From contig CAVZKL010000019.1 of assembly GCA_963775895.1 (NCBI GenBank), positions 9,909 to 73,908 on the forward strand: a stretch of 64,000 nt of DNA, given 5' to 3'. The stretch is from Candidatus Bathyarchaeota archaeon. GTDB lineage: Archaea > Thermoproteota > Bathyarchaeia > Bathyarchaeales > Bathycorpusculaceae. Position 1 is the first letter of the stretch; each line of letters begins with the position of its first letter. Shown in pieces: positions 1 through 64,000 of this stretch. A program made the translations under genes and the position numbers. The notes below the pieces were generated by a model. That model ran no database searches. It had not been told where the DNA came from and saw nothing but the letters and a program-made list of their open reading frames with translations.

Positions 1-1173
<1,173 letters not shown>

Positions 1174-1239
1174 AAAGACTTAAATTTGGAACAACGCGAA
1201 AAAAGCTCTAACCAAAGAAATTCTAGGGCTGAAAAAGAA

Positions 1240-1809
1240 ATGAGCGAAAAACTGGCAAATCCTGCGCCACTTGGACTGTTAGCCTTTGGACTAACGACAG
1301 TTCTGCTGAATCTGAGCAACGCTGGCTTTTTTGCCATGAACGGCATGATCTTAGCGATGGGCATAGCCTACGGCGGACTAGCTCAAATCATAGCAGGCTC
1401 AATGGAGTTCAGGAGAGGAAACACCTTTGGCACAGTTGCGTTCTCATCTTACGGGTTTTTCTGGTGGTCTCTTGTGATTTTGATCTTACTTCCAAATGCT
1501 GGTCTCGGAATTTCAGCGCCTACCTCAGAAGCTATGGCAGCGTACTTCTTCATGTGGGGCTTGTTCACCTTCTTTATGTTCTTCGGCACATTGAAAGCGA
1601 ACAGGGCAATACAATTTGTCTTCATGAGCTTAGCAATTCTGTTCTTCCTGTTGACTGCTCACGAATTGACCAGCAACGGAACATTGGGCACGATAACAGG
1701 ATATGAAGGCATAATCTGCGGGTTGAGCGCGGTCTACCTCGGTTTAGCCGAAGTCATCAATGAAGCCCATGGAAAAGCCTTCCTCCCCATAGGTCCTATG
1801 AATCAATAA
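1240..1809 (+). CDS. satP: Acetate uptake transporter, SatP/GPR1/FUN34/YaaH family
   Basis: N-terminal [15 protein letters not shown] signature, ~6 TM helices, directly upstream of acs. Confidence 0.92.
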
Positions 1810-1816
1810 ACGCCTT

Positions 1817-1851
1817 CCCCCTTTTTATTTTCGACTAAAAACGTTTATATT
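1817..1851 (+). promoter_or_regulatory. T-rich terminator-like tract after satP followed by BRE/TATA-like box for acs
   Basis: CCCCTTTTTATTTT then AAAAACGTTTATATT about 30 nt before the acs start. Confidence 0.45.
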
Positions 1852-1879
1852 CACGAAAGAAGGTCTTTCCACAAAATCC

Positions 1880-3835
1880 ATGGCTGGTTTGAAAATGTCT
1901 GAAACAAGCTTACCGTTTAACGATAGAGTGTATCCAGGAAAAACACTCAAAGACGAATGGGAAAAGTCGATAAGAAATCCTCAGGAGTTTTGGGCGGAAA
2001 AGGCAAGGGCGATTGACTGGTTCAAGACGTGGGACAAAGTCTTGGACGATTCTAACAAGCCGTTCTTCAAATGGTTTTCGGGCGGAGTTTTGAACATCAG
2101 TTACAACGCGCTGGATAGACACTTGAATACTTCCAGAAGAAACATGCTTGCCTACATTTGGGAGGGTGAGGATGGCGAGGTCAGAACCTACACGTTCTAC
2201 CAACTTTATCGCGAGGTCAACAAGCTCGCCAAGATCTTCAAAGACCTGGGTCTGAAGAAGGGCGACAGGGTCGCTGTCTATCTGCCGATGATTCCGGAGC
2301 TTCCTATCACACTACTTGCGTGTTCCAGAATAGGAGCGGTTCACACGGTGGTTTTTTCGGGCTTCAGTGCCGAAGCACTTGCTGACAGGATAACCGACTG
2401 CGAGGCAAAGGTTTTGGTTACCGCTGACGGAGCCTACAGACGAGGAAAAACAGTCACCCTGAAAGACACCGCAGACCGTGCGTTGCAGTCGACTCCAAGC
2501 GTGCAAAAGACATTGGTCGTCAGGCGTACGAAGCAGGAAGTGCCGATGAAACAAGGGCGCGATGTTTGGTTCCATGAGGCGATGAACAAAGTTGAGTCGA
2601 ACGCTTACGTTCCGCCTGAACCGATGGAATCCACTGATCCCCTGTTCATACTGTACACGTCCGGAACGACTGGAAAGCCGAAGGGGGTGCAACACGGTAC
2701 TGGCGGTTACTTGGTTTGGGCTTATTGGACCCTCAAGTGGGGCTTCAACCCGAACGAAGAGGACATCTGGTGGTGTACGGCAGATATCGGCTGGATCACT
2801 GGACACACGTACAACGTGTACGCTCCGTTGGCTGTAGGGGTAACATCGTTCATTTTTGAGGGGACACCCGATTATCCAGCTCAGGACAGATGGTGGGAGA
2901 TGATCGAGCGCCATGGAGTCACGATACTTTACACGACGCCCACAGCGGTCAGGATGTTCATGAAATTCGGAGAGCAATGGGTAAACAAGCATGATCTCAG
3001 CTCGCTCAGATTGTTGGGAACGGTGGGTGAGCCAATAAACCCTGAAGCTTGGAAATGGTATTACCGCGTGGTAGGGAAAGAGAAGTTGCCAGTCATAGAC
3101 ACTTGGTGGCAGACTGAAACAGGCGGTTTCATGATTGCGCCGCTGCCAGGACTGGAGCTTGTTCCGCTCAAGCCTGGTTCTGCGACGAATCCGCTGCCGA
3201 GTGTTCAAGCTGAAGTTTACGATGAAAAAGGACAGCAGGCGCCCGTTGGTGTCAAAGGTTTTCTGGTCATCAAGACTCCTTGGCCAGGAATGCTCGAAAC
3301 GATATGGAAGGACCCTGAAAGATACAAACAAACATACTTCGGAAGATGGCCCAACATCTACTACACAGGAGACTATGCGGTGAGAGACCCCGACGGTTAC
3401 TTCTGGCTGCTTGGAAGGGCAGATGAAGTCTTGAAAGTTGCGGGGCACAGAATAGGCACCGTGGAGCTTGAAAGTGCGCTTGTTTCGCATCCAGCGGTTT
3501 CAGAGGCTGCAGTGATGGGCAAAGAAGACTCACTTAAAGGTGAGGTTCCTGTTGCTTTCGTAACGCTCAGAAGCGGTTTTCAGCCATCGGACGAATTGCG
3601 CGCTGATCTGGTAAAACACATTCGAAACACGATTGGTCCGATCGCGACGCCAGACGCAATTGTGATCGTGAGCAGGCTTCCGAAGACGCGGAGTGGAAAA
3701 ATCATGAGAAGACTGCTGAAAGCAGTGCTGGCAGGACAGGCGCTCGGCGACGTGTCAACGCTGGAAGATGAAGGTTCAGTTGACGAAATCAAAGCAACAT
3801 ACGACGAAATGAAAAGACAGTTGGAAAAGAAGTAA
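1880..3835 (+). CDS. acs: AMP-forming acetyl-CoA synthetase
   Basis: YTSGTTGKPKG, DIGWITGH, DTWWQTETGG and LPKTRSGKIMRR motifs; 651 aa. Confidence 0.96.
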   Translation: MAGLKMSETSLPFNDRVYPGKTLKDEWEKSIRNPQEFWAEKARAIDWFKTWDKVLDDSNKPFFKWFSGGVLNISYNALDRHLNTSRRNMLAYIWEGEDGEVRTYTFYQLYREVNKLAKIFKDLGLKKGDRVAVYLPMIPELPITLLACSRIGAVHTVVFSGFSAEALADRITDCEAKVLVTADGAYRRGKTVTLKDTADRALQSTPSVQKTLVVRRTKQEVPMKQGRDVWFHEAMNKVESNAYVPPEPMESTDPLFILYTSGTTGKPKGVQHGTGGYLVWAYWTLKWGFNPNEEDIWWCTADIGWITGHTYNVYAPLAVGVTSFIFEGTPDYPAQDRWWEMIERHGVTILYTTPTAVRMFMKFGEQWVNKHDLSSLRLLGTVGEPINPEAWKWYYRVVGKEKLPVIDTWWQTETGGFMIAPLPGLELVPLKPGSATNPLPSVQAEVYDEKGQQAPVGVKGFLVIKTPWPGMLETIWKDPERYKQTYFGRWPNIYYTGDYAVRDPDGYFWLLGRADEVLKVAGHRIGTVELESALVSHPAVSEAAVMGKEDSLKGEVPVAFVTLRSGFQPSDELRADLVKHIRNTIGPIATPDAIVIVSRLPKTRSGKIMRRLLKAVLAGQALGDVSTLEDEGSVDEIKATYDEMKRQLEKK

Positions 3836-3939
3836 TCTCCACTTTCTTTACTCTGTTCTTTGTTTGAAATAGCTATGCTGTAGTGAATCGTACGCACCTA
3901 TATATTCTGGAAAATCAAAATGGTACTGCGGTGTGAGAT

Positions 3940-4710
3940 TTGCCACTTCCACTAGTTGAACGTTCAAAAAAAGAAATCACTGCGAAAATCAAGAAAAGAG
4001 TCGAGTCGGTCGAAGGGGTGAAGGGTATTCGCCAAATCGATGTGCGCGTGAGTGGAAAAAGAATCGACGTAAACCTTCTTCTTTTGGTACGTGCAAGCCT
4101 CAAATGGGAAGATAGTCACAAAATCTCGTTGGCCATTGAAAGAGAAGTGATGTCGGAGTTTCCTAACGCGAGGGTCACGGTCAACACAGAGCCCTTAGGA
4201 AACAGCACCGAAAGCGTTTGGAAGCTCGTGAAAGACGTCGCGGAAGGGGCACCAGGATCTAGAGGAGTTCACAATATCCATATTCAAAGAATTGACAAGA
4301 AATTGTACATTGACCTACATCTGGAAGTCAGTGCCGAAATGACTGTAAAACAGGCCCATGAGGTTGCTGATCAGGTTGAAACGAAGATAAAATCCGCCAA
4401 TCCCAACATTTCTGATGTCACTGTCCACATCGAGACTGCTTCAGAACGTGTCTCAAGAGAGATGGCGGGAGTCGAAACCGAGTTAGAATCATACGTGGCT
4501 CACGTCGCCGAGGACTTTCCTGAAATCAAGGACGTTTGCGCCATCAAGGTTCGGAGGGTTGGAAACTCTATGCACCTGGTGCTTCAATGTCGCTTCGACG
4601 CTAATCTGAGCATCGAGAAAGCCCATGACATTTCTAGTAAGCTCGAAAAGGAAATTAGAAGCGCCTATCCCAACATCACCAGAATAGACATCCATGAAGA
4701 ACCCGCGTAG
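3940..4710 (+). CDS. Soluble protein of three tandem CDF C-terminal (ZT_dimer-like) domains
   Basis: Three repeats with pattern x-SH/AH-x-I...V/I-x-V/I-H/N-x-E; no TM segments. Confidence 0.75.
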   Translation: MPLPLVERSKKEITAKIKKRVESVEGVKGIRQIDVRVSGKRIDVNLLLLVRASLKWEDSHKISLAIEREVMSEFPNARVTVNTEPLGNSTESVWKLVKDVAEGAPGSRGVHNIHIQRIDKKLYIDLHLEVSAEMTVKQAHEVADQVETKIKSANPNISDVTVHIETASERVSREMAGVETELESYVAHVAEDFPEIKDVCAIKVRRVGNSMHLVLQCRFDANLSIEKAHDISSKLEKEIRSAYPNITRIDIHEEPA

Positions 4711-4834
4711 ACTGATTGTTACCCCGCAAGAGCCTGACAAAACTACGTAACGCCTATATACCGCTCAGCAGAAGTTAGTCTAACCCCTAATTCATACACT
4801 CCACGAGGATCATACTTGAGGCGGATTCAAGAAT

Positions 4835-7420
4835 ACGGCGAAGGAGAAAACATCCACCACCCAGAAAGACTGCTGGTCTGTTCAACCTGCAGATGCCTAT
4901 CGGCTATTCGAAACTAGTGAACAGGGCTTATCAGTAGAAGAAGCAGAAAGACGTCTCAAGACATATGGACGCAATGAGTTGCCGAAACATGCGTTCAGCA
5001 CCACTCAAGTTGTTCTTAGACAATTCAAGAATCCCATATTTGCCATTCTCATCGCCTGCGCCGTTATAGCCGGCGTGTTCGAAGCGCCTGAACAAGCAAT
5101 ATAATACTTTTGATGATCGCGATCAGCGTTGTCCTTGGATTCTACAATGAATACAAGGCAGAAAGAATCGTGGAAAACTTGCGCCAGAACGTGGCAATCA
5201 AAGCCGTCGTCACCAGAGATGGAAAATCATCTCAGATCGACTCAAGACAACTGGTCCCAGGAGATCTGGTTTCGGTCTATGTTGGCGATATTGCACCTGC
5301 TGACATGAGGATCGTGAAATGCACGGACCTGCAGACTGATGAAGCCACTTTCACGGGTGAATCTTTTCCGGTGGAAAAGACTTCCGAACCCGTCAAACTT
5401 GAACGTCCAACCCCCCAGCAACTTGCAAACTACCTTTTCATGGGTACGGTGGTCGTGCACGGAACTGGTAAGGGTATCGTGGTTTCGACTGGAAAGACCA
5501 CACAGTTAGGGGCAATTTCTAGGAGTCTAGTGCGCTCCCATCCTGAGACGGAATTCCAGAAGGGTGTTCGGCAATATGGGACCATGCTCATCACGTTAAC
5601 CCTTGCTCTGACGATTGCCATTTTTGGTTTGATGACCGCAGTCGGCAAGCCACTGATCGATTCTCTGTTGTTCTCTCTTGCTGTTGCTGTCGGATTGGTG
5701 CCTGAACTGATGCCAGCCATCGTCACGATAAGTCTCGCTCGTGGCGCCAGCAGAATGGCAAAAGTGAAAGTCGTCGTTAAACGGCTTGTTTCAATCGAAG
5801 ATTTTGGCAACATGAGCGTTTTCTGTACTGACAAGACGGGAACACTGACTGAGGGGAAAGTTACTCTTAATGACTGCAGGAGTCTCGGAGAGAGAGAAGA
5901 CGAAAGAGTGCTATCTTATTCACTGCTCTGCAACTCAGCAGTTGTGGGCGAAACAATCGTTGGCAACCCCATGGACACGGCGATCTGGGAATACGCCATA
6001 AAAGCTGACGAGCAAGAGAGTGTCAAGCCCTACACAAAGATCCACGAGATACCTTTCGACTATCAACGTCGGATCATGTCGGTAATTGTCAAGAACAACA
6101 ATGATCATCTTCTAATCAGCAAAGGAGCTCCTGAATCAATCTTCGCCAGGTGCCAATTTGCGGACATAGATGGAAAAATCAAACCCATAGACTCAGTTAA
6201 GGATGCCATCAACGAGAAGTTCTTCAATTTGTCGGAACTAGGTTATCGCATCTTGGCGGTTGGAAGCCGACAGACAGAACTCAAACCGTCCTATTCTGTT
6301 GATGACGAGAAGAACCTGACTTTGCTGGGTTTTCTGATATTTACGGATCCGCCTAAGAAAGATGCTCACGAAGCCATTGACAGGCTCAAACAGATGGGCG
6401 TTGAAGTGAAGATTTTAACCGGCGACAACGAGTTAGTTGCCAAAACAGTCTGCGATGAACTGAAAATACCTGTTAAGAAAATAGTTGTCGGTTCAGATCT
6501 CACGCAGATGAGTTGGACAGAAGTCAAGACAGCGGTCGAAGAAACCACGATCTTTGCGCGGATAACACCCGACCAGAAACTAGACGTCATCAAAGCGCTG
6601 AAAGAAAACGGTCATGTAGTTGGCTTCGGAGGCGACGGCGTGAATGATGCTCCTGCTCTCTACGAAGCCGATGTGGGCGTATCTGTTGACACGGGCGTCG
6701 ACGTTGCAAAGGAAGCGGCAGACATTGTTCTTCTGGAGAAGGACCTCTTGGTCATGGCAGACGGCATAAGCGAAGGACGCAGGATTTTCGGAAATACCAT
6801 CAAGTACGTTTTGATGGGGACGAGCTCCAACTTTGGAAACATGTTCAGCGTCGCTGCGGCAGCAGTGTTTCTGCCTTTCCTTCCCATGGCGCCGATTCAA
6901 ATCCTCTTCATGAACTTGCTCTATGACATATCAAACATGACTCTGCCGACGGACAACGTGGATGAAGAGTATGTCAAATCGCCGAAACACTGGGACATAG
7001 GTTTCGTGAGAAAGTACACTTTGTTCTTCGGTCCATTCAGTTCGCTCTACGACTTTCTTACCTTCGGCATAATGCTTTTCATCTTCGGATGTTGGGCAGG
7101 AACGCCTCACAGCGCGTTGGCAAGCGCTTTTTCAAAGTGGTTGGTTCGTAGAGTCCTTCTGGACAGAGGTTCTGGTCATGTATGTCATTAGAACTAGACG
7201 TATTCCTTTCTTCACGAGTCGCCCTGGCAAATGGCTCACGGTTCTGACTCTCTCTTGTGTGGCATTCGGAACGATACTTCCCTTCACTTTCTTAGGCGGC
7301 TTCCTAGGGTTCACATCGCTTCCGCCTAACTACTGGGCTCTTCTGATACTGATGGTTGCCACTTACTTGGTGCTGGTCGATGCAGGCAAGGTGTTCTTCT
7401 ACAAGATATGTAAATTCTAA
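4835..7420 (+). CDS. mgtA: Mg2+-translocating P-type ATPase; frameshifts near 5100 and 7130
   Basis: GLSVEEAERRLKTYGRNEL N-terminus, TGES, VGLVPELMP, DKTGTLT, GTSSNFGNMFS and QILFMNLLYD (MgtA-type); start uncertain. Confidence 0.88.
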
Positions 7421-7434
7421 GGAGTGAGACGTGT

Positions 7435-7749
7435 TTGGCAGGACTTGATCTGTTTCAGTGGTGGGCTGCAACCATTACCGCCGGCAGCCTTTTTTTGGCT
7501 TTGGTCGGCGTATATCTTTACGTGGACAGCAGGGGAAGACGTAGAAACCATCAGAAACAAGGAAGGAACTTGAAACGTTTGGTGACTGACTTCTTCTTCG
7601 TTTGGGTCTTGCTCGGTCTGTTAGTCTTCTATATAGTGTCAATCGACGTGGGCTCTGATTTGATGTTCGCGGTTGGGAACGTCTTGGTCGAGGCGCTTCT
7701 GGTTCTGTATTTGATATTCAACTGGAAAAGAGGCTCCAGGGAAACTTGA
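7435..7749 (+). CDS. Small hypothetical membrane protein (~3 TM)
   Basis: Hydrophobic ORF with GGAG SD just after mgtA. Confidence 0.6.
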   Translation: MAGLDLFQWWAATITAGSLFLALVGVYLYVDSRGRRRNHQKQGRNLKRLVTDFFFVWVLLGLLVFYIVSIDVGSDLMFAVGNVLVEALLVLYLIFNWKRGSRET

Positions 7750-7800
7750 CCTCAAGCATCCCATGACAAACTCTTTGCGGGAATATACAGTGTTTTCGCG

Positions 7801-9108
7801 CTACGGATAGAATCTCCTTGTCGTTCTCGGAAACGGAATAGCATCAATGATGTTCTCAAGATCAAGCATCCACGTTAACACTCTTTCGAGTCCCATTCCA
7901 AAACCGACGTGTGGTACCGTTCCATAGCGGCGAAGGTCAATGTACCAATCATAGTCTTTTTCTTTCAGACCCAGCTCCTTGAGTCTGGTAACCAATTTTT
8001 CCTTGTCGTCTTCTCTTGCACCGCCTGTGGATATCTCTCCTATTCTGGGAACAAGCATGTCCGTTGACATCGCAATGTCGGGTTTGTCTCTGTACGTCTT
8101 GCAGTAGAAGGCCTTGATTTCCTTCGGATAATCATAAATGAAGAAGGGCTTGCCGAAATCGTCTGCTACCGCCTTTTCTTCCTCGTATCCGAGGTCGGCG
8201 CCCCACTTTGTCTTGAAGTCTTTCCCATTGAGTCTCTCGATTGCCTCTGCGTAGGTAATCTTCGGAAAAGGAGGTTTGACTATCTGCAGCTTTTTTATGT
8301 CAGCTCCCAGCTCCTCAAATTCGTTCTTGCAAGTCTCGAGGGTTCTTTGGCAGATGTGAGTCAGGAGTTCTTCTTCGTGTTTCATCAAGTCTTTCATTTC
8401 AGCAAAGGCTTGTTCTGCTTCAATGTGCCAGTATTCTGTCAAATGTCTTATTGTTCGGCTTTTTTCAGCTCTGAAAGAGGGTGCTATACAGTAGACCTTC
8501 TCCAGAGAATAGATCAGAATCTCCAGGTACAGTTGGGCGCTTTGTGTCAAGTACATGGGCTGATCAAAGTATTTCAGGCTGAACAGGGTTGATCCGCCTT
8601 CGCATGCGCTCGTTATGAACATCGGCGGCGAAACTTCTACGAAATCATTCATTTTATAGAATTCATGTGTGAATCGGAGAACCTCGCTCCTGACTTTCAT
8701 GACCAGATTCATCCGGCGACTGCGGAGCCACAAGTGGCGAACATCCCTCAGAAACTCTTCACTCTTATCCTTCGTTATGGGGAAAAGCTCGGCCAGACCG
8801 ATGATGGAAAGCTTGTCTGTCACGATTTCAAACCCGCCAGGCGCTCTTTGATCTCTTTTCACGGTTCCTTCAAGCGTCAGCGATGATTCAATCGTTACCC
8901 TTTCAGCTTCCGGCCATGCTGGGCTCTCTTTCTTTATCGGGCATTGAATTGTCCCCGAAGAGTCTCGCACGATGAGGAAAACCGTCTGTTTCCCTTCTCT
9001 TTTGCGATAGACCCAGCCGCGAACTGCCACCTTCCTGTCTTCATAGCGGCCATCGAGAATTTGACGGATGGGAACGTAATCCATGCGAATCAACCTTTTC
9101 TCTTTCAA
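7801..9108 (-). CDS. asnS: Asparagine--tRNA ligase
   Basis: OB-fold VRGWVYRKR, CEGGSTLF, LTQSAQLYLE, FRAEKS..RHLTEY and RRYGTVPHVGFGMGLER. Confidence 0.9.
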   Translation of the reverse strand: MKEKRLIRMDYVPIRQILDGRYEDRKVAVRGWVYRKREGKQTVFLIVRDSSGTIQCPIKKESPAWPEAERVTIESSLTLEGTVKRDQRAPGGFEIVTDKLSIIGLAELFPITKDKSEEFLRDVRHLWLRSRRMNLVMKVRSEVLRFTHEFYKMNDFVEVSPPMFITSACEGGSTLFSLKYFDQPMYLTQSAQLYLEILIYSLEKVYCIAPSFRAEKSRTIRHLTEYWHIEAEQAFAEMKDLMKHEEELLTHICQRTLETCKNEFEELGADIKKLQIVKPPFPKITYAEAIERLNGKDFKTKWGADLGYEEEKAVADDFGKPFFIYDYPKEIKAFYCKTYRDKPDIAMSTDMLVPRIGEISTGGAREDDKEKLVTRLKELGLKEKDYDWYIDLRRYGTVPHVGFGMGLERVLTWMLDLENIIDAIPFPRTTRRFYP

Positions 9109-9262
9109 TACTCTCCTTTCAAACGTAAATACCTATCTTGCACATTCTCATCTCGAAAAGCCCAGGTGCGAGCATTTACATTGCACTCTTGCGTCGAGTT
9201 GTAAGGTTGTGCATTATGCATAATTCTTAAATCTCCGGCCCTTAAGCAGTATACCGCCAACA

Positions 9263-10633
9263 GTGTTGAAAACCTTGGAAAGCGATTACAAGCTGAGGGT
9301 CCTCAAAAGCTCGGCCATCGCCATTTCTAGCGTTGTTTTCGTGGAGATAATTTTGGGGTTGGCGGTAAACAGTCTTGCCATAGTGAGTGACGGTTTGCAC
9401 GCTACACTCGATGCTTTGACCACGCTCATTCTATTCTTGGTTACTCGCATATCTTTGAAACCGCCTGATGAGGAGCACATGTATGGTCATCAAAAATTCG
9501 AAGCCATAGGCGGACTTACAGGTGGATTGGCTCTGATAGGAATAGCAATCGTCATAGTGTATGAAGCCATTCTGAAAATTTTGGCAAACCAAGCCGTGAA
9601 ATTTGACATCGAGTACGTTGGTTTCATAGCGATCGGTTACACCTTCTGCGTAGATTTCTTCAGAGTCGGAACGTTGTTGAGAGCACGCGAGAGCCAGAGT
9701 TCTACGATGAGGGCGGGGTTCTACCACGCCATAGCAGACCTGAGTTCGACGATCATAGCGTTTCTGGGTTTCGGATTGGCAACTCTCGGAGTTCTCTGGG
9801 GGGATTCTGTGGCTTCGATATTTCTAGGCCTGTTGCTTTCTTACCTCAGCCTGAAACTGGTTTGGTCCAGCGCAATGGAACTGAGCGATACAATATCAAA
9901 AAACGTAGCAGAGAAGATCAGAGAAACGATAAGAGCCACCAAAGAAGTCAGCAGAGTCGAAGACCTGAAGGTCAGAAGGGCAGGCGAAAAGACCTTTGTT
10001 CGCGCCACAGTGCAGATTCCAGACTATCTGACGCTTGAAGAAGCTCACAAACTGACTGCGAAGATTCAAACAGACATAGAGAAAGCGGTGAGCAACTCGG
10101 ATGTTATCATTCAAACCAAACCGTTTGCGACTGGGATGACGACTGAAAAGCTAATCGAGGCTCTTGCGAAGGAAGTTCCAGGAGTTAAAGAAGCGCACGA
10201 AATAGACGTCGCGTACACTGGAGGGAAGCTCTACGTTACGTTGCACATTTATGTGGATCCCAAGTTGTCGATCAAGAAGGCACATGAAATAGCCGAAGGA
10301 ATAGAAGACAGAATAAATCAGAAAATCCAGAACGTTGAAGACATCGCGGTTCACATAGAGCCGTCCACTCTGAAGGAAAGAAAGGGTGCTGCCGTTGACG
10401 AAAGAGAGATCCGATGGATAATCCACGCTGCTGCTGCCAGCTATCAACAGGCTTTTCGAATCAAAGGAATAGTCACCTACGTTGCAGGTGGCAAACGCCA
10501 CATCAACATCGATTGCGTCTTCACCCGGGAAATCTCGGTTGAAGAGGCGCACAACGTCGCATCTTTGATTGAAGGGCAGATTAGGCAACAGTTTCTTGAG
10601 ACGGTAGTAACCGTGCACGTTGAGCCGAGTTAG
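9263..10633 (+). CDS. Cation diffusion facilitator transporter with three C-terminal dimerisation domains
   Basis: SLAIVSDGLH, KPPDEEHMYGHQKFE, HAIAD and three xAHx..VHxEP-like repeats. Confidence 0.9.
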   Translation: MLKTLESDYKLRVLKSSAIAISSVVFVEIILGLAVNSLAIVSDGLHATLDALTTLILFLVTRISLKPPDEEHMYGHQKFEAIGGLTGGLALIGIAIVIVYEAILKILANQAVKFDIEYVGFIAIGYTFCVDFFRVGTLLRARESQSSTMRAGFYHAIADLSSTIIAFLGFGLATLGVLWGDSVASIFLGLLLSYLSLKLVWSSAMELSDTISKNVAEKIRETIRATKEVSRVEDLKVRRAGEKTFVRATVQIPDYLTLEEAHKLTAKIQTDIEKAVSNSDVIIQTKPFATGMTTEKLIEALAKEVPGVKEAHEIDVAYTGGKLYVTLHIYVDPKLSIKKAHEIAEGIEDRINQKIQNVEDIAVHIEPSTLKERKGAAVDEREIRWIIHAAAASYQQAFRIKGIVTYVAGGKRHINIDCVFTREISVEEAHNVASLIEGQIRQQFLETVVTVHVEPS

Positions 10634-10692
10634 TCTGCTGTGTCGTGCGGTTCTTTTTTTGAACGGTACAAAAAATGGGGGAGGTGAGTTGC

Positions 10693-12588
10693 TCAGCCGA
10701 TTTGAATGTCTTTTATGAGCGTCAGATCGTCCAGGCTGTTGAGTTTCACTTCTGCCTCTGACACCGTGTAAAGCACGTTTCCTATGTACAACGAACGTTG
10801 AACGTAGTGGCTGTAGTCGTAGATGTTTGTGCTGTTTTCCATGTGGGTGATTGCGCCTCTGTAGGCAAGGCCATTCGAGGTTATGTTAAACACGTATGCG
10901 CCCTGCCAGACTGGTTGTCCGTACGCGTTCGGGAGGGATCGCGTCAGGGTATTGACTTCTGTCCACTTTTGCCACGAGGACGGGGATCACCAGCAGGTCC
11001 TTTTCCTTGTCAAAAAGAAAGGCCTCATGATCATACAGTACAGGAGAGTTCGTTCCTCTGTCTCCGATTGTGTAGTTGGCTATCTGTATTGGGTCACTGA
11101 CGTTGCTGACGTCAAACAGCGATATTTTCACTCCTTGGTACCATGCAAAGAATCCCTCGTCTGACGGGGACGTTTCTTTGCCCACGCCTATTATGTGGTT
11201 TTCATCGTACGGGTGCAGATAGTTTGAGTATCCAGTTATGTTCAGTTGCCCGAGAACAGCCGGCTTCGTTGGGTCGCTCAGATCTATCACGAACAGCGGG
11301 TCTATCATCACGAAGGTCACCAGGTAGCATCTTTTCTCCATGAATCTGGCTGAGTAGATGTGTTCGCCTGGAGCCAAGTCTTCAAGCTTTCCGACTATGC
11401 TCATGTTCATGTCGAGCACGTAGACGTTGTTCGTTGGATTGCTCGTCAAGTTGGTGTACGTCCATGTCGTGGTAGCTATCCTGAAATGGTCATCATACTC
11501 GTCCATGGAGAACTGGTTGAGAACCTGTCCCGGCACTTGCACCTTGCGCTTCAGGAATGATCGTGCTGTTCGCTATGTGCACACGGTAGATCGTTGTACC
11601 GTCGGTTCCTGCGAAAAGTTACGTAGACGTTGTTCAAGGAGACGTACATCGTGCTCGCTCCGCCGAGCATTATGGTTGCGGAGCTTGGTGCTTGTGCAGC
11701 ATTTTTGATGTTCAATGCATAGATCGTTGTGAACAGGAAGTAAGTGTCCGAAACATTGGCGTAATACACGTCAGTCGGAGCTGCTTCTTTGGAGTAGCCG
11801 CTCGCCTTTATTGTCGGGAAGTTCACCTTGTCAACGGTAACGTTTGGAAACACTTCAACGCTGTGTTCTGATGGTTGGTTCGTCACGAAGTAGATGTAGT
11901 CTCCGATCATTCTTGAATCGAAGTATCCGCCGTTCGTTTCATAGCTTCTCACCAGCTCAGGCTGGGTTCTGTTCGATATGTCGTATATCTTCACGTAGGT
12001 TCCGACGTCGCTGAAGTAGTTGAACGAGGAAAGGATCATAGGACTCATGACTGGGTTGTATTTCGTGCCCAAGACAGCAAGTTTGTCACCGTTCACAAAG
12101 ATTCCAACAGGCGTCATGTCAGTGAAAGCAATCTTGTACATCACTCCTGCATCCTCGGGTGGATAGGCTCGCAGGATGGACACGTTGTTGCCTGATAATA
12201 GATAGATGTACTGTCCATCGGTCTTCACTATGTCCGCTTCGTCTACTCCTGCAACTTGAACGTTGGTGCCTGAGAACGACCACTGTGTTACTGCGTTGGC
12301 TGTGTATACTGTTGCGCCCAAGGCTGTAGGTGTAGATGCGGGGGGCATTGAGAAGAACTTCTCGTTGAAAGACTGGTAGTAAGTGTTTCCCCATTGAGAC
12401 GTGGATCTGTTCTTGAGGAAGCTTGTAAGTTCATCCAGGGATGAGAAAGTGGACATGGCGGAAGTGTTGTTGGGGTTTGAGATTTGGGGGATGTAGCCCA
12501 GTTGGTAGCACACTGAAACCAGTATTATGGCCAAAAGCACTGCGGCGACACCGTAGAGTTTTGCGCGTTTTGCGATTTCCTTTTGCAT
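10693..12588 (-). CDS. Secreted beta-propeller domain protein; two frameshifts
   Basis: N-terminal TM, FSGTNVQVAGVDEADIVKTDG, NQFSMDEY, IYSARF, DPLFVIDLS, GYSNYLHPY and RSLYIGNVLYTVS across three ORFs. Confidence 0.88.
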
Positions 12589-12661
12589 TCGCGTTTCACC
12601 TACGAGAGTAATGGATGCCGACGGATTTTATGCTAAGCCCTAGAACATCTTGTTCCAGAAG

Positions 12662-13129
12662 TTAGTACGGTTTCAAAGACCATACTCGAACGGCTTCGTA
12701 CCAGAAAATTGCCGTTACAATGGCTCCGAAAGAGAGAATGAACAGGTTTTCCCTCGTGAAACCTTGCATCAGAACGAGTATGTACGCTGCGTAAAAAGTG
12801 GTGCTGAAAACCGCGTAAAAGAAGTACCTTGGAAACAGCATTCTTCCCAGTTTCACGAAATGTCTCAGAACTCCAATCTTGACTTCACTGACCAAGGAAT
12901 AGTTGCCCCCGACCTCCTGTTTAGCAACCAGGCCCAGCTGTCGCAACTGTTCAAGATGATGTTGCGCTACGCTGGGGCTGCTGAAGTGCAGGAGCTTCTG
13001 AACTTCTCTCACACTCATCGGGCGTCCATTCTTCAACAGAAGCCAATAGACTTTCCAATCCTTGCCCCTGAGCGCGTACTCAAACTCCGTTTCATCATCA
13101 GCGTTCAACAGACCGGTCCACTTCTGCAT
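12662..13129 (-). CDS. Winged-helix regulator with two C-terminal TM helices
   Basis: MSVREVQKLLHFSSPSVAQHHLEQLRQLGLV HTH followed by hydrophobic helices. Confidence 0.8.
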   Translation of the reverse strand: MQKWTGLLNADDETEFEYALRGKDWKVYWLLLKNGRPMSVREVQKLLHFSSPSVAQHHLEQLRQLGLVAKQEVGGNYSLVSEVKIGVLRHFVKLGRMLFPRYFFYAVFSTTFYAAYILVLMQGFTRENLFILSFGAIVTAIFWYEAVRVWSLKPY

Positions 13130-13164
13130 TACAGGTTAGTAACCGTCGCTTATAATTCCAAGTT

Positions 13165-13737
13165 TTAGAACGATTGTTTGAGAGCGTCAAATATCTCCTT
13201 TTCAACTTTTTCCACTGGCTTTCCAGCGTCAAGGATTCGCCATTTTCCCAACGAAGCCAGTGCAAGCGCTTTTCCTCTGATCTTCCGCAATTGCTCCAAG
13301 CTTTCAAACATCTCAAATCGGCTGCGAGTCTGCCGGATTCTTATTTCAGCCTCTTCAGGAAGCACGTCAAGAAAGAACATGTACTTCGACGTTGGAACAG
13401 TCAGAGCGAAAAAGTGGTACGCAACCATGTGAAGGGGCGACGGCAGGTAGGCCGTTCCCATGAGATACCGAACAAAAATGACGTAGTCATACTCCTGCCA
13501 CGAGTACATGATAATGGAACGGACCACATCGAGCATGTAGAAAAGCGCAGATGCGAAGTGAGCGTTCTTTCCTTTCTGGTAGAGAAATCTTCGCGCCTTT
13601 TTGCCGAAGAGATTGTCATTCGAAGGATGGATCCTCAGGAAGACTGTTTTGGCGTTATCTTCAAGTTTTCTATAGAGGCCGAATCCCTGCGTACTCTTGC
13701 CTGATGCGTCTAACCCGTCGATGACTACGAGCACCAT
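13165..13737 (-). CDS. tmk: Thymidylate kinase family protein
   Basis: P-loop IDGLDASGKST, FFLDVLPEEA..RI, FESLEQL. Confidence 0.75.
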   Translation of the reverse strand: MVLVVIDGLDASGKSTQGFGLYRKLEDNAKTVFLRIHPSNDNLFGKKARRFLYQKGKNAHFASALFYMLDVVRSIIMYSWQEYDYVIFVRYLMGTAYLPSPLHMVAYHFFALTVPTSKYMFFLDVLPEEAEIRIRQTRSRFEMFESLEQLRKIRGKALALASLGKWRILDAGKPVEKVEKEIFDALKQSF

Positions 13738-13741
13738 GTGG

Positions 13742-14455
13742 TCATAAGCCGCCTCCGAAGAGCAGAAACGTCAAAACGCTGAACGCGGGAACCGTGAGAT
13801 TGTCAAAACCCATCGGGGAAAAACCTTCTATCAGAGTGACGACTGCTGAAGCGGCAAATACGGCGAGGCCTTTTGATAAGAATGGAAATTGATAAACGTG
13901 TGAAAAGAACATCATACCGAGTCCCAGACTTGCCAGGGAGACAAGAAACATGGCTATGGATCCTTCGAGGCTCTTCTTGGCCACTAGTTTGTACTCGTGT
14001 TTGCCATACTTCTCGCCTATCATTGAGGCTGCAGCATCACCATAAGCCATCGGTAAGATGCCGGCGGCGACGAGGTAGGCTCTGTCAGCGAAAAGTAGAG
14101 CCAGACAAGTGTACGATATCGCGTAGAAGACCAAGCCCCATCGGTGTCCTTCCTCCGTCAAAACTGACAAGCCCTTCAGCCTATCGTTCAAGCCTTTGAA
14201 CGGAGAATAGGGGGTGGCGAGAAAGGTAATCAGTATGAAGGGTGCCGCGACGAGAGTCGGAAAGATCTTGATCGAGAAAAAAGGAATTATGAACGGAAGG
14301 TTTCCAATCATTATGTGCAAGAACTTTCTGGAGGTTTTCTGAGAGGTTTTAAGGATCTTGTCCAGTTTGCCAGAAACCCAGATAACTATGAGTATGTAAA
14401 CGTAGCACAGTAACATCAGGAGAACGTTCCTCAGAGTCTCTTCGAGAACCGTCAA
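13742..14455 (-). CDS. CTP-dependent isoprenoid-alcohol kinase (phytol/dolichol kinase family)
   Basis: SRKFLHI, GDAAASMIGEKYG, KKSLEGS and DNLTVP motifs; polytopic. Confidence 0.85.
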   Translation of the reverse strand: MTVLEETLRNVLLMLLCYVYILIVIWVSGKLDKILKTSQKTSRKFLHIMIGNLPFIIPFFSIKIFPTLVAAPFILITFLATPYSPFKGLNDRLKGLSVLTEEGHRWGLVFYAISYTCLALLFADRAYLVAAGILPMAYGDAAASMIGEKYGKHEYKLVAKKSLEGSIAMFLVSLASLGLGMMFFSHVYQFPFLSKGLAVFAASAVVTLIEGFSPMGFDNLTVPAFSVLTFLLFGGGL

Positions 14456-14456
14456 G

Positions 14457-15317
14457 CTACCACAATGCCCCGGCTATGTAGGCGAAGAGTCCGAAAATGA
14501 ACCAGACCAGTACGGTGTTCTTGACTCTTCTCGCGTTCTCTCTTGAACTATTCTTGAGGAGCATGAATGACCCTGTCACGAGTCCAACGTCGGTCACGGC
14601 GACGAATGGGATGAACCAGAAAGAAACCAGTCTCATTATCCATGGCAGCGGGCTCAACGAGACTGCGGCTAAATAGAAAAGCGCTGCGACGATGGCGGTT
14701 TTCTTGTTGCCGTAACGGACTGCTAGGGTCTTGACGTTCTGTGTCTTGTCTCCTTCGACGTCGACGATGCCCTTCGTTATTTCTCTGCCAGTGTTTGAAA
14801 GGAAAGCCATGGACGCAAAGAGCAGAACGTTCAGTTTGACCTCGTTGGTCATTGCAATGCTGCCATACAGAAACGGTATGGCTACGCAAGCGCTTACGAG
14901 GAAGTTGCCGGGCAAGCCGCTTCTTTTTCCAACGGTCGTGTAGGCCACGAAAATAGCCCACGCCACCACCGCCGTGGCGAGACACAGTGGATAAACAGGG
15001 TTCGTCAAAAAGGCCGCGAGAAATCCTACCGCAGTGAGGATAAGTGCAAAAGCTAGGGCTTCTTTCGGTTTGATCAACCCGCTCGGTATCGGCCGTTTAG
15101 GCTCGTTTATGGCGTCAATTTTGCGATCGTAATAATCGTTTATTGCCATCGAAGCGGCGGTTAACGCGAATCCAGTGACGAAACCGTCTAAAAGACTGGT
15201 CCAGCCTCGACTGAGCCCACTGAAGTCGGAGAGCATTCCTCCGACTATCACGGCTATGCCCATCATGACGCAGTTTATGGGTCGCGTTAAGCGTAGATAG
15301 CCGCTGACTTTGCTCAT
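14457..15317 (-). CDS. Digeranylgeranylglyceryl phosphate synthase (UbiA family)
   Basis: LTRPIN, NDYYDRKIDAINEPKRPIPSG, REITKGIVDVEGD. Confidence 0.9.
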   Translation of the reverse strand: MSKVSGYLRLTRPINCVMMGIAVIVGGMLSDFSGLSRGWTSLLDGFVTGFALTAASMAINDYYDRKIDAINEPKRPIPSGLIKPKEALAFALILTAVGFLAAFLTNPVYPLCLATAVVAWAIFVAYTTVGKRSGLPGNFLVSACVAIPFLYGSIAMTNEVKLNVLLFASMAFLSNTGREITKGIVDVEGDKTQNVKTLAVRYGNKKTAIVAALFYLAAVSLSPLPWIMRLVSFWFIPFVAVTDVGLVTGSFMLLKNSSRENARRVKNTVLVWFIFGLFAYIAGALW

Positions 15318-15573
15318 GATTTTCCAAGCCTTGGCGGATTCTGTTCCATTCGTATGGTGCTGACTAAGTGTGTTCTACGCATTATAAAAGTCAATCTTCC
15401 CGTCTTTTTGTCCCTCAAGCCGCAAAGACCGTGATAATCATTCATTTGCGCCTTGCGCAATTGTGTGCTGTGGTTTTGGGAAGAGAATGCATTCGAATAG
15501 GTTTCTTGTTTTGTTCAGTTAAGTTTAATACGACACATGCACGTAAATCATTGAAGTTTAATGGTGTCGCTGT

Positions 15574-16845
15574 ATGGCTGACGCTTCTGAAATTGAAAAA
15601 CTGAGAGTTATCATACCGGTGGGCGGCAAAGCTACTCGTTTGCTGCCGCTTACCGCTGAGACGAGCAAGGCGTGCATTCGTTTGCTGAACAGGCCTCTCA
15701 TCGAGTTTTCTTTGTTGCCTCTGGCTCGTCAAGGAATAAAGAACTTCATTTTCGGAGTGAAGGGTTACACGAACTACAGGGATCTTCATGATTATTTCGA
15801 GTCTGGCTATGGCTTTTCGGCTAGGTACGATATTGAACCGCGTGTTCACATTAAGTATCAACCGAACATCGAAGATGTGGGCAGCGCGGATTCTGCGTGC
15901 ATCAACATGGATTATTATGATGTTACAGAACCTGTTTTTGCGGTTCAAGGTGACAATATTTTCGACGTTAACGTGAAAGATGTCATTGAATTTCACAAGA
16001 AAAAAGGCGCGGTCATGACGATTGCGCTGCGAAGGGTCGAAAATGTTGAAGGATTCGGGATAGCCGACGTTAACAAGGACATGCGGATTTCACGTTTTGT
16101 TGAAAAACCCTCGCCCAAGGAGGCCCCTTCAGACTTGGCTAACACGGGTTTGTACATGGTCTCCCCAGAAATACGCAAAATCTTCAAAGAAAAGGGCGTG
16201 AAAGACATAATCAAGGAAAAGCACCGCCTCGACTTTGGCTACGACTTCATTCCGTACTTGATCAGTACTGGAAGACCCGTCTACGGTTACACTCTGAAGG
16301 GAAGCTGGTTCGACGTTGGCTCACCCAAGAGATATCTCGAGGCCATGCAGGACATGCTTCACGGAAAGTTTGCACCGCTCACCGATTTCGGCGGAAGACT
16401 GGATGGAGAACAAAAAGTGTGGGTTCAAGGCGAAAGTTCTGAATCCATGAAGAGAAGGCAACAAATAATTAGGAAAATCGAAAAGGGAAAAATCGAAGTC
16501 CAAGGCGCAGTTCTCATAGGGAGACATTGTGAAATCGGGGACGGCGTGAAAATCGTCAACTCCTGTATCGATAACTACACCAAGATTGGCGATGGCACCC
16601 AGATAGAGGGATCCGCAATTATGGATCGTGTAATCGTCGGAGACAAGGCGCAAATCTTGCAAAGCGTCGTGGGACGACACGTAAAAGTGATGTCAAACTC
16701 TCATAAACCCACCATAATTGAATGTGTTTCAACCGTGGCTGATGACGTGATAATAGAAGAAGGATGCAGTCTTTCCGCGACGAAGATATACCCTCATCAA
16801 TACGTGAGAGGGGTCTTCACGAATCAGACTCTAATGCCGAGCTGA
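15574..16845 (+). CDS. NDP-sugar synthase (sugar-1-phosphate nucleotidyltransferase with C-terminal left-handed beta-helix)
   Basis: GGKATRLLPLT, QGDN, FVEKP, ANTGLY, WFDVG and hexapeptide repeats. Confidence 0.9.
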   Translation: MADASEIEKLRVIIPVGGKATRLLPLTAETSKACIRLLNRPLIEFSLLPLARQGIKNFIFGVKGYTNYRDLHDYFESGYGFSARYDIEPRVHIKYQPNIEDVGSADSACINMDYYDVTEPVFAVQGDNIFDVNVKDVIEFHKKKGAVMTIALRRVENVEGFGIADVNKDMRISRFVEKPSPKEAPSDLANTGLYMVSPEIRKIFKEKGVKDIIKEKHRLDFGYDFIPYLISTGRPVYGYTLKGSWFDVGSPKRYLEAMQDMLHGKFAPLTDFGGRLDGEQKVWVQGESSESMKRRQQIIRKIEKGKIEVQGAVLIGRHCEIGDGVKIVNSCIDNYTKIGDGTQIEGSAIMDRVIVGDKAQILQSVVGRHVKVMSNSHKPTIIECVSTVADDVIIEEGCSLSATKIYPHQYVRGVFTNQTLMPS

Positions 16846-16908
16846 GACTAAGCAGAAAATGCGTGTTCTACCGTTTATCGAAGCCATTTTGGGAATTGAG
16901 GCTTCTAA

Positions 16909-17385
16909 ATGAATGTCGACCTGTGCGAGATTCGACGGAAAACAGTTCCTGTGGGTGAGTACATCCTCAGCTTGGAACCAGTTTTCAAGGACAAATTTCT
17001 AGTGAAAAAGCACGTTTATGAATTGCAGCATGATGCCGTAGAGGAACTGCGAAAGGCGGCAGACTGCTTCCTCGTCATAGTCTTCTCCGCTGGATGGTGC
17101 AAAGACTGCGCTGAACAAATTCCAGTCTTGGCACTCCTGGCCGAGGCCACTGGTCTGGAGGTTAGAGTGTTCGGCGGGCTCAAAAAAGATCCGTTGAGTC
17201 ACACCAGTAAATGGAGGATTCCGCCATCACCGCCTGAAGTAACAGCATTTGAAGTCAACGCGATCCCTTTGATGGTAGTTGTTGACTCGAGTGGCAACGA
17301 AATTGGGCGAATAGTTGAGAAACCAAAGATGAAGCCCACGCTTGAACAAGAGCTCCTCGAAATCGTTAAATCTCGACCACGCTGA
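16909..17385 (+). CDS. Thioredoxin-family protein
   Basis: WCKDC motif, AIP cis-Pro, EIGRIVEKP. Confidence 0.85.
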   Translation: MNVDLCEIRRKTVPVGEYILSLEPVFKDKFLVKKHVYELQHDAVEELRKAADCFLVIVFSAGWCKDCAEQIPVLALLAEATGLEVRVFGGLKKDPLSHTSKWRIPPSPPEVTAFEVNAIPLMVVVDSSGNEIGRIVEKPKMKPTLEQELLEIVKSRPR

Positions 17386-17407
17386 CCATTTCAATGCGGC
17401 GTCAATA

Positions 17408-18181
17408 ATGAGCGTGTACGAAAAATTCGCGCAATTTTATGATTTGATCTACAAAGACATAGTGAACTATTCTCGAGAAACAGACGAGTTCGAGACACTA
17501 TTCAAACGGTTTTCCAAGAAGAGACCAGAGAGCATTCTGGATGTCGGTTGCGGCACTGGGTCGCACTCTCTTCTTCTGTCAAAACGAGGATATACTGTGA
17601 CGGGAATCGACATTTCAGAAAGAATGATCGCACTAGCCAAGAACAAAGCATCAAAGGAGGGGCTGAAGGTTGATTTTTCTGTTCAGGACATGCGTAAGCT
17701 TGATCTCGGCAAGAGATTCGATTGTGCCCTGTGCGCCTTTGGAGGATTTGGTTACCTGCTAACGTTTGAAGATCTCAGGGAATTCTTGTCCCATCTGAAG
17801 ATGCATCTGAAACCTGACGGTCTGTTCATGTTTGAATTCTGGAACGTTGGCGGGGTCAGGCCTTCGCCTCTCAAGAGTTGGCTCAAAGTTCAAACTGGGA
17901 CTCTTGTCTTGTACAGACTTTCAGAGTCAAACTTTGACCCGCTCACCAACGTCCTTGCGATAGACTTCCATTTCATTGAGCTTCACAAGAAGAAGCTTGG
18001 AGAAACTTTCAGCGAAACCCACAAGATAAGGTGCTACACTCTGCCTGAAATGAAGAAGTATCTTGAAGATAACGGTTTCAAACTCGTTGAAGCGTTTGAC
18101 TGGAACGCAAGAGACACGAAGGATTTTAAACCGCCCGAAAAGGATTCGTTCAGGATTTTAACAGTGGCCAGACGAGTCTAG
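17408..18181 (+). CDS. Class I SAM-dependent methyltransferase
   Basis: ILDVGCGTG, GIDIS, QDMR, LKPDGLFMF. Confidence 0.9.
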   Translation: MSVYEKFAQFYDLIYKDIVNYSRETDEFETLFKRFSKKRPESILDVGCGTGSHSLLLSKRGYTVTGIDISERMIALAKNKASKEGLKVDFSVQDMRKLDLGKRFDCALCAFGGFGYLLTFEDLREFLSHLKMHLKPDGLFMFEFWNVGGVRPSPLKSWLKVQTGTLVLYRLSESNFDPLTNVLAIDFHFIELHKKKLGETFSETHKIRCYTLPEMKKYLEDNGFKLVEAFDWNARDTKDFKPPEKDSFRILTVARRV

Positions 18182-18735
18182 GCCCTGAACCACTTGAAAA
18201 TCAAATATCTGACTTTCCTTTTTTCAAGGTTGGGCGTCGCTATTATGAATCTTTTTCTCACGGTCGTTGCCAGCCGTCCAGCTTTAACGATTTCCGTGGC
18301 CGTTATCATCGACTCTGTCTTTTTAACTGAAACCATGTACGGCGCGTGCTCAACCCCAGGACCGTGCTTGTACACTGCGAAGTCGCATCCGAACTTTATC
18401 CCTGGCGTGACGATCAGGCCGTTATCTCTTAGATCGCGGTAGACCGAGTATTTTTCATCGAACTCTTCGTAAAGGTTCTTTGCGGTTTTGCTGAGTCTTC
18501 TTACTCCAACTTTGGTTTTCTTCGGGCCCTCGACCACCGTTATCGCTTCTTTTTCAAGCAGGTACAGTCCTTCCATTAGGTCAAGAATGAGTGGGACGTT
18601 GAATTCTGGGATTTTTGGTTTGGCAATTCCGAGTGGTTTGCCGTAGAAGCCTCTTTTGTAAAGTTCTGAGCCTTCTGTCGGGTTCCATACGACCAAGAAG
18701 TTCTCGATGAGTTCTACGCCGATTTTCTTGGGCAT
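18178..18735 (-). CDS. endA: tRNA-intron splicing endonuclease, catalytic subunit
   Basis: VYRDLRDNG, GIKFGCDFAVY, PGVEHAPY and RLATTVRK (Y/H/K triad). Confidence 0.92.
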   Translation of the reverse strand: MPKKIGVELIENFLVVWNPTEGSELYKRGFYGKPLGIAKPKIPEFNVPLILDLMEGLYLLEKEAITVVEGPKKTKVGVRRLSKTAKNLYEEFDEKYSVYRDLRDNGLIVTPGIKFGCDFAVYKHGPGVEHAPYMVSVKKTESMITATEIVKAGRLATTVRKRFIIATPNLEKRKVRYLIFKWFRA

Positions 18736-18750
18736 CCACTGGCTCGCCTG

Positions 18751-19410
18751 TTACATCATGAAGGAAAGAATTCGTGTGGCGTCAGCTGCATCTTCAGACT
18801 TGTCCGCCGAGTCTTCTAGGAGTTGGGTCACGTCTCTTAGCAGTATGAGGGCCGGGAGGTCCATCTTGCTGGTTAGAATTTTTATCTCAAGTTCACGGTA
18901 GATCGTGTCGACCTTGCGTTCAGCAATTTCAACTTCTTTTGCTTTTTCCATCGTTTTTGATGCACCATAGTTGAGGACCATGACTGTTTCTCTGAGTCTC
19001 AGCACAGTTTCAAAAACTGCTTCAGAGAGTTTAAGCAATTCCTTCTTTATGTCCATTGAAACGTTCCAGCGGTGGATTGTGATTTCATTCAGGCGAAAGG
19101 CTATGCCTTCGGAGAAGTCTGCTATCTCGCTTGTCAGGTTCGTGAATCTGAGAAAGTCTTCCCTGCTGAGCAGGATTGCGCCTATCTCCGCCAGTTCCTG
19201 AGATACGAGTCGTCTGGCTTTGTCGACTTCTTCTTCTCCGTTTCTTATTTCGTCGTAGAGTTCTTTTGTCTTCTCTTTGTCGTTTTTCATGAAAAACTCT
19301 ATCATCTGGGGGACTTTCCTAGTTTGGTCCAACACTCTTCGTAAGTGTTCTTGGCAAACGCTTAGCGCTCTTCTCTTCACGCGTTCTTCGGTTTCCGCTG
19401 GTAGGACCAA
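18751..19410 (-). CDS. DUF47/PhoU-like protein
   Basis: EEEVDKARR, REDFLRF, ERKVDTIYR, LEDSADKSEDAAD. Confidence 0.85.
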   Translation of the reverse strand: MVLPAETEERVKRRALSVCQEHLRRVLDQTRKVPQMIEFFMKNDKEKTKELYDEIRNGEEEVDKARRLVSQELAEIGAILLSREDFLRFTNLTSEIADFSEGIAFRLNEITIHRWNVSMDIKKELLKLSEAVFETVLRLRETVMVLNYGASKTMEKAKEVEIAERKVDTIYRELEIKILTSKMDLPALILLRDVTQLLEDSADKSEDAADATRILSFMM

Positions 19411-19492
19411 ACTCTTTCCGCCCGCACAACAGGGTAACTCTTTCTATGCTCAAATGGGCCGTACTCTTATAAAAATTAGCGAATGATAGATT

Positions 19493-21268
19493 TCAAACAG
19501 ACGTGCCCAGCTGGTCAAAACTGATTTTCCGCCTAAAATACTGATGCAGAAGCCTCGGTAATTCGTCGATTTTGGTTCTCACCTGTTTCCAAGAGTCTCG
19601 GTCACGTACTGTGACGGTGTCGTCATTTAGAGTGTCATAATCAACTGTGATGCCTAATTGGACTCCTGTCTCGTCCGCGCGAGCATATCTTCTGCCAATC
19701 GAACCTGACTCATCATACTCAGTCAGGAACCCCTCGTCTGTAAGCTTCTTTTGCACCTCCAACGTTTTCTCTGGCAGTCCGTCTTTGCTCATCAGGGGGT
19801 AAACTGCTACCTGAATGGGCGCGATGTCTCTCGGAAAGCTCATAATCACTCGGTCGTCCTTCAATTGGTAAGCGTATTCTAAGGCAACGTACAGAAGCCT
19901 GTCTATACCAAAACTGGGTTCAACGACGTGAGGAACAAAGTGCCTTCCTCTTTCAACAGTCTTCCTGCGTTGAATGTCTACGTGCTCGGGGAGAATCTTG
20001 AATTTTCCAAGCATGTAGAAACCGTTCTTCTTCAAAGAAGCCTCGAGTTCCTTCGCGTCGACTTTGGCGAGTAGATCTGCCACTCCTGCGGCTTCGCCTT
20101 TAAAGATCGGGCCCAGCCTAGCCATTACGGGTTTGGCTGTGAACTCTTCTTTCTCCATTGGTTTTTCATATTCCTTGAAAACTCGCATGTCTGCGCCAGT
20201 GTGTTGCATGTGGCTTTTCAGATCGTAGTCTGACCTGTCAGCGTGGCCAGAAACTTCGAGCCAACCCCATCGGTCAACGAGGACTTGTTGATCGAAGCTC
20301 TGGCTTGAATAGTGGGCTCTTTCCCACGGGAATTTTTCAATGAATCTCTGTCTGTCTTCGGGAACTCCCAGCTCTACGAGCAGTCGCTTGGCATAAGCCA
20401 TAAAAACGGCTTGCCACTCAAGTTTAACAAGTCCTCGATTCAACGCTTCCTCCACCGTGACTTCTGTGATTTTCTCTGAATCCTTCTCTCTTGTCTCTGT
20501 CGTGAGGAAGCGCAATTTCTCGTCTTTGACGTCTTTCAGAAGGTGACAATCGGGCTCTTCTGGGTCGTAGAAGAACTCCAGGTCTGCTATCGTGAATTCT
20601 CGTACTCTTATCAAACCCTGTCTGGGTGAAATCTCGTTTCTTAAAGCGTGCCCAATTTGCAGGACGCCGAAGGGGAGCTTCTCTCTTGCCAGTCCGAAAA
20701 ACCGGTTGAACTCTACGAAGATGCCCTGTGCAGCTTCGGGTCTTCCGTAGCCGACTGCCTTGGAGTATGGGCCGATGGTGGTTTTGAACATGGTGAGAAA
20801 CGTCTCGGGTGGTCTGAATGTTCCTCCACAGTCTGGGCATCGGATCTTGTTCTTTTCTAATGCCTCACCTATTTCTTGGAGGCTCAGCTTCTCAGCTTCT
20901 GCTTCGCTCAGTCCTGCTAATTCTTCAAGCAGATGATCGGCCCTGAACCTTTTTCCACATTTCGTGCACTCGACAAGGGGTTCTTTGAAGTGGCTAACAT
21001 GGCCCGAGGCTTCAAAAACTTCGGCGGGGGTAATTATGGGCGATTCCGTCTCGAGGATTCCCAGTCTGTTCACGAACAGTTCTCGGAGCTTCTTTTCTAT
21101 GTTCTGTTTCAATCGAGCACCTGGTTCGCCGTAGGTTACGAAACCGCTAACGCCGCCATAGATCTCGTAGGACTGCCAGAAGAAGCCTCGGCGACGGGCT
21201 AGTTCGTTGATGGCTGTGAACTTGTCTGGTGCTTTGGATTTCCTCCGCCATTTTATCAGCCTTCTCAT
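19493..21268 (-). CDS. glyS: Glycine--tRNA ligase (archaeal/eukaryotic dimeric type)
   Basis: RRGFFWQSYEIYGG, RPEAAQGIF, RNEISPRQGLIRVREFT, EPSFGIDR, SIGRRYARADE. Confidence 0.95.
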   Translation of the reverse strand: MRRLIKWRRKSKAPDKFTAINELARRRGFFWQSYEIYGGVSGFVTYGEPGARLKQNIEKKLRELFVNRLGILETESPIITPAEVFEASGHVSHFKEPLVECTKCGKRFRADHLLEELAGLSEAEAEKLSLQEIGEALEKNKIRCPDCGGTFRPPETFLTMFKTTIGPYSKAVGYGRPEAAQGIFVEFNRFFGLAREKLPFGVLQIGHALRNEISPRQGLIRVREFTIADLEFFYDPEEPDCHLLKDVKDEKLRFLTTETREKDSEKITEVTVEEALNRGLVKLEWQAVFMAYAKRLLVELGVPEDRQRFIEKFPWERAHYSSQSFDQQVLVDRWGWLEVSGHADRSDYDLKSHMQHTGADMRVFKEYEKPMEKEEFTAKPVMARLGPIFKGEAAGVADLLAKVDAKELEASLKKNGFYMLGKFKILPEHVDIQRRKTVERGRHFVPHVVEPSFGIDRLLYVALEYAYQLKDDRVIMSFPRDIAPIQVAVYPLMSKDGLPEKTLEVQKKLTDEGFLTEYDESGSIGRRYARADETGVQLGITVDYDTLNDDTVTVRDRDSWKQVRTKIDELPRLLHQYFRRKISFDQLGTSV

Positions 21269-21366
21269 TAAGTAAACGTCTCTCAGACTTTAATCTTGCT
21301 AGAAGCGCGTTTCGTAGAGCAAACCTGAGGAGCAAAATTTAAGGCTAATGACAAATTGAAGAGTAG

Positions 21367-22422
21367 GTGGCGGTTTGCTTGACTAAAGAAGTTCAGCTTC
21401 TCGAAAAACTGTCCAACGCCTTCGGTCCTTCAGGGCTTGAGGAAGATGTCGTCAGAATACTGCGCAAGGAACTTGAAAAGCACGCGGATGAGACTCAAGT
21501 TGACAAGCTTGGAAACATCATCTTCTACCACAAGGGAAAGAAGGGCTATCCACGGGTGATGCTTTGCGCTCACATGGACGAAGTGGGTTTCATAACTACC
21601 TATGTTGAAGATAACGGTTTTCTACGTTTTGATACGCTTGGAGGAATAACCAACAACGTCATACCTGGTCAGAGAGTTCTCTTTAAGGGCGAGAAGGGTT
21701 TTCTAAGAGGAATCGTCGGCACTAAACCTCCGCACATCATGACACCTGAGGAAATCAACAGAATCATACCCAAAGAAGACTTGTTCATCGACGTGGGAGC
21801 GGACAACCTTGCCCAGGCAAACGCAAAGGGTGCCGACGTAGGAATGATGGGCGTTTTCGATGTCGAGTTTCTTGATCTAGGAGATGGATACTTTAGAGGA
21901 AAGGCTTTTGATGACAGAGCCGGTTGCGTCGTTCTAACAGAAGTCTTCAAGGCACTGCAGGATTCCCCGTACAACATCGCTGCGGTGGGATCCGTGCAAG
22001 AAGAGTTGGGGATTCGAGGGGCGAAGACTGCTGCTTGGCAAGTGAATCCTGACTATGGGCTTGCGTTGGAAGGAACCTTCGTTGCAGATGTTCCTGGCAC
22101 CAGACCAGATCGCGTGTCCTCAAAAATAAAGGGTGGACCCGTTTTGACCATTATGGACAGAACATCGTTTACGCATCCTCATGTTCTGAAGACTCTGATA
22201 AGAGCTGGGAGGGGGAACTCCATACCTTTCCAATTCAAGAAGGTGCCAGTGGGCGGAACAGACGCAGGCGCAATTCACCTCACAAAAGCAGGCGTTCCAA
22301 GCGGAACGGTTGCCGTGCCCTGTAGGTACATTCATGGACCGGCTTCAATCATTCATATCGATGATTTGAAGAATACGATAAGGCTCGTGACAGAGTTCGT
22401 CAAAGCCATATCGGCGAAATAA
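21367..22422 (+). CDS. M42 (TET-type) aminopeptidase
   Basis: AHMDEVG, KAFDDR, QEELG, GGTDAG, RYIH. Confidence 0.92.
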   Translation: MAVCLTKEVQLLEKLSNAFGPSGLEEDVVRILRKELEKHADETQVDKLGNIIFYHKGKKGYPRVMLCAHMDEVGFITTYVEDNGFLRFDTLGGITNNVIPGQRVLFKGEKGFLRGIVGTKPPHIMTPEEINRIIPKEDLFIDVGADNLAQANAKGADVGMMGVFDVEFLDLGDGYFRGKAFDDRAGCVVLTEVFKALQDSPYNIAAVGSVQEELGIRGAKTAAWQVNPDYGLALEGTFVADVPGTRPDRVSSKIKGGPVLTIMDRTSFTHPHVLKTLIRAGRGNSIPFQFKKVPVGGTDAGAIHLTKAGVPSGTVAVPCRYIHGPASIIHIDDLKNTIRLVTEFVKAISAK

Positions 22423-22498
22423 GTTCGTTTTGGAGAGTGGTATCTGTATTGCGTGGGGGAAGCAGCGTAGCCTTTTTTAAGGCTCGGCAAATAAGAGC

Positions 22499-23581
22499 TT
22501 GCAATTAGGTGTCAAAGACTTGTCAAAGATAAAAGTGGCCTTGGTTGGCGTCGGTAACTGCGCCTCGGCTTTGGTCCAAGGTCTGAAGTACTACGGGGGT
22601 GCAGTTAAGGACGATGGTTCCATCGGACTGAGGAATCCTACGTTGGGCGGCTTTCGCCCGAAGGACATAGAGGTTGTTGCTGCTTTTGACATTGACGAAA
22701 AGAAAGTTGGGAAGGATTTGTCGGAGGCTATCGTTGCTCCTCCAAACGATGTTCCAAGGATTGCCGATGTTCCTTTCACAAGTGTCTTGGTGAATAAAGG
22801 ACCCATTTTGGACGGACTGGGCGAGTACGCAAAGAAACTTGTTCGCGTTAGCGACCATCGAGATGCTGATGTTGCGATGATTTTGAAGGAGAATGACGCG
22901 GATATCGTACTGAACCTGCTTCCGAGCGGAGCTGTGAAGGCTTCTCAATGGTATGCTGAACAATCGATTGTGGCTGGTTGTGCATTGGTGAACGTTACAC
23001 CGAATTTCATCGCCAGTGACGCGGCTTGGGCGAAGAAATATGAGGCTGCTGGTCTTCCGCTTGTGGGCGATGATCTGATAGATCAGGTGGGCGCGACCAC
23101 TTTGCACAAGACTCTTCTAAATCTGCTTTCGATGAACGGTGTGCGTATCACAGAAACATATCAGCTGGATGTTGGCGGGGGAATGGAATCCTTGGACACG
23201 CTGGAGAGAACGAAGGACGTTAAGCGTACTGTGAAAACGAAGTCAGTTGAGGCTGCTTTGCCCTATTCGGCTGCTGTTGTTGCGGGCTCGACGGATTACG
23301 TTGATTTTATGCAGAACAGACGTGACAGCTATTTCTGGATCGGAGGTGTTTACTTCGGCAATGCGAGGATGCAGATGGATTTGAAGCTTTCAACCGTTGA
23401 TGCGCCCAATGCTGGTTCGGTTTTGCTGGACTTGATCCGAGCTGTAAGATTGGCTATGGACAGAAAATTGAAGGGTGCTGTGCTGCCCATCTGTGCTTAC
23501 GCTTTCAAGCATCCGCCGCAATTCATGTCGCTTGAGACTGCTGAGAAATTGTTCGCAGAATTCGTTGCTGGAGAAGGTTAA
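22499..23581 (+). CDS. myo-inositol-1-phosphate synthase
   Basis: GVGNCASALVQG, VAAFDID..KVGKDLSEAI, PLVGDD...QVGAT, DAPNAG. Confidence 0.88.
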   Translation: MQLGVKDLSKIKVALVGVGNCASALVQGLKYYGGAVKDDGSIGLRNPTLGGFRPKDIEVVAAFDIDEKKVGKDLSEAIVAPPNDVPRIADVPFTSVLVNKGPILDGLGEYAKKLVRVSDHRDADVAMILKENDADIVLNLLPSGAVKASQWYAEQSIVAGCALVNVTPNFIASDAAWAKKYEAAGLPLVGDDLIDQVGATTLHKTLLNLLSMNGVRITETYQLDVGGGMESLDTLERTKDVKRTVKTKSVEAALPYSAAVVAGSTDYVDFMQNRRDSYFWIGGVYFGNARMQMDLKLSTVDAPNAGSVLLDLIRAVRLAMDRKLKGAVLPICAYAFKHPPQFMSLETAEKLFAEFVAGEG

Positions 23582-23590
23582 GTCCGAATC

Positions 23591-24703
23591 CTACGCTTTG
23601 CTTAGTTTTCTCAGTTCTCGAATTGTCTTTTCCCTTATTCCAGTCTCTTTGAGTCTTTCTTTGAGCAGAGAAATGGTTTTGACTGGTGTAGGGTCCACGC
23701 CTCGCAGCACTGCAAGGTAGACGCTCGTAAAATCCCCAACGCATATTACTGATGACATTTTGGCGAGTTTGCTTTTTCCTTCAGTCCACACTGTAAAAGT
23801 TCCCACGGATGTCTTGTTGATCATTTCTTTTGTGAATTCGATTCTTTTCTTGATCTCATCAGGTTCGTCTACATCACGGATGAAAATGACCGAGACATAT
23901 GGGCTGAATTCCTCTGCTTGTTCCCACGCCACGATCTCATTGTGGTTGAGTTCTGGGAAGTATTCCCATTTTGCCAAGTTCTTGCTGTTTTCGTTGATCT
24001 GTGTCTTCAGGCGTTGAGCAACAGCCCGATAGAATCTGAAGCCATAAACCATCGGTATTGTTCCGTTGATTTCCGATGCCAAAGTCTTAGCCTTGTTGCT
24101 GCTTACGCGGTTCTCGGGCGAATTTTCGGCACTAACTTGTTTCAGGATTTTTACGGTCTCCTGGAACTCCGCTTCAACTCCGGAAGCAAGATCAAGCTTC
24201 TGCAATATCGCTGGCAGTGGTAAGAACAAGTAAGGAAGAGTGGCTCGCGGAGCCATTCCGCTTGGAACAAGCAGATGTGGAACGTTAAGTTTCTCAGCGA
24301 ACTCGCGGAGTGCTCCTCCTGAGCTTATGCTGATTATCATGCATTTTCTTCTTAGAGCCTCGAGGAATACGCTGAGGGTTTCTTCAGTCTCCCCCGAATA
24401 GCTTGTGCAGAAGACCAGTGTGTTCTTGTTTGCGTAACGGGGAAGACAATAATCTCGACAAACCTCGATTGGAACTGTCAATACGTTTTGAGCCCAATCT
24501 TTAGCAAGTTCTCCGCCTATGGCTGAGCCGCCCATACCTGCGACAACTATGTTCTCGGGTCTGGGAAAGCTTGCTTTGAATTGTTCTGCAACCCTGGCTG
24601 CTTTTTCATAATGCATGGGTGCGTCAACGCAGAACGAAAGCATGTTGCTCTTGTCAATCTTCTTGATCTCGCTAAGACTGTCCAATCTAATCGATTTCTT
24701 CAA
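23591..24703 (-). CDS. Bifunctional phosphoglucose/phosphomannose isomerase
   Basis: GMGGSAIGG, SYSGETEET, KTQINENSK, PELNHNEI, GVDPTPV. Confidence 0.92.
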   Translation of the reverse strand: MKKSIRLDSLSEIKKIDKSNMLSFCVDAPMHYEKAARVAEQFKASFPRPENIVVAGMGGSAIGGELAKDWAQNVLTVPIEVCRDYCLPRYANKNTLVFCTSYSGETEETLSVFLEALRRKCMIISISSGGALREFAEKLNVPHLLVPSGMAPRATLPYLFLPLPAILQKLDLASGVEAEFQETVKILKQVSAENSPENRVSSNKAKTLASEINGTIPMVYGFRFYRAVAQRLKTQINENSKNLAKWEYFPELNHNEIVAWEQAEEFSPYVSVIFIRDVDEPDEIKKRIEFTKEMINKTSVGTFTVWTEGKSKLAKMSSVICVGDFTSVYLAVLRGVDPTPVKTISLLKERLKETGIREKTIRELRKLSKA

Positions 24704-24816
24704 CTCTATGCACGACCAACACGTTGAGGGCTTGAGGAAACCCTATGATGTTTTCAGCTTTTAAGTCGAATGTGTAATAAGTGTACTGAACCACAACGTC
24801 AAGAGACAGATTTGAC

Positions 24817-25701
24817 ATGAAAAAACTGTCCATTGCGATCCCAGCTTCTGTTGTTTCAGACACTCCTCATTTGCGTGAAAAAACGTCAAAGATAGGTTCG
24901 ATTGGAAGAGCAGCAGCGATTTTCAAGGTGAACAACATAATAATCTACCCAGATGATCCGCGCCTAAGCCGGGAAAAAGACGCCGATTTGATTGCGAGAC
25001 TTCTTGCGTACATGGAAACTCCTCAATACCTCAGAAAGAGACTGTTCGAGCTGAGTCCAGATCTGCAGTTCGCCGGGATACTGCCTCCTCTGCGCACGCC
25101 TCATCATCCTTTGAATCGCAACAGTAGAGATCTCAAGATGGGCGAGTTTCGAGAAGGAGTCGTCTTGTCTAGGGCAAAGCAAGGGGTTCTTGTGGACATC
25201 GGTGTTGAACAGCCGGCTTTGGCAAAGAACATGGAAGTGAGCGTCGGCCAGCGCGTCACTGTGAAAGTCGTGAAAACGGGACGTCCTGTTGAGGTTGAAC
25301 CCGCAGATCGCAATGAGGTTCCATCATACTGGGGGTACGTGGTCAAAGTGGAAAAACGGTCTTTGGGCAAAATGCTAGGGACTGGAGATTTCGATTTGAA
25401 GATTGCCACTTCAAAGTACGGTTCACCTTTCTCTGGATTGAGAGAAAAACTGATTGGGAAGTGGGCTCGGCTAGGCAGGTTCTGGTGGTTTTCGGAGCCC
25501 CCACAGTTGGGTTGAGTGAAATAGATAGCACGTGAGGGACTTAAACTCGATGATGTCGTGGATTTTGTGGTCAACACTATTCCAAATCAAGGAACGGAAA
25601 CTGTGAGGACAGAAGAGGCTGTTCTCGCGTCTTTGGCAGTTTTCAACGTTGATCTTGACAGAGACTATGTGAAAAGAGCTGCCTTCGGGACAAAGGGATA
25701 A
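24817..25701 (+). CDS. SPOUT-class RNA methyltransferase (DUF171-like); two frameshifts near 25470-25525
   Basis: ETPQYLRK..F...DLQFAGILPPLRTPHH; C-terminal NTIPNQGTETVRTEEA in another frame. Confidence 0.85.
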
Positions 25702-25727
25702 ATGTCGGTTTCTCTAATGTTGCCTCC

Positions 25728-26564
25728 ATGTATTTCGACATCACTATGCCCTTGACGCTCTTCGCTGTCACCTTGGTTTCCTTTTTTCTGAACGAGAAAA
25801 CCGAGAACAAGCTGAAGAATACCATGGATGAACGGCAGCTTGGTGTCTGGGATGCTGTTTTGCTTGTGGGCGTGATGGCGGTTATGATCTATTTGATTAT
25901 TTTCGTGAGAGAAATCACGTTGATTCTGATGGCCCTGTTTCTTTTCGCTTATTCGATGCTCTTATTCACGTTTACCTACATGTTTTCAAAGGACCGATGG
26001 TACATCGCCATTATACCTCCAGCAGTGTTCGTCATTCTTTATGTGCTGCTGAGGGACACAGCGGTTTGGGCATATTATCTGTCTAACATTTACGCTCTCA
26101 TTTTCGCCGTCCTAATCACACTCTACCTGGTGAGCTTGTTCACTTGGAAAACAACCGCTGTCTTCGGAGTCCTACTGACCGCGATGGACATTGTCTTGGT
26201 CTTCGTAACCGGAACTATGGTGGAAGCTGCTAAGGTTACAACTAGCTTGAGGCTTCCTGTGATGGTTTCTCTTCCGCTTATTCCACCATGGCCAGGGTCT
26301 GGTTTGGCCTTTCTCAGTCTTGGCTTGGGGGACTTTTTCTTCGCCGGATTGCTAGGAGTGCAAACTCTGAAAAGATACGGAAAACGCTTTGCCATTATTA
26401 CAGCTGCTGGCATGACTATTTCCTTTTTCCTCTTTGAGCTGCTGTTGCTGAACTCCTTGCGCATACCTTTCGCTGGTACACTGATGATTATCTGCGGTTG
26501 GGCGCCCCTAGTGATTGGTAAAGAATTGAGCAAGAAACCTGTTGCCTCGGCAACCTCGTCTTAG
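25728..26564 (+). CDS. Presenilin/SPP-like GxGD intramembrane aspartyl protease
   Basis: Polytopic; AMDIVLVFVTGTMV and LGLGDFFF catalytic motifs. Confidence 0.75.
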   Translation: MYFDITMPLTLFAVTLVSFFLNEKTENKLKNTMDERQLGVWDAVLLVGVMAVMIYLIIFVREITLILMALFLFAYSMLLFTFTYMFSKDRWYIAIIPPAVFVILYVLLRDTAVWAYYLSNIYALIFAVLITLYLVSLFTWKTTAVFGVLLTAMDIVLVFVTGTMVEAAKVTTSLRLPVMVSLPLIPPWPGSGLAFLSLGLGDFFFAGLLGVQTLKRYGKRFAIITAAGMTISFFLFELLLLNSLRIPFAGTLMIICGWAPLVIGKELSKKPVASATSS

Positions 26565-26632
26565 CTAATTCTAGAAACGTGGATGATATTAGAACTGAAT
26601 AATGGTAAAACAATAAAGAAGAGCGTCGGTTT

Positions 26633-26956
26633 TTAACCGAAGAGAGCGCCCAGTCCTTCGAGTGCTGCTTCTTCCTTAGCTTTTTCGTCCTCTTTCTTCT
26701 TCTTTTCGTCTTCCTTTGGCTTTGCTTCTGCTGCTGGCGCGGCTGCTGCGGGTGCAACTGCGGCTGGTGCTGCCATCATAGTCGGGGCAGATTTGATTGC
26801 TTCATCGATTTTGACTTCGGCGAGTGATGCTACGAGTGCTTTGACGCGAACTACGTCGGCGTTAATGCCTGCGGCCGTCAAAACTTGCGTTAGGTTTGCT
26901 TCGTTGATTTCTTTTCCTGCTTTGTGAAGAAGCATTGCAGCGTAAATGTATTCCAT
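26633..26956 (-). CDS. rpl12: 50S ribosomal stalk protein aP1 (L12)
   Basis: [11 protein letters not shown], Ala-rich hinge, GLGALFG end. Confidence 0.97.
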
Positions 26957-26983
26957 ATCCTTTCACCTCTCACATCGACTATT

Positions 26984-27865
26984 TTAACTTTTTTCGGTTG
27001 CCACTTTTTCTTGTAACGTGGGCACTCTACTACTTAAACTTAGCATTTGGGCATTTGCTTTTCTTATTAGGTCTTCTATGGTTTCTTTCGTGGGTATCGC
27101 GGCTGCTAGGGCCAAGGCGTAGGCTTCTTTGTGGGCGACCTGTAAGAGTGCTACCATGTTATCTTCAGTCGGATAACTGATGCCCAACGACAATGCAAAA
27201 GCGTTGGCGTACGCATTTTCAATGTCGTGCTTAGTTCCGTCCACGTCTATTTTGAGTTGCTCTTGTTTTATGATTAATCCTTCGTCAAACGCCACCGTCA
27301 TTGCCAGTCCTGCTTCAACAGGCTTTATTCCCAGCTTTGAAAGCATGCTGGCAAGTCTTTCATTGATTACCTCTCCTTTCTTGACGACTAGCGTGTCTCT
27401 GTTTATCCAGACGCTTCCAGACTCGATTCGTGTCGGTAAACCGACAGCGTTCAGCTGGCTGATTATTGGCCCTGGAGGCTGCCCGGTGTTTCCGGCTGGA
27501 ACGATGACGTCGAACGCTGCTACGTCGCCTGACTTGGCCGTCGTTTTGACTTTTCCTTTTTCAAGAATCAGAGCCAGTTTAAACGGGTTCAAGTCTGTGA
27601 AAATGAAAACGTTCGAGCCCTTCAGATGTTCTTCCAGCTTCTTCAGCTCGGGCTTCTCTTTGCAGTTCTCAATGGCTAGTTTCATCAGAGTGTTCTTCAA
27701 GACTCTCATGAATACTTTGTCTGCAAGGTTCTTCTTGAATTCCTGCAGCTGAGCTGCCCTGACCTTGTTGAGACTGGCGATGCCGATGATTTTGTAGCGG
27801 TTAACAAGGCTGGTTAATGCTTCAACTTCCTTCGTTTTCTGCTGCAAAATCTGTTCGGACGGCAT
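26984..27865 (-). CDS. rpl10: 50S ribosomal protein L10 (P0)
   Basis: KNTLM, NPFKL, PAGNTGQPPGP, KLGIKP. Confidence 0.96.
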   Translation of the reverse strand: MPSEQILQQKTKEVEALTSLVNRYKIIGIASLNKVRAAQLQEFKKNLADKVFMRVLKNTLMKLAIENCKEKPELKKLEEHLKGSNVFIFTDLNPFKLALILEKGKVKTTAKSGDVAAFDVIVPAGNTGQPPGPIISQLNAVGLPTRIESGSVWINRDTLVVKKGEVINERLASMLSKLGIKPVEAGLAMTVAFDEGLIIKQEQLKIDVDGTKHDIENAYANAFALSLGISYPTEDNMVALLQVAHKEAYALALAAAIPTKETIEDLIRKANAQMLSLSSRVPTLQEKVATEKS

Positions 27866-27880
27866 TTGTTTTCCTCTCTT

Positions 27881-28531
27881 CTATGGTTGTATCTTCACAG
27901 GTTTGCCCATGGCTGTTTTTATGTAGGCAGACTTGATGTTTTTCATTCCTTTTTTAAGTTTGCCTTCTAAAACCCTTATGACCGTTTGCACGTTTTCCGT
28001 TATTTCTTCGTCCTTCATGTTTTCAGTTGCAACACGGTTCTGCAGTATCGGTTGATTGCGCATTCTGACGATGATCGTTTTCCGATTTTTCTTTATCAAA
28101 TTCGCTATGTCTGCGGAAGGCGGAACTGGTACAGGCATTTTTCCCCTTGGACCAAGAACGGAGCCCAGAGTTCTACCTACCAGAGGCATCAGTGGAGCCT
28201 CTGCAATGAAGAAGTCATAATTGTTAGCTACCTTGCGCAGCTCCTGCTTCTTCCCTGCTAGAGATTCGAGTTCCCCTCTTTCAATCACGTAGTCTGCCTT
28301 TGCGTTCTTGGCTTTCATAGCCAGCTCGCCAGAACCTATGACACATACCTTGTTAAGCTTCTCAGGGGCGTATGGAAGTTCTATGATTTCCTGAATCTTG
28401 CTCTCGGGTGCTTTCATGTCAATGTCTTGCAGTTTTATGATTAGCTCTATGGATTGGGTGAATTTTCTCTTTTGCGACTTTTCTTTCGCTTCTTTCACTG
28501 CATTCAGGATCGTTTTTTGGTCTAAGGGCAA
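27881..28531 (-). CDS. rpl1: 50S ribosomal protein L1
   Basis: KRKFTQSIEL, LGPRGKMP, KTAMG. Confidence 0.97.
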   Translation of the reverse strand: MPLDQKTILNAVKEAKEKSQKRKFTQSIELIIKLQDIDMKAPESKIQEIIELPYAPEKLNKVCVIGSGELAMKAKNAKADYVIERGELESLAGKKQELRKVANNYDFFIAEAPLMPLVGRTLGSVLGPRGKMPVPVPPSADIANLIKKNRKTIIVRMRNQPILQNRVATENMKDEEITENVQTVIRVLEGKLKKGMKNIKSAYIKTAMGKPVKIQP

Positions 28532-28592
28532 TTCGAAAGCCTCGTGCCATTGAGGGAATGGAATGCGGTTATAAAAATATTCTCTCTTGCGT

Positions 28593-29082
28593 TCAACTCT
28601 TGCTCAGTACGTCATCGTACTTGCCTTGATCGATGTCTTTTTGAACTTCGCGGGGGTCTTTGCCTTCAGCCGTCACGCCTATGCTTACGCACACACCTAG
28701 AATTTCCTTCGTTGCTCCCTTCAGAGTTTTCGACAACAGTTCGGGGCGTTTCATCTTTGCTATTCGTATGACCTGATCGATAGGTGAGGTTTCCGACTTT
28801 CGCCGTGTTTGGCGTGCCTGAACCCTTTTCGATTTTCAATTCGCTGACGATCAGCGCGGACGCCGTTGGCGTTCCAACCGTAACGTCGAACTGTTTCGTG
28901 TCAGGATCGACGAGGACTTTGACGGGAACCTTCATCCCCGAATAGTCTTTCGTAAGTTCGTTTATCTTGTTAACAATCGCCATGACGTTTACGCCCAATG
29001 GGCCAAGTGCTGGACCCAGAGGCGGCCCGGCGTTTGCTTGTCCTCCGCTTACGAGGAGTTCTATTGTTTTTTTGTCTGCCAT
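28593..29082 (-). CDS. rpl11: 50S ribosomal protein L11; one frameshift near 28783
   Basis: [18 protein letters not shown]; C-terminal [20 protein letters not shown] in a shifted frame. Confidence 0.95.
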
Positions 29083-29083
29083 T

Positions 29084-29572
29084 TCATGTTTCACCTTCAG
29101 TTTTTTTCTTTGCTCTCTCGACGAGTTTTACGTATTCCGAGTTGACTGTAATGGGCAGAGTGAAGGTTGCTTCGAGCAATTCAAGTGTGACTTCCGCCTT
29201 GGTTTTGTCGATTCTCGTTATTTTGGCGCGCATGCCTTTGAATGGCCCGCCAGTTATCTCCACGATGTCGCTCTCATTCAACTCTTCAAGTATGGGTTTC
29301 TTGACTATGTATCTTTCAATTTCCGCGAAACTAACGATGCCAGGCACTCTTGAGCGCACATGCTTTATTCCTGCTATGGCTTCTTCGACAAGGTGCGGGC
29401 CTTCAGCTTCTATGAACACGTATCCTTTAAGTGTTTCAGGCGCCAGAATTGCCTTTATGGGGATTTTGGTCATCTCCACTTTTGAAGCGATCAGTCTGGC
29501 GACGTTTCTTTCCTGACCAGTTGTCGTCTTCACGGCGAAAATTTTCGTGGTGTACTCTTCGGGTTTTTCCAT
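29084..29572 (-). CDS. spt5: Transcription elongation factor Spt5 (NusG)
   Basis: FAVKTTTGQE, KGYVFIE, KOW motif VEITGGPFKG. Confidence 0.96.
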   Translation of the reverse strand: MEKPEEYTTKIFAVKTTTGQERNVARLIASKVEMTKIPIKAILAPETLKGYVFIEAEGPHLVEEAIAGIKHVRSRVPGIVSFAEIERYIVKKPILEELNESDIVEITGGPFKGMRAKITRIDKTKAEVTLELLEATFTLPITVNSEYVKLVERAKKKTEGET

Positions 29573-29585
29573 CGATACTTTCCTT

Positions 29586-29816
29586 CTAGCCGATGGAACC
29601 ACGGAGAATCAAGATGAGAACAAAACTTGTCGCTGACGATGTTTGGCTTCCCGGTTGCACGACGGATGACAGCAGTTTTATCACGAAACCTATTACTCCT
29701 ATGGCACTGATGCCCAGCAGGCATATTTTTATCGACAGCCAAAGCTCGCTTCTTCCAGGCTTGATCGCCAATCTGAGTGTTCTTGCACATTGTGTTAGGA
29801 AATCTCTTAAGCCCAT
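29586..29816 (-). CDS. secE: Protein translocase SecE/Sec61-gamma
   Basis: RTLRLAIKPGRSE..., GVIGFVI; position upstream of spt5. Confidence 0.9.
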   Translation of the reverse strand: MGLRDFLTQCARTLRLAIKPGRSELWLSIKICLLGISAIGVIGFVIKLLSSVVQPGSQTSSATSFVLILILRGSIG

Positions 29817-30104
29817 GTTTATCGCTTTCTCAATTCATCAGTCTGACATAATTGCTTGCTTGAAAGCCAACAATTATCGTTCTCTACCTAGTTCCTACTA
29901 GGTTGCTCTTCTAGAAAAACGTAGGGGAGTATTTATGTCTTTTTAAGATCATTTCTCCATCAGCAGCGGACCTGCCAATATGAAAGCTAGAGATTCGTTG
30001 TATGGTTTGACGGATCGAGGGGCATGAACGTGCGAGGCAGTGGTGATTGTCGGTTTCAAGATACTCTGCGATTTTTCATCAAGAGTACTTGGACCTAGGA
30101 AGTT

Positions 30105-30928
30105 CTAGGCTCTCTCGAATTTCAGGTCTGCCTTGCCTAGAGCCTCGATGAGATCAGGTTTGTCTTCTCCTCTGATTCCCTTCCAATCGAGGATTGCGGT
30201 GTCCACTCTTTCCACGGTTCTTTCTCTGCATTGCCTGAGTATTGAGGGATCGATCTTTGACACTGCGTATTTGGGAATCATGTGTCCAAAAGCCAAATCT
30301 CCTTCAAGCGCCATCCGAGTGAACTTGGCGTTGTAATGCGGACCGCCTATACCCATCACTGTTCTGAGTGGGTAATTGCCAAACTGTTTGATGGCTTCGA
30401 TCGCTGAGTGTGCAACCGCGTCTGCAGCATTCACGTCACTCCATTGTCGTGGAGAGCTTCCCAGTTCAACGAACATTGTGGGCAGATTTAATGAGGGTCC
30501 ATGGTGCGTCCCTTCGTACGAGACCTCGTAGTCTAACTGCATTTCATTTTTCAGCGTGAGCATGGTTCGCAGGGCCGTTCGCATGAGATTTCCTGCGGAA
30601 ATCGATACCGTTCTCGGGATTCCGCCGAGTTCTGCTTCGGCGAGGTTGCCCGGTGTGTGAACGGAGAGAGTTGGGGTTCCGCTCATGCTGCTGTGTCGGG
30701 AGATGAAGACGACGAGTTCCAGGTTTGTGAATGATTCCGCAAGATGTTGTGCGTAGATGGATTCTTTGTTCAACGTTACGAGTTCAACTTTCTTGTCGTT
30801 TATGTTGGCTTCATAGGCTGGGTTTGATTCGAACTTGTCAGTTTTTTCCTTGAAATATAGTTACTCAAGACTTGTTTTCGGATGTTCAGGCTTGCAGGGT
30901 CTTTGTTTGAGGCGACGATGATGATCAT
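30105..30928 (-). CDS. dtdA: Archaeal D-aminoacyl-tRNA deacylase; frameshift near 30855
   Basis: SNKDPASLNI N-terminus, SRHSS, LSVHTPGN, EGTHHGP, FVELGS, GGPHY, GHMIPKY. Confidence 0.92.
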
Positions 30929-31029
30929 CTATGTGCATCCAAGTGAAGATAGGAGATCGTGAGAAAAAGGTTTGCATAAAGCTTATAATCGTTGAAGGTT
31001 GTTGAACGGTTTGAAGTCAATTCAAGGGT

Positions 31030-31951
31030 TTGAGTATGCATCTGCTTAATTTCAAAGAACTGAACGGCAAGCAACTCGTCAAAATGATTGACACGGGTAT
31101 CGAGATCAAACACGATCCCAACAAGTACAGTGAGGCTTTGAAAGGCAAGTCTTGTGCACTGCTTTTCCAGAAGACCAGTACCAGAACCAGGGTCTCTTTT
31201 GAAGTGGCTATGACTCAGCTCGGTGGACATGCGTTGTTCATCGATTGGAGGTCAACGAATTTTGCTTTGGCGGACGTGGGCGACGAAGTTCAATATCTCT
31301 CTCGAAACGTCGACTGCATCATGGCGAGACTGTTGAAAAACGCGGATCTGCAGACCATGGCCAAAAACTCGCGAGTTCCAGTGATCAACGGATGCGACGA
31401 GAAGTATCATCCCAGTCAAGCCATTGCCGATTTGATAACCGTCAAAGAGAAGAAGGGTAAGCTTAAAGGTGTGAACCTCGTTTACGTGGGAATCCATAAC
31501 AACGTGTGCAACTCGCTTGTTGAAGGCTGCACGAAAACTGGCGTGCGAATAACCACTGTGACACCAATATTCAACGAGGCCGCTCGCGACGTTGAACTTC
31601 TCGAGGCGGCCAAAAAGACGGGATTGTGGGAAACAACTTTGAACTTCAAGCAGGCCGTGAAGGACGCCGATTTTGTTTACACCGACACCTGGGTTGACAT
31701 GGAGTTTTTCACCGACCCGAGATTTGCCGCTGAGAAAAGAGAAGCGTCTCAAACAGATGATGCCCTACCAAATCAACACTGAACTGATTAAGAACAGTAA
31801 GGCCTACGTCATGCATGACATGCCGATTCATAGAGGCTATGAAATAACTGGCGACGTGATCGAAAGCCCGAAGTCGATCATATACCAGCAGGGCGAAAAC
31901 CGACTGTACTCAGCAAAAACAATATTGCTTAAGCTTCTCGAAAAACAGTAG
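31030..31951 (+). CDS. argF: Ornithine carbamoyltransferase; frameshift near 31740
   Basis: STRTRVSFE, HPSQAIAD, NNVCNSL, YTDTWVDM, MHDMP..RGYE, Q.ENRL. Confidence 0.9.
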
Positions 31952-31991
31952 AAACGAAAGCTGTCGAGCTGGGACGTTAGAGCAAGTCAAG

Positions 31992-32897
31992 TTACTTGAG
32001 GATCATTTGCACAAACTTGTCTGGGTCGAACTGTTCCAGATCATCATACGCCTGCCCCGTTCCAATAAACAGGATGGGTTTCTGGGTTACGTAGGTGACG
32101 CTCAGAGCCGAGCCGCCCTTGACGTCTGCGTCGACTTTGGTTAATATCGTTGCGTCTATTCCAACGCACTTGTTGAATTCTTCTGCCTGCATTACCGCGT
32201 CGTTTCCGATCAGTGAATCAACCGTCAGTATCGTCAAATCCGGTTTTACAACGCGCTTGATCTTCGCCAGTTCGTTCATGAGGTTCTGATTCGTCTGCAT
32301 TCTTCCCGCCGTGTCGATGAGCACGACGTTGATTCCATGTGATTTTGCATGGGTGATCGTATCATAAGCCACAGCTGCTGGGTCTGCCCCGTACGCGTGC
32401 TTGATCATCTTCGTTCCCAGTCGCTTTGCGTGTTCTTCCAGCTGTTCAATAGAGCCTGCGCGATAGGTGTCGCTGCAAGCGATCACAGCCGAGTATCCGC
32501 GTTTGCTGAGGAAGCGGCAGACTTTTGCTATAGTCGTTGTCTTGCCGGTTCCGTTGATTCCCACAAAAACTATGATGAAGGGTTCTGCCTTCTTGCGTTT
32601 TTCCTCCAGAGCCTTCAGCAAGTCAATTTTATTGTTTGTTTGCATCGTCTCCAGAAGGACGTCGCGGAGCTGTTGTTCGACGATTCTCTTTCGGTCTTCG
32701 AGACGTTTGACTTGTACCTTGTTCAACCGTTGTTCCATTTCGGTGCAGATTTTTTCTGCTACTGGAAGAGCCACATCGTTTTCCACAAGGCTCATTTTGA
32801 ACTCGGAAAGAATCGGGCGTACGTTTTCGGGTTTGAGCTCTGCTGTGGTTACTTTCGTTACAAGTCCTTTCAGTCCGGACTTGAGTTTCTCAAACAT
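31992..32897 (-). CDS. ftsY: SRP receptor FtsY
   Basis: GINGTGKTTT, DTYRAG, DTAGR, TKVD. Confidence 0.97.
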   Translation of the reverse strand: MFEKLKSGLKGLVTKVTTAELKPENVRPILSEFKMSLVENDVALPVAEKICTEMEQRLNKVQVKRLEDRKRIVEQQLRDVLLETMQTNNKIDLLKALEEKRKKAEPFIIVFVGINGTGKTTTIAKVCRFLSKRGYSAVIACSDTYRAGSIEQLEEHAKRLGTKMIKHAYGADPAAVAYDTITHAKSHGINVVLIDTAGRMQTNQNLMNELAKIKRVVKPDLTILTVDSLIGNDAVMQAEEFNKCVGIDATILTKVDADVKGGSALSVTYVTQKPILFIGTGQAYDDLEQFDPDKFVQMILK

Positions 32898-33336
32898 TTT
32901 CCTGAGGTTTCCTTTCTTTTGCAGCGGCGATTAATGTTTCTGCTCTCTCTCTGTCAAGATTGATTCTTTCTGCGATCTGTGAATACTGTTGCTGTATTGA
33001 TTTTCTAGTCTTGTCGACGTCTTCTAGGCGTTTTTTGATGATTTCCTTTGCTTCTTCTCTTGTCTTTTCAACCGAGACGCCTGCGCCCATTCCCACGATA
33101 ACTTTTTCCGGGTTGTCGAGTTTTGCCCTGACGTACGAGGTTCCTCCTATGGGCACTAGAACCTCCGATTTGTCGCCTTCTTTTTCTAGTCCATCCAGTG
33201 TTGCTTGTGCGTACATGAGGTCATTTGCAGCAGCGTTCACCATGCTCATTCTGGATTGAAGAGCTTCAGCCGTCTGTTCAAGAAGTCGCATCTCAACGCT
33301 AAGTTTTTGAAGCTCCTCTTCACTTTTGCCTGCCAC
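32890..33336 (-). CDS. pfdA: Prefoldin alpha subunit
   Basis: VLVPIGGTSYV, VIVGMGAGVSVEK flanked by coiled coils. Confidence 0.95.
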   Translation of the reverse strand: MAGKSEEELQKLSVEMRLLEQTAEALQSRMSMVNAAANDLMYAQATLDGLEKEGDKSEVLVPIGGTSYVRAKLDNPEKVIVGMGAGVSVEKTREEAKEIIKKRLEDVDKTRKSIQQQYSQIAERINLDRERAETLIAAAKERKPQENV

Positions 33337-33340
33337 TTTC

Positions 33341-33577
33341 CTATTCTCCAGTCACGATTTTTTTCAAAAGCGGGTTTTCAATGTTCTCCGCGGAGACTTC
33401 TTCAACGTTAGTTATCTTGATGTGACAACGTTTTACACGGTGTCTGCTGCCCAACTCCGCATAAACTTTTTCTCTTGCTTGCTCCGGCTTTTCGCATAGG
33501 ATCTCTTTTCTGAATTGAGTTTTCAAGTTGGGCTTAGCTATTTCACCAGTGACTCTGAAGACTTTCAACCCTGTCAT
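33341..33577 (-). CDS. rpl18a: 50S ribosomal protein L18Ae/LX
   Basis: KVFRVTG, EKVYAELGSRHRVKR..IKI. Confidence 0.93.
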   Translation of the reverse strand: MTGLKVFRVTGEIAKPNLKTQFRKEILCEKPEQAREKVYAELGSRHRVKRCHIKITNVEEVSAENIENPLLKKIVTGE

Positions 33578-34250
33578 CCTCTTTTACAACATCCAAGGCA
33601 TTCCCTATTATAAATATCTCGGGTCCTGTAGTCAACAATCCTGCAATGGCTGCGTGACTGTTAGCGATCAAGCCTGTTCCCACGTAGGGTATGCCGCAGT
33701 TGATCGTGCCGACATCAACGGGAACCTTCAGTACGTTCTCGAGAACCTGGCGCTCCGAATCCTTCAGCAAAGGATGAGCCAGGACTCCTTTGTTCGTCGC
33801 CACGCCCAGTGAACCAACGTAAGGTAGGTCGGCGATTTCTCCTCGCACCGCTTCAACACACAGTGTTTCAGAGATTTTCTGAACGTCAGGCGTTTTCAAA
33901 CGCGGATCCACGATAGCTCCATGATCATTTGCAAGAACGAGGTTTCCATATGCTGTTTTTCTGGTGTCCATCACGGTTATGTTTCCTTCGAAACATCGGT
34001 GGATAGCTTCAACTTCTTCTTCCCTGGCGAAGCTCGGGAGCAGGATTCCGTTCGAGTTTGCACAGGCGAGTGCCCCGACGAGAACCGATCCGCCGATTGA
34101 TGTGTGGACGAGTTTGACTTTCAGCCATTCGCTCAGCCTCTCAGCTTTCTTGAGCGGCACCGAGCCTGGAACGATGAAAATTCGGTCCGTGACTAATGAA
34201 TAGACACCTATGCTTGCGCTTCCAACGATGCCCGACAGGTAAATGGCCAA
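33543..34250 (-). CDS. eif6: Translation initiation factor 6
   Basis: GNLVLANDHGAIV, VGSLGVATNKGVLAHP, GTINCG, TTGPE. Confidence 0.95.
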   Translation of the reverse strand: MAIYLSGIVGSASIGVYSLVTDRIFIVPGSVPLKKAERLSEWLKVKLVHTSIGGSVLVGALACANSNGILLPSFAREEEVEAIHRCFEGNITVMDTRKTAYGNLVLANDHGAIVDPRLKTPDVQKISETLCVEAVRGEIADLPYVGSLGVATNKGVLAHPLLKDSERQVLENVLKVPVDVGTINCGIPYVGTGLIANSHAAIAGLLTTGPEIFIIGNALDVVKEDDRVESLQSHW

Positions 34251-34253
34251 GGA

Positions 34254-34761
34254 TCAATCTCCTTCGGCCAAGTAAACAGTCACGTTACCTTCCTTGTCTT
34301 TTGCTGCGCGAACCCGGATTTTTCTCGGAGGCTTTTCGATGCCTCTTGTCCACATTCTCTCGTTTACCTCATTGCTGATGACGAGTTTGCCAGGTTCTTC
34401 TTCCTCTCCGGTTTCTGTTTCTTTTTTCGCTCCGAGCTTCATGTGTTTGATTATGAAAGCCCTGAGTATGCGAACCGCCCTTGGCGTTCTCTTGTTGGGC
34501 GGCATAATCCAAGCCTTGCTAAGAGGAACAGTGTAGGTCCGCTCTTCAACGATTTCTTCTTCCTCTTTCTCCTCTTTCGGAGGTTTGACTTCTTCTTTTT
34601 CCTCGACCGCGGGCAGTTCTTCCTCTTTCTCTTTTTCCTTCTTCTTCTGGAGTCTCTTCTAGGGCTTCTTCAAGTTCTTCGTCACCAAGTTCTTCCTCTT
34701 CCGTAGCCTCTACTGGTTTTTCTTCTTTCTCTTCAGTCTTGGTTGTCTGTTCTTTTTCCAT
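34254..34761 (-). CDS. rpl31e: 50S ribosomal protein L31e with long acidic N-terminal extension; one frameshift near 34637
   Basis: EERTYTVPL, KRTPRAV, NEVNERMWTRGIEKPPRKIRV. Confidence 0.92.
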
Positions 34762-34773
34762 CAGCTTCTTCTC

Positions 34774-34929
34774 CTATGCTTTCAGTTTTCTTGTTCGCCA
34801 TTGTCTCTGTTTGGGATGTGACCTGAATTTTCCGCTTGATCTGGCTATGACCCATGTGGGAACCGGTTTCTTCTGTTTTCCTGCTTTCGCCAGTCTTCTT
34901 TTTTTGGCTGTCGGCTTGTTTCGAGTCAT
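34774..34929 (-). CDS. rpl39e: 50S ribosomal protein L39e (missing from ORF track)
   Basis: [51 protein letters not shown], in its conserved position. Confidence 0.95.
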
Positions 34930-34932
34930 TTT

Positions 34933-35271
34933 CTATCTCCTCGTTATTTTTGTTTCACGCTTGCGCGATTGGAGTTGGATCAGTATTTTCTTAAGCTGTT
35001 CATCACTCATTGGGATTGGCACTCGTCCTTGTTGCGCCAACTGGATGAGTTGAAGTTCAAGTTGAGACGTGAATTCTGGTTTGATCATTTTGAGGTTTGC
35101 CAGCCTCTGCCTCGCGTCTGGCGAAAGTATGCTTCTCAGCAACGCCTGCTTTTCCTGTTCCATCTGCTCTTCTGCTTGGACGTCCTTCTGCTCTTCAGAA
35201 GCTCGTCTCTGCATAGCTGAAAGTCTTCGTTTCCGAAGTTCTTCCAGCTCCTCGTCGGGCATGCTACTCAC
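34933..35271 (-). CDS. PDCD5-like DNA-binding protein
   Basis: DEELEELRKRRL, ILSPDARQRLANL..IKPE. Confidence 0.93.
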   Translation of the reverse strand: MSSMPDEELEELRKRRLSAMQRRASEEQKDVQAEEQMEQEKQALLRSILSPDARQRLANLKMIKPEFTSQLELQLIQLAQQGRVPIPMSDEQLKKILIQLQSRKRETKITRR

Positions 35272-35731
35272 CTTTTTGGTACTTCTGTAGTTCTGGGAGC
35301 TCCTTCACCATTTCCGTTCCGACTTCTTCGGCCACTTCTTTGAGAAGTTTTCTTCCAGCTGGCGTCATTCGTCTCCCGCGGGCCTTGACCATTTCAATGT
35401 AACCGGCGGTTTCCAGCTGCTGTATGGCTTTTCTTATGACTGAACCGCCTGATTTTGATGCGTGATGAGGCTTCACACCCGTGCTTTTTCTTCCACCATA
35501 ATCCGCCCTCAGTTTCTCCAACCCTATCGGGCCATGAACGTATATTTTACGCAGAATAGAAGCGCACCTGACGTACCACCAGTTCGGGTTCTGGGGCTGC
35601 GATTGAACGTGACTGCCCGTTTTCACGATGCTAGTCCATACGGGCGGTGTGACGGCGTCCACGTTTTCCTTCAAGTATTTCGCTAGTCTATCGATGAACA
35701 TAGATACTGAGACGTCATTGGGGGTTACCAA
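35264..35731 (-). CDS. rps19e: 30S ribosomal protein S19e
   Basis: VKTG, WWYVRCASILRKIY, YGGRK, QQLE.AG. Confidence 0.96.
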   Translation of the reverse strand: MVTPNDVSVSMFIDRLAKYLKENVDAVTPPVWTSIVKTGSHVQSQPQNPNWWYVRCASILRKIYVHGPIGLEKLRADYGGRKSTGVKPHHASKSGGSVIRKAIQQLETAGYIEMVKARGRRMTPAGRKLLKEVAEEVGTEMVKELPELQKYQKGE

Positions 35732-36009
35732 TATTCATTATCCCTTTGAGTTTTCGTTCAGTAGAATCATGAAGCTAAATATAAAGATTCTTTGGCTGCA
35801 AACTTGCACTGCTCGTGAGACCTTCGAGACCTCTTTCTCTGTCTCAAATTTCGATTTTGAAATGGTCGATGTGATCGGCAAACGGGTAGAACATCGAACG
35901 TCGAAGGTCAAGAAAAAGACTGGTTCAGCACGGTCAGATTGTTGTAAACGGAGTTGTCTTATCAGAAAACATATTTTGTAATGTCGCATATAGAATTCGG
36001 GAGACGACA

Positions 36010-36780
36010 ATGAAGAAACGCATACAGCCTCACATAATGTGCGGTGTTGGAGATGTCGCAAAATACGTCTTGATTCCTGGAGATCCGAAGAGAGTTGAAA
36101 AGATTGCTGTCTTCTTCGATGAAAGCTCGATAGTCGCAGACAATCGCGAGTTCGTGACGTGCACCGGCAGCGTCGGCGGTATACGTATATCCGCTTGTTC
36201 AACTGGAATAGGCTGCCCCTCAGCGGCAATAGCCGTTGAAGAACTCGCAAACATAGGAGCTCAGACCTTCATCCGAGTCGGAACTGCAGGTGCTCTTCAA
36301 TCCCGCATTAAGACGGGTGACATCGTGGTCGCGAGCGCCGCGGTGCGGGCAGATGGAACCTCAAGAAACTATGTTCCAGTCGAATATCCTGCCATAGCAG
36401 ATTTTGACGTCACTCAGGCCCTGCTCCAGGCCGCAGAAGGAACGAAAAGAAAGGTTCATTTCGGACCAGTCGTAAGCTCAGATTCTTTTTATGGTGATCT
36501 GGACAATCTGAGACGCTGGAGCAGTCTGAACGTGTTGGCTGTTGAAATGGAATGCTCCGTTGTATTCACTCTTGCGATGCTCAGAAGACTGACGGCCGGA
36601 GCGATATTGGCAGTTGATGGTAACCCGTTGATGGGGGTGGGAAAAGGCGAATTCGAGCCTGGTGAAAAAAGCGGAGAAATGGATGAACGAGTTCAAGATT
36701 CGATCAAAGCTGAGATACAGATCGCCATTGAGGCAATCAAGTTGTTAGAAAACAAATCAAAATCCAAGCTGCGCAAGTAG
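36010..36780 (+). CDS. Nucleoside (uridine-type) phosphorylase
   Basis: PGDPKRV, STGIGCPS, RVGTAG, AVEME. Confidence 0.92.
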   Translation: MKKRIQPHIMCGVGDVAKYVLIPGDPKRVEKIAVFFDESSIVADNREFVTCTGSVGGIRISACSTGIGCPSAAIAVEELANIGAQTFIRVGTAGALQSRIKTGDIVVASAAVRADGTSRNYVPVEYPAIADFDVTQALLQAAEGTKRKVHFGPVVSSDSFYGDLDNLRRWSSLNVLAVEMECSVVFTLAMLRRLTAGAILAVDGNPLMGVGKGEFEPGEKSGEMDERVQDSIKAEIQIAIEAIKLLENKSKSKLRK

Positions 36781-36831
36781 CACGCTTCAATGATCTCCTT
36801 AAGTGCCAAAAGAATCCTGAATTCGACAGTG

Positions 36832-37758
36832 TTATTCTTTTTCGTAGGGTTTGTAGTCGCTGGGTGGAATCCTCTTTCTGACAAAGCCTGCCAGCACTAT
36901 TACGGTGAGTATGTAAGGGATTGCCAAGATGATCTGGGGTGGAAGAAGTCCCGCGCCCTGGAGTCGCATCTGAAGAGCGTCTGCAAAGCCGAACAGCAGG
37001 CCAGCTCCCAATGCTCCCACGGGCATCCATCCGCCAAGGATCATTGCGGCGAGGGCGATGAAACCCCTGCCTCCCGTCATTCCTGAAACGAAGAAATTCA
37101 ATTGCCCCAACGACAGAAATGCGCCTCCGAGAGCAGTCAACATGCCGCTTATCATGAGGCATAAATACTTTGTACGGTAAACATTTATCCCGGCAGTGTC
37201 TGCTGCCGCTGGATGTTCACCAACGGCCCGGATTCTTAGCCCCGTCGGAGTTTTGAACAGAAAGACGTACGTGAGCACCACTAAAATCAACATAATGTAT
37301 ACCAGCGGAGTTTGTGACCCAAGAATGTCGCCTAGGATTGGCACGTCTTTCAAAAGCGGAATCGATATCGTGCCTAGCCCGTTTACGCTTTGCGATGCGC
37401 CTCTTGATCCCCAGATTACTTGGGACAGATAAGGCGTGATGCCCAGAGCGAGTATGTTAATGCCTGTGCCACTGACGATCTGGTTTCCGGCAAATTTAAC
37501 AGTCAAAACTGCGAGAAGAAGACCTAGCAGACCGCCAACAAGCACGGCCGCAAACACTCCGATCCAGGGATTGCCACTGTAGAAAGTGGCCAGCACGCCC
37601 GTGAAGGCTCCGGTCAACATCATTCCTTCCAAGGCTATGTTAATAACGCCAACCCTTTCGGAGAAAATTCCACCTAACGCGGCAAAGACCAGGGGAGTAG
37701 CCATCCTCAAAGCCGCTGCAAAAAGTCCGACATTGATAATGTCAATTATAGTCACCAT
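36832..37758 (-). CDS. Nucleoside ABC transporter permease
   Basis: SERVGVINIALEG, GLRIRAVGEHP.AA, GRGFIALAA. Confidence 0.92.
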   Translation of the reverse strand: MVTIIDIINVGLFAAALRMATPLVFAALGGIFSERVGVINIALEGMMLTGAFTGVLATFYSGNPWIGVFAAVLVGGLLGLLLAVLTVKFAGNQIVSGTGINILALGITPYLSQVIWGSRGASQSVNGLGTISIPLLKDVPILGDILGSQTPLVYIMLILVVLTYVFLFKTPTGLRIRAVGEHPAAADTAGINVYRTKYLCLMISGMLTALGGAFLSLGQLNFFVSGMTGGRGFIALAAMILGGWMPVGALGAGLLFGFADALQMRLQGAGLLPPQIILAIPYILTVIVLAGFVRKRIPPSDYKPYEKE

Positions 37759-38954
37759 TAGGAGCCACCTCTCCGTAAAATCCGCTTGACCTTCTGTGGA
37801 ACTGCTCGAATTCTTGTCACAAGAGGCTTGATCAATCGCGGAGTTGCCAAGCCTTTGCTCGAGAGATAGCTGATTAATCGGGGAGCTGCTACAAAAAGCA
37901 CGACCAGTCCTTGAAGAACTGACACGATGTCGATAGGAACGCCGGTGATTGTGTTCATCGTCATGCCGCCAGCTCTTAGAGCCCCAAACAAGATTGCTGC
38001 AAAGACCGCGCCTATCGGGTTCAGTCCGCCGATCAAGGCCACGGCCAGCCCGTCGAAGCCGTAGCCTGGGGAGAAGCCGTCTATGAAGCGCCGGTGAACG
38101 CCAAGTATTTCTCCTGCTCCGCCCAGTCCTGCTAAGGTTCCACTGATGACGAAGGCCAGGACCATCGTTTTTTTCACGTTGATGCCATTACTTTCAGCGG
38201 CTGGCGTGTTTAACCCGATGGCTCTCACTTCGTAGCCCAGAACCGTCCTGTTGAGCATGAGCGCCACGATCGCGGTCATCGCTATCGCGATGAAAATGGA
38301 AGCTGACAGCTGTGTCGGCGCAAGGATGCGTGGCAGTTCGGCTGAAGGCGCTACAAAAACGGTTTGGGCTACCCAACCTGGTGGTGCTTTAAATGGATAG
38401 TTCACCATGTAACTGGTGATGTATAACGCTACGTAGCTTAACATCATGCTTGTGATGACTTCGTGCGCGCCAAGCCTTGCCTTCAGAATACCTGGGATGA
38501 AACCCCAAAGTGCTCCTCCAGCCGCGCCGGCCAATAGGGCCAGTGGCAGATGAACGTACGTTGGCAGGTCGCTGAAGTATATTCCGACCAGCGCAGCGGT
38601 GAACCCACCGATTAGCAGCTGCCCTTCCGCGCCAATGTTGAAGAGCCCGCATTTGAAAGCGAAAAGAAACGCCAAAGCCGTAAAGATTAATGGTGTTGCC
38701 TTCGTAAGAGTTTGCCCAATGCCGTAGACATCACCAAATGCTCCTGTCAATACAGCCATGTACGCGTTGATTGGCGAGTATCCCGTTGCCCAGAGCACGA
38801 TTGCTCCAACCAGGAAAGCGAGAAGGATGGCAATTATCTGGGGGACAGCATTGCGGAGTCGCCTACTGACGGCAGTTACCCAATTAAGCCCCATTTTGCC
38901 TAACCGCAGCCTGATCTTCTTGCTCTGTTTGGCTGGTTCAGTCATTTTTGCCAC
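37758..38954 (-). CDS. Nucleoside ABC transporter permease
   Basis: GLFNIGAEGQ, HEVITSMML, GYGFDGLAVA. Confidence 0.92.
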   Translation of the reverse strand: MAKMTEPAKQSKKIRLRLGKMGLNWVTAVSRRLRNAVPQIIAILLAFLVGAIVLWATGYSPINAYMAVLTGAFGDVYGIGQTLTKATPLIFTALAFLFAFKCGLFNIGAEGQLLIGGFTAALVGIYFSDLPTYVHLPLALLAGAAGGALWGFIPGILKARLGAHEVITSMMLSYVALYITSYMVNYPFKAPPGWVAQTVFVAPSAELPRILAPTQLSASIFIAIAMTAIVALMLNRTVLGYEVRAIGLNTPAAESNGINVKKTMVLAFVISGTLAGLGGAGEILGVHRRFIDGFSPGYGFDGLAVALIGGLNPIGAVFAAILFGALRAGGMTMNTITGVPIDIVSVLQGLVVLFVAAPRLISYLSSKGLATPRLIKPLVTRIRAVPQKVKRILRRGGS

Positions 38955-40455
38955 CAGTCATGAGAAGGCCGAGTTCGAATTCGTTCGTCTTGCTGCATTC
39001 TCTAACCGCCACGATTTGGCCTTCGTACAACACTGCGATTCTGTCACTCAAGGCGAGAACTTCTTCAAGATCTGCCGATATGAGTAGAATGGCGCATCCT
39101 TGGTCTCTCATCTCTACAAGCTTTTTGCGAACGTATTCGGTTGCCCCAACATCCAGTCCACGCGTTGGTTGAGAGGCGATGACGAATTTTGGTTTTCTGC
39201 TGAACTCTCTTGCCAGGACGATTCTTTGCTGAGTGCCCCCCGACAAATGTCTCACAAGGGTGTTCCTGCTCGGTGTTTTTATCGAATACTCTTGGATTAG
39301 ACCGTCTGAAAAGCTTGAAGCCTTTTCAAGGTTCAATGTAGCCCATCGCGTTGCAAAGGGAGGTTTGTCTTGTTGTCCGAGTATTAGATTCTCTGAGACC
39401 GAGAAATCGAGGACCAGACCTCTCTTCTGCCTGTCTTCCGGCACATCGGAGACTCCCATGCCTATGCGTTCATGAGGCGAGGCATTCGTTATACACGTTC
39501 CCTCAAGACATACTTTTCCTGACGTGGCTTCTCTCAATCCGGTCAGGACTTCAACGAGCTCCGTCTGCCCGTTCCCTTCTACGCCAGCTATCCCGAGAAT
39601 CTCAGATTCGTGCACTTCAAAAGATAACTCCTTCAGGGCCAGCAGCTTCCTATCGTTGAATGCTTTTAAGTTCTCAACTTGCAGGACAGTTTTTCCTGGC
39701 GCTGCCTGTTCCTTGTCAATGGTGTAAAGAATCTCCCGACCCACCATCATGGCGGCAAGTTCTCTCTGGTCAGTCTCACTTGCCTCCACGGTTCCTGCGA
39801 CTTTTCCTCTTTTTAGAACCGTGATTCTGTCGCATATTGCGCAGACCTCTTTCAGCTTGTGGGTTATGAAGATGACGGCTTTTCCCTGCTGTTTGAGAGC
39901 CCTCATCGCTTCGAACAAGCTCTCAACTTCTTGCGGTGTAAGAACGGATGTGGGTTCGTCTAATATGAGGATTTCAGCTCCTCGATAAAGAGCCTTTATA
40001 ATTTCAACTCTCTGCTGGGTACCAACCGGAAGATTGTAGACTAAGGCTTTAGGATCCACTTCCAACCCGTAGCTTTTTGAAATAGCTTTGATACTGGTGA
40101 CTATTTTGTTCATGTCCAGAAGGATTCTGCGTCTAGCAGGTTCTCTGCCTAAAACTATGTTTTCTGCAACTGTGAGGCTTGGAACCAGCATGAACTGTTG
40201 ATGGACCATTCCTATGCCGAGTTTTATCGCCGTTGCAGGGTTATCGATCTTTACCTGTTCTTCGTTTATGAAAATCTGTCCTTCGTCTGGCTTGTACAGT
40301 CCGTAGAGAATGCTCATGAGCACGGTTTTCCCGGCCCCGTTTTCTCCGAGTAAGCCGTGTACCTCTCCTTTTCTCACGTCAAAATTTACTTTGTCGTTTG
40401 CTGTTGTGCCAGGGAAATTCTTGGTGATGTTCACCATCCTGACGGCTGTGCTCAT
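38938..40455 (-). CDS. Nucleoside/sugar ABC transporter ATP-binding protein (two NBDs)
   Basis: GENGAGKT, MVHQ, LILDEPT, LSGGTQQ, PTRGLDVG. Confidence 0.93.
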   Translation of the reverse strand: MSTAVRMVNITKNFPGTTANDKVNFDVRKGEVHGLLGENGAGKTVLMSILYGLYKPDEGQIFINEEQVKIDNPATAIKLGIGMVHQQFMLVPSLTVAENIVLGREPARRRILLDMNKIVTSIKAISKSYGLEVDPKALVYNLPVGTQQRVEIIKALYRGAEILILDEPTSVLTPQEVESLFEAMRALKQQGKAVIFITHKLKEVCAICDRITVLKRGKVAGTVEASETDQRELAAMMVGREILYTIDKEQAAPGKTVLQVENLKAFNDRKLLALKELSFEVHESEILGIAGVEGNGQTELVEVLTGLREATSGKVCLEGTCITNASPHERIGMGVSDVPEDRQKRGLVLDFSVSENLILGQQDKPPFATRWATLNLEKASSFSDGLIQEYSIKTPSRNTLVRHLSGGTQQRIVLAREFSRKPKFVIASQPTRGLDVGATEYVRKKLVEMRDQGCAILLISADLEEVLALSDRIAVLYEGQIVAVRECSKTNEFELGLLMTGGKND

Positions 40456-40493
40456 AGATAAAAAGGAGGAGAGGAACTGAGTTAAGCCTTTTG

Positions 40494-41687
40494 CTATGAG
40501 AATGCTGATGGAACCGTGATGTTTCCTGAGATTATTCTGTCCCGTGCGTCCGTCAGTTTCGTCAGTACATTTGCTGGCAGTGGTGTTTCGGTGAAATTGA
40601 ATGTACTTTCCCACAATGGTTGCTCTTCAGGCAGTCTGCTGCATCCTGTCCATCCTTCTGCTACTCCCTTGTCGTAGACTCCGCCTTTGAAGCCCCCAGT
40701 CTTAAGGTTGGGGAAGAGTTTGGATATCACTGCTGCTTCTACCATTTCGAAAACTGCTTCGTCGACTCTCTTGGTCGCGCTGGCCACAATACTCTGTGGA
40801 TTCGTGTACAGATAGTCTTGGCAAGAATCCACGCCGAACCCGATTTTTCCCTGCTCGTTTATTGCTTGCAAAGCACCAAGTCCGCTCTTACCAGCAGCTG
40901 CGAAAATCGCGTCAGCCCCTTGCCCAATCAACGCCAAGGCCTCTTCGTGAGCTGTGTTAGGATCTGACCAACCGCCAACGAACGACGGAGAAACCACAGT
41001 TGCGCTGGAATTTGCCCACATCACTCCTGCTTGATATCCGTCAAAGAAGTCTCTGATCAAGGGTATGTCCATGCCTCCGATGAAACCGACCTTTCCCGTT
41101 GAAGTCATCATTCCGCTCAGCACGCCTACTAAGAACGATCCTTCGTTTGCTTTGAAGAGAAGGGAGGCAACGTTCGGCTGATCGACTTCCATGTCAACTA
41201 TGGCGAAGTTCTGGTTCGGATATGCTATTGCTGTCTTGTTAAGAGCATCCGCCTGATCGAAGCCGATGCAGACTATCAGGGCGTATTTGCCGGTTTTTGC
41301 ATAGTTCACCTGATCACCTTCATAGTCCGCTATGGCTGCCGGTGACGCGTAGTCAAAGGTGATGTTGAGTTCAGTTTGGGCACGCTTTAGGCCTGCGAAG
41401 GCGATGTCATTAAAGGATTTGTCGCCAAGGCCCCCTGTTGCTAGAACAAGGGCGATTTTGATATTCTGCAAAGCTGCGAGTTGTGCAAGAGCTGCGGTGA
41501 GATTGCCATTGACGTTGTTGTAGTTCGTCTGCAGGGTGTTGAAATCGTGTTTTGCAAGTTGTCAAAATCAGTTTTGCTGACGTAGTCTGGTCCGGGTGTT
41601 CCTGCGGGTTTTACGACCCATACGATTCCTGCTCCAATCACTAAACCGATCAGTATTGCTACGATCGCAATTGCGTATGCTTTTCAT
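40494..41687 (-). CDS. BMP-family nucleoside-binding protein with N-terminal TM and coiled-coil stalk; frameshifts near 41682 and ~41540
   Basis: MKAYAIAIVAILIGLVIGAG anchor; GGLGDKSFND, EGSFLVG, GFIGG, GVDSCQ, SATKRVD. Confidence 0.88.
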
Positions 41688-41815
41688 TTTTACTCCTCAC
41701 ACTAATGTTGGTTGATTGCGTTTTAAGACTTTTGTCTACGCAACGCCTATTTGGAAAGTGGTCAAAAATACGCCTGAAAGAATGGAAAGAGTGCCTTTGT
41801 CTCATTGCCTAGAGC

Positions 41816-42088
41816 TCAAACGTCGCCAGAATCCTTGATCTTGAGATCTTCGTAGGGAGCTGCAACTCTTCTGTAGAATTCGAGTTTGATGCATTCTAGG
41901 ACGCCTATTGCCTTGTTGATGTGATAGTACCGGAGGGGATAAATCGATTTGAGAATTTTCGTCATAACGTAATTCAACTCTCCATCCACTTCCTCTGGGG
42001 GCAAAGCCTTCAGGGTGTCTACGAGTTCCTGCAGGGTTTTCTCGTATTTTTTTCTGTTCTCAGGTTTTATGTAGGGCAAGGCTATCAC
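41816..42088 (-). CDS. Conserved hypothetical protein (DUF6899-like)
   Basis: [31 protein letters not shown]...GDV pattern. Confidence 0.7.
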
Positions 42089-42183
42089 TTCTCTGTTTTA
42101 TCTAAACCAATAGGACCTTTATTAACCGTTGTTGCAGCGGCATTTGTTTGCGTTTCTAAAAGTGTATAAACAGATGATCATTA

Positions 42184-43590
42184 TTGTTAGGCAGGAGTTC
42201 AGACATGTTAGCAAGCTCAAGACGATTGTTTGGTACAAACGGCATCAGAGGAATAGTCAACAAGGAGCTAACGCCTCAGATCGCCACGCAAGTTGGAGTT
42301 GCTGTTGGAACTTTCTTTGGACACGGAAATCTTGTGGTAGGTTATGACGTCAGGACCAGTAGCCCCTTGCTGGCTCAAGCTGTGATTTCAGGCTTAAATT
42401 CAACAGGCTGCAACGTGCTGCTGGCTGGAATGGTTCCCACCCCCGCGCTACAGTTCTCTGTGAGGAGTCACAAAGCCGACGGTGGCGTCATGATAACGGC
42501 GTCCCACAACCCTGCTGAATACAACGGTATCAAAGTGATCTGGAATGACGGAATTGAACTGGCGCGAGAACAAGAGATCAAAATCGAGGACGCATACTTC
42601 AACAACAAGATTGATTTTGCTGAATGGAATGAGCTTGGGAAAACACGGAACCTGAAAGGAATAGTGTGCGAGTACATCGCTGGAGTGAAGAAGCACGTGA
42701 ACGCGTCGGCGATAATGAAGAAACGTTACCACGTTGCGGTCGATGCAGCAAACAGCGTTGGCGGTCTGACGGGGCCGCGGCTGCTGCGCGAATTAGGCTG
42801 CAAGGTGACTGGAATCAACACCAAAATGGACGGCACATTTCCAGGAAGGCTTCCTGAACCAAGTCCGGGGAACCTCGGCAAGCTTGCTTCAACCGTGAAA
42901 AGAGTGAGAGCAGATCTTGGCGTGGGTTTCGACTCGGATGCTGATCGAGCGGTCTTTGTCGATGAGAAGGGCAGAGTCATTACGGGGGACGAGAGTTTCG
43001 CTTTGACTGAAAAATACTTTTTGATGGACAATCCAGGCGAAAAAGTCGTCACATCGATCAGCTCATCAACCATGATAAAAGACGTTGCCGACGAATATCA
43101 TGGAGAGGTCGTGTGGACCAAGATCGGAAGTGTGACTGTTTCACAAACCATGAAGAAAGTCAAAGCCAAACTCGGCGGGGAAGACTACGGTGGAATCTTC
43201 TACGGACCCCACCAACCTGTCAGAGATGGTGCCATGGCAGTCGCACTGATTCTTGACATAATGGCGAGAACAGGGGAGAAACTCTCCTCGTTGCTCGGCA
43301 AACTTCCTAAATACTTCATTGGAAAGGGAAGGATAGAATGCGCCGAACAACTCAAACAACGCGTGTTGAAAGAACTCGTTCAACAGGCAGAAGGATTGAA
43401 TATCAACACTCTTGACGGCATCAAAATTTTCTTCGAGGACAAGAGCACCATACTGGTAAGGCCCAGCGGAACCGAGCCCGTGTATCGGATTTACGCAGAA
43501 GCGAAAACCGGCAAGAGGGTCGCGCAAATCGTTGAAGAATACAGTGAGAAAGTCAAGAGAATAATCGAAAAGCTCGCCGCTGAACGATGA
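42184..43590 (+). CDS. Alpha-D-phosphohexomutase family (GlmM/PMM/phosphopentomutase-like)
   Basis: FGTNGIRG, ITASHNP, FDSDADR, VRPSGTEP. Confidence 0.92.
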   Translation: MLGRSSDMLASSRRLFGTNGIRGIVNKELTPQIATQVGVAVGTFFGHGNLVVGYDVRTSSPLLAQAVISGLNSTGCNVLLAGMVPTPALQFSVRSHKADGGVMITASHNPAEYNGIKVIWNDGIELAREQEIKIEDAYFNNKIDFAEWNELGKTRNLKGIVCEYIAGVKKHVNASAIMKKRYHVAVDAANSVGGLTGPRLLRELGCKVTGINTKMDGTFPGRLPEPSPGNLGKLASTVKRVRADLGVGFDSDADRAVFVDEKGRVITGDESFALTEKYFLMDNPGEKVVTSISSSTMIKDVADEYHGEVVWTKIGSVTVSQTMKKVKAKLGGEDYGGIFYGPHQPVRDGAMAVALILDIMARTGEKLSSLLGKLPKYFIGKGRIECAEQLKQRVLKELVQQAEGLNINTLDGIKIFFEDKSTILVRPSGTEPVYRIYAEAKTGKRVAQIVEEYSEKVKRIIEKLAAER

Positions 43591-43808
43591 TTGTGTTTCA
43601 AGAAACTGCGGCCTAGAGCGTTTATCCTGTTTTCTTCAGATTCTCTTCGCGCGCGCTTCGCATCGCATAATACTCGCTTACGGCCAAAGTCTCGTTGCTC
43701 ACTCTAACACGTTGAGAATAAAGCGCACGCCATCTCTCGTGACGTCTTGGCAAATTGCGCTGAAGAACAGGTTGCAATTCTCATAGTTGGCCACCAAGCG
43801 CGCGCGTT

Positions 43809-44462
43809 CTATCCAAGGTTTTCTAACTTTTCGTTCAGTTCCAGAAGATTGTGAATTACAGATTTCTCCTTGCGTTGTCCTCTCCTATCTAGAAAGTAAG
43901 CGTGTATGCCCAGGCTCTCTGGAACTTCAAAATCAAAGAAGCGATCATCGCCCACATGAACCATTTCCTCTGGAGTGATGCCGCAAATACCGCAGACTTT
44001 TTCGTAAAGACTGATCGATTTCTTGACAAGCCCGAAATCAGACGTTGAAGAGAAAACACGTTCGAAATAGTGCGAAATACTCGTTCTCTCCAGCTCCAGA
44101 TCCGCAAATTCTCTTCGGGCATTCGTGATTACGATAAGCCTAAATCCTCTATCTCTTGTCTCCTTCAAGATTCTGGGCACTTCAGGGAACACTCTAATCT
44201 TGTTTCTATATTGGTTCAGAATTTCCGCCGGAGATATGTCCAAGTCAAACTTCATTATCCAGTGACGCAGATCATACCACTCGACCTTCTCCCTGCCAAC
44301 TTTGTCGTATTCTCTTTTTACATACTTCTTGGCGTCCTCGAATGAAATATCTCTCTTGAGAGCGTACGATCGGGGTATTCCTTCCAACCAGACAGAGTCC
44401 ACGAATGAGGTCTCGGTAATGGTTCCATCCAGATCAAACGACACTATTCTTATGTTGCCCAA
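43809..44462 (-). CDS. HAD-family hydrolase
   Basis: FDLDGT, ITN, HVGDD. Confidence 0.9.
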   Translation of the reverse strand: MGNIRIVSFDLDGTITETSFVDSVWLEGIPRSYALKRDISFEDAKKYVKREYDKVGREKVEWYDLRHWIMKFDLDISPAEILNQYRNKIRVFPEVPRILKETRDRGFRLIVITNARREFADLELERTSISHYFERVFSSTSDFGLVKKSISLYEKVCGICGITPEEMVHVGDDRFFDFEVPESLGIHAYFLDRRGQRKEKSVIHNLLELNEKLENLG

Positions 44463-44714
44463 GCTTTGCCCCCTTCGGTAACTTGTGCCTGTCTCTCATG
44501 TCACTAGGCCTCTGCTGCACTATATTTTTGCCTGTTCTTTTTGTTTCAAAGAACGTATATTCTTGACTTTTCTCTCAAACTGCAATTCTTCCTCCGTGTG
44601 TTTCATTGGAATGGGATGTCACTTTTCTAAAGTTAGTGTCTGAATGATGAGTTGGACTATTGATTTTCGTTTCACAATTCTTTAGAATCCAGAGCGGGAC
44701 TCTGACATGCAGGG

Positions 44715-44900
44715 ATGACTATGAAGAAAGATGGTCCCAGACGCGCTCGTGCCAAGGAAAGACTGAGAACGTGCAGCTACTGCAAAGGTACTGGTCGTGA
44801 TCTTGCACGGTCGCTTTGGGGTGAATTCATATGCCCCGTCTGTGGTGGAACGGGGAAGTTGAAGAAGGCTTTGGAGACAGAAAGCGCAATCTCCAAGTGA
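44715..44900 (+). CDS. Small DnaJ-type CxxCxGxG zinc-finger protein
   Basis: CSYCKGTG ... CPVCGGTG. Confidence 0.65.
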   Translation: MTMKKDGPRRARAKERLRTCSYCKGTGRDLARSLWGEFICPVCGGTGKLKKALETESAISK

Positions 44901-44942
44901 TCACGAAACGAGCTAACGCGACTTGTCCTGGCCTGAGGGCTT

Positions 44943-45224
44943 TCAGGTATCGGCTGGCTTGAAAAGTATGAATGTGTGGCCTCTGACTTCTACCAGTGTT
45001 GCTCGCGTCTGCTCGGCCACGGTTGCTGTGATCTGTTTCGTCTCTTGCTCTGAGAGAGCGCTCTTCAAGATCTTGCATTTTACGTACTTGTTTCTGTTCA
45101 GTTGTTTTCCGATCTCTTTCACTATTTCTGGAGAGGCTCCACTCTTGCCAATCCATACTGTTGGTTTTTCTTCTCCGAATTTTCTTTTGATGAATCTTTT
45201 CTTTCCAGGCGTCATTTTGCTCAT
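44943..45224 (-). CDS. yhbY: YhbY/CRM RNA-binding protein
   Basis: KPTVWIGKSG, VKCKIL, VEVRGHTFILF; ATGA overlap with rnp4. Confidence 0.9.
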   Translation of the reverse strand: MSKMTPGKKRFIKRKFGEEKPTVWIGKSGASPEIVKEIGKQLNRNKYVKCKILKSALSEQETKQITATVAEQTRATLVEVRGHTFILFKPADT

Positions 45225-45556
45225 GTTATTTTTTTCTCCTGCCTTCTTGCCGTGGGTATTCTCGTGTGTCCGCCACATTTCAGACAGGTGATTACTACGT
45301 GTGGCTCACGTCTCTGTTGCAATCGTACCTTGCAGTTTACGCCGGGTAAGATAAAGCTCTTGCAGTGTTTGCAGATTTGTCGCTTGTATTCGGGCGGTAA
45401 GCAGATTTTAGCGGCCATGGCTATTCTTCTTGCGGTGTCCGCATAACGTTGCGCTAGGTCTGGGTTTTCATGCAACGTCTTGTGTGCCAATTCGAAGAGT
45501 GTCCGTATTCTCTGCTTGGCTATTCGTCTGGTATCCGTATCCACGGTGATTCCCAT
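45221..45556 (-). CDS. rnp4: Ribonuclease P protein component 4 (Rpp21)
   Basis: IAKQRI..LF, ICKHCKSFILPG, VITCLKCG. Confidence 0.93.
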   Translation of the reverse strand: MGITVDTDTRRIAKQRIRTLFELAHKTLHENPDLAQRYADTARRIAMAAKICLPPEYKRQICKHCKSFILPGVNCKVRLQQRREPHVVITCLKCGGHTRIPTARRQEKKIT

Positions 45557-45727
45557 TCTGCTGTGCTGCGATCTTTGGCATTAGTGAACAGGTATTTGCA
45601 ATGTAAAGCTTGTGACGGCAGAGTTTTTCAGATTCTGTCATGTTTTTAGGTTTTCTCTAATGCGTGTTTTTCTTTATGCGTCTTTCTTGAGTAGGTGTGA
45701 ACCTGCGTTTTTTCTTAGGTTGTTGAT

Positions 45728-46957
45728 GTGGTTCAGTTTTGTCATACGCAAGGCAAATATAAACTTGCATGGTTTCTGATTAACTGGGTCGTGGAGGAGA
45801 TCGCGCGCGGAAAGATCTGCAACATCGGCTACATAAACAGAATCAGAGATAACCTTCTAAATGTTCGAAAGAAGGAGCTGTCGCAGCTTTATGAAAACCT
45901 GAAGGCTGCTGACTGTGTCGTCTGCGGAGGCTCGGGACGGTCGTTGTATTCCTTGAACGCGGCCATGAGTCAGATTGCGATCAGTCAGATAGGCTGGAGA
46001 AACAAAGTTGTTGTGACTCCGGACGATCCAGGCTTTCCTGGAAAAAACATGTATGACGCTGCTGCGGAGTTGGAAAGACGTTACAACAGGATTCTGCTTC
46101 TGGTGAATTCTGGAAGTGGCGTGTCCTGGGATCCCTTGGTTTTGGCAGAAGATCTTTCAAAGTATGTTGAAGACAACAAGTCCTCCAAGTTTTCCATGGG
46201 GCTGATCACTTCAAACATGAACTCGCCTTTGGCGAAAGTGGTTGGCAAACACGGAAGTGTAGTCGAGTTGCGAGGACGGGGCAGGTCGAAGCCGTCGCTT
46301 GATTACAGCGAAATAGGAATAATGGGAGACATTTTCGAGCTGGGAAGTCTCCTTCTCCTTTCAATGATGACCGAGGCTATTTTCCGGAACCTAGAGGCGG
46401 GCGAAATAATTAGACTCTGCGACGAGGAATTCGAAAAGCTTTGTCCCATGATTGATTCCATCGTGGAATCCGACGTTTACTCAAGTCTCGTAGACGTTTT
46501 GGAGAAGCGGACAAGCGTTTTTCTGGGTGGGAAAGGTACAGCCGGCGAAATAGTGAAAATGGCTGCGATTCGGCTCTTCCACATCAAGAGCACTCTTGGA
46601 GACAGCGTGCACATTGCCAGGGGTGTTAACACGCCGGCGCCGAGGCCGGGAGACCTCGAGATTCTGATGTCATTTTCGGGTGAGACAAAATCTGTCATAG
46701 CTTGGTGTGAGACTCTGAAGACAATGAATGGCACGATATTATCGATCACGGGAGTAAAAAAATCGACGCTGAGTGACAAGTCAGACCTTCACATAACGCT
46801 AGAGGAGGAAGTGAAAGCGGGGCAACCTAGGAGGTTTTACATGCGAGCAGCGTTTGTTCTAAGTCCTTTGCCCGTGAAATTGGTTGAGAGGCTGGGTGAA
46901 AAAGGGTTAACATTGCCGGAGTACATACTCCATTGGCACCATTCATTGACTGAATAA
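45728..46957 (+). CDS. Tandem SIS-domain phosphosugar isomerase-like protein (start probably GTG ~45791)
   Basis: GGSGRS...VNSGSG and GGKGTA...SFSGETKS: two HxlB/PHI-like SIS halves. Confidence 0.7.
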   Translation: MVQFCHTQGKYKLAWFLINWVVEEIARGKICNIGYINRIRDNLLNVRKKELSQLYENLKAADCVVCGGSGRSLYSLNAAMSQIAISQIGWRNKVVVTPDDPGFPGKNMYDAAAELERRYNRILLLVNSGSGVSWDPLVLAEDLSKYVEDNKSSKFSMGLITSNMNSPLAKVVGKHGSVVELRGRGRSKPSLDYSEIGIMGDIFELGSLLLLSMMTEAIFRNLEAGEIIRLCDEEFEKLCPMIDSIVESDVYSSLVDVLEKRTSVFLGGKGTAGEIVKMAAIRLFHIKSTLGDSVHIARGVNTPAPRPGDLEILMSFSGETKSVIAWCETLKTMNGTILSITGVKKSTLSDKSDLHITLEEEVKAGQPRRFYMRAAFVLSPLPVKLVERLGEKGLTLPEYILHWHHSLTE

Positions 46958-47030
46958 CACTGTTCTCTTTGGCTGCTAGAGCTGTGCATTGCAGTTTCTT
47001 TCAGTTTATCTACACGCGCGCATCCATGCA

Positions 47031-47747
47031 TCACGTTAAGGAGCTGATTCTTTCTGAAAGTACTTTCCGGACAAGCCTTTTAGAACGAAACCTCACGGCA
47101 AATACTGTTGTCAGAGTCACGAGGAACAGTACAGGTAGAATCATGAACGACGGAAACTCCGGCACAGCTTGATCCACGACTTCAATTCGAATGACCTCCT
47201 TAACCCAGTAGGCCGAGTCTGTGACCAAACCTTCAGGACCTACGATAGCGAGTCTCAGCGGTCCATCACCTGAAGCCAAGTTCTGTCCGTTAAAATAGTA
47301 AGCGAGGATCGGCGTCAATGACTGGTTGTGTGGTGTCGGTTGGCCCGTCGTGTTGTCGTAGGTGGTGAAATTGCCATAAACCTGAGAATAAGTGAGGGTT
47401 AGGGTATAGTTGTCGGCAGCTAGGAACTTGACAACGCTCGTGTTATTCAAGGCTTCAACTAGAGTGCAGAGCGTGGTCAAAGGCACACCAGTGTAATTTC
47501 CCACACCCTTGATGGCGGGGTATGCAGTCTTGTATCCTCCATAACCGCTGTAAGTTTGCAATCCACCGATGCCTGTTTCATTCAGAATAATAGTGGTGCC
47601 ATTGCCAACGATGGCAACACTCATTGGCGGAAGCGGTGCAACAGTGGTGTTGGCGTCACATCGCCACACGGGCTGCAAAAATGAGAAAGTGACTAGCAGG
47701 ACTGAAGCTGACAACAAAAGAAAGAGAAGCTTTCGACGCACATTCAT
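47031..47747 (-). CDS. Exported molybdopterin-oxidoreductase-fold protein with PEF-CTERM-like anchor
   Basis: Signal peptide; YTGVPL, AADNY, ILAYYFNGQNL...GPLRL, WVKEV; C-terminal VPEFP + TM + basic tail. Confidence 0.7.
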   Translation of the reverse strand: MNVRRKLLFLLLSASVLLVTFSFLQPVWRCDANTTVAPLPPMSVAIVGNGTTIILNETGIGGLQTYSGYGGYKTAYPAIKGVGNYTGVPLTTLCTLVEALNNTSVVKFLAADNYTLTLTYSQVYGNFTTYDNTTGQPTPHNQSLTPILAYYFNGQNLASGDGPLRLAIVGPEGLVTDSAYWVKEVIRIEVVDQAVPEFPSFMILPVLFLVTLTTVFAVRFRSKRLVRKVLSERISSLT

Positions 47748-48014
47748 CTCGATCTTCCCTCCGTTCTCCGTTCAAATCGCTACCTGGTATACGTATAACA
47801 GTATTCCGTTAAAGGATCATGCCGAACACGATGGTTTGGTGGAGCAGAATCCTCCTGAGCCAGTCATCAAGTTAATACGTCACAGCCTTCTGAAGCTCAT
47901 CAGTGAGAGCAAATCACGATAGTCAATTGAAAGGTGCGCGTGCGTGTTAGAGAGCAAGCGCTGAATAGATAAGACATAAGAGTTTTAGAGTCTGAATACA
48001 ATTGCTGATGTAGG

Positions 48015-48518
48015 TTGAGGGTTGTTACTCTCTGCTTTATGTTACTCCTAATCCTTCTAGTCTCCAGCATTGCTTTGACTAGAGCAGCCTCTTGGAGTAA
48101 GGTAATACAATTTACAGGCTCGGCGGGACAGGATACGCCGTACTTTTCTTGCAGTCACATCGAATGGCGAATCCTATGGAGTTGGACGGTGGGTTCACAG
48201 GGTTTAACAGTCGGAATCGTTGCATATGTGTATGATAACCAAGGCGGCCTAGTAACTACCATAGCGCCATGGATAAACGGCGCTCGCTCAGGCGAAACTT
48301 ACATCCACAATCACGAAGGCACATTCTATCTGAGCATCAGCACAATAAACGTGGCAAGTTACACCTTTACAATCGAGCAAGACACCGACTCTGTTCCAGA
48401 GTTTTCGCCAGTGATTTTGTTGTTGCTTGTGATTGGACTGTCAATAGCGATGGTGACAGCAGCGAAGCAGGGGCATCTTTGCTCTCGAAGTCAAACGCGC
48501 TTTTTCGGCGCGGTATAG
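48015..48518 (+). CDS. Small exported protein with PEF-CTERM-like anchor
   Basis: Signal peptide; beta-rich core; VPEFSP + TM. Confidence 0.7.
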   Translation: MRVVTLCFMLLLILLVSSIALTRAASWSKVIQFTGSAGQDTPYFSCSHIEWRILWSWTVGSQGLTVGIVAYVYDNQGGLVTTIAPWINGARSGETYIHNHEGTFYLSISTINVASYTFTIEQDTDSVPEFSPVILLLLVIGLSIAMVTAAKQGHLCSRSQTRFFGAV

Positions 48519-48638
48519 CTCAATGTAACCGCATTTTTCACGGTAGAACACGCGGACATCGTCGCCTAGAAAAAGCTCTCCGTTTGGGACAATTTCAACG
48601 CTGTAACTGACGCTTTGAGATACTTGCCTTAGCGCGCA

Positions 48639-49355
48639 CTAGTACTCTAGTTCTCCGTTGATGAACTTTCTGGTAATTTCACTGTGGGGGTTATTGAAAA
48701 ACTCGTCGGGACCCGACCGCTCCACAATCCTTCCGTTGTAGATGTGAATTATTTCGTCAGCCAGCCTTCTTGCCTGAGCCAAATTGTGCGTAGCCATAAT
48801 AATTATTTCATCCTCTTTCTTTCTACTAGCTATAGCCCTCTCAATCATTGTAGCATTGTTTGGGTCTAGATTCGCAGTAGGTTCATCCAAAAGCAAAATC
48901 CGCGGATTAAGCAAGAACGCTCGTGCAAGGGCGATTCTCTGTTGTTCTCCACCTGAGGTTTTCCTTGCCTTTCTTTTTTCGAAATTCCTCAATCCAACAG
49001 CGTGCAATTCTTGACCTATTTTTTCTTTGATCTCACTGTCTTTTTTTCCTCTGATTTTGAGACCGTACGCCAAGTTGCCGTAAACCGACCTGTTGAACAT
49101 CACTGTTTTCTGGAAAACTAGTGTCGCGATCTGGCGCAATTTCTTTCCGCTTATGTCCTTGCCGTCGAGAAGTATGTTGCCTTTATCCCGTTCCTCCAAC
49201 CCAGCTATGACCCGGAGTAGGGTTGTCTTCCCAGCTCCATTGATTCCTATTAGTGTTATCGTTTTGCCTCCAACTACTTCCAGGTTAATGTCTTCTAGGG
49301 CTTTGATTGAGCCATAGCTTTTTTCAACGTTTTTGAGTTGGAGTCTTGTTTCCAT
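48639..49355 (-). CDS. tupC: Tungstate ABC transporter ATP-binding protein
   Basis: GINGAGKT, SGGEQQR, LLLDEPTANLDP; operon context. Confidence 0.85.
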   Translation of the reverse strand: METRLQLKNVEKSYGSIKALEDINLEVVGGKTITLIGINGAGKTTLLRVIAGLEERDKGNILLDGKDISGKKLRQIATLVFQKTVMFNRSVYGNLAYGLKIRGKKDSEIKEKIGQELHAVGLRNFEKRKARKTSGGEQQRIALARAFLLNPRILLLDEPTANLDPNNATMIERAIASRKKEDEIIIMATHNLAQARRLADEIIHIYNGRIVERSGPDEFFNNPHSEITRKFINGELEY

Positions 49356-49400
49356 TGCCTCAGTCTTCTCCTGTGGTTAGTCTCGTGGCATACGCCCTAC

Positions 49401-50129
49401 TCAAGATCCATTCCTTCTTCCAAGAAAGCTTTCTTCTTGTCTCAGTCTTTCCACAAGGTTAAGCGTCAAGGTTATCGTGAACACTATTACCATGAGGATT
49501 ATTGCGTATGCCATTGCGACGTCGAACTGTCCTAGATTTGTTTCCAATGCAATGGAAGTTGTCAGCACCCTCGTTTCTTGAAAAAGATTTCCACCTATCA
49601 TCATGGCCACACCGAGCTCTCCGAAACCTCTATTGAAAGCGGCTGTTATAGCTAACACCATTGACCAAACGGTTTCTCTTATTATGACCAAGTTGGTTCT
49701 AAGATTAGATGCGCCAAGCGTCTTAGCGAGATCTCTTAACTGGACATCAGCAGCACCAAGTGCACTGCCGGTGAAGCTGACGATCAAGGGTGTAACCAAT
49801 ATAGATTGACCAATTGCTATTCCATTAACCGTGTAAAGTAGATGTAGAAAGCCGAATAGTCCTTGACGCGACATAAAGAGATACAATAACAATCCCAAGG
49901 CAACCGTGGGAACACCTATGAGCGCGCTGAAAATGCCTTTGATCAACCACTTACCTCTAAAAGAATGTAGACCCAAAACCATTGCTATAGGAATGCTCCA
50001 TAAGCAAGCTAGCAGCGTCCCAACGCCAGTGACGTATAACGACCTATAGACAGTCGCGTATACTTCATTGTTCCCACTGAAAATCAATTCCAGAGCCTTC
50101 TGGAACGCCTGAATTATTACATCTGCCAT
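49401..50129 (-). CDS. tupB: Tungstate ABC transporter permease
   Basis: GVPTVALGL, LLYT..GIAIGQ..LVTP, ELGVAMMIGGN....TRVLTTSI.LET. Confidence 0.9.
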   Translation of the reverse strand: MADVIIQAFQKALELIFSGNNEVYATVYRSLYVTGVGTLLACLWSIPIAMVLGLHSFRGKWLIKGIFSALIGVPTVALGLLLYLFMSRQGLFGFLHLLYTVNGIAIGQSILVTPLIVSFTGSALGAADVQLRDLAKTLGASNLRTNLVIIRETVWSMVLAITAAFNRGFGELGVAMMIGGNLFQETRVLTTSIALETNLGQFDVAMAYAIILMVIVFTITLTLNLVERLRQEESFLGRRNGS

Positions 50130-50198
50130 TCGAGATCACAAAGAAAAAAGAGGATTGAGTCTATGCGCGCGAGATAACTCGCGCCAGCATGCGCAAGA

Positions 50199-51472
50199 TC
50201 ACGGGTTATCCCAACTGTTTGCGTATAGGTAGCCTGCGTCGTATCGGTAAGCCGATGCACATTCGGTTGCGTTTGCAGGGAGGTAAGCGTAGCTCTGGAT
50301 CCAGCTCAACAGTGTGGCGTTGGCTCCGTTGGCTAATGGCACGAAGGGGGTGAAAAGTGGTGCTCCGAACGTTGACGTCCCATAGTTGGCTAACAGGTTT
50401 TGGCCTTCGTCAGAAACCAAGTAGTGTATGAATAGCATTGAAGCGGCAAAGTTCGTTTGCGTGAGATTAGCGTTCAGTGGATTGTCTGCTATCATGCTGT
50501 AAACGTTCAACAGGTCCTGGCTGGCTTGAACCACAATTTTCATTTGAATGTTCCCGTTTTTGGTGTTGGTCAAATATGAAGCCGTGTCCGACAGTGTGTA
50601 TCCGCCTAGTTGGTTGGCCACAAGTAACGTGGCGGTCATGCCTTGTCCTGTCTCCTTGTACCATGATGTTTCTGTTCTTATCTGCGTCCAGTTTATGCCT
50701 GCCTTAGCCCACAAGGTCTTTTCTTTTGCGTTAGTTCCTGATCCGTCGCCTCTTGATACCCATATGGCTTGACCTTGTTCTCCGAGTGTTTTGATCTGTT
50801 TTAGTGCGTCCAACGGTGTCATGCCAGTTACGTTGGCGGGATCGTTTTGGGGTCCTACGATTATGAAGAAGTTGGATGCTATGATCTTGCGGTTCACGCC
50901 ATATCCGTTAACCATGAATGTGTTTTCCTGAACCGGATCGTGGACCATTATCATGTCTGCGTCACCTCTCATGGCTGTCTGTATGGCAGCGCCAGTTCCT
51001 TGCGAAAGAAAATTAATGGTTATCCAAGGGAACTTTGCCTGAAACACCGTTTTCATCTGATCTTCCACTCCTGTTTCGTAGAGGCTGGTCGTTGACGAAA
51101 CTATTAGCGTAGTGGGTGATGGCGGTGAACCTGTCCATCCAAACTTATTTACATCAATCGCGATATCCCTCATGTTTATCCGGCTGTCGTTGTTTATGTC
51201 GTATTCCGGGTTCCAATTGGGTGTCCCTGGTTGGGCGTTGAAGACACTGACAAGTGTGGCTATGTCTTTCATGTTCACTTTGAGGTCGAGGTTGACGTCT
51301 TCTCTTATCGTCCAGTTAAGCCAGTCAGGCTCAGGATACAATCGGTCTGGTTGACCACGCTGCTGCTTATTCCCGTCAAGGCGTTTACATTCGATACCTG
51401 ATAGAAAAAGGTTAGCAGTAAAGGCAACACGCAGATACTGAGAATCAGTATTTTCTTCAATCTTCGACTCAA
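50199..51472 (-). CDS. tupA: Tungstate-binding protein TupA with N-terminal dockerin; signal peptide lies in another frame (frameshift ~51340)
   Basis: STTSLYETG, GTGAA....RGDAD..MVH, SRGDGSGTNAKE, GQGM, YTLSD; TTG-start SRRLKKILILSICVLPLLLTFF signal peptide. Confidence 0.88.
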
Positions 51473-51733
51473 TTCCGGGCATCTCCTTATCAATGGGTCA
51501 ATGCGTATGGCAGACAGAGGATCGATATGCATTTAAAAACATTTCGGCGATTGAAACGAAGATCACCGCCGCGCGAGCCATCGTTCCGTCAGTCGATCTA
51601 TTGACACGATTTATCCTTGCGTTGCTGCTAGGTTGAAGGAGAAATTTGGTGACCTCTATCAGAAAGTCTGAAAAAAGCTTCTTGGAGGAAACGAAGATAA
51701 AGACATTGAGAAATATGATTCTGCAGTTGTGAA

Positions 51734-53074
51734 CTACCTTTTCTTCAACATACTGCAGAAAGAGCGCGCGCTGCTTTTTGCGCAGAGCTTCAGGGCTGAA
51801 TCTCCGCTGCTTGGCGGACGCGTTGTTCTCCTCTTTCTTAAGAGAAATCCAAAAATCAAAATGAGTGCGGCCAGCATTGTTGCCAAAAGCACCTTTAAGA
51901 GTAGAAGGGGGTCCCCCGGCGGGCTTCCAACCGTTATCGTGAACGTTTTCAAACTGCTTATTCCTTCATCGTTGGTTACATTAAGCATCACATAGTACGT
52001 TCCTCCTTTGCCGTACGAGTGTGACACGACTTGTCCGGTTCCGTTTGCTCCGTCGCCGAAACTCCATTCATACGAGACTATTCTTCCAACGTCAACGGAT
52101 TTACTTGCGTCAAAAGTCACGTTTTGTCCAACGTCAACCGCTGCCGGATAGTATACGATGGGTTCCGGGACGCGGTGAAATTCTGCGCCTGATATGCTCA
52201 CGGTGTGAAAGCCTTCCTCAAGAGCCAGGTACACGTACGAGCTTGTGTTGGTGTCAGCTTCAATCGCGCTGAAGGTCTTTCCGTCCAGGGTGACGTTGTA
52301 CGGTCTGCTGAGAAAGTCTTGTTGCAGGATCAGATCGGTGAAACCCGACGTTCCTTCTGGAACAGTAACATTCAAGTTCAATGCTTTCTGGGAAGGGTCA
52401 AATGAAGAGGCTGTAATTGAAGCGTTTGTGAACGCTCTGACTTCGAAAGTTCTGTTTCCGTAGGACAACTCCAACGTCTGTAGTGAAGGAGTTGGCGTCG
52501 GCATTGGGCCGTAGTCAGGCACGTCGGCCGTGTCGCTGTATCCCGAACTCTCCCATTGTCCCTTGTAATCAGTCGTGACGACTTCTATTGTTTCAACGCC
52601 GCTAGCCCATTTGTAACCATACTTGCCCGGGACAGCCAGTCTGTTAGGACCTGCCGGGCCGTAAGTCAGTTGCGGGAGGCTTGTTCCGTTTGCTTCTAGA
52701 GCCAGAATTGTCGTGGGTTTTAAAGCGTCTTCTACGAGGAGGTCTGAAGAATAGCCGTCTGAACAATGCGTGACAATCTTGTAGGCTTCGGGTTTGATTT
52801 GAGCCAAAGTCAGTAGATAGAAGAGTGGTATTCCAGTCCAGTTGTAAGTAACGTCTGGAGAACCTGTGACGCATCTTAGTTCGGCTACCTCTGAAACCAT
52901 GGGTAAAGAAACCAGTTCAGCATAGGTCAAGTTCAAGGGAGTGCTCACAGATCCGTATATCTCCAACGCGACAGGTGTTTGAAGGGCAACGGTTGCCTTC
53001 GACGCGGGCAGAAAAGTAACCAGAGCAAAGATCAACAACAAGGCCAAAGAAGCCGTTCTTAGGGTTTTGCGCAT
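51734..53074 (-). CDS. Exported sulfite-oxidase-family (Oxidored_molyb) domain + PKD domain + C-terminal TM anchor
   Basis: LRCVTG (Mo-ligand Cys), WTGIPL, DGYS, RLAVPGKYGYKW; PKD FDASKS..YEWSFGDG..SHSY. Confidence 0.85.
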   Translation of the reverse strand: MRKTLRTASLALLLIFALVTFLPASKATVALQTPVALEIYGSVSTPLNLTYAELVSLPMVSEVAELRCVTGSPDVTYNWTGIPLFYLLTLAQIKPEAYKIVTHCSDGYSSDLLVEDALKPTTILALEANGTSLPQLTYGPAGPNRLAVPGKYGYKWASGVETIEVVTTDYKGQWESSGYSDTADVPDYGPMPTPTPSLQTLELSYGNRTFEVRAFTNASITASSFDPSQKALNLNVTVPEGTSGFTDLILQQDFLSRPYNVTLDGKTFSAIEADTNTSSYVYLALEEGFHTVSISGAEFHRVPEPIVYYPAAVDVGQNVTFDASKSVDVGRIVSYEWSFGDGANGTGQVVSHSYGKGGTYYVMLNVTNDEGISSLKTFTITVGSPPGDPLLLLKVLLATMLAALILIFGFLLRKRRTTRPPSSGDSALKLCAKSSARSFCSMLKKR

Positions 53075-53117
53075 GTTTTTCAACCCCCTATATAGCGCGC
53101 TGTGCCTTCTGAACAGG

Positions 53118-53363
53118 CTAACCAGAGCCTCTGTTTTCCGCTTCGTCCAAGGCTTCCTTACGTTGCCAAGCAGCATCCGTCTTGCCTGAAGAGTCTTCAC
53201 GTCGATGTAAACCAAGTACAGGATTATCCGTTTCCTCAGTGCCTTCAACTCGAGACGGTCTCAAACCCCAGCAGGTTAATTGCTGGGCTTGCCCAACCGC
53301 AACCAAAGCAAACGGCAACGTTGCAACACTCATTGCGACGAGGAGAAGCTTCCACAACTTCAT
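53118..53363 (-). CDS. Short signal-peptide-bearing ORF, possibly a gene fragment
   Basis: MKLWKLLLVAMSVATLPFALVAVGQA; TTTAAATA box upstream. Confidence 0.35.
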   Translation of the reverse strand: MKLWKLLLVAMSVATLPFALVAVGQAQQLTCWGLRPSRVEGTEETDNPVLGLHRREDSSGKTDAAWQRKEALDEAENRGSG

Positions 53364-53718
53364 GCTTCTTAATCACTCAAAACGAACCAGCCATGTTCAA
53401 TTATTTAAACCCTGTTAAAAGAAACACGAATCCGATGCGCCCGCAGATCCGAGCAGATCTCGCGAGTTCTTGTGTCTTCCAGGATCTTTTGGGTTTCGCT
53501 TTCTGTTGGGTTATGGACTGGTTGCAGTGCGAAGAAATGTTGGGGATTGCGAATGGATAGTGGTCAAAATGGCGCGCCTAAAATTATTCGCTGAAAAAAA
53601 GCTTATTGTGTACCTCCCCTCCTCGGTTTCAATGTATCATGAATATTAGGATCCAAATATGCACGGATGCGATTTGTTTTTCTGCCTTTTTGCGGCACAC
53701 GCTCTTTTTCACTGTATA

Positions 53719-53785
53719 AGTGCGGGGAGTGGGACTTGAACCCCAACAGAAGTGGCGACGTCTCCCGCAAATCCCCCTTTTTTCT
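53719..53785. repeat. tRNA-3'-end-containing structured repeat, copy 1
   Basis: AGTGCGGGGAGTGGGACTTGAACCCCAACAGAAGTGGCGACGTCTCCCGCAAATCCCCCTTTTTTCT. Confidence 0.92.
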
Positions 53786-54021
53786 CTCTGCATCTACGTA
53801 TTCGGGTCACTTGACGCTAACGTGCTCAGCCTATCGTCAAATTGGTGCTCTTTAACTGGCATCCGCGCGCTTGATCGCCCTCTTCCAAGACCAAGTCTAA
53901 TCCTCCTGTGTTGTACTATCTCTTGCGGCGCTTTATTGGTGAGGATACGATGGCAACACGAAAATTCACTTATCTTGAAGTTGTACCTGCGATTTCTGTA
54001 CAAAAGAGTGCATGCGCGCGC

Positions 54022-54372
54022 CTAGAACTCTAGTGTTTTCCGAATCTTCTCAAGGTTCTCTTTGGCTGCGGGCTCCTCGTTCGACAGGAACTGTTTCAAC
54101 ATGTCGCATGAGTAATTGCTGCAGTGGGCACAGGTTCTGACTTTCTTTTCTGTGGCGCAGGGTCTTATCTTGCAGAGCTTTCGGCACCAACCAGAAATTA
54201 TGTCGGACTTGCATCCGTTACAGTCAACGTCTTCTGGTTTGAACTTAATCTCGCCTTGATCAGACCAGTGTTTGGCTATCTGTCTTTTCCACTCAATGTC
54301 TTTCGTTTGAGTCGCTTTGAATGCTTTACATTCTTTGCAGTCCAATCCACAATAGGCAATCATTTCAGACAT
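54022..54372 (-). CDS. DUF3795-family Cys-rich protein
   Basis: IAYCGLDC..C, CNGC, C.IRPC...K...CAHC..YSC. Confidence 0.85.
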   Translation of the reverse strand: MSEMIAYCGLDCKECKAFKATQTKDIEWKRQIAKHWSDQGEIKFKPEDVDCNGCKSDIISGWCRKLCKIRPCATEKKVRTCAHCSNYSCDMLKQFLSNEEPAAKENLEKIRKTLEF

Positions 54373-55373
54373 TATCCTTTCACCTCCCTTCTATGCACCG
54401 TATTCCAAATCGCTGGGTCTTTGTTTGATCCGAAAAAAACGCGCAGGTTGCGAGGTAGATAGTCTAGCGTTTCGGGATCGGCTAGGTCAAGATTCTTGAG
54501 TTTTTCTAAGGTTGTGCTGGACAGAGCTAGGGCACCTTTGAGGAGAAGTTCAGTCTCTTCTTGCGAGAATTCCTCTCTTTCCACAATCCAGTTCATGAAC
54601 TTACTGTCTTCGGGGCAAACCCTTTGACAGTGAAGGCAGCCTTGCACGCAATTGTGCCAGGACGGGTCGATCCAACTTGGAAATGGGAAATCACCCTTCT
54701 TCTCATTGTGAAAAACGATACAGCGATCAGCATGGAGCAAGAAGCGGTCCGACGAGATTGCGCCTGTGGGACAAGATCGTCTGCAGGCTTGACAGTTTTG
54801 ACATTGTTTCATCATTCGCGCTTCTCCCCACATATCTTCTGTACAGGGCAGGTCGGAGTAGAAGGCTACGAGCTGGAGGAAGCTGCCCATTCCTGAAGCA
54901 TAGGTGATGTTGTTCCTTCCGTACTCGGTCAGTCCGCTGCGAACGGCCAGAAGCTTCAGAGGCAATGAGGTTGGAGCCACCGAGTATCCCTTTTCCTTTA
55001 GGACGCCGTTCAAGACCTCTGCGACCCGATTCCTCGTCTGCTCGTAGGCTACGTAGGTTGGAGGAAGGATCAGCTCCCTTCTTTTGCCCTTGAAAGTGAA
55101 AATAGCTTGGGCTTGGGGGCGAGGAACGGCAACTACGATTATGGATTTTGCCTCTGGCAGGTTTTCAGGAGCTTTGAACTCGAAGAAAGCAAGGCGCAGA
55201 CGATAAAACTCTTCGTCGAAGGATCCTTGACTGTGACGTTTCTCCATTTCTTCCCGCAACTCGGCAAGATGTTGAATGGACACAATTCGTCCGCGATATC
55301 CCCGCTCTTCCAGGTGATGCAGCAGTTCTTTAGTGTCCAAGCCTTGAGAAGGCACTCCATTTTTCGGATCCAT
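54372..55373 (-). CDS. QueG/reductive-dehalogenase-like 4Fe-4S double-cluster protein
   Basis: LPEAKSIIVVA, LKLLAVRSGL..YGRNN, CQNCQACRRSCP, CVQGCLHCQRVCP; start uncertain. Confidence 0.8.
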   Translation of the reverse strand: MDPKNGVPSQGLDTKELLHHLEERGYRGRIVSIQHLAELREEMEKRHSQGSFDEEFYRLRLAFFEFKAPENLPEAKSIIVVAVPRPQAQAIFTFKGKRRELILPPTYVAYEQTRNRVAEVLNGVLKEKGYSVAPTSLPLKLLAVRSGLTEYGRNNITYASGMGSFLQLVAFYSDLPCTEDMWGEARMMKQCQNCQACRRSCPTGAISSDRFLLHADRCIVFHNEKKGDFPFPSWIDPSWHNCVQGCLHCQRVCPEDSKFMNWIVEREEFSQEETELLLKGALALSSTTLEKLKNLDLADPETLDYLPRNLRVFFGSNKDPAIWNTVHRREVKG

Positions 55374-55476
55374 GATTTCAACCTGCATAACAGCCTTATG
55401 GAGGTTAGATGCAGACCCTGCATATAAACTTATAGCCACCTACTACTTAACTAGGTGGTTAGAAGAGACATGCCAT

Positions 55477-56101
55477 ATGCCAGCACGTGATCCTCAGATC
55501 CTGAACCTAGTGGGTGGAAGACTGTGCCTCGATTTCGTCAACACCGTAGACTGCCGAAACAGTAACCAACAAAGCGAGGTTCTCACCACGTACCCAAGAC
55601 TCGTTTCATGGAGTCAACACGCCAACATCCTAGCCGAGAATGAAGCCCAAAACCTGCTCCGAGAAGCAAGTCTTCACCCCGCAAACGCAAGAGCAGTCCT
55701 TGAAAGAGCTATCACGATAAGAGAAGCATTATACCGGATATTCTCCGCAATCGCCGCTCGCCGCTCGCCAGCAGCCACCGACATAGAAATGCTGAACGAA
55801 GAAATATCTGCAGCGATGGCCCAAAGCGCGCCTCACGCCTACAAATCCCCCAGAGCCTTGGGTGTACACTTTCGAAAAGAGCAGTCTCGACCAGATGCTG
55901 TGGCCGGTTGTTAATTCAGCGGCTGAGCTTTTGACCTCCGACTGGCTGGACCGAATCTGCAAATGCCAAGGAGAAAACTGTGGCTGGCTGTTCGTTGACA
56001 TGAGCCGGAATCGCAGTCGCAAGTGGTGCGACATGAAGGACTGTGGCAATGTAGTCAAGGCTAGACGACATTATCAAAAGACGCGTAACAAACGCTCCTA
56101 G
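55477..56101 (+). CDS. ABATE/CGNR zinc-finger protein; frameshift near 55830-55860
   Basis: [12 protein letters not shown]-terminus; [36 protein letters not shown]. Confidence 0.9.
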
Positions 56102-56216
56102 CGCGCGCTCTTCCCAAAAATTCCACATGTGTAGAAACCTGAGGACGTTTGCGTATGCGAAGACGCTGAACGGTTTACACGCCTAAAGCATAAAGGATAT
56201 TATAATCCGTTTTGTT

Positions 56217-56726
56217 TTGATGGATCTTATGTCGTTAATAGATGATATTCTTACTCGCAGAAGCATTAGACGCTATGAAACCAAGGATATATCTGAAGAG
56301 GTTTTGCAGCAAATTCTTGAGGCTGGCAGACAGGCTCCTTCAGCTGCTAATAGACAGCCTATTCGTTTTGTCATTGTGAAGGATCATGATCTACTGAAGA
56401 ACTTGTGCGATAATTTGATTACCCGTTTTGTCAAATATGCTCCCGTTGCTATTGTTGGGTGTGCAGACGTAAAATCATTTTTGACTGGAAAATGGGCCGT
56501 TGTTGACGCCACAATTGCTATGGAGAACATGGTTATTGCCGCGTGGACTTTAGGGGTCGGTTCGTGTTGGATAGGAGCTTGCAACGAAGAAAAAGTCAAG
56601 GAATTGCTAAAAATCCCTGATAAATGGAAAGTTGTTGCATTGATAACCTTTGGCTATCCTGCCGAGCAACCAAAGCCAAGAAAGAAAAAACCATTTGAGG
56701 AATTGTTTAGCTTCAACAGTTTCTAG
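56217..56726 (+). CDS. Nitroreductase family protein
   Basis: TRRSIRRY, APSAANRQP, GVGSCWIG, GYP. Confidence 0.93.
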   Translation: MMDLMSLIDDILTRRSIRRYETKDISEEVLQQILEAGRQAPSAANRQPIRFVIVKDHDLLKNLCDNLITRFVKYAPVAIVGCADVKSFLTGKWAVVDATIAMENMVIAAWTLGVGSCWIGACNEEKVKELLKIPDKWKVVALITFGYPAEQPKPRKKKPFEELFSFNSF

Positions 56727-56820
56727 CTAACTTGTTTAGAACTATCTCAATTTTCAAATTAGTCTCTGTCAGTAGTCATATTCCAAAATTCACTATCTGA
56801 TTAATTCGGGGGTCCTCGTT

Positions 56821-56886
56821 AGTGCGGCGGGTGGGATTTGAACTCCCACAGCAGTGGCGACGTCTCCCGCAAATCCCCCCTTTTCT
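56821..56886. repeat. tRNA-3'-end-containing structured repeat, copy 2
   Basis: AGTGCGGCGGGTGGGATTTGAACTCCCACAGCAGTGGCGACGTCTCCCGCAAATCCCCCCTTTTCT. Confidence 0.92.
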
Positions 56887-56935
56887 GTTTTTGAATTATG
56901 TGAGAGAAGATTTATCCGCAAACGATATTTGATGA

Positions 56936-59077
56936 TTGAGTATTGCTGTATCAGGAGGAAGGATGTTGTCAAAAAGCGTAATTTTTGAAATACTGTTGAC
57001 ATTTCTTCTGGGAAGCATGTTGACATCAGTCTTGTCTGCAGTAAATTGTTGCTTCTTGAACGGTTCCTTTCCACAATGGAGAAACCAAGAGCAAAGTGCG
57101 TTGGTCATTCCACTGGGAGGGTACGTTTCCCTGCAGGCGGATGGACTGGACGCTGCCTCACTCGCTGAGGCTGTTCTCTGTACAAATGAGACAGGAATCT
57201 GGAGAAATGAGACTGAACATGCTCTCTTATGGATGCAGCCCGCTGTCTACGGATTTGACAACTTCGGTACAGCAACGTACGTAGGCGGCGTTATTTATGC
57301 ACCCTCAAAAGGCAACCACGTATCCGATGGCAAAATCTATGCAATCAATGCATCCAGTGGAAACGTGATCTGGAACGTCACTGCCCGAATGGTTGATGGT
57401 TCACCATGTGTTGATGGTGATCTGGTCTACTTGGGCGAAGGTTTCTCAGTAGTAACTGGTGAATCTGTTCCCAACCCAGAAGCCATAGCATTGAACAAGA
57501 CTAACGGCGGTGAAATTTGGCATTACATTGAACCAAACGAGTACGGCTGGGTTGGCTCCCCCGTCATCCATGAAGACTATGTATACTACACTACTGGGTT
57601 GTACAATTATACCACTAGGATTGCGGCTGGTTCAGGAGTGTACGCCTTAAACAAGACTAACGGGCAGAAGATATGGCAGACGGACATTGGATTCATAGTT
57701 GGTTCGGTTGCTTACGATGAAGGCGTAGTCTATGTTTCTGGCAGCGACAGTAGTAGTTCTCAAGGACAGTATGCTCTGAATGCAACAGATGGAAACGTGA
57801 TCTGGCATGTAAATTGGGGCCGTTCGTGGGATTCTTCTCCCGTGATCTATAATGGAACAGTTGTTCAGGTTGTACGCGAGATGTCAGTGCCTTACCCCTA
57901 CAGCGCCGTTGTCCTAAACAAATCAGATGGCGGGTTAATACGGAGGTTTGCAGGCAAGGGGAGCCAAAGCACACCGTTGATAAATAATGGTACAATTTTC
58001 ATTCCGGACGATGATTGGAGAATATGGGCTTTTGACCTTGAAACTGGGCAAGAAGTCTTTCATACAGCGGAGCTTCACGACGGAACCTTAGAGAACAACA
58101 GTTATTGTAGCCCAGCAGGGGCAGGCGGTGCAATGTACTACCAGTCCTTGAACGGAACATTCTATGTGGTAGACATGGTAGATGGTGACGTACTCTCGTC
58201 CTATGCTCTAGGTGGACTTGGATTAGGCAGTCCAAGCATAGGTGACGGCTGTGTTTTCATCACAAACGACGCTGGTCTCTACGCTTTCAAGATTGGTCCT
58301 GGTTCAGGTAACTGGCCGATGTTCTGCCACACTCCTGCACACGTATCTTATTCAGACTTAGGCATTGAATATGTCAGATGGCCACTTACTGAGCCAATTG
58401 ATCTTGGAAATGCTTCTAACACGTGGGTTACGGCAGAGTTCTTGTGGTGCAATAACACGATTGACTCCGCTGCAATAGCTTGGAAAATACAATTCTTCGA
58501 CGCGGAAGGCAACATGAACGCAACGGATGTGAAGGTTTTCTACGTCAATGTGCCCACGTACAATGTTGCTGCTGTCAATTTGTTACCCCAAAAGACGGTG
58601 ATTGGTCAGAATATGGCTTTGCCAATAAATGGGACAGTGGTTAATGAAGGCAGTTACACTGAAACATTCAGCGTCACCCTTTATGCTAATGAGACCTCTA
58701 TTGAATTACAAAACGTTACCTTAGCAAGTGGAAACTCCAAAACCATCGCCTTCACTTGGAACACAAGTCAGTTCCATTTTGGTAACTACACGTTGAGCGT
58801 TTATGCAGAACTACTGCCAGAAGAGACCGACACTTCAGACAATAATTTCACCTGTGGCACTCCAGTTCACGTTGGTGTTCCTGGCGACGTGTCCAGTTCT
58901 ACGCCGGGCGTCTATGATGGCGTTACGAACATGAAGGACATAGCGTATTTAGTAAGCTTGTTCAACACCAGACCTAATTCGTCCAATTGGAATCCTAACG
59001 CTGACGTGAACAATGACGGAGTCTGCAACATGAAAGACATAGCCATAGGCGTCTACTACTTCAACCAACATGAATAG
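56936..59077 (+). CDS. Exported PQQ-like beta-propeller protein with CARDB-like and C-terminal dockerin domain
   Basis: Repeated YALN.T.G..IW blades; V.NEGSYTETF.V...TIAFTWNT; GDV...DG.TNMKDI...WNPNADVNNDG..NMKDI. Confidence 0.88.
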   Translation: MSIAVSGGRMLSKSVIFEILLTFLLGSMLTSVLSAVNCCFLNGSFPQWRNQEQSALVIPLGGYVSLQADGLDAASLAEAVLCTNETGIWRNETEHALLWMQPAVYGFDNFGTATYVGGVIYAPSKGNHVSDGKIYAINASSGNVIWNVTARMVDGSPCVDGDLVYLGEGFSVVTGESVPNPEAIALNKTNGGEIWHYIEPNEYGWVGSPVIHEDYVYYTTGLYNYTTRIAAGSGVYALNKTNGQKIWQTDIGFIVGSVAYDEGVVYVSGSDSSSSQGQYALNATDGNVIWHVNWGRSWDSSPVIYNGTVVQVVREMSVPYPYSAVVLNKSDGGLIRRFAGKGSQSTPLINNGTIFIPDDDWRIWAFDLETGQEVFHTAELHDGTLENNSYCSPAGAGGAMYYQSLNGTFYVVDMVDGDVLSSYALGGLGLGSPSIGDGCVFITNDAGLYAFKIGPGSGNWPMFCHTPAHVSYSDLGIEYVRWPLTEPIDLGNASNTWVTAEFLWCNNTIDSAAIAWKIQFFDAEGNMNATDVKVFYVNVPTYNVAAVNLLPQKTVIGQNMALPINGTVVNEGSYTETFSVTLYANETSIELQNVTLASGNSKTIAFTWNTSQFHFGNYTLSVYAELLPEETDTSDNNFTCGTPVHVGVPGDVSSSTPGVYDGVTNMKDIAYLVSLFNTRPNSSNWNPNADVNNDGVCNMKDIAIGVYYFNQHE

Positions 59078-59171
59078 ACTCCTTTTTTTCACTTCAACTC
59101 GGCTCTCCAAGTCACGACAATGTTGTTTGTGGCGAATCGTTTTCTACTGTTTCGCATAAGCGTAGCAAAAG

Positions 59172-59369
59172 GTGACTGCGATGACGCCTCAACCCAACAC
59201 TTGCCCCAAATGCGGCAGCCACATGAACGAGGACAAACATCTTCAGGCGTTAGGCTGCAACGTTGAACTCGTTCCGGCGCAGGGCTTCTTGGGTGACGTC
59301 GTTCAAGTCTTTTACTGCAATAGATGTGGCTACATTGAGCTTTATCATGTCGAGAGAAAGCCTAGGTGA
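59172..59369 (+). CDS. Small zinc-ribbon protein
   Basis: CPKCG..M ... YCNRCGYIELY. Confidence 0.75.
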   Translation: MTAMTPQPNTCPKCGSHMNEDKHLQALGCNVELVPAQGFLGDVVQVFYCNRCGYIELYHVERKPR

Positions 59370-59439
59370 GAACGGGCTAGTAGCTATTCTTCTTGCTTCT
59401 TCTTTTGCGTGCGCTCTCTCCCGTACTTTTTAACATAGT

Positions 59440-59505
59440 AGTGCGGGGGGTGGGACTTGAACTCCCACAGCAGTGGCGACGTCTCCCGCAACTCCCCTTT
59501 TTTCT
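59440..59505. repeat. tRNA-3'-end-containing structured repeat, copy 3
   Basis: AGTGCGGGGGGTGGGACTTGAACTCCCACAGCAGTGGCGACGTCTCCCGCAACTCCCCTTTTTTCT. Confidence 0.92.
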
Positions 59506-59806
59506 AAGATTAAATCGTCCAGTGAAGAGTATTTACCATGCACACGATTCCAAAGAGTACCGTAACGAAGGGAGCAGACGGGACTGCGGCGCTATTGGTT
59601 CGTTTTTTCTTCAAGATTTTTCGACGACTGTCGCTGAGCTCTCGTGTCTTAGGACTTTACGAACGGACGGCTGGCAAATAGCGTACAGGCTCTCAAACGG
59701 CGAGGTCATCGTCAAGCGCGTCCGGTGACCCTCTCAGTATTTTTCCCAACTTCAAAGAGTCTCCCTGCCGAAGTTTAAACGTCCGCATAAGCGCGCGCGA
59801 GACAGG

Positions 59807-60556
59807 TCATCTCTTTCTGCAGACAAACAGTATTTTTCTACCTTCTTCTCTCAGATTGGCTTCAAGGATCTCGAAATGTTCAGAGAGAGCTGACTTCATT
59901 TTGGCAACTGAGTAAATAGTTTCTTTGAATCTGTACTTGTTGAGTTGGTAAAGTCCATTTAGGAGTCTTTCAAAGATTCGAGAATCCCAAGTCAGTGTAT
60001 TGCCCTTCACTATCTCTTTGTCATAGTAGTATCCTTTTGGGAACTCCTTAACTGATGAAGTGGATCTATTGTATTTTTCCAGCCAATGAACCGTGTCTCT
60101 CAGCATTTTTGGCGTATAAACATCAAAAATGAACAACCCATCTCTGTTAAGATGCTCATTCACCGCTTTGAACGTTGATTTCCACTGGTCAAAGTCTTTC
60201 AGAAAGTTGATTGCATCGTTAGCAGAGAATATGATATCGAATTTCTCATCAATCTTGAAGTTGTGCATGCTGGAAACAAAGAACATGCCCCTTGGGATCC
60301 TCCTCCTGCAAACCTCAATGTAGTCCCTTTCAATGTCCAAACCATAGACAGCATACCTCTCTGGAAGATTGACCAAGACCATTCCAATTCCACACCCTAT
60401 CTCTAGTATCTTCTTCGCCTGCTTGCGATATTCCTTTATGGGTTCCAAGACATAGCGTGCCCTTGCTCTTGCCCCTTCCTTGCTCGTAAGCGATTCCCAA
60501 AAACTCACAAAAGGTTTTGACGTCTTGCTTCGGTGCTCATATTTGACCATGCACAA
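59807..60556 (-). CDS. Class I SAM-dependent methyltransferase
   Basis: ILEIGCGIG, GLDI, KFDIIFS..DAIN, HLNRDGLFIFD. Confidence 0.88.
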   Translation of the reverse strand: MCMVKYEHRSKTSKPFVSFWESLTSKEGARARARYVLEPIKEYRKQAKKILEIGCGIGMVLVNLPERYAVYGLDIERDYIEVCRRRIPRGMFFVSSMHNFKIDEKFDIIFSANDAINFLKDFDQWKSTFKAVNEHLNRDGLFIFDVYTPKMLRDTVHWLEKYNRSTSSVKEFPKGYYYDKEIVKGNTLTWDSRIFERLLNGLYQLNKYRFKETIYSVAKMKSALSEHFEILEANLREEGRKILFVCRKR

Positions 60557-60842
60557 CCCTCAAAGTTGCATCCAGCAGAACGACTATTTGTCTTTTGAGT
60601 CAGATATTGCTTGTCAACTTTTCTTCGCGCGCACTAGTGAAGGGTGTGTATGAATATGGAAAATTGTAACAGATTTCTGTAACAATCCCGTCACTTTCTC
60701 CAAATTACGCGCGTTAGTGGGTCGCAAACTAGTTCCATGGGGTCGTCGTTTGGTTTGGTTTGGAATAAAATTTAGTCATAAAGCTAAAACAACAAGAGTG
60801 AAAAAGATGGAAACTCTTGATTCATTCAACTATGCAATGCTC

Positions 60843-60881
60843 CTATTTCTGTTTCTTATGTCCCTTCTTCTTTTTTCCCAT
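60843..60881 (-). CDS. Putative 12-aa basic micropeptide MGKKKKGHKKQK
   Basis: GAGGTG SD upstream of ATG; very short. Confidence 0.4.
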   Translation of the reverse strand: MGKKKKGHKKQK

Positions 60882-60947
60882 TCTTGTTTTTCACCTCAAA
60901 CCATTTATTGTGTATGATTACAATTTAGTTCCCAAATCCAAAAGTGC

Positions 60948-61076
60948 CTATTTTTTACCTTTCGAATGTTTTGCAGGAAGCGAAACCTGCTTTTTCTGTT
61001 TTCTTTCCTGGTCTTTCTCTCTCTGTAGTTTTTTATGTTGCTCTAAACCTGCAGCTTTCTTTTCTCTTCTTGACAA
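60948..61076 (-). CDS. Putative 42-aa basic microprotein
   Basis: TTG start; MSRREKKAAGLEQHKKLQREKDQERKQKKQVSLPAKHSKGKK. Confidence 0.5.
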   Translation of the reverse strand: MSRREKKAAGLEQHKKLQREKDQERKQKKQVSLPAKHSKGKK

Positions 61077-61315
61077 AAACTCATCAACCTTAGCAGGCAA
61101 TAGAAGCATTACGCATTCTAAAACGTTGTCCTATTGTCTACAAATGAAGGGCGTATACTCGATTCCGATACTATCTATATACCTACCCTATTATGGTATT
61201 GGTTATTTCCTACCCACTTGATTACTGCAACAAAGCACTAACTGTGTATACTGCCCTCTTAGTAGCTGTGTTTCCATGATGCTGCGTAGCACGTCGAATT
61301 TGGTTTGGTTGGGTG

Positions 61316-61333
61316 GATAAAACTTTACCCCAA
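61316..61333 (-). repeat. 18-bp site, exact inverted copy of 62590-62607
   Basis: GATAAAACTTTACCCCAA, flanked by TTTGG/CCAAA repeats. Confidence 0.8.
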
Positions 61334-61460
61334 ACCAAACGATTACCTATCATCTATCCCTGAGGTCTTAATAGTTGCAGACCGCCAATGGGTATTTGCG
61401 CGCACGCTCAAAACTTTTGGTAGAGCTGAAGGAGATACTCCTGAAAAGCATACGCAGCTC

Positions 61461-61598
61461 CTAAACCTTCTTTCCGTATTCACTGAACTTTTTCCCGCAA
61501 CACTCGTACTGCTTAACATGTATCTTTTTGTTCCTGCCCATATTCCACTCCTTTATCGGCGTTTCAACTTCTTTTCCACAGGTCGGACACTTGGCCAT
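61461..61598 (-). CDS. Cren7-like zinc-ribbon small protein (45 aa)
   Basis: GGAGGTG SD; MAKCPTCGKEVETPIKEWNMGRNKKIHVKQYECCGKKFSEYGKKV. Confidence 0.75.
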   Translation of the reverse strand: MAKCPTCGKEVETPIKEWNMGRNKKIHVKQYECCGKKFSEYGKKV

Positions 61599-61712
61599 TT
61601 GTCTGTCACCTCCTTCAAAGGTTTTAAGATTAAAAAACAGGGTATTAAAAACAAGGCGTTGTTTCCGCGTCTATAGGGCTCCGTAGAGTTGGTTCCAGCA
61701 CCTAATGCCCTA

Positions 61713-61781
61713 TTACTCTTTTTCTTCCTCTAGTTCCTCTTCCTCTTCTTCTTCTTCCTCTTCTTCTTCCTCTTCGCCCAT
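61713..61781 (-). CDS. Putative 22-aa poly-glutamate micropeptide
   Basis: MG-E14-LEEEKE with mixed GAA/GAG codons in one frame, GGAG upstream, TAA TAG double stop. Confidence 0.5.
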   Translation of the reverse strand: MGEEEEEEEEEEEEEELEEEKE

Positions 61782-62302
61782 AGTGTTGTGCTCCAAAATT
61801 AGCGCTCCTAGGTCTAGTCTATAACGCTATTAATAAGCGTGTTGATAGTCAAGCATGCTCCTTAAAAATACTATATACGAGGATGCATCCCTTATTAGAT
61901 CGGAACCTTATATTGCGTGAGAAGCTGGATGAGATCGCCCGGAGATCAAAGGGGTCTTATGACACTCTTTGGATATGAGTGGCCCACGCGCGTCAAGATG
62001 GGAGAGATAATCAATGGAACTGTTTATTGCTGGAGGCAGCGTCCTTACAACGTCTGGCGCCTTTATTCTCACTACAGCATACTTAGTCTAGTCCTAACAA
62101 GAGAAGCAGCAGAAAACATTGGGAGAACCGACAAGGCAGTCTCACCAACCTACTTCAACACATAATTTCGGGACAAGGCAACGCGCCTCCTAACTGTTTA
62201 CAGTGAGGCATGGTTCCAGCATAGCGTGGTCTATTGCCGTTTTCAAGCGCGTGCGATAAATGTAAATATACAGGACTTCTAATATGTTCTGAGGAGTGTA
62301 TT

Positions 62303-62407
62303 ATGGTCAATTGCGCAAAGTGTGGTAAAGATATTCCTGCAGGACAAGAAGTGAAGAAAGGCTTCCTAACAAAGAAAAGCTATCATAAGGAATGTGCACC
62401 CAAGTAG
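62303..62407 (+). CDS. 34-aa single LIM-like zinc-finger microprotein
   Basis: GAGGAG SD; MVNCAKCGKDIPAGQEVKKGFLTKKSYHKECAPK (C-x2-C-x20-H-x2-C). Confidence 0.7.
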   Translation: MVNCAKCGKDIPAGQEVKKGFLTKKSYHKECAPK

Positions 62408-62589
62408 AGTCAATACTTACCAGTATTGCACAGGCACTTCCCTAACCTTTATCCTCTGAAGGCAATTATTTTCTTTTATCTTTTTTTCTTTATGAGCGGG
62501 GTTCAAAGTGTTCAATTCACGCGTGGCGTGGCGCTGGTGTTATGTGCCTGCTGGTGTGGATAGGGCTCGGGCTTTGGTTGGTTGGTTGG

Positions 62590-62607
62590 TTGGGGTAAAG
62601 TTTTATC
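62590..62607 (+). repeat. 18-bp site, exact inverted copy of 61316-61333
   Basis: TTGGGGTAAAGTTTTATC preceded by (GGTT)n. Confidence 0.8.
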
Positions 62608-62650
62608 GCGCACGCATCATTCGTGTCAAGACATCGTACGCTAACTAAGC

Positions 62651-62776
62651 CTATCTGGACTGTTGCCTTTCAAGTCTGGCAAGCTTTTTATCCTTACGCT
62701 GCTTTTCTCTTTCCTTCTTCTTCCGAGGTTGAGGGCGTTTTCGATCTTGTACTGATGTTTCTCCTTTCTTCCGCAT
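62651..62776 (-). CDS. Putative 41-aa basic microprotein
   Basis: AGGTGG SD; MRKKGETSVQDRKRPQPRKKKEREKQRKDKKLARLERQQSR. Confidence 0.55.
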   Translation of the reverse strand: MRKKGETSVQDRKRPQPRKKKEREKQRKDKKLARLERQQSR

Positions 62777-63158
62777 GTAACCACCTACTTCTCACAAAAG
62801 AAAAAGATTCGTCTTCTTTCTTGATGAACGATTCTTCTCTTCAGGTATAACTAAGTCATTACGATTTTTATGGCTTGTCCCTTCCTCAGCAAATCGCACG
62901 TTAAGCGATCTGACAAATCCAACTGATCCATTATAACTTTAAGCTGTTGCGCGCCGCCTAATTCAAAAATGGAGAAACGACAGGGGGGGGAATAAAGCGC
63001 GCGCTATAAGAAAAAATGAAAAGAAAAATTGACGTGCACTGCGGGTGCACACGACGACTGACCTCTTTCAACCTCTTAGTTCTCAAATACAGGTCAGCAA
63101 CGGTCACTTAGCAGGAGGATTTCAAATAGGGGAATGCACAGAATGACCAGACATGTGA

Positions 63159-63745
63159 GTGACCACTATGGCGAGTGATGAATGGTGTGTTGCAGTTTTC
63201 CAATGCACGCCGGAGAATGTCAGAGGTGTTCTTCTTGATTTCTATGGTTTCATGAAAGATGTTGAGGGTGTCAAAAGTCTTCATTTCCTGATCAGGGATC
63301 GCATCAAGAACGAGATTGTTGTCAGTTTTCGCGTGCTTGCAACGGAGAAAACCAGAGAGATTGTCAGGAGCAAGATGAACTACAAACTCGGAATTCTCGT
63401 TCCCGACAAGTTCGCAGTCGATCCTGACCCGCAGAGCTCGTTGAACAAATATGTTGCTTGGGGCACCGAAAAAAGAATGTCTAAGTCGGGTCTCGACAAG
63501 TTTCCGAATTCTGTAATCTTCTCAGCAAGATGAGTGGTTTAGTCATAGAAATGTTGAAGAAGGATTATTTCGGTTCTCGTGAGAGAGTTGAAATTGCCCA
63601 TGTAATGTCTTGGATGCTTGGATGTACTGAGTACGGGAAAATGAGCCCAACTCACTGGGAACTTGGGTATTATGACCGAATAGAAGACAAGTGTTTTCCA
63701 TACCTGAGACAAGACTTTCCACAAACCCAGAAATCTGAACCGTAG
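63159..63745 (+). CDS. Hypothetical protein (~190 aa); frameshift near 63505
   Basis: Two overlapping ORFs join into one protein-like sequence (…DKF/EFCNLLSKMSGLVIEML…). Confidence 0.6.
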
Positions 63746-64000
63746 CTTCATGGACATACCGCGTGATGGCTCAACGAGCTCTTCGAGCTCACGACTGCCT
63801 ACCTCCTTCTAATCTCTTAGTTCTTTCAAACCTCTCTGTTAGCGCGCGGCTTTTTGAACGTAAGGTTCAGGTTCCGAGAATCAGATGTGGCAGTGAGCAG
63901 TCTATTGTTCCTTGGACCCATTGATAGGCGAGATTCTTTCTTACCTGGAATTCCCTTAGTGCGCGCGCTGATTGAACTAATGATTGGTGTTTGTTTCTGG

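Follow-up and report, generated by a model that had tools for sequence, protein, structure and literature searches.

Insertion of mobile blocks at tRNA genes is a well-known route by which microbes take up accessory genes, and integrons are reported in Archaea too. In the excerpts on the Islander signature, tRNA/tmRNA genomic islands are recognised by an intact tDNA, an island with a tyrosine integrase and a displaced 3' tDNA fragment, and T-stem-region attP sites and tandem arrays are described (PMC4383910). The passages on Dehalococcoides describe ssrA islands in tandem. Repeats of 20 bp that copy the ssrA 3' end delimit these islands, and directly upstream of every repeat stands a conserved motif of 15 bp that does not belong to ssrA; some of the islands lack an integration module and are discussed as cis-mobilisable elements (PMC3146451). 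For archaeal integrated elements and 'gene capture', passages of a review report tandem integration and post-integration loss of the integrase, and these passages do not mention Bathyarchaeota (PMC8371274).

The window, that is the whole stretch of 64,000 nucleotides analysed here, contains three repeats which are probably the attachment-site scars of successive insertions of small mobile blocks beside tRNA-Leu, the integrases having later been lost. The three same-strand copies of the initial annotation were recovered at 53719-53784, 56821-56886 and 59440-59505 and are read on the minus strand, the full units spanning 53719-53790, 56821-56892 and 59440-59511. Copy 1 (nhmmer E = 2e-22) consists of an A-run and a G-run, the arm core (53751-53768), a linker and the 3' part of a tRNA-Leu from T-loop to discriminator (53721-53741); arm core and tRNA-Leu 3' part lie at 56853-56870 and 56823-56843 in copy 2, and at 59472-59489 and 59442-59462 in copy 3. 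The 18-nt arm core occurs exactly three times in the window, always on the minus strand, as compared to a mean of 0.04 occurrences in shuffled sequence, with none of 100 shuffles reaching three. Identity between copies is 87-93% over 64-82 nt (BLAST), and a 309-nt contig from an independent run covers copy 2 (56624-56932) with 0 differences. The conserved non-tRNA arm described 5' of the tRNA part is present; at copy 1 conservation reaches some 80 nt beyond the arm on its upstream side, up to 53864, and is shared with contig C10 of the source genome (G000) and with units of genomes G004 and G009 that have a tRNA-Cys core. Copies 2 and 3 have GTGGGA-7 nt-TCCCAC as a perfect dyad; that of copy 1 is imperfect.

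The core is the 3' end of a tRNA. The 3' 21 nt of each copy match the genome's own tRNA-Leu genes, tRNA-Leu(GAG) on contig C12 and tRNA-Leu(CAG) on contig C17, at 19-20 of 21 positions, and a relative's tRNA-Leu(UAG) (L019/L086) has a 3' end identical to the tRNA part of copy 3 (21/21). Differences among the three cores fit 3' ends of different Leu isoacceptors, as had been proposed. ARAGORN found no intact tRNA on the contig; the window ends with the contig, 4.5 kb past the array, and it is because of this short distance that the parent tRNA-Leu is unseen.

All three copies lie between Pfam-supported genes, hence their intergenic location stands. Between copies 1 and 2 (53791-56820) Pfam identifies four genes, DUF3795 (54022-54372, minus strand), a 4Fe-4S protein (54372-55439, minus), an ABATE/CGNR regulator (55372-55914, plus) and a nitroreductase (56217-56726, plus), which occupy scattered, non-syntenic positions in 10 congeners. 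The block between copies 2 and 3 (56893-59439) holds two, encoding a PQQ-like beta-propeller/CARDB/dockerin protein (56936-59077, plus) and a Zn-ribbon protein (59172-59369, plus), and its matches in congeners are of only 65-66% and at other loci. The element-side (P-side) region of copy 3 runs to the contig end (59512-64000); it has a methyltransferase (59807-60556, minus; Pfam) and ORFs without known family, and is made up of segments recurring in several copies in congeners with 84-94% identity. The claimed lack of an integrase in either block was borne out, neither a gene nor a detectable remnant being found; over 50000-64000 all tblastn matches had E > 0.3 and all family HMM matches E > 2.

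Related loci display the full pattern, which is tRNA, antisense integrase, cargo and then arm plus core. In the source genome a fourth full copy lies on C17, 1.9 kb downstream of tRNA-Leu(CAG) and in the same orientation; a 58-aa C-terminal remnant of an integrase directly follows that tRNA and is convergent with it. The cargo between tRNA-Leu and arm plus core is different in every genome (PIN/MazE, ZIP transporter, GH38 fragment, NHL/FIST proteins). A congener (G005) has an empty tRNA-Leu site, where the gene 155 bp after tRNA-Leu(CAG) is the one found ~4.5 kb downstream of that tRNA in the source genome. Homology between G000 C17 and G008 C9 (90% identity) begins inside the core. The earlier description of the units as tRNA-derived att-type junctions is thereby supported; the blocks that they bound are variable and non-syntenic, and the crossover region is at the T-loop/acceptor end.

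The arm pattern was searched in one genome per species (185,579 species), which gave 83 matching stretches of which 80 are listed; 79 of these 80 are labelled Bathyarchaeota/Bathyarchaeia, which marks the arm as specific to this lineage. Among the matches listed, a T-loop-like motif follows 41 of 79 arms, and its offset is always 10, 11 or 12; among random windows of 45 nt, 95 of 3810 have the motif. A clear tRNA part is absent from 38 of the 80 arms listed. The 41 arms with the motif have 40 distinct 12-nt acceptor-side signatures, and the tRNA ends joined to the arm are of the Leu, Pro, Cys, Ala, Arg, Ser and Phe/Met types. What is conserved is the arm, and its spacing to the T-loop is fixed. 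For 10 of the 42 arm-plus-core units among the matches listed, the 8-kb locus includes another copy of the cognate core on the strand of the unit, seven times upstream of it and three times downstream. The distance from upstream core copy to unit, 0.65-4.2 kb, corresponds to whole small elements of the same size class as the window blocks. An integrase adjoins the upstream core in L121, L128 and L159, and in L149 an intact tRNA-Ala, an integrase remnant and arm plus core all lie within 0.7 kb. At L039 a unit with a tRNA-Pro core sits downstream of a tRNA-Leu, and simple insertion at this tRNA-Leu does not explain the tRNA-Pro core there.

At related loci the units are linked to a family of tyrosine integrases (PF00589) that is present in 95 of 121 genomes of the order and whose members are convergent with intact tRNA 3' ends. 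Of the best 30 integrase loci, the sequences of which were read by eye, 26 had enough downstream sequence for judgement; in about 20 of these 26 the integrase stop codon and the 3' end of a tRNA, or tRNA fragment, of the same orientation are separated by a few tens of nt, in L063 by about 130 nt. Integrase matches were found in 15 of the 80 arm loci listed, antisense to the arm in 14 of them (11 upstream, 3 just downstream), as the model predicts. A full 283-aa integrase lies 48 nt from the core in G024 (L039), i.e. P-O-P' with integrase, and integrase remnants lie beside units in G012 (L040) and G030 (L017). None of the best 30 integrase loci contained an arm, and in 8 loci with an integrase beside the tRNA, followed out to at most 20 kb, neither another copy of the core (tolerating up to 4 mismatches over 22 nt) nor an arm with A-run prefix was found, so the arm is not established as the far end of most elements of the family.

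The sequence after copy 3 (59415-59441) is like the spacer between tRNA-Leu and integrase in relatives, its score being reached by 3 of 500 shuffles. The ~25 nt after copy 2 (56797-56822) bear a weak likeness to the relatives' spacer between tRNA-Leu and integrase stop codon (13 of 500 shuffles), and the sequence downstream of copy 1 is unlike known spacers, 466 of 500 shuffles scoring as well.

We conclude that the unit, P arm plus core, represents half of a site-specific recombination site (attR or P-O-P' junction) and belongs to a family of small tRNA-targeting integrative elements that is Bathyarchaeia-wide. It would join an element-borne conserved arm, the P arm, to a core that copies tRNA-Leu from the T-loop to the discriminator base. 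A circular small element would carry, in this order, arm, core, short spacer and a convergent tyrosine integrase gene, and would recombine with the 3' part of a tRNA-Leu gene such that the element's core rebuilds the tRNA and the displaced original 3' end is fused to the arm at the far side of the insert, giving attR. Successive insertions into one tRNA would produce a stack, the internal junctions of which each read arm-core-spacer (P-O-P'). The window copies would be three minus-strand junctions of that kind and the two blocks the cargo of two stacked elements, their integrase genes since deleted. The array is best read as a product of tandem accretion and later integrase loss; both the order in which the stacked elements inserted and the loss of integrases from the window blocks are presumed. 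The arm is a putative accessory protein-binding site, and, read on the other strand, it may supply CCCC-T6 as the terminus of the integrase transcript when the element is circular.

The blocks might instead be live cassettes that integrases encoded at other places in the genome still excise and re-insert at tRNA-Leu, a situation that would liken the blocks to cis- or trans-mobilisable elements or to an integron on tRNA att sites. They are flanked by near-complete sites in direct orientation, they match the elements above in size class, and some 9 genes of the source genome score above the Pfam cut-off as tyrosine recombinases, several belonging to the tRNA-adjacent family. Contig C6 stops within the tRNA-Leu(GAG) core and C12 has the same tRNA plus flank, which may mean that the assembly forks at the core. 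However, no excision product was seen: the sole contig joint close to two copies connects 56747 with 59441 in a single run, has 22 nt on its shorter side and is not core-to-core. Furthermore, the copies have diverged from one another, their cores are 1-2 changes away from the G000 tRNA-Leu genes, the blocks hold several genes on both strands, and decayed integrases beside such sites in related loci suggest decay rather than design. Live cassettes are therefore unlikely. The integron-like system acting in trans of the initial annotation found no supporting evidence; intact relatives encode a tyrosine integrase of their own, beside the tRNA. Since these intact relatives encode the integrase and other copies have decayed remnants, integrase loss is the simpler reading.

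The unit is not a gene-specific regulator, nor an RNA gene or a coding sequence. It is improbable that a plus-strand hairpin-CCCC-T6 ends the upstream genes or that the palindromic arm is a promoter-near transcription-factor site, even though a plus-strand ORF precedes all three copies (with Pfam support for only two, the nitroreductase and the Zn-ribbon gene), the A-run plus G-run prefix is the most constant flank, and 12 of 18 arm-only copies show an A/T-rich TATA-like stretch and then a same-strand ORF 64-350 nt away. The neighbouring genes are unrelated, the plus strand folds no better than shuffles, and a terminator or operator explains neither why the arm stands at a fixed 10-12 nt from the 3' ends of so many different tRNAs nor its bias in orientation relative to integrases (14/15). 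A small tRNA-like RNA gene, the acceptor-stem/T-arm minihelix originally envisaged on the minus strand, is very improbable. The unit can be drawn as a T-arm hairpin with GCGGG/CCCGC closure, and 76.8% of the cells in the closing helix pair across 14 units, but 0 of 7 closing pairs are compensatory in 14 homologous units and no copy beats dinucleotide shuffles on either strand (z for copies 1-3: +0.39, -1.50 and -0.51 on the minus strand; +0.18, -0.93 and -0.67 on the plus strand). Minimum-energy folds are not alike between copies, the arm keeps GCGGG even where the 3' strand is tRNA-Pro or tRNA-Cys, upstream promoter spacing is not conserved, and the units have no ARAGORN tRNA or Rfam match. 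Least credible of all is a short ORF from the arm's TTG through the tRNA part, as leader peptide or SSV-type integrase N-terminal piece: an open frame from TTG is common to the three copies, several of whose differences fall at third codon positions, and on G000 C20 an integrase frame of the same register passes through the 3' end of a tRNA-Ala, yet the longest frame among 16 arms is 72 aa, L009 lacks the start codon, L011 and L017 have a 1-nt indel between 'start' and motif, no frame through the 3' end of a G000 tRNA-Leu leads on into an integrase, and integrases beside tRNA-Leu are convergent and complete without the unit.

Read as scars of tandem insertion, the array can be set beside the systems already described. 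With integrons it shares same-orientation recombination sites that separate accessory gene blocks in an array, but it has no IntI/attI/Pc platform, its sites are tRNA 3' ends plus arm instead of attC hairpins, and its blocks comprise several genes, on both strands. The tRNA/tmRNA islands, as portrayed in the excerpts, are alike in their displaced 3' tRNA fragments in direct orientation, several in a row, in a crossover in the T-loop/acceptor region and in an integrase beside the intact tRNA, here at related loci; unlike them, the window has no integrase-bearing island and the contig no intact tRNA, the elements are very small, and one conserved arm stands at a fixed T-loop distance whatever the target tRNA. 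Archaeal integrated elements, in the review passages, share tRNA-gene sites, tandem integration and elements left without integrase (PMC8371274). The SSV-type mechanism they include, in which att lies within the integrase gene and splits it on integration, was tested and does not apply, the integrase here lying beside the site. From what the passages on Dehalococcoides report, the ssrA islands resemble the array in tandem arrangement downstream of a small-RNA gene, an element-borne motif at each repeat, T-loop insertion, some recombinase-free blocks and strain-specific metabolic cargo; they differ in using serine recombinases and tmRNA in bacteria, whereas a tyrosine integrase family and many tRNA targets are found here, in archaea.

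The evidence from the contig and from related genomes supports reading the three repeat units of the array as att junctions at tRNA-Leu. The units lie on the minus strand at 53790-53719 (copy 1), 56892-56821 (copy 2) and 59511-59440 (copy 3). Each consists, in this order, of an A-run, a G-run, an A/T-rich spacer of 3-4 nt, an invariant 18-nt arm core, a linker of 8-10 nt and a 21-nt tRNA part that runs from the T-loop to the discriminator. Hereafter the conserved non-tRNA part is called the arm and the tRNA part the core. Identity among the three copies is 87-93% over 64-82 nt. There are exactly three arm cores in the window, all of them on the minus strand, against a mean of 0.04 in shuffled sequence, where three were reached in 0 of 100 shuffles. 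This bears out the initial annotation as far as three tRNA-derived copies in one orientation are concerned.

The cores carry 19-21 of the 21 final nucleotides of tRNA-Leu, all on one strand, as a displaced fragment in tRNA orientation. In the own genome (an assembly of 1.77 Mb in 28 contigs, C19 being the contig of the window) tRNA-Leu(GAG), present on C12 and truncated at the end of C6, and tRNA-Leu(CAG) on C17 have the same final 21 nt, with 1-2 changes per copy. The core of copy 3 is identical to the 3' end of tRNA-Leu(UAG) in a relative. Window and contig share their end, 4.5 kb upstream of copy 3, and the parent tRNA-Leu lies off the contig; tRNA calling gave only 24 tRNAs for the entire assembly. 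Related loci do have an intact cognate tRNA at the other end of the island, namely C17 and loci in three related Bathyarchaeia genomes (G018, G020 and G024). The C6 end falls within the T-arm/acceptor part of tRNA-Leu(GAG), and C12:3320-3435 contains this tRNA again, upstream flank included; the pair resembles an assembly fork located at the att core, compatible with population differences downstream of tRNA-Leu(GAG). On C16 (16747-16891, minus strand) there appears to be a tRNA-Leu(CAA)-like gene, uncalled by ARAGORN, with extra internal sequence that probably represents non-canonical introns.

C17 carries a fourth full copy, which shares its strand with tRNA-Leu(CAG) and lies 1.9 kb downstream of that gene; arm-only copies occur on C10 and C18. 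In G018, G020 and G024 units with arm and core stand 1.2-6.6 kb downstream of a tRNA-Leu, each time with different intervening genes (PIN/MazE, a ZIP transporter, a GH38 fragment, NHL/FIST/methyltransferase). Tblastn with the tyrosine integrases of the own genome identified one family (PF00589, with C-terminal ...FRKRK) that is convergent with tRNA-Leu. In four loci of relatives (L016, L019, L033 and L039) the integrase stop codon is a few tens of nucleotides from the tRNA 3' end. The G024 locus, L039, encodes a complete integrase of 283 aa at 48 nt from the core of an arm+core unit. A 32-aa integrase remnant (G012) and an integrase fragment (G030) also stand beside such units, and a 58-aa remnant follows tRNA-Leu(CAG) on C17. 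Related loci with an integrase or a remnant of one include L039, L149, L121, L128, L159, L037 and L040; L149 combines an intact tRNA-Ala, an integrase remnant and arm+core, and in L121, L128 and L159 the integrase adjoins an upstream core. The geometry of the integrase beside tRNA-Leu and arm+core therefore defines a layout of tRNA, antisense integrase, cargo and arm+core, which corresponds to the classical order attL, integrase, cargo, attR.

In two relatives the arm is joined to the 3' end of tRNA-Pro (L039:2265-2337 in G024, and L021 in G029). The G024 unit lies 1.2 kb downstream of tRNA-Leu beside the full integrase, an arrangement that insertion at that tRNA alone does not explain. A scan of viral contigs gave two matches, one with arm and core and the other with the arm alone, located upstream of an asparagine synthase gene; neither has an adjoining integrase within the stretch covered.

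At the sister locus on C17, relatives lack the insert, and the breakpoint coincides with the att site. The genome G005 has 155 bp between tRNA-Leu(CAG) and the gene that in the own genome stands ~4.5 kb downstream, and thus represents an empty site; the same distance is ~10 kb in G001 and ~17 kb in G008. The block that follows the C17 unit has 90% identity to a G008 segment, with homology beginning inside the core. The empty G005 site and the homology start in the core lend support to the earlier proposal that the blocks are bounded by att-type junctions.

In minus-strand order the array begins with an element-like region (64000-59512), followed by copy 3. Block B (59439-56893), between copies 3 and 2, encodes a PQQ-like/CARDB/dockerin protein and a Zn-ribbon protein, and block A (56820-53791), between copies 2 and 1, a nitroreductase, an ABATE/CGNR regulator, a 4Fe-4S protein and DUF3795. 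Beyond copy 1 come an 82-bp dispersed repeat and then a molybdopterin oxidoreductase/PKD gene. The tRNA-Leu/integrase spacers of relatives are of two types. The spacer after copy 3 resembles them (score reached in 3 of 500 shuffles), as does that after copy 2 (13 of 500); the sequence after copy 1 has no likeness to these spacers (466 of 500 shuffles were as good). The likeness after copies 3 and 2 is as predicted by stacked elements, whose internal arm-core-spacer junctions would be of the P-O-P' type. Two points count against stacked elements: no integrase is detectable in the 50-64 kb region, and the parent tRNA is off the contig. The search of 50000-64000 by tblastn with five family members and by the family HMM gave noise only for integrases or remnants, including a 48-aa tblastn match at 53222-53359 (E = 0.32) unconfirmed by the HMM. 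In ten congeners the genes of blocks A and B have only scattered, non-syntenic counterparts of lower identity; the flanking core genes have 72-80% identity there.

The region 59690-64000 is a mosaic of segments that recur several times at 84-94% identity in genomes of the same genus. It includes a methyltransferase gene (59807-60556) and a ~100-bp repeat (59690-59799), and its remaining ORFs match no Pfam family. Positions 62613-62881 are 96% identical to C9:69137-69402 in the own genome, itself 2.4 kb from another tyrosine recombinase gene. Alternating GCGCGCGC runs lie near many contig ends of this assembly and also beside mobile-element genes (window ~63970, C8, C9, C11, C26; also L039:1250-1420). 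The ~82-bp dispersed repeat, at 53584-53666 and 55 nt from copy 1, has 36 BLAST matches in the own genome (20 on the plus and 16 on the minus strand), mostly at 92-100% identity, with shorter matches in congeners. One of its strands has a strong purine-rich, Shine-Dalgarno-like tract, and the repeat may be a MITE-like or REP-like element.

The mechanism we propose is serial integrase-mediated insertion at a tRNA-Leu gene, in which crossover would take place in the T-loop/acceptor region and the integrase genes would afterwards be lost. Because of its fixed spacing to the T-loop and its constancy across target tRNAs, the arm is suggested to be a putative accessory binding site in attP. On the opposite strand the arm ends in CCCC-T6; in the circular form this tract would directly follow the integrase gene and could terminate its transcript.

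The arrangement extends across Bathyarchaeia. Of 121 genomes sampled from the order, 95 have the integrase family. Among the best 30 loci of this family, 26 had enough downstream sequence to be judged, by eye; ~20 of these 26 lie directly against the 3' end of a tRNA, or of a tRNA fragment, in the same orientation (Leu, Cys, Pro, Met, Ile, Arg, Ser or Phe), two against an antisense tRNA and four against nothing recognisable. When the arm pattern was scanned against one genome per species (185,579 species) it matched 83 stretches, and 79 of the 80 among the matches listed are labelled Bathyarchaeota or Bathyarchaeia. A T-loop-like motif follows in 41 of 79 arms, at an offset of 10 nt (9 cases), 11 nt (30) or 12 nt (2) and no other; random windows contain it in 95 of 3810 cases (2.5%). 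The 12 nt past the T-loop are distinct in 40 of the 41, and one arm is therefore linked to many different tRNA 3' ends. An arm shared by many target tRNAs at a constant distance from the T-loop suggests that attP is modular in design. A second cognate core on the same strand lies within the 8-kb locus for 10 of 42 units, and upstream for 7 of the 42, at 0.65-4.2 kb. The ~60-80 nt upstream of the copy 1 arm are also conserved, on C10 and in units of two relatives (G004 and G009) with a tRNA-Cys core.

Integrase matches occur in 15 of the 80 arm loci, antisense to the arm in 14 of the 15. No arm was found in any of the best 30 integrase loci, and eight integrase-bearing loci followed for up to 20 kb contained no second core copy and no arm with the A-run prefix. 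The link between arm and integrase thus rests on particular loci and not on all family members, and these arm-less loci weaken it. In six integrase loci (L064, L066, L072, L076, L078 and L082) the acceptor 3' strand of the tRNA (7-9 nt) is repeated in the spacer between tRNA and integrase stop, ~10-25 nt downstream of the tRNA and often after a TTTTGGA-like motif. This repeat may be a putative integrase binding site that tracks the target tRNA.

A competing view is that the blocks are still mobile. It holds that very small modules of ~0.7-4 kb dock throughout the lineage at many tRNA 3' ends through the shared arm, 10-12 nt from the T-loop, which would offer the recombination machinery the same handle everywhere, that only the core changes with the target, and that integrase-free blocks with a complete arm-core site on either side, like the two of the window, remain substrates of integrases encoded elsewhere. 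If true, tRNA genes would be cassette-exchange platforms and an archaeal functional analogue of the integron. Both window blocks have att sites in direct orientation at their flanks and no recombinase inside, a feature of cis-mobilisable elements. Four public runs from four studies contain near-identical pieces of both blocks as short contigs, with breaks within copy 2 around 56845-56849; one contig runs through copy 2 into both flanks. No clean core-to-core joint was found among these contigs, which cannot reveal rare excision, and in the small number of joints at the copies the sides are short (22 nt) or are separated by additional letters. These joints look like other family members in the metagenome and count neither for nor against excision. 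We consider the lineage-wide system improbable, and mobilisation of the window blocks in trans has low odds. The integron-like logic first suggested for the array did not find support. Integrons have an IntI-type integrase with adjacent attI and promoter, whereas 50000-64000 is without PF00589-like sequence; attC sites are imperfect inverted repeats that fold as hairpins, whereas the units fold no better than shuffles; and attC sites follow single, mostly same-strand ORFs, whereas the blocks have two and four genes, the latter on both strands.

The RNA-gene reading, including a mini-tRNA fold of the units, did not survive. ARAGORN called 0 tRNA genes in the window, Rfam had no match on the units, and for no copy did either strand fold better than dinucleotide shuffles (z +0.39 to -1.50); the three copies also have minimum-energy folds that are unlike one another. 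In an alignment of 14 homologous units, from 11 assemblies and one viral contig, 0 of 7 pairs of the acceptor-like closing helix had a compensatory change; the arm stays GCGGG... even in units whose 3' strand belongs to tRNA-Pro or tRNA-Cys. Within the arm, a short frame that starts at a TTG at first appeared coding-like, several differences between copies falling at third codon positions. Among 16 arms, however, the longest frame is 72 aa, one arm lacks the start codon and two have a 1-nt indel ahead of the motif, and frames through tRNA-Leu 3' ends do not continue into an integrase; start loss, indels and the lack of long frames thus led to the rejection of both a TTG ORF and the N-terminal piece of a split integrase. 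Nor is this an SSV-type att inside an integrase frame: the frames that cross the units and the tRNA-Leu 3' ends either close after at most 72 aa or bear no relation to integrases, and the integrases of related loci are convergent with the tRNA and end tens of nucleotides away, in contrast to the SSV-type split. A gene-specific cis-regulator was rejected in view of the mutually unrelated genes on either side of 18 arms, DUF3795 being upstream of copy 1 only.

Serial insertion at tRNA-Leu would explain how accessory genes such as those for the nitroreductase, Fe-S and DUF3795 proteins and the PQQ-like/dockerin surface protein entered Bathyarchaeia. Arm plus tRNA 3' end also provides a simple marker for base-precise mapping of islands in fragmented metagenome-assembled genomes. 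In the literature searched, including text passages of PMC10848311 and PMC11697101, neither the arm nor such tRNA-targeted islands turned up for Bathyarchaeia. The pattern itself is already known, and these elements leave the knowledge of site-specific integration at tRNA genes unchanged. Tandem integration and integrase loss in archaea have been reviewed (PMC8371274). The tDNA islands of the Islander catalogue, which includes attP sites in the T-stem region and tandem arrays (PMC4383910), have the same overall pattern as the window array. The closest analogue we found is the ssrA islands of Dehalococcoides, in which insertion is at the T-loop, some islands are without a recombination module, and small-RNA 3' ends are repeated in tandem, each with a conserved element-borne motif just upstream (PMC3146451).
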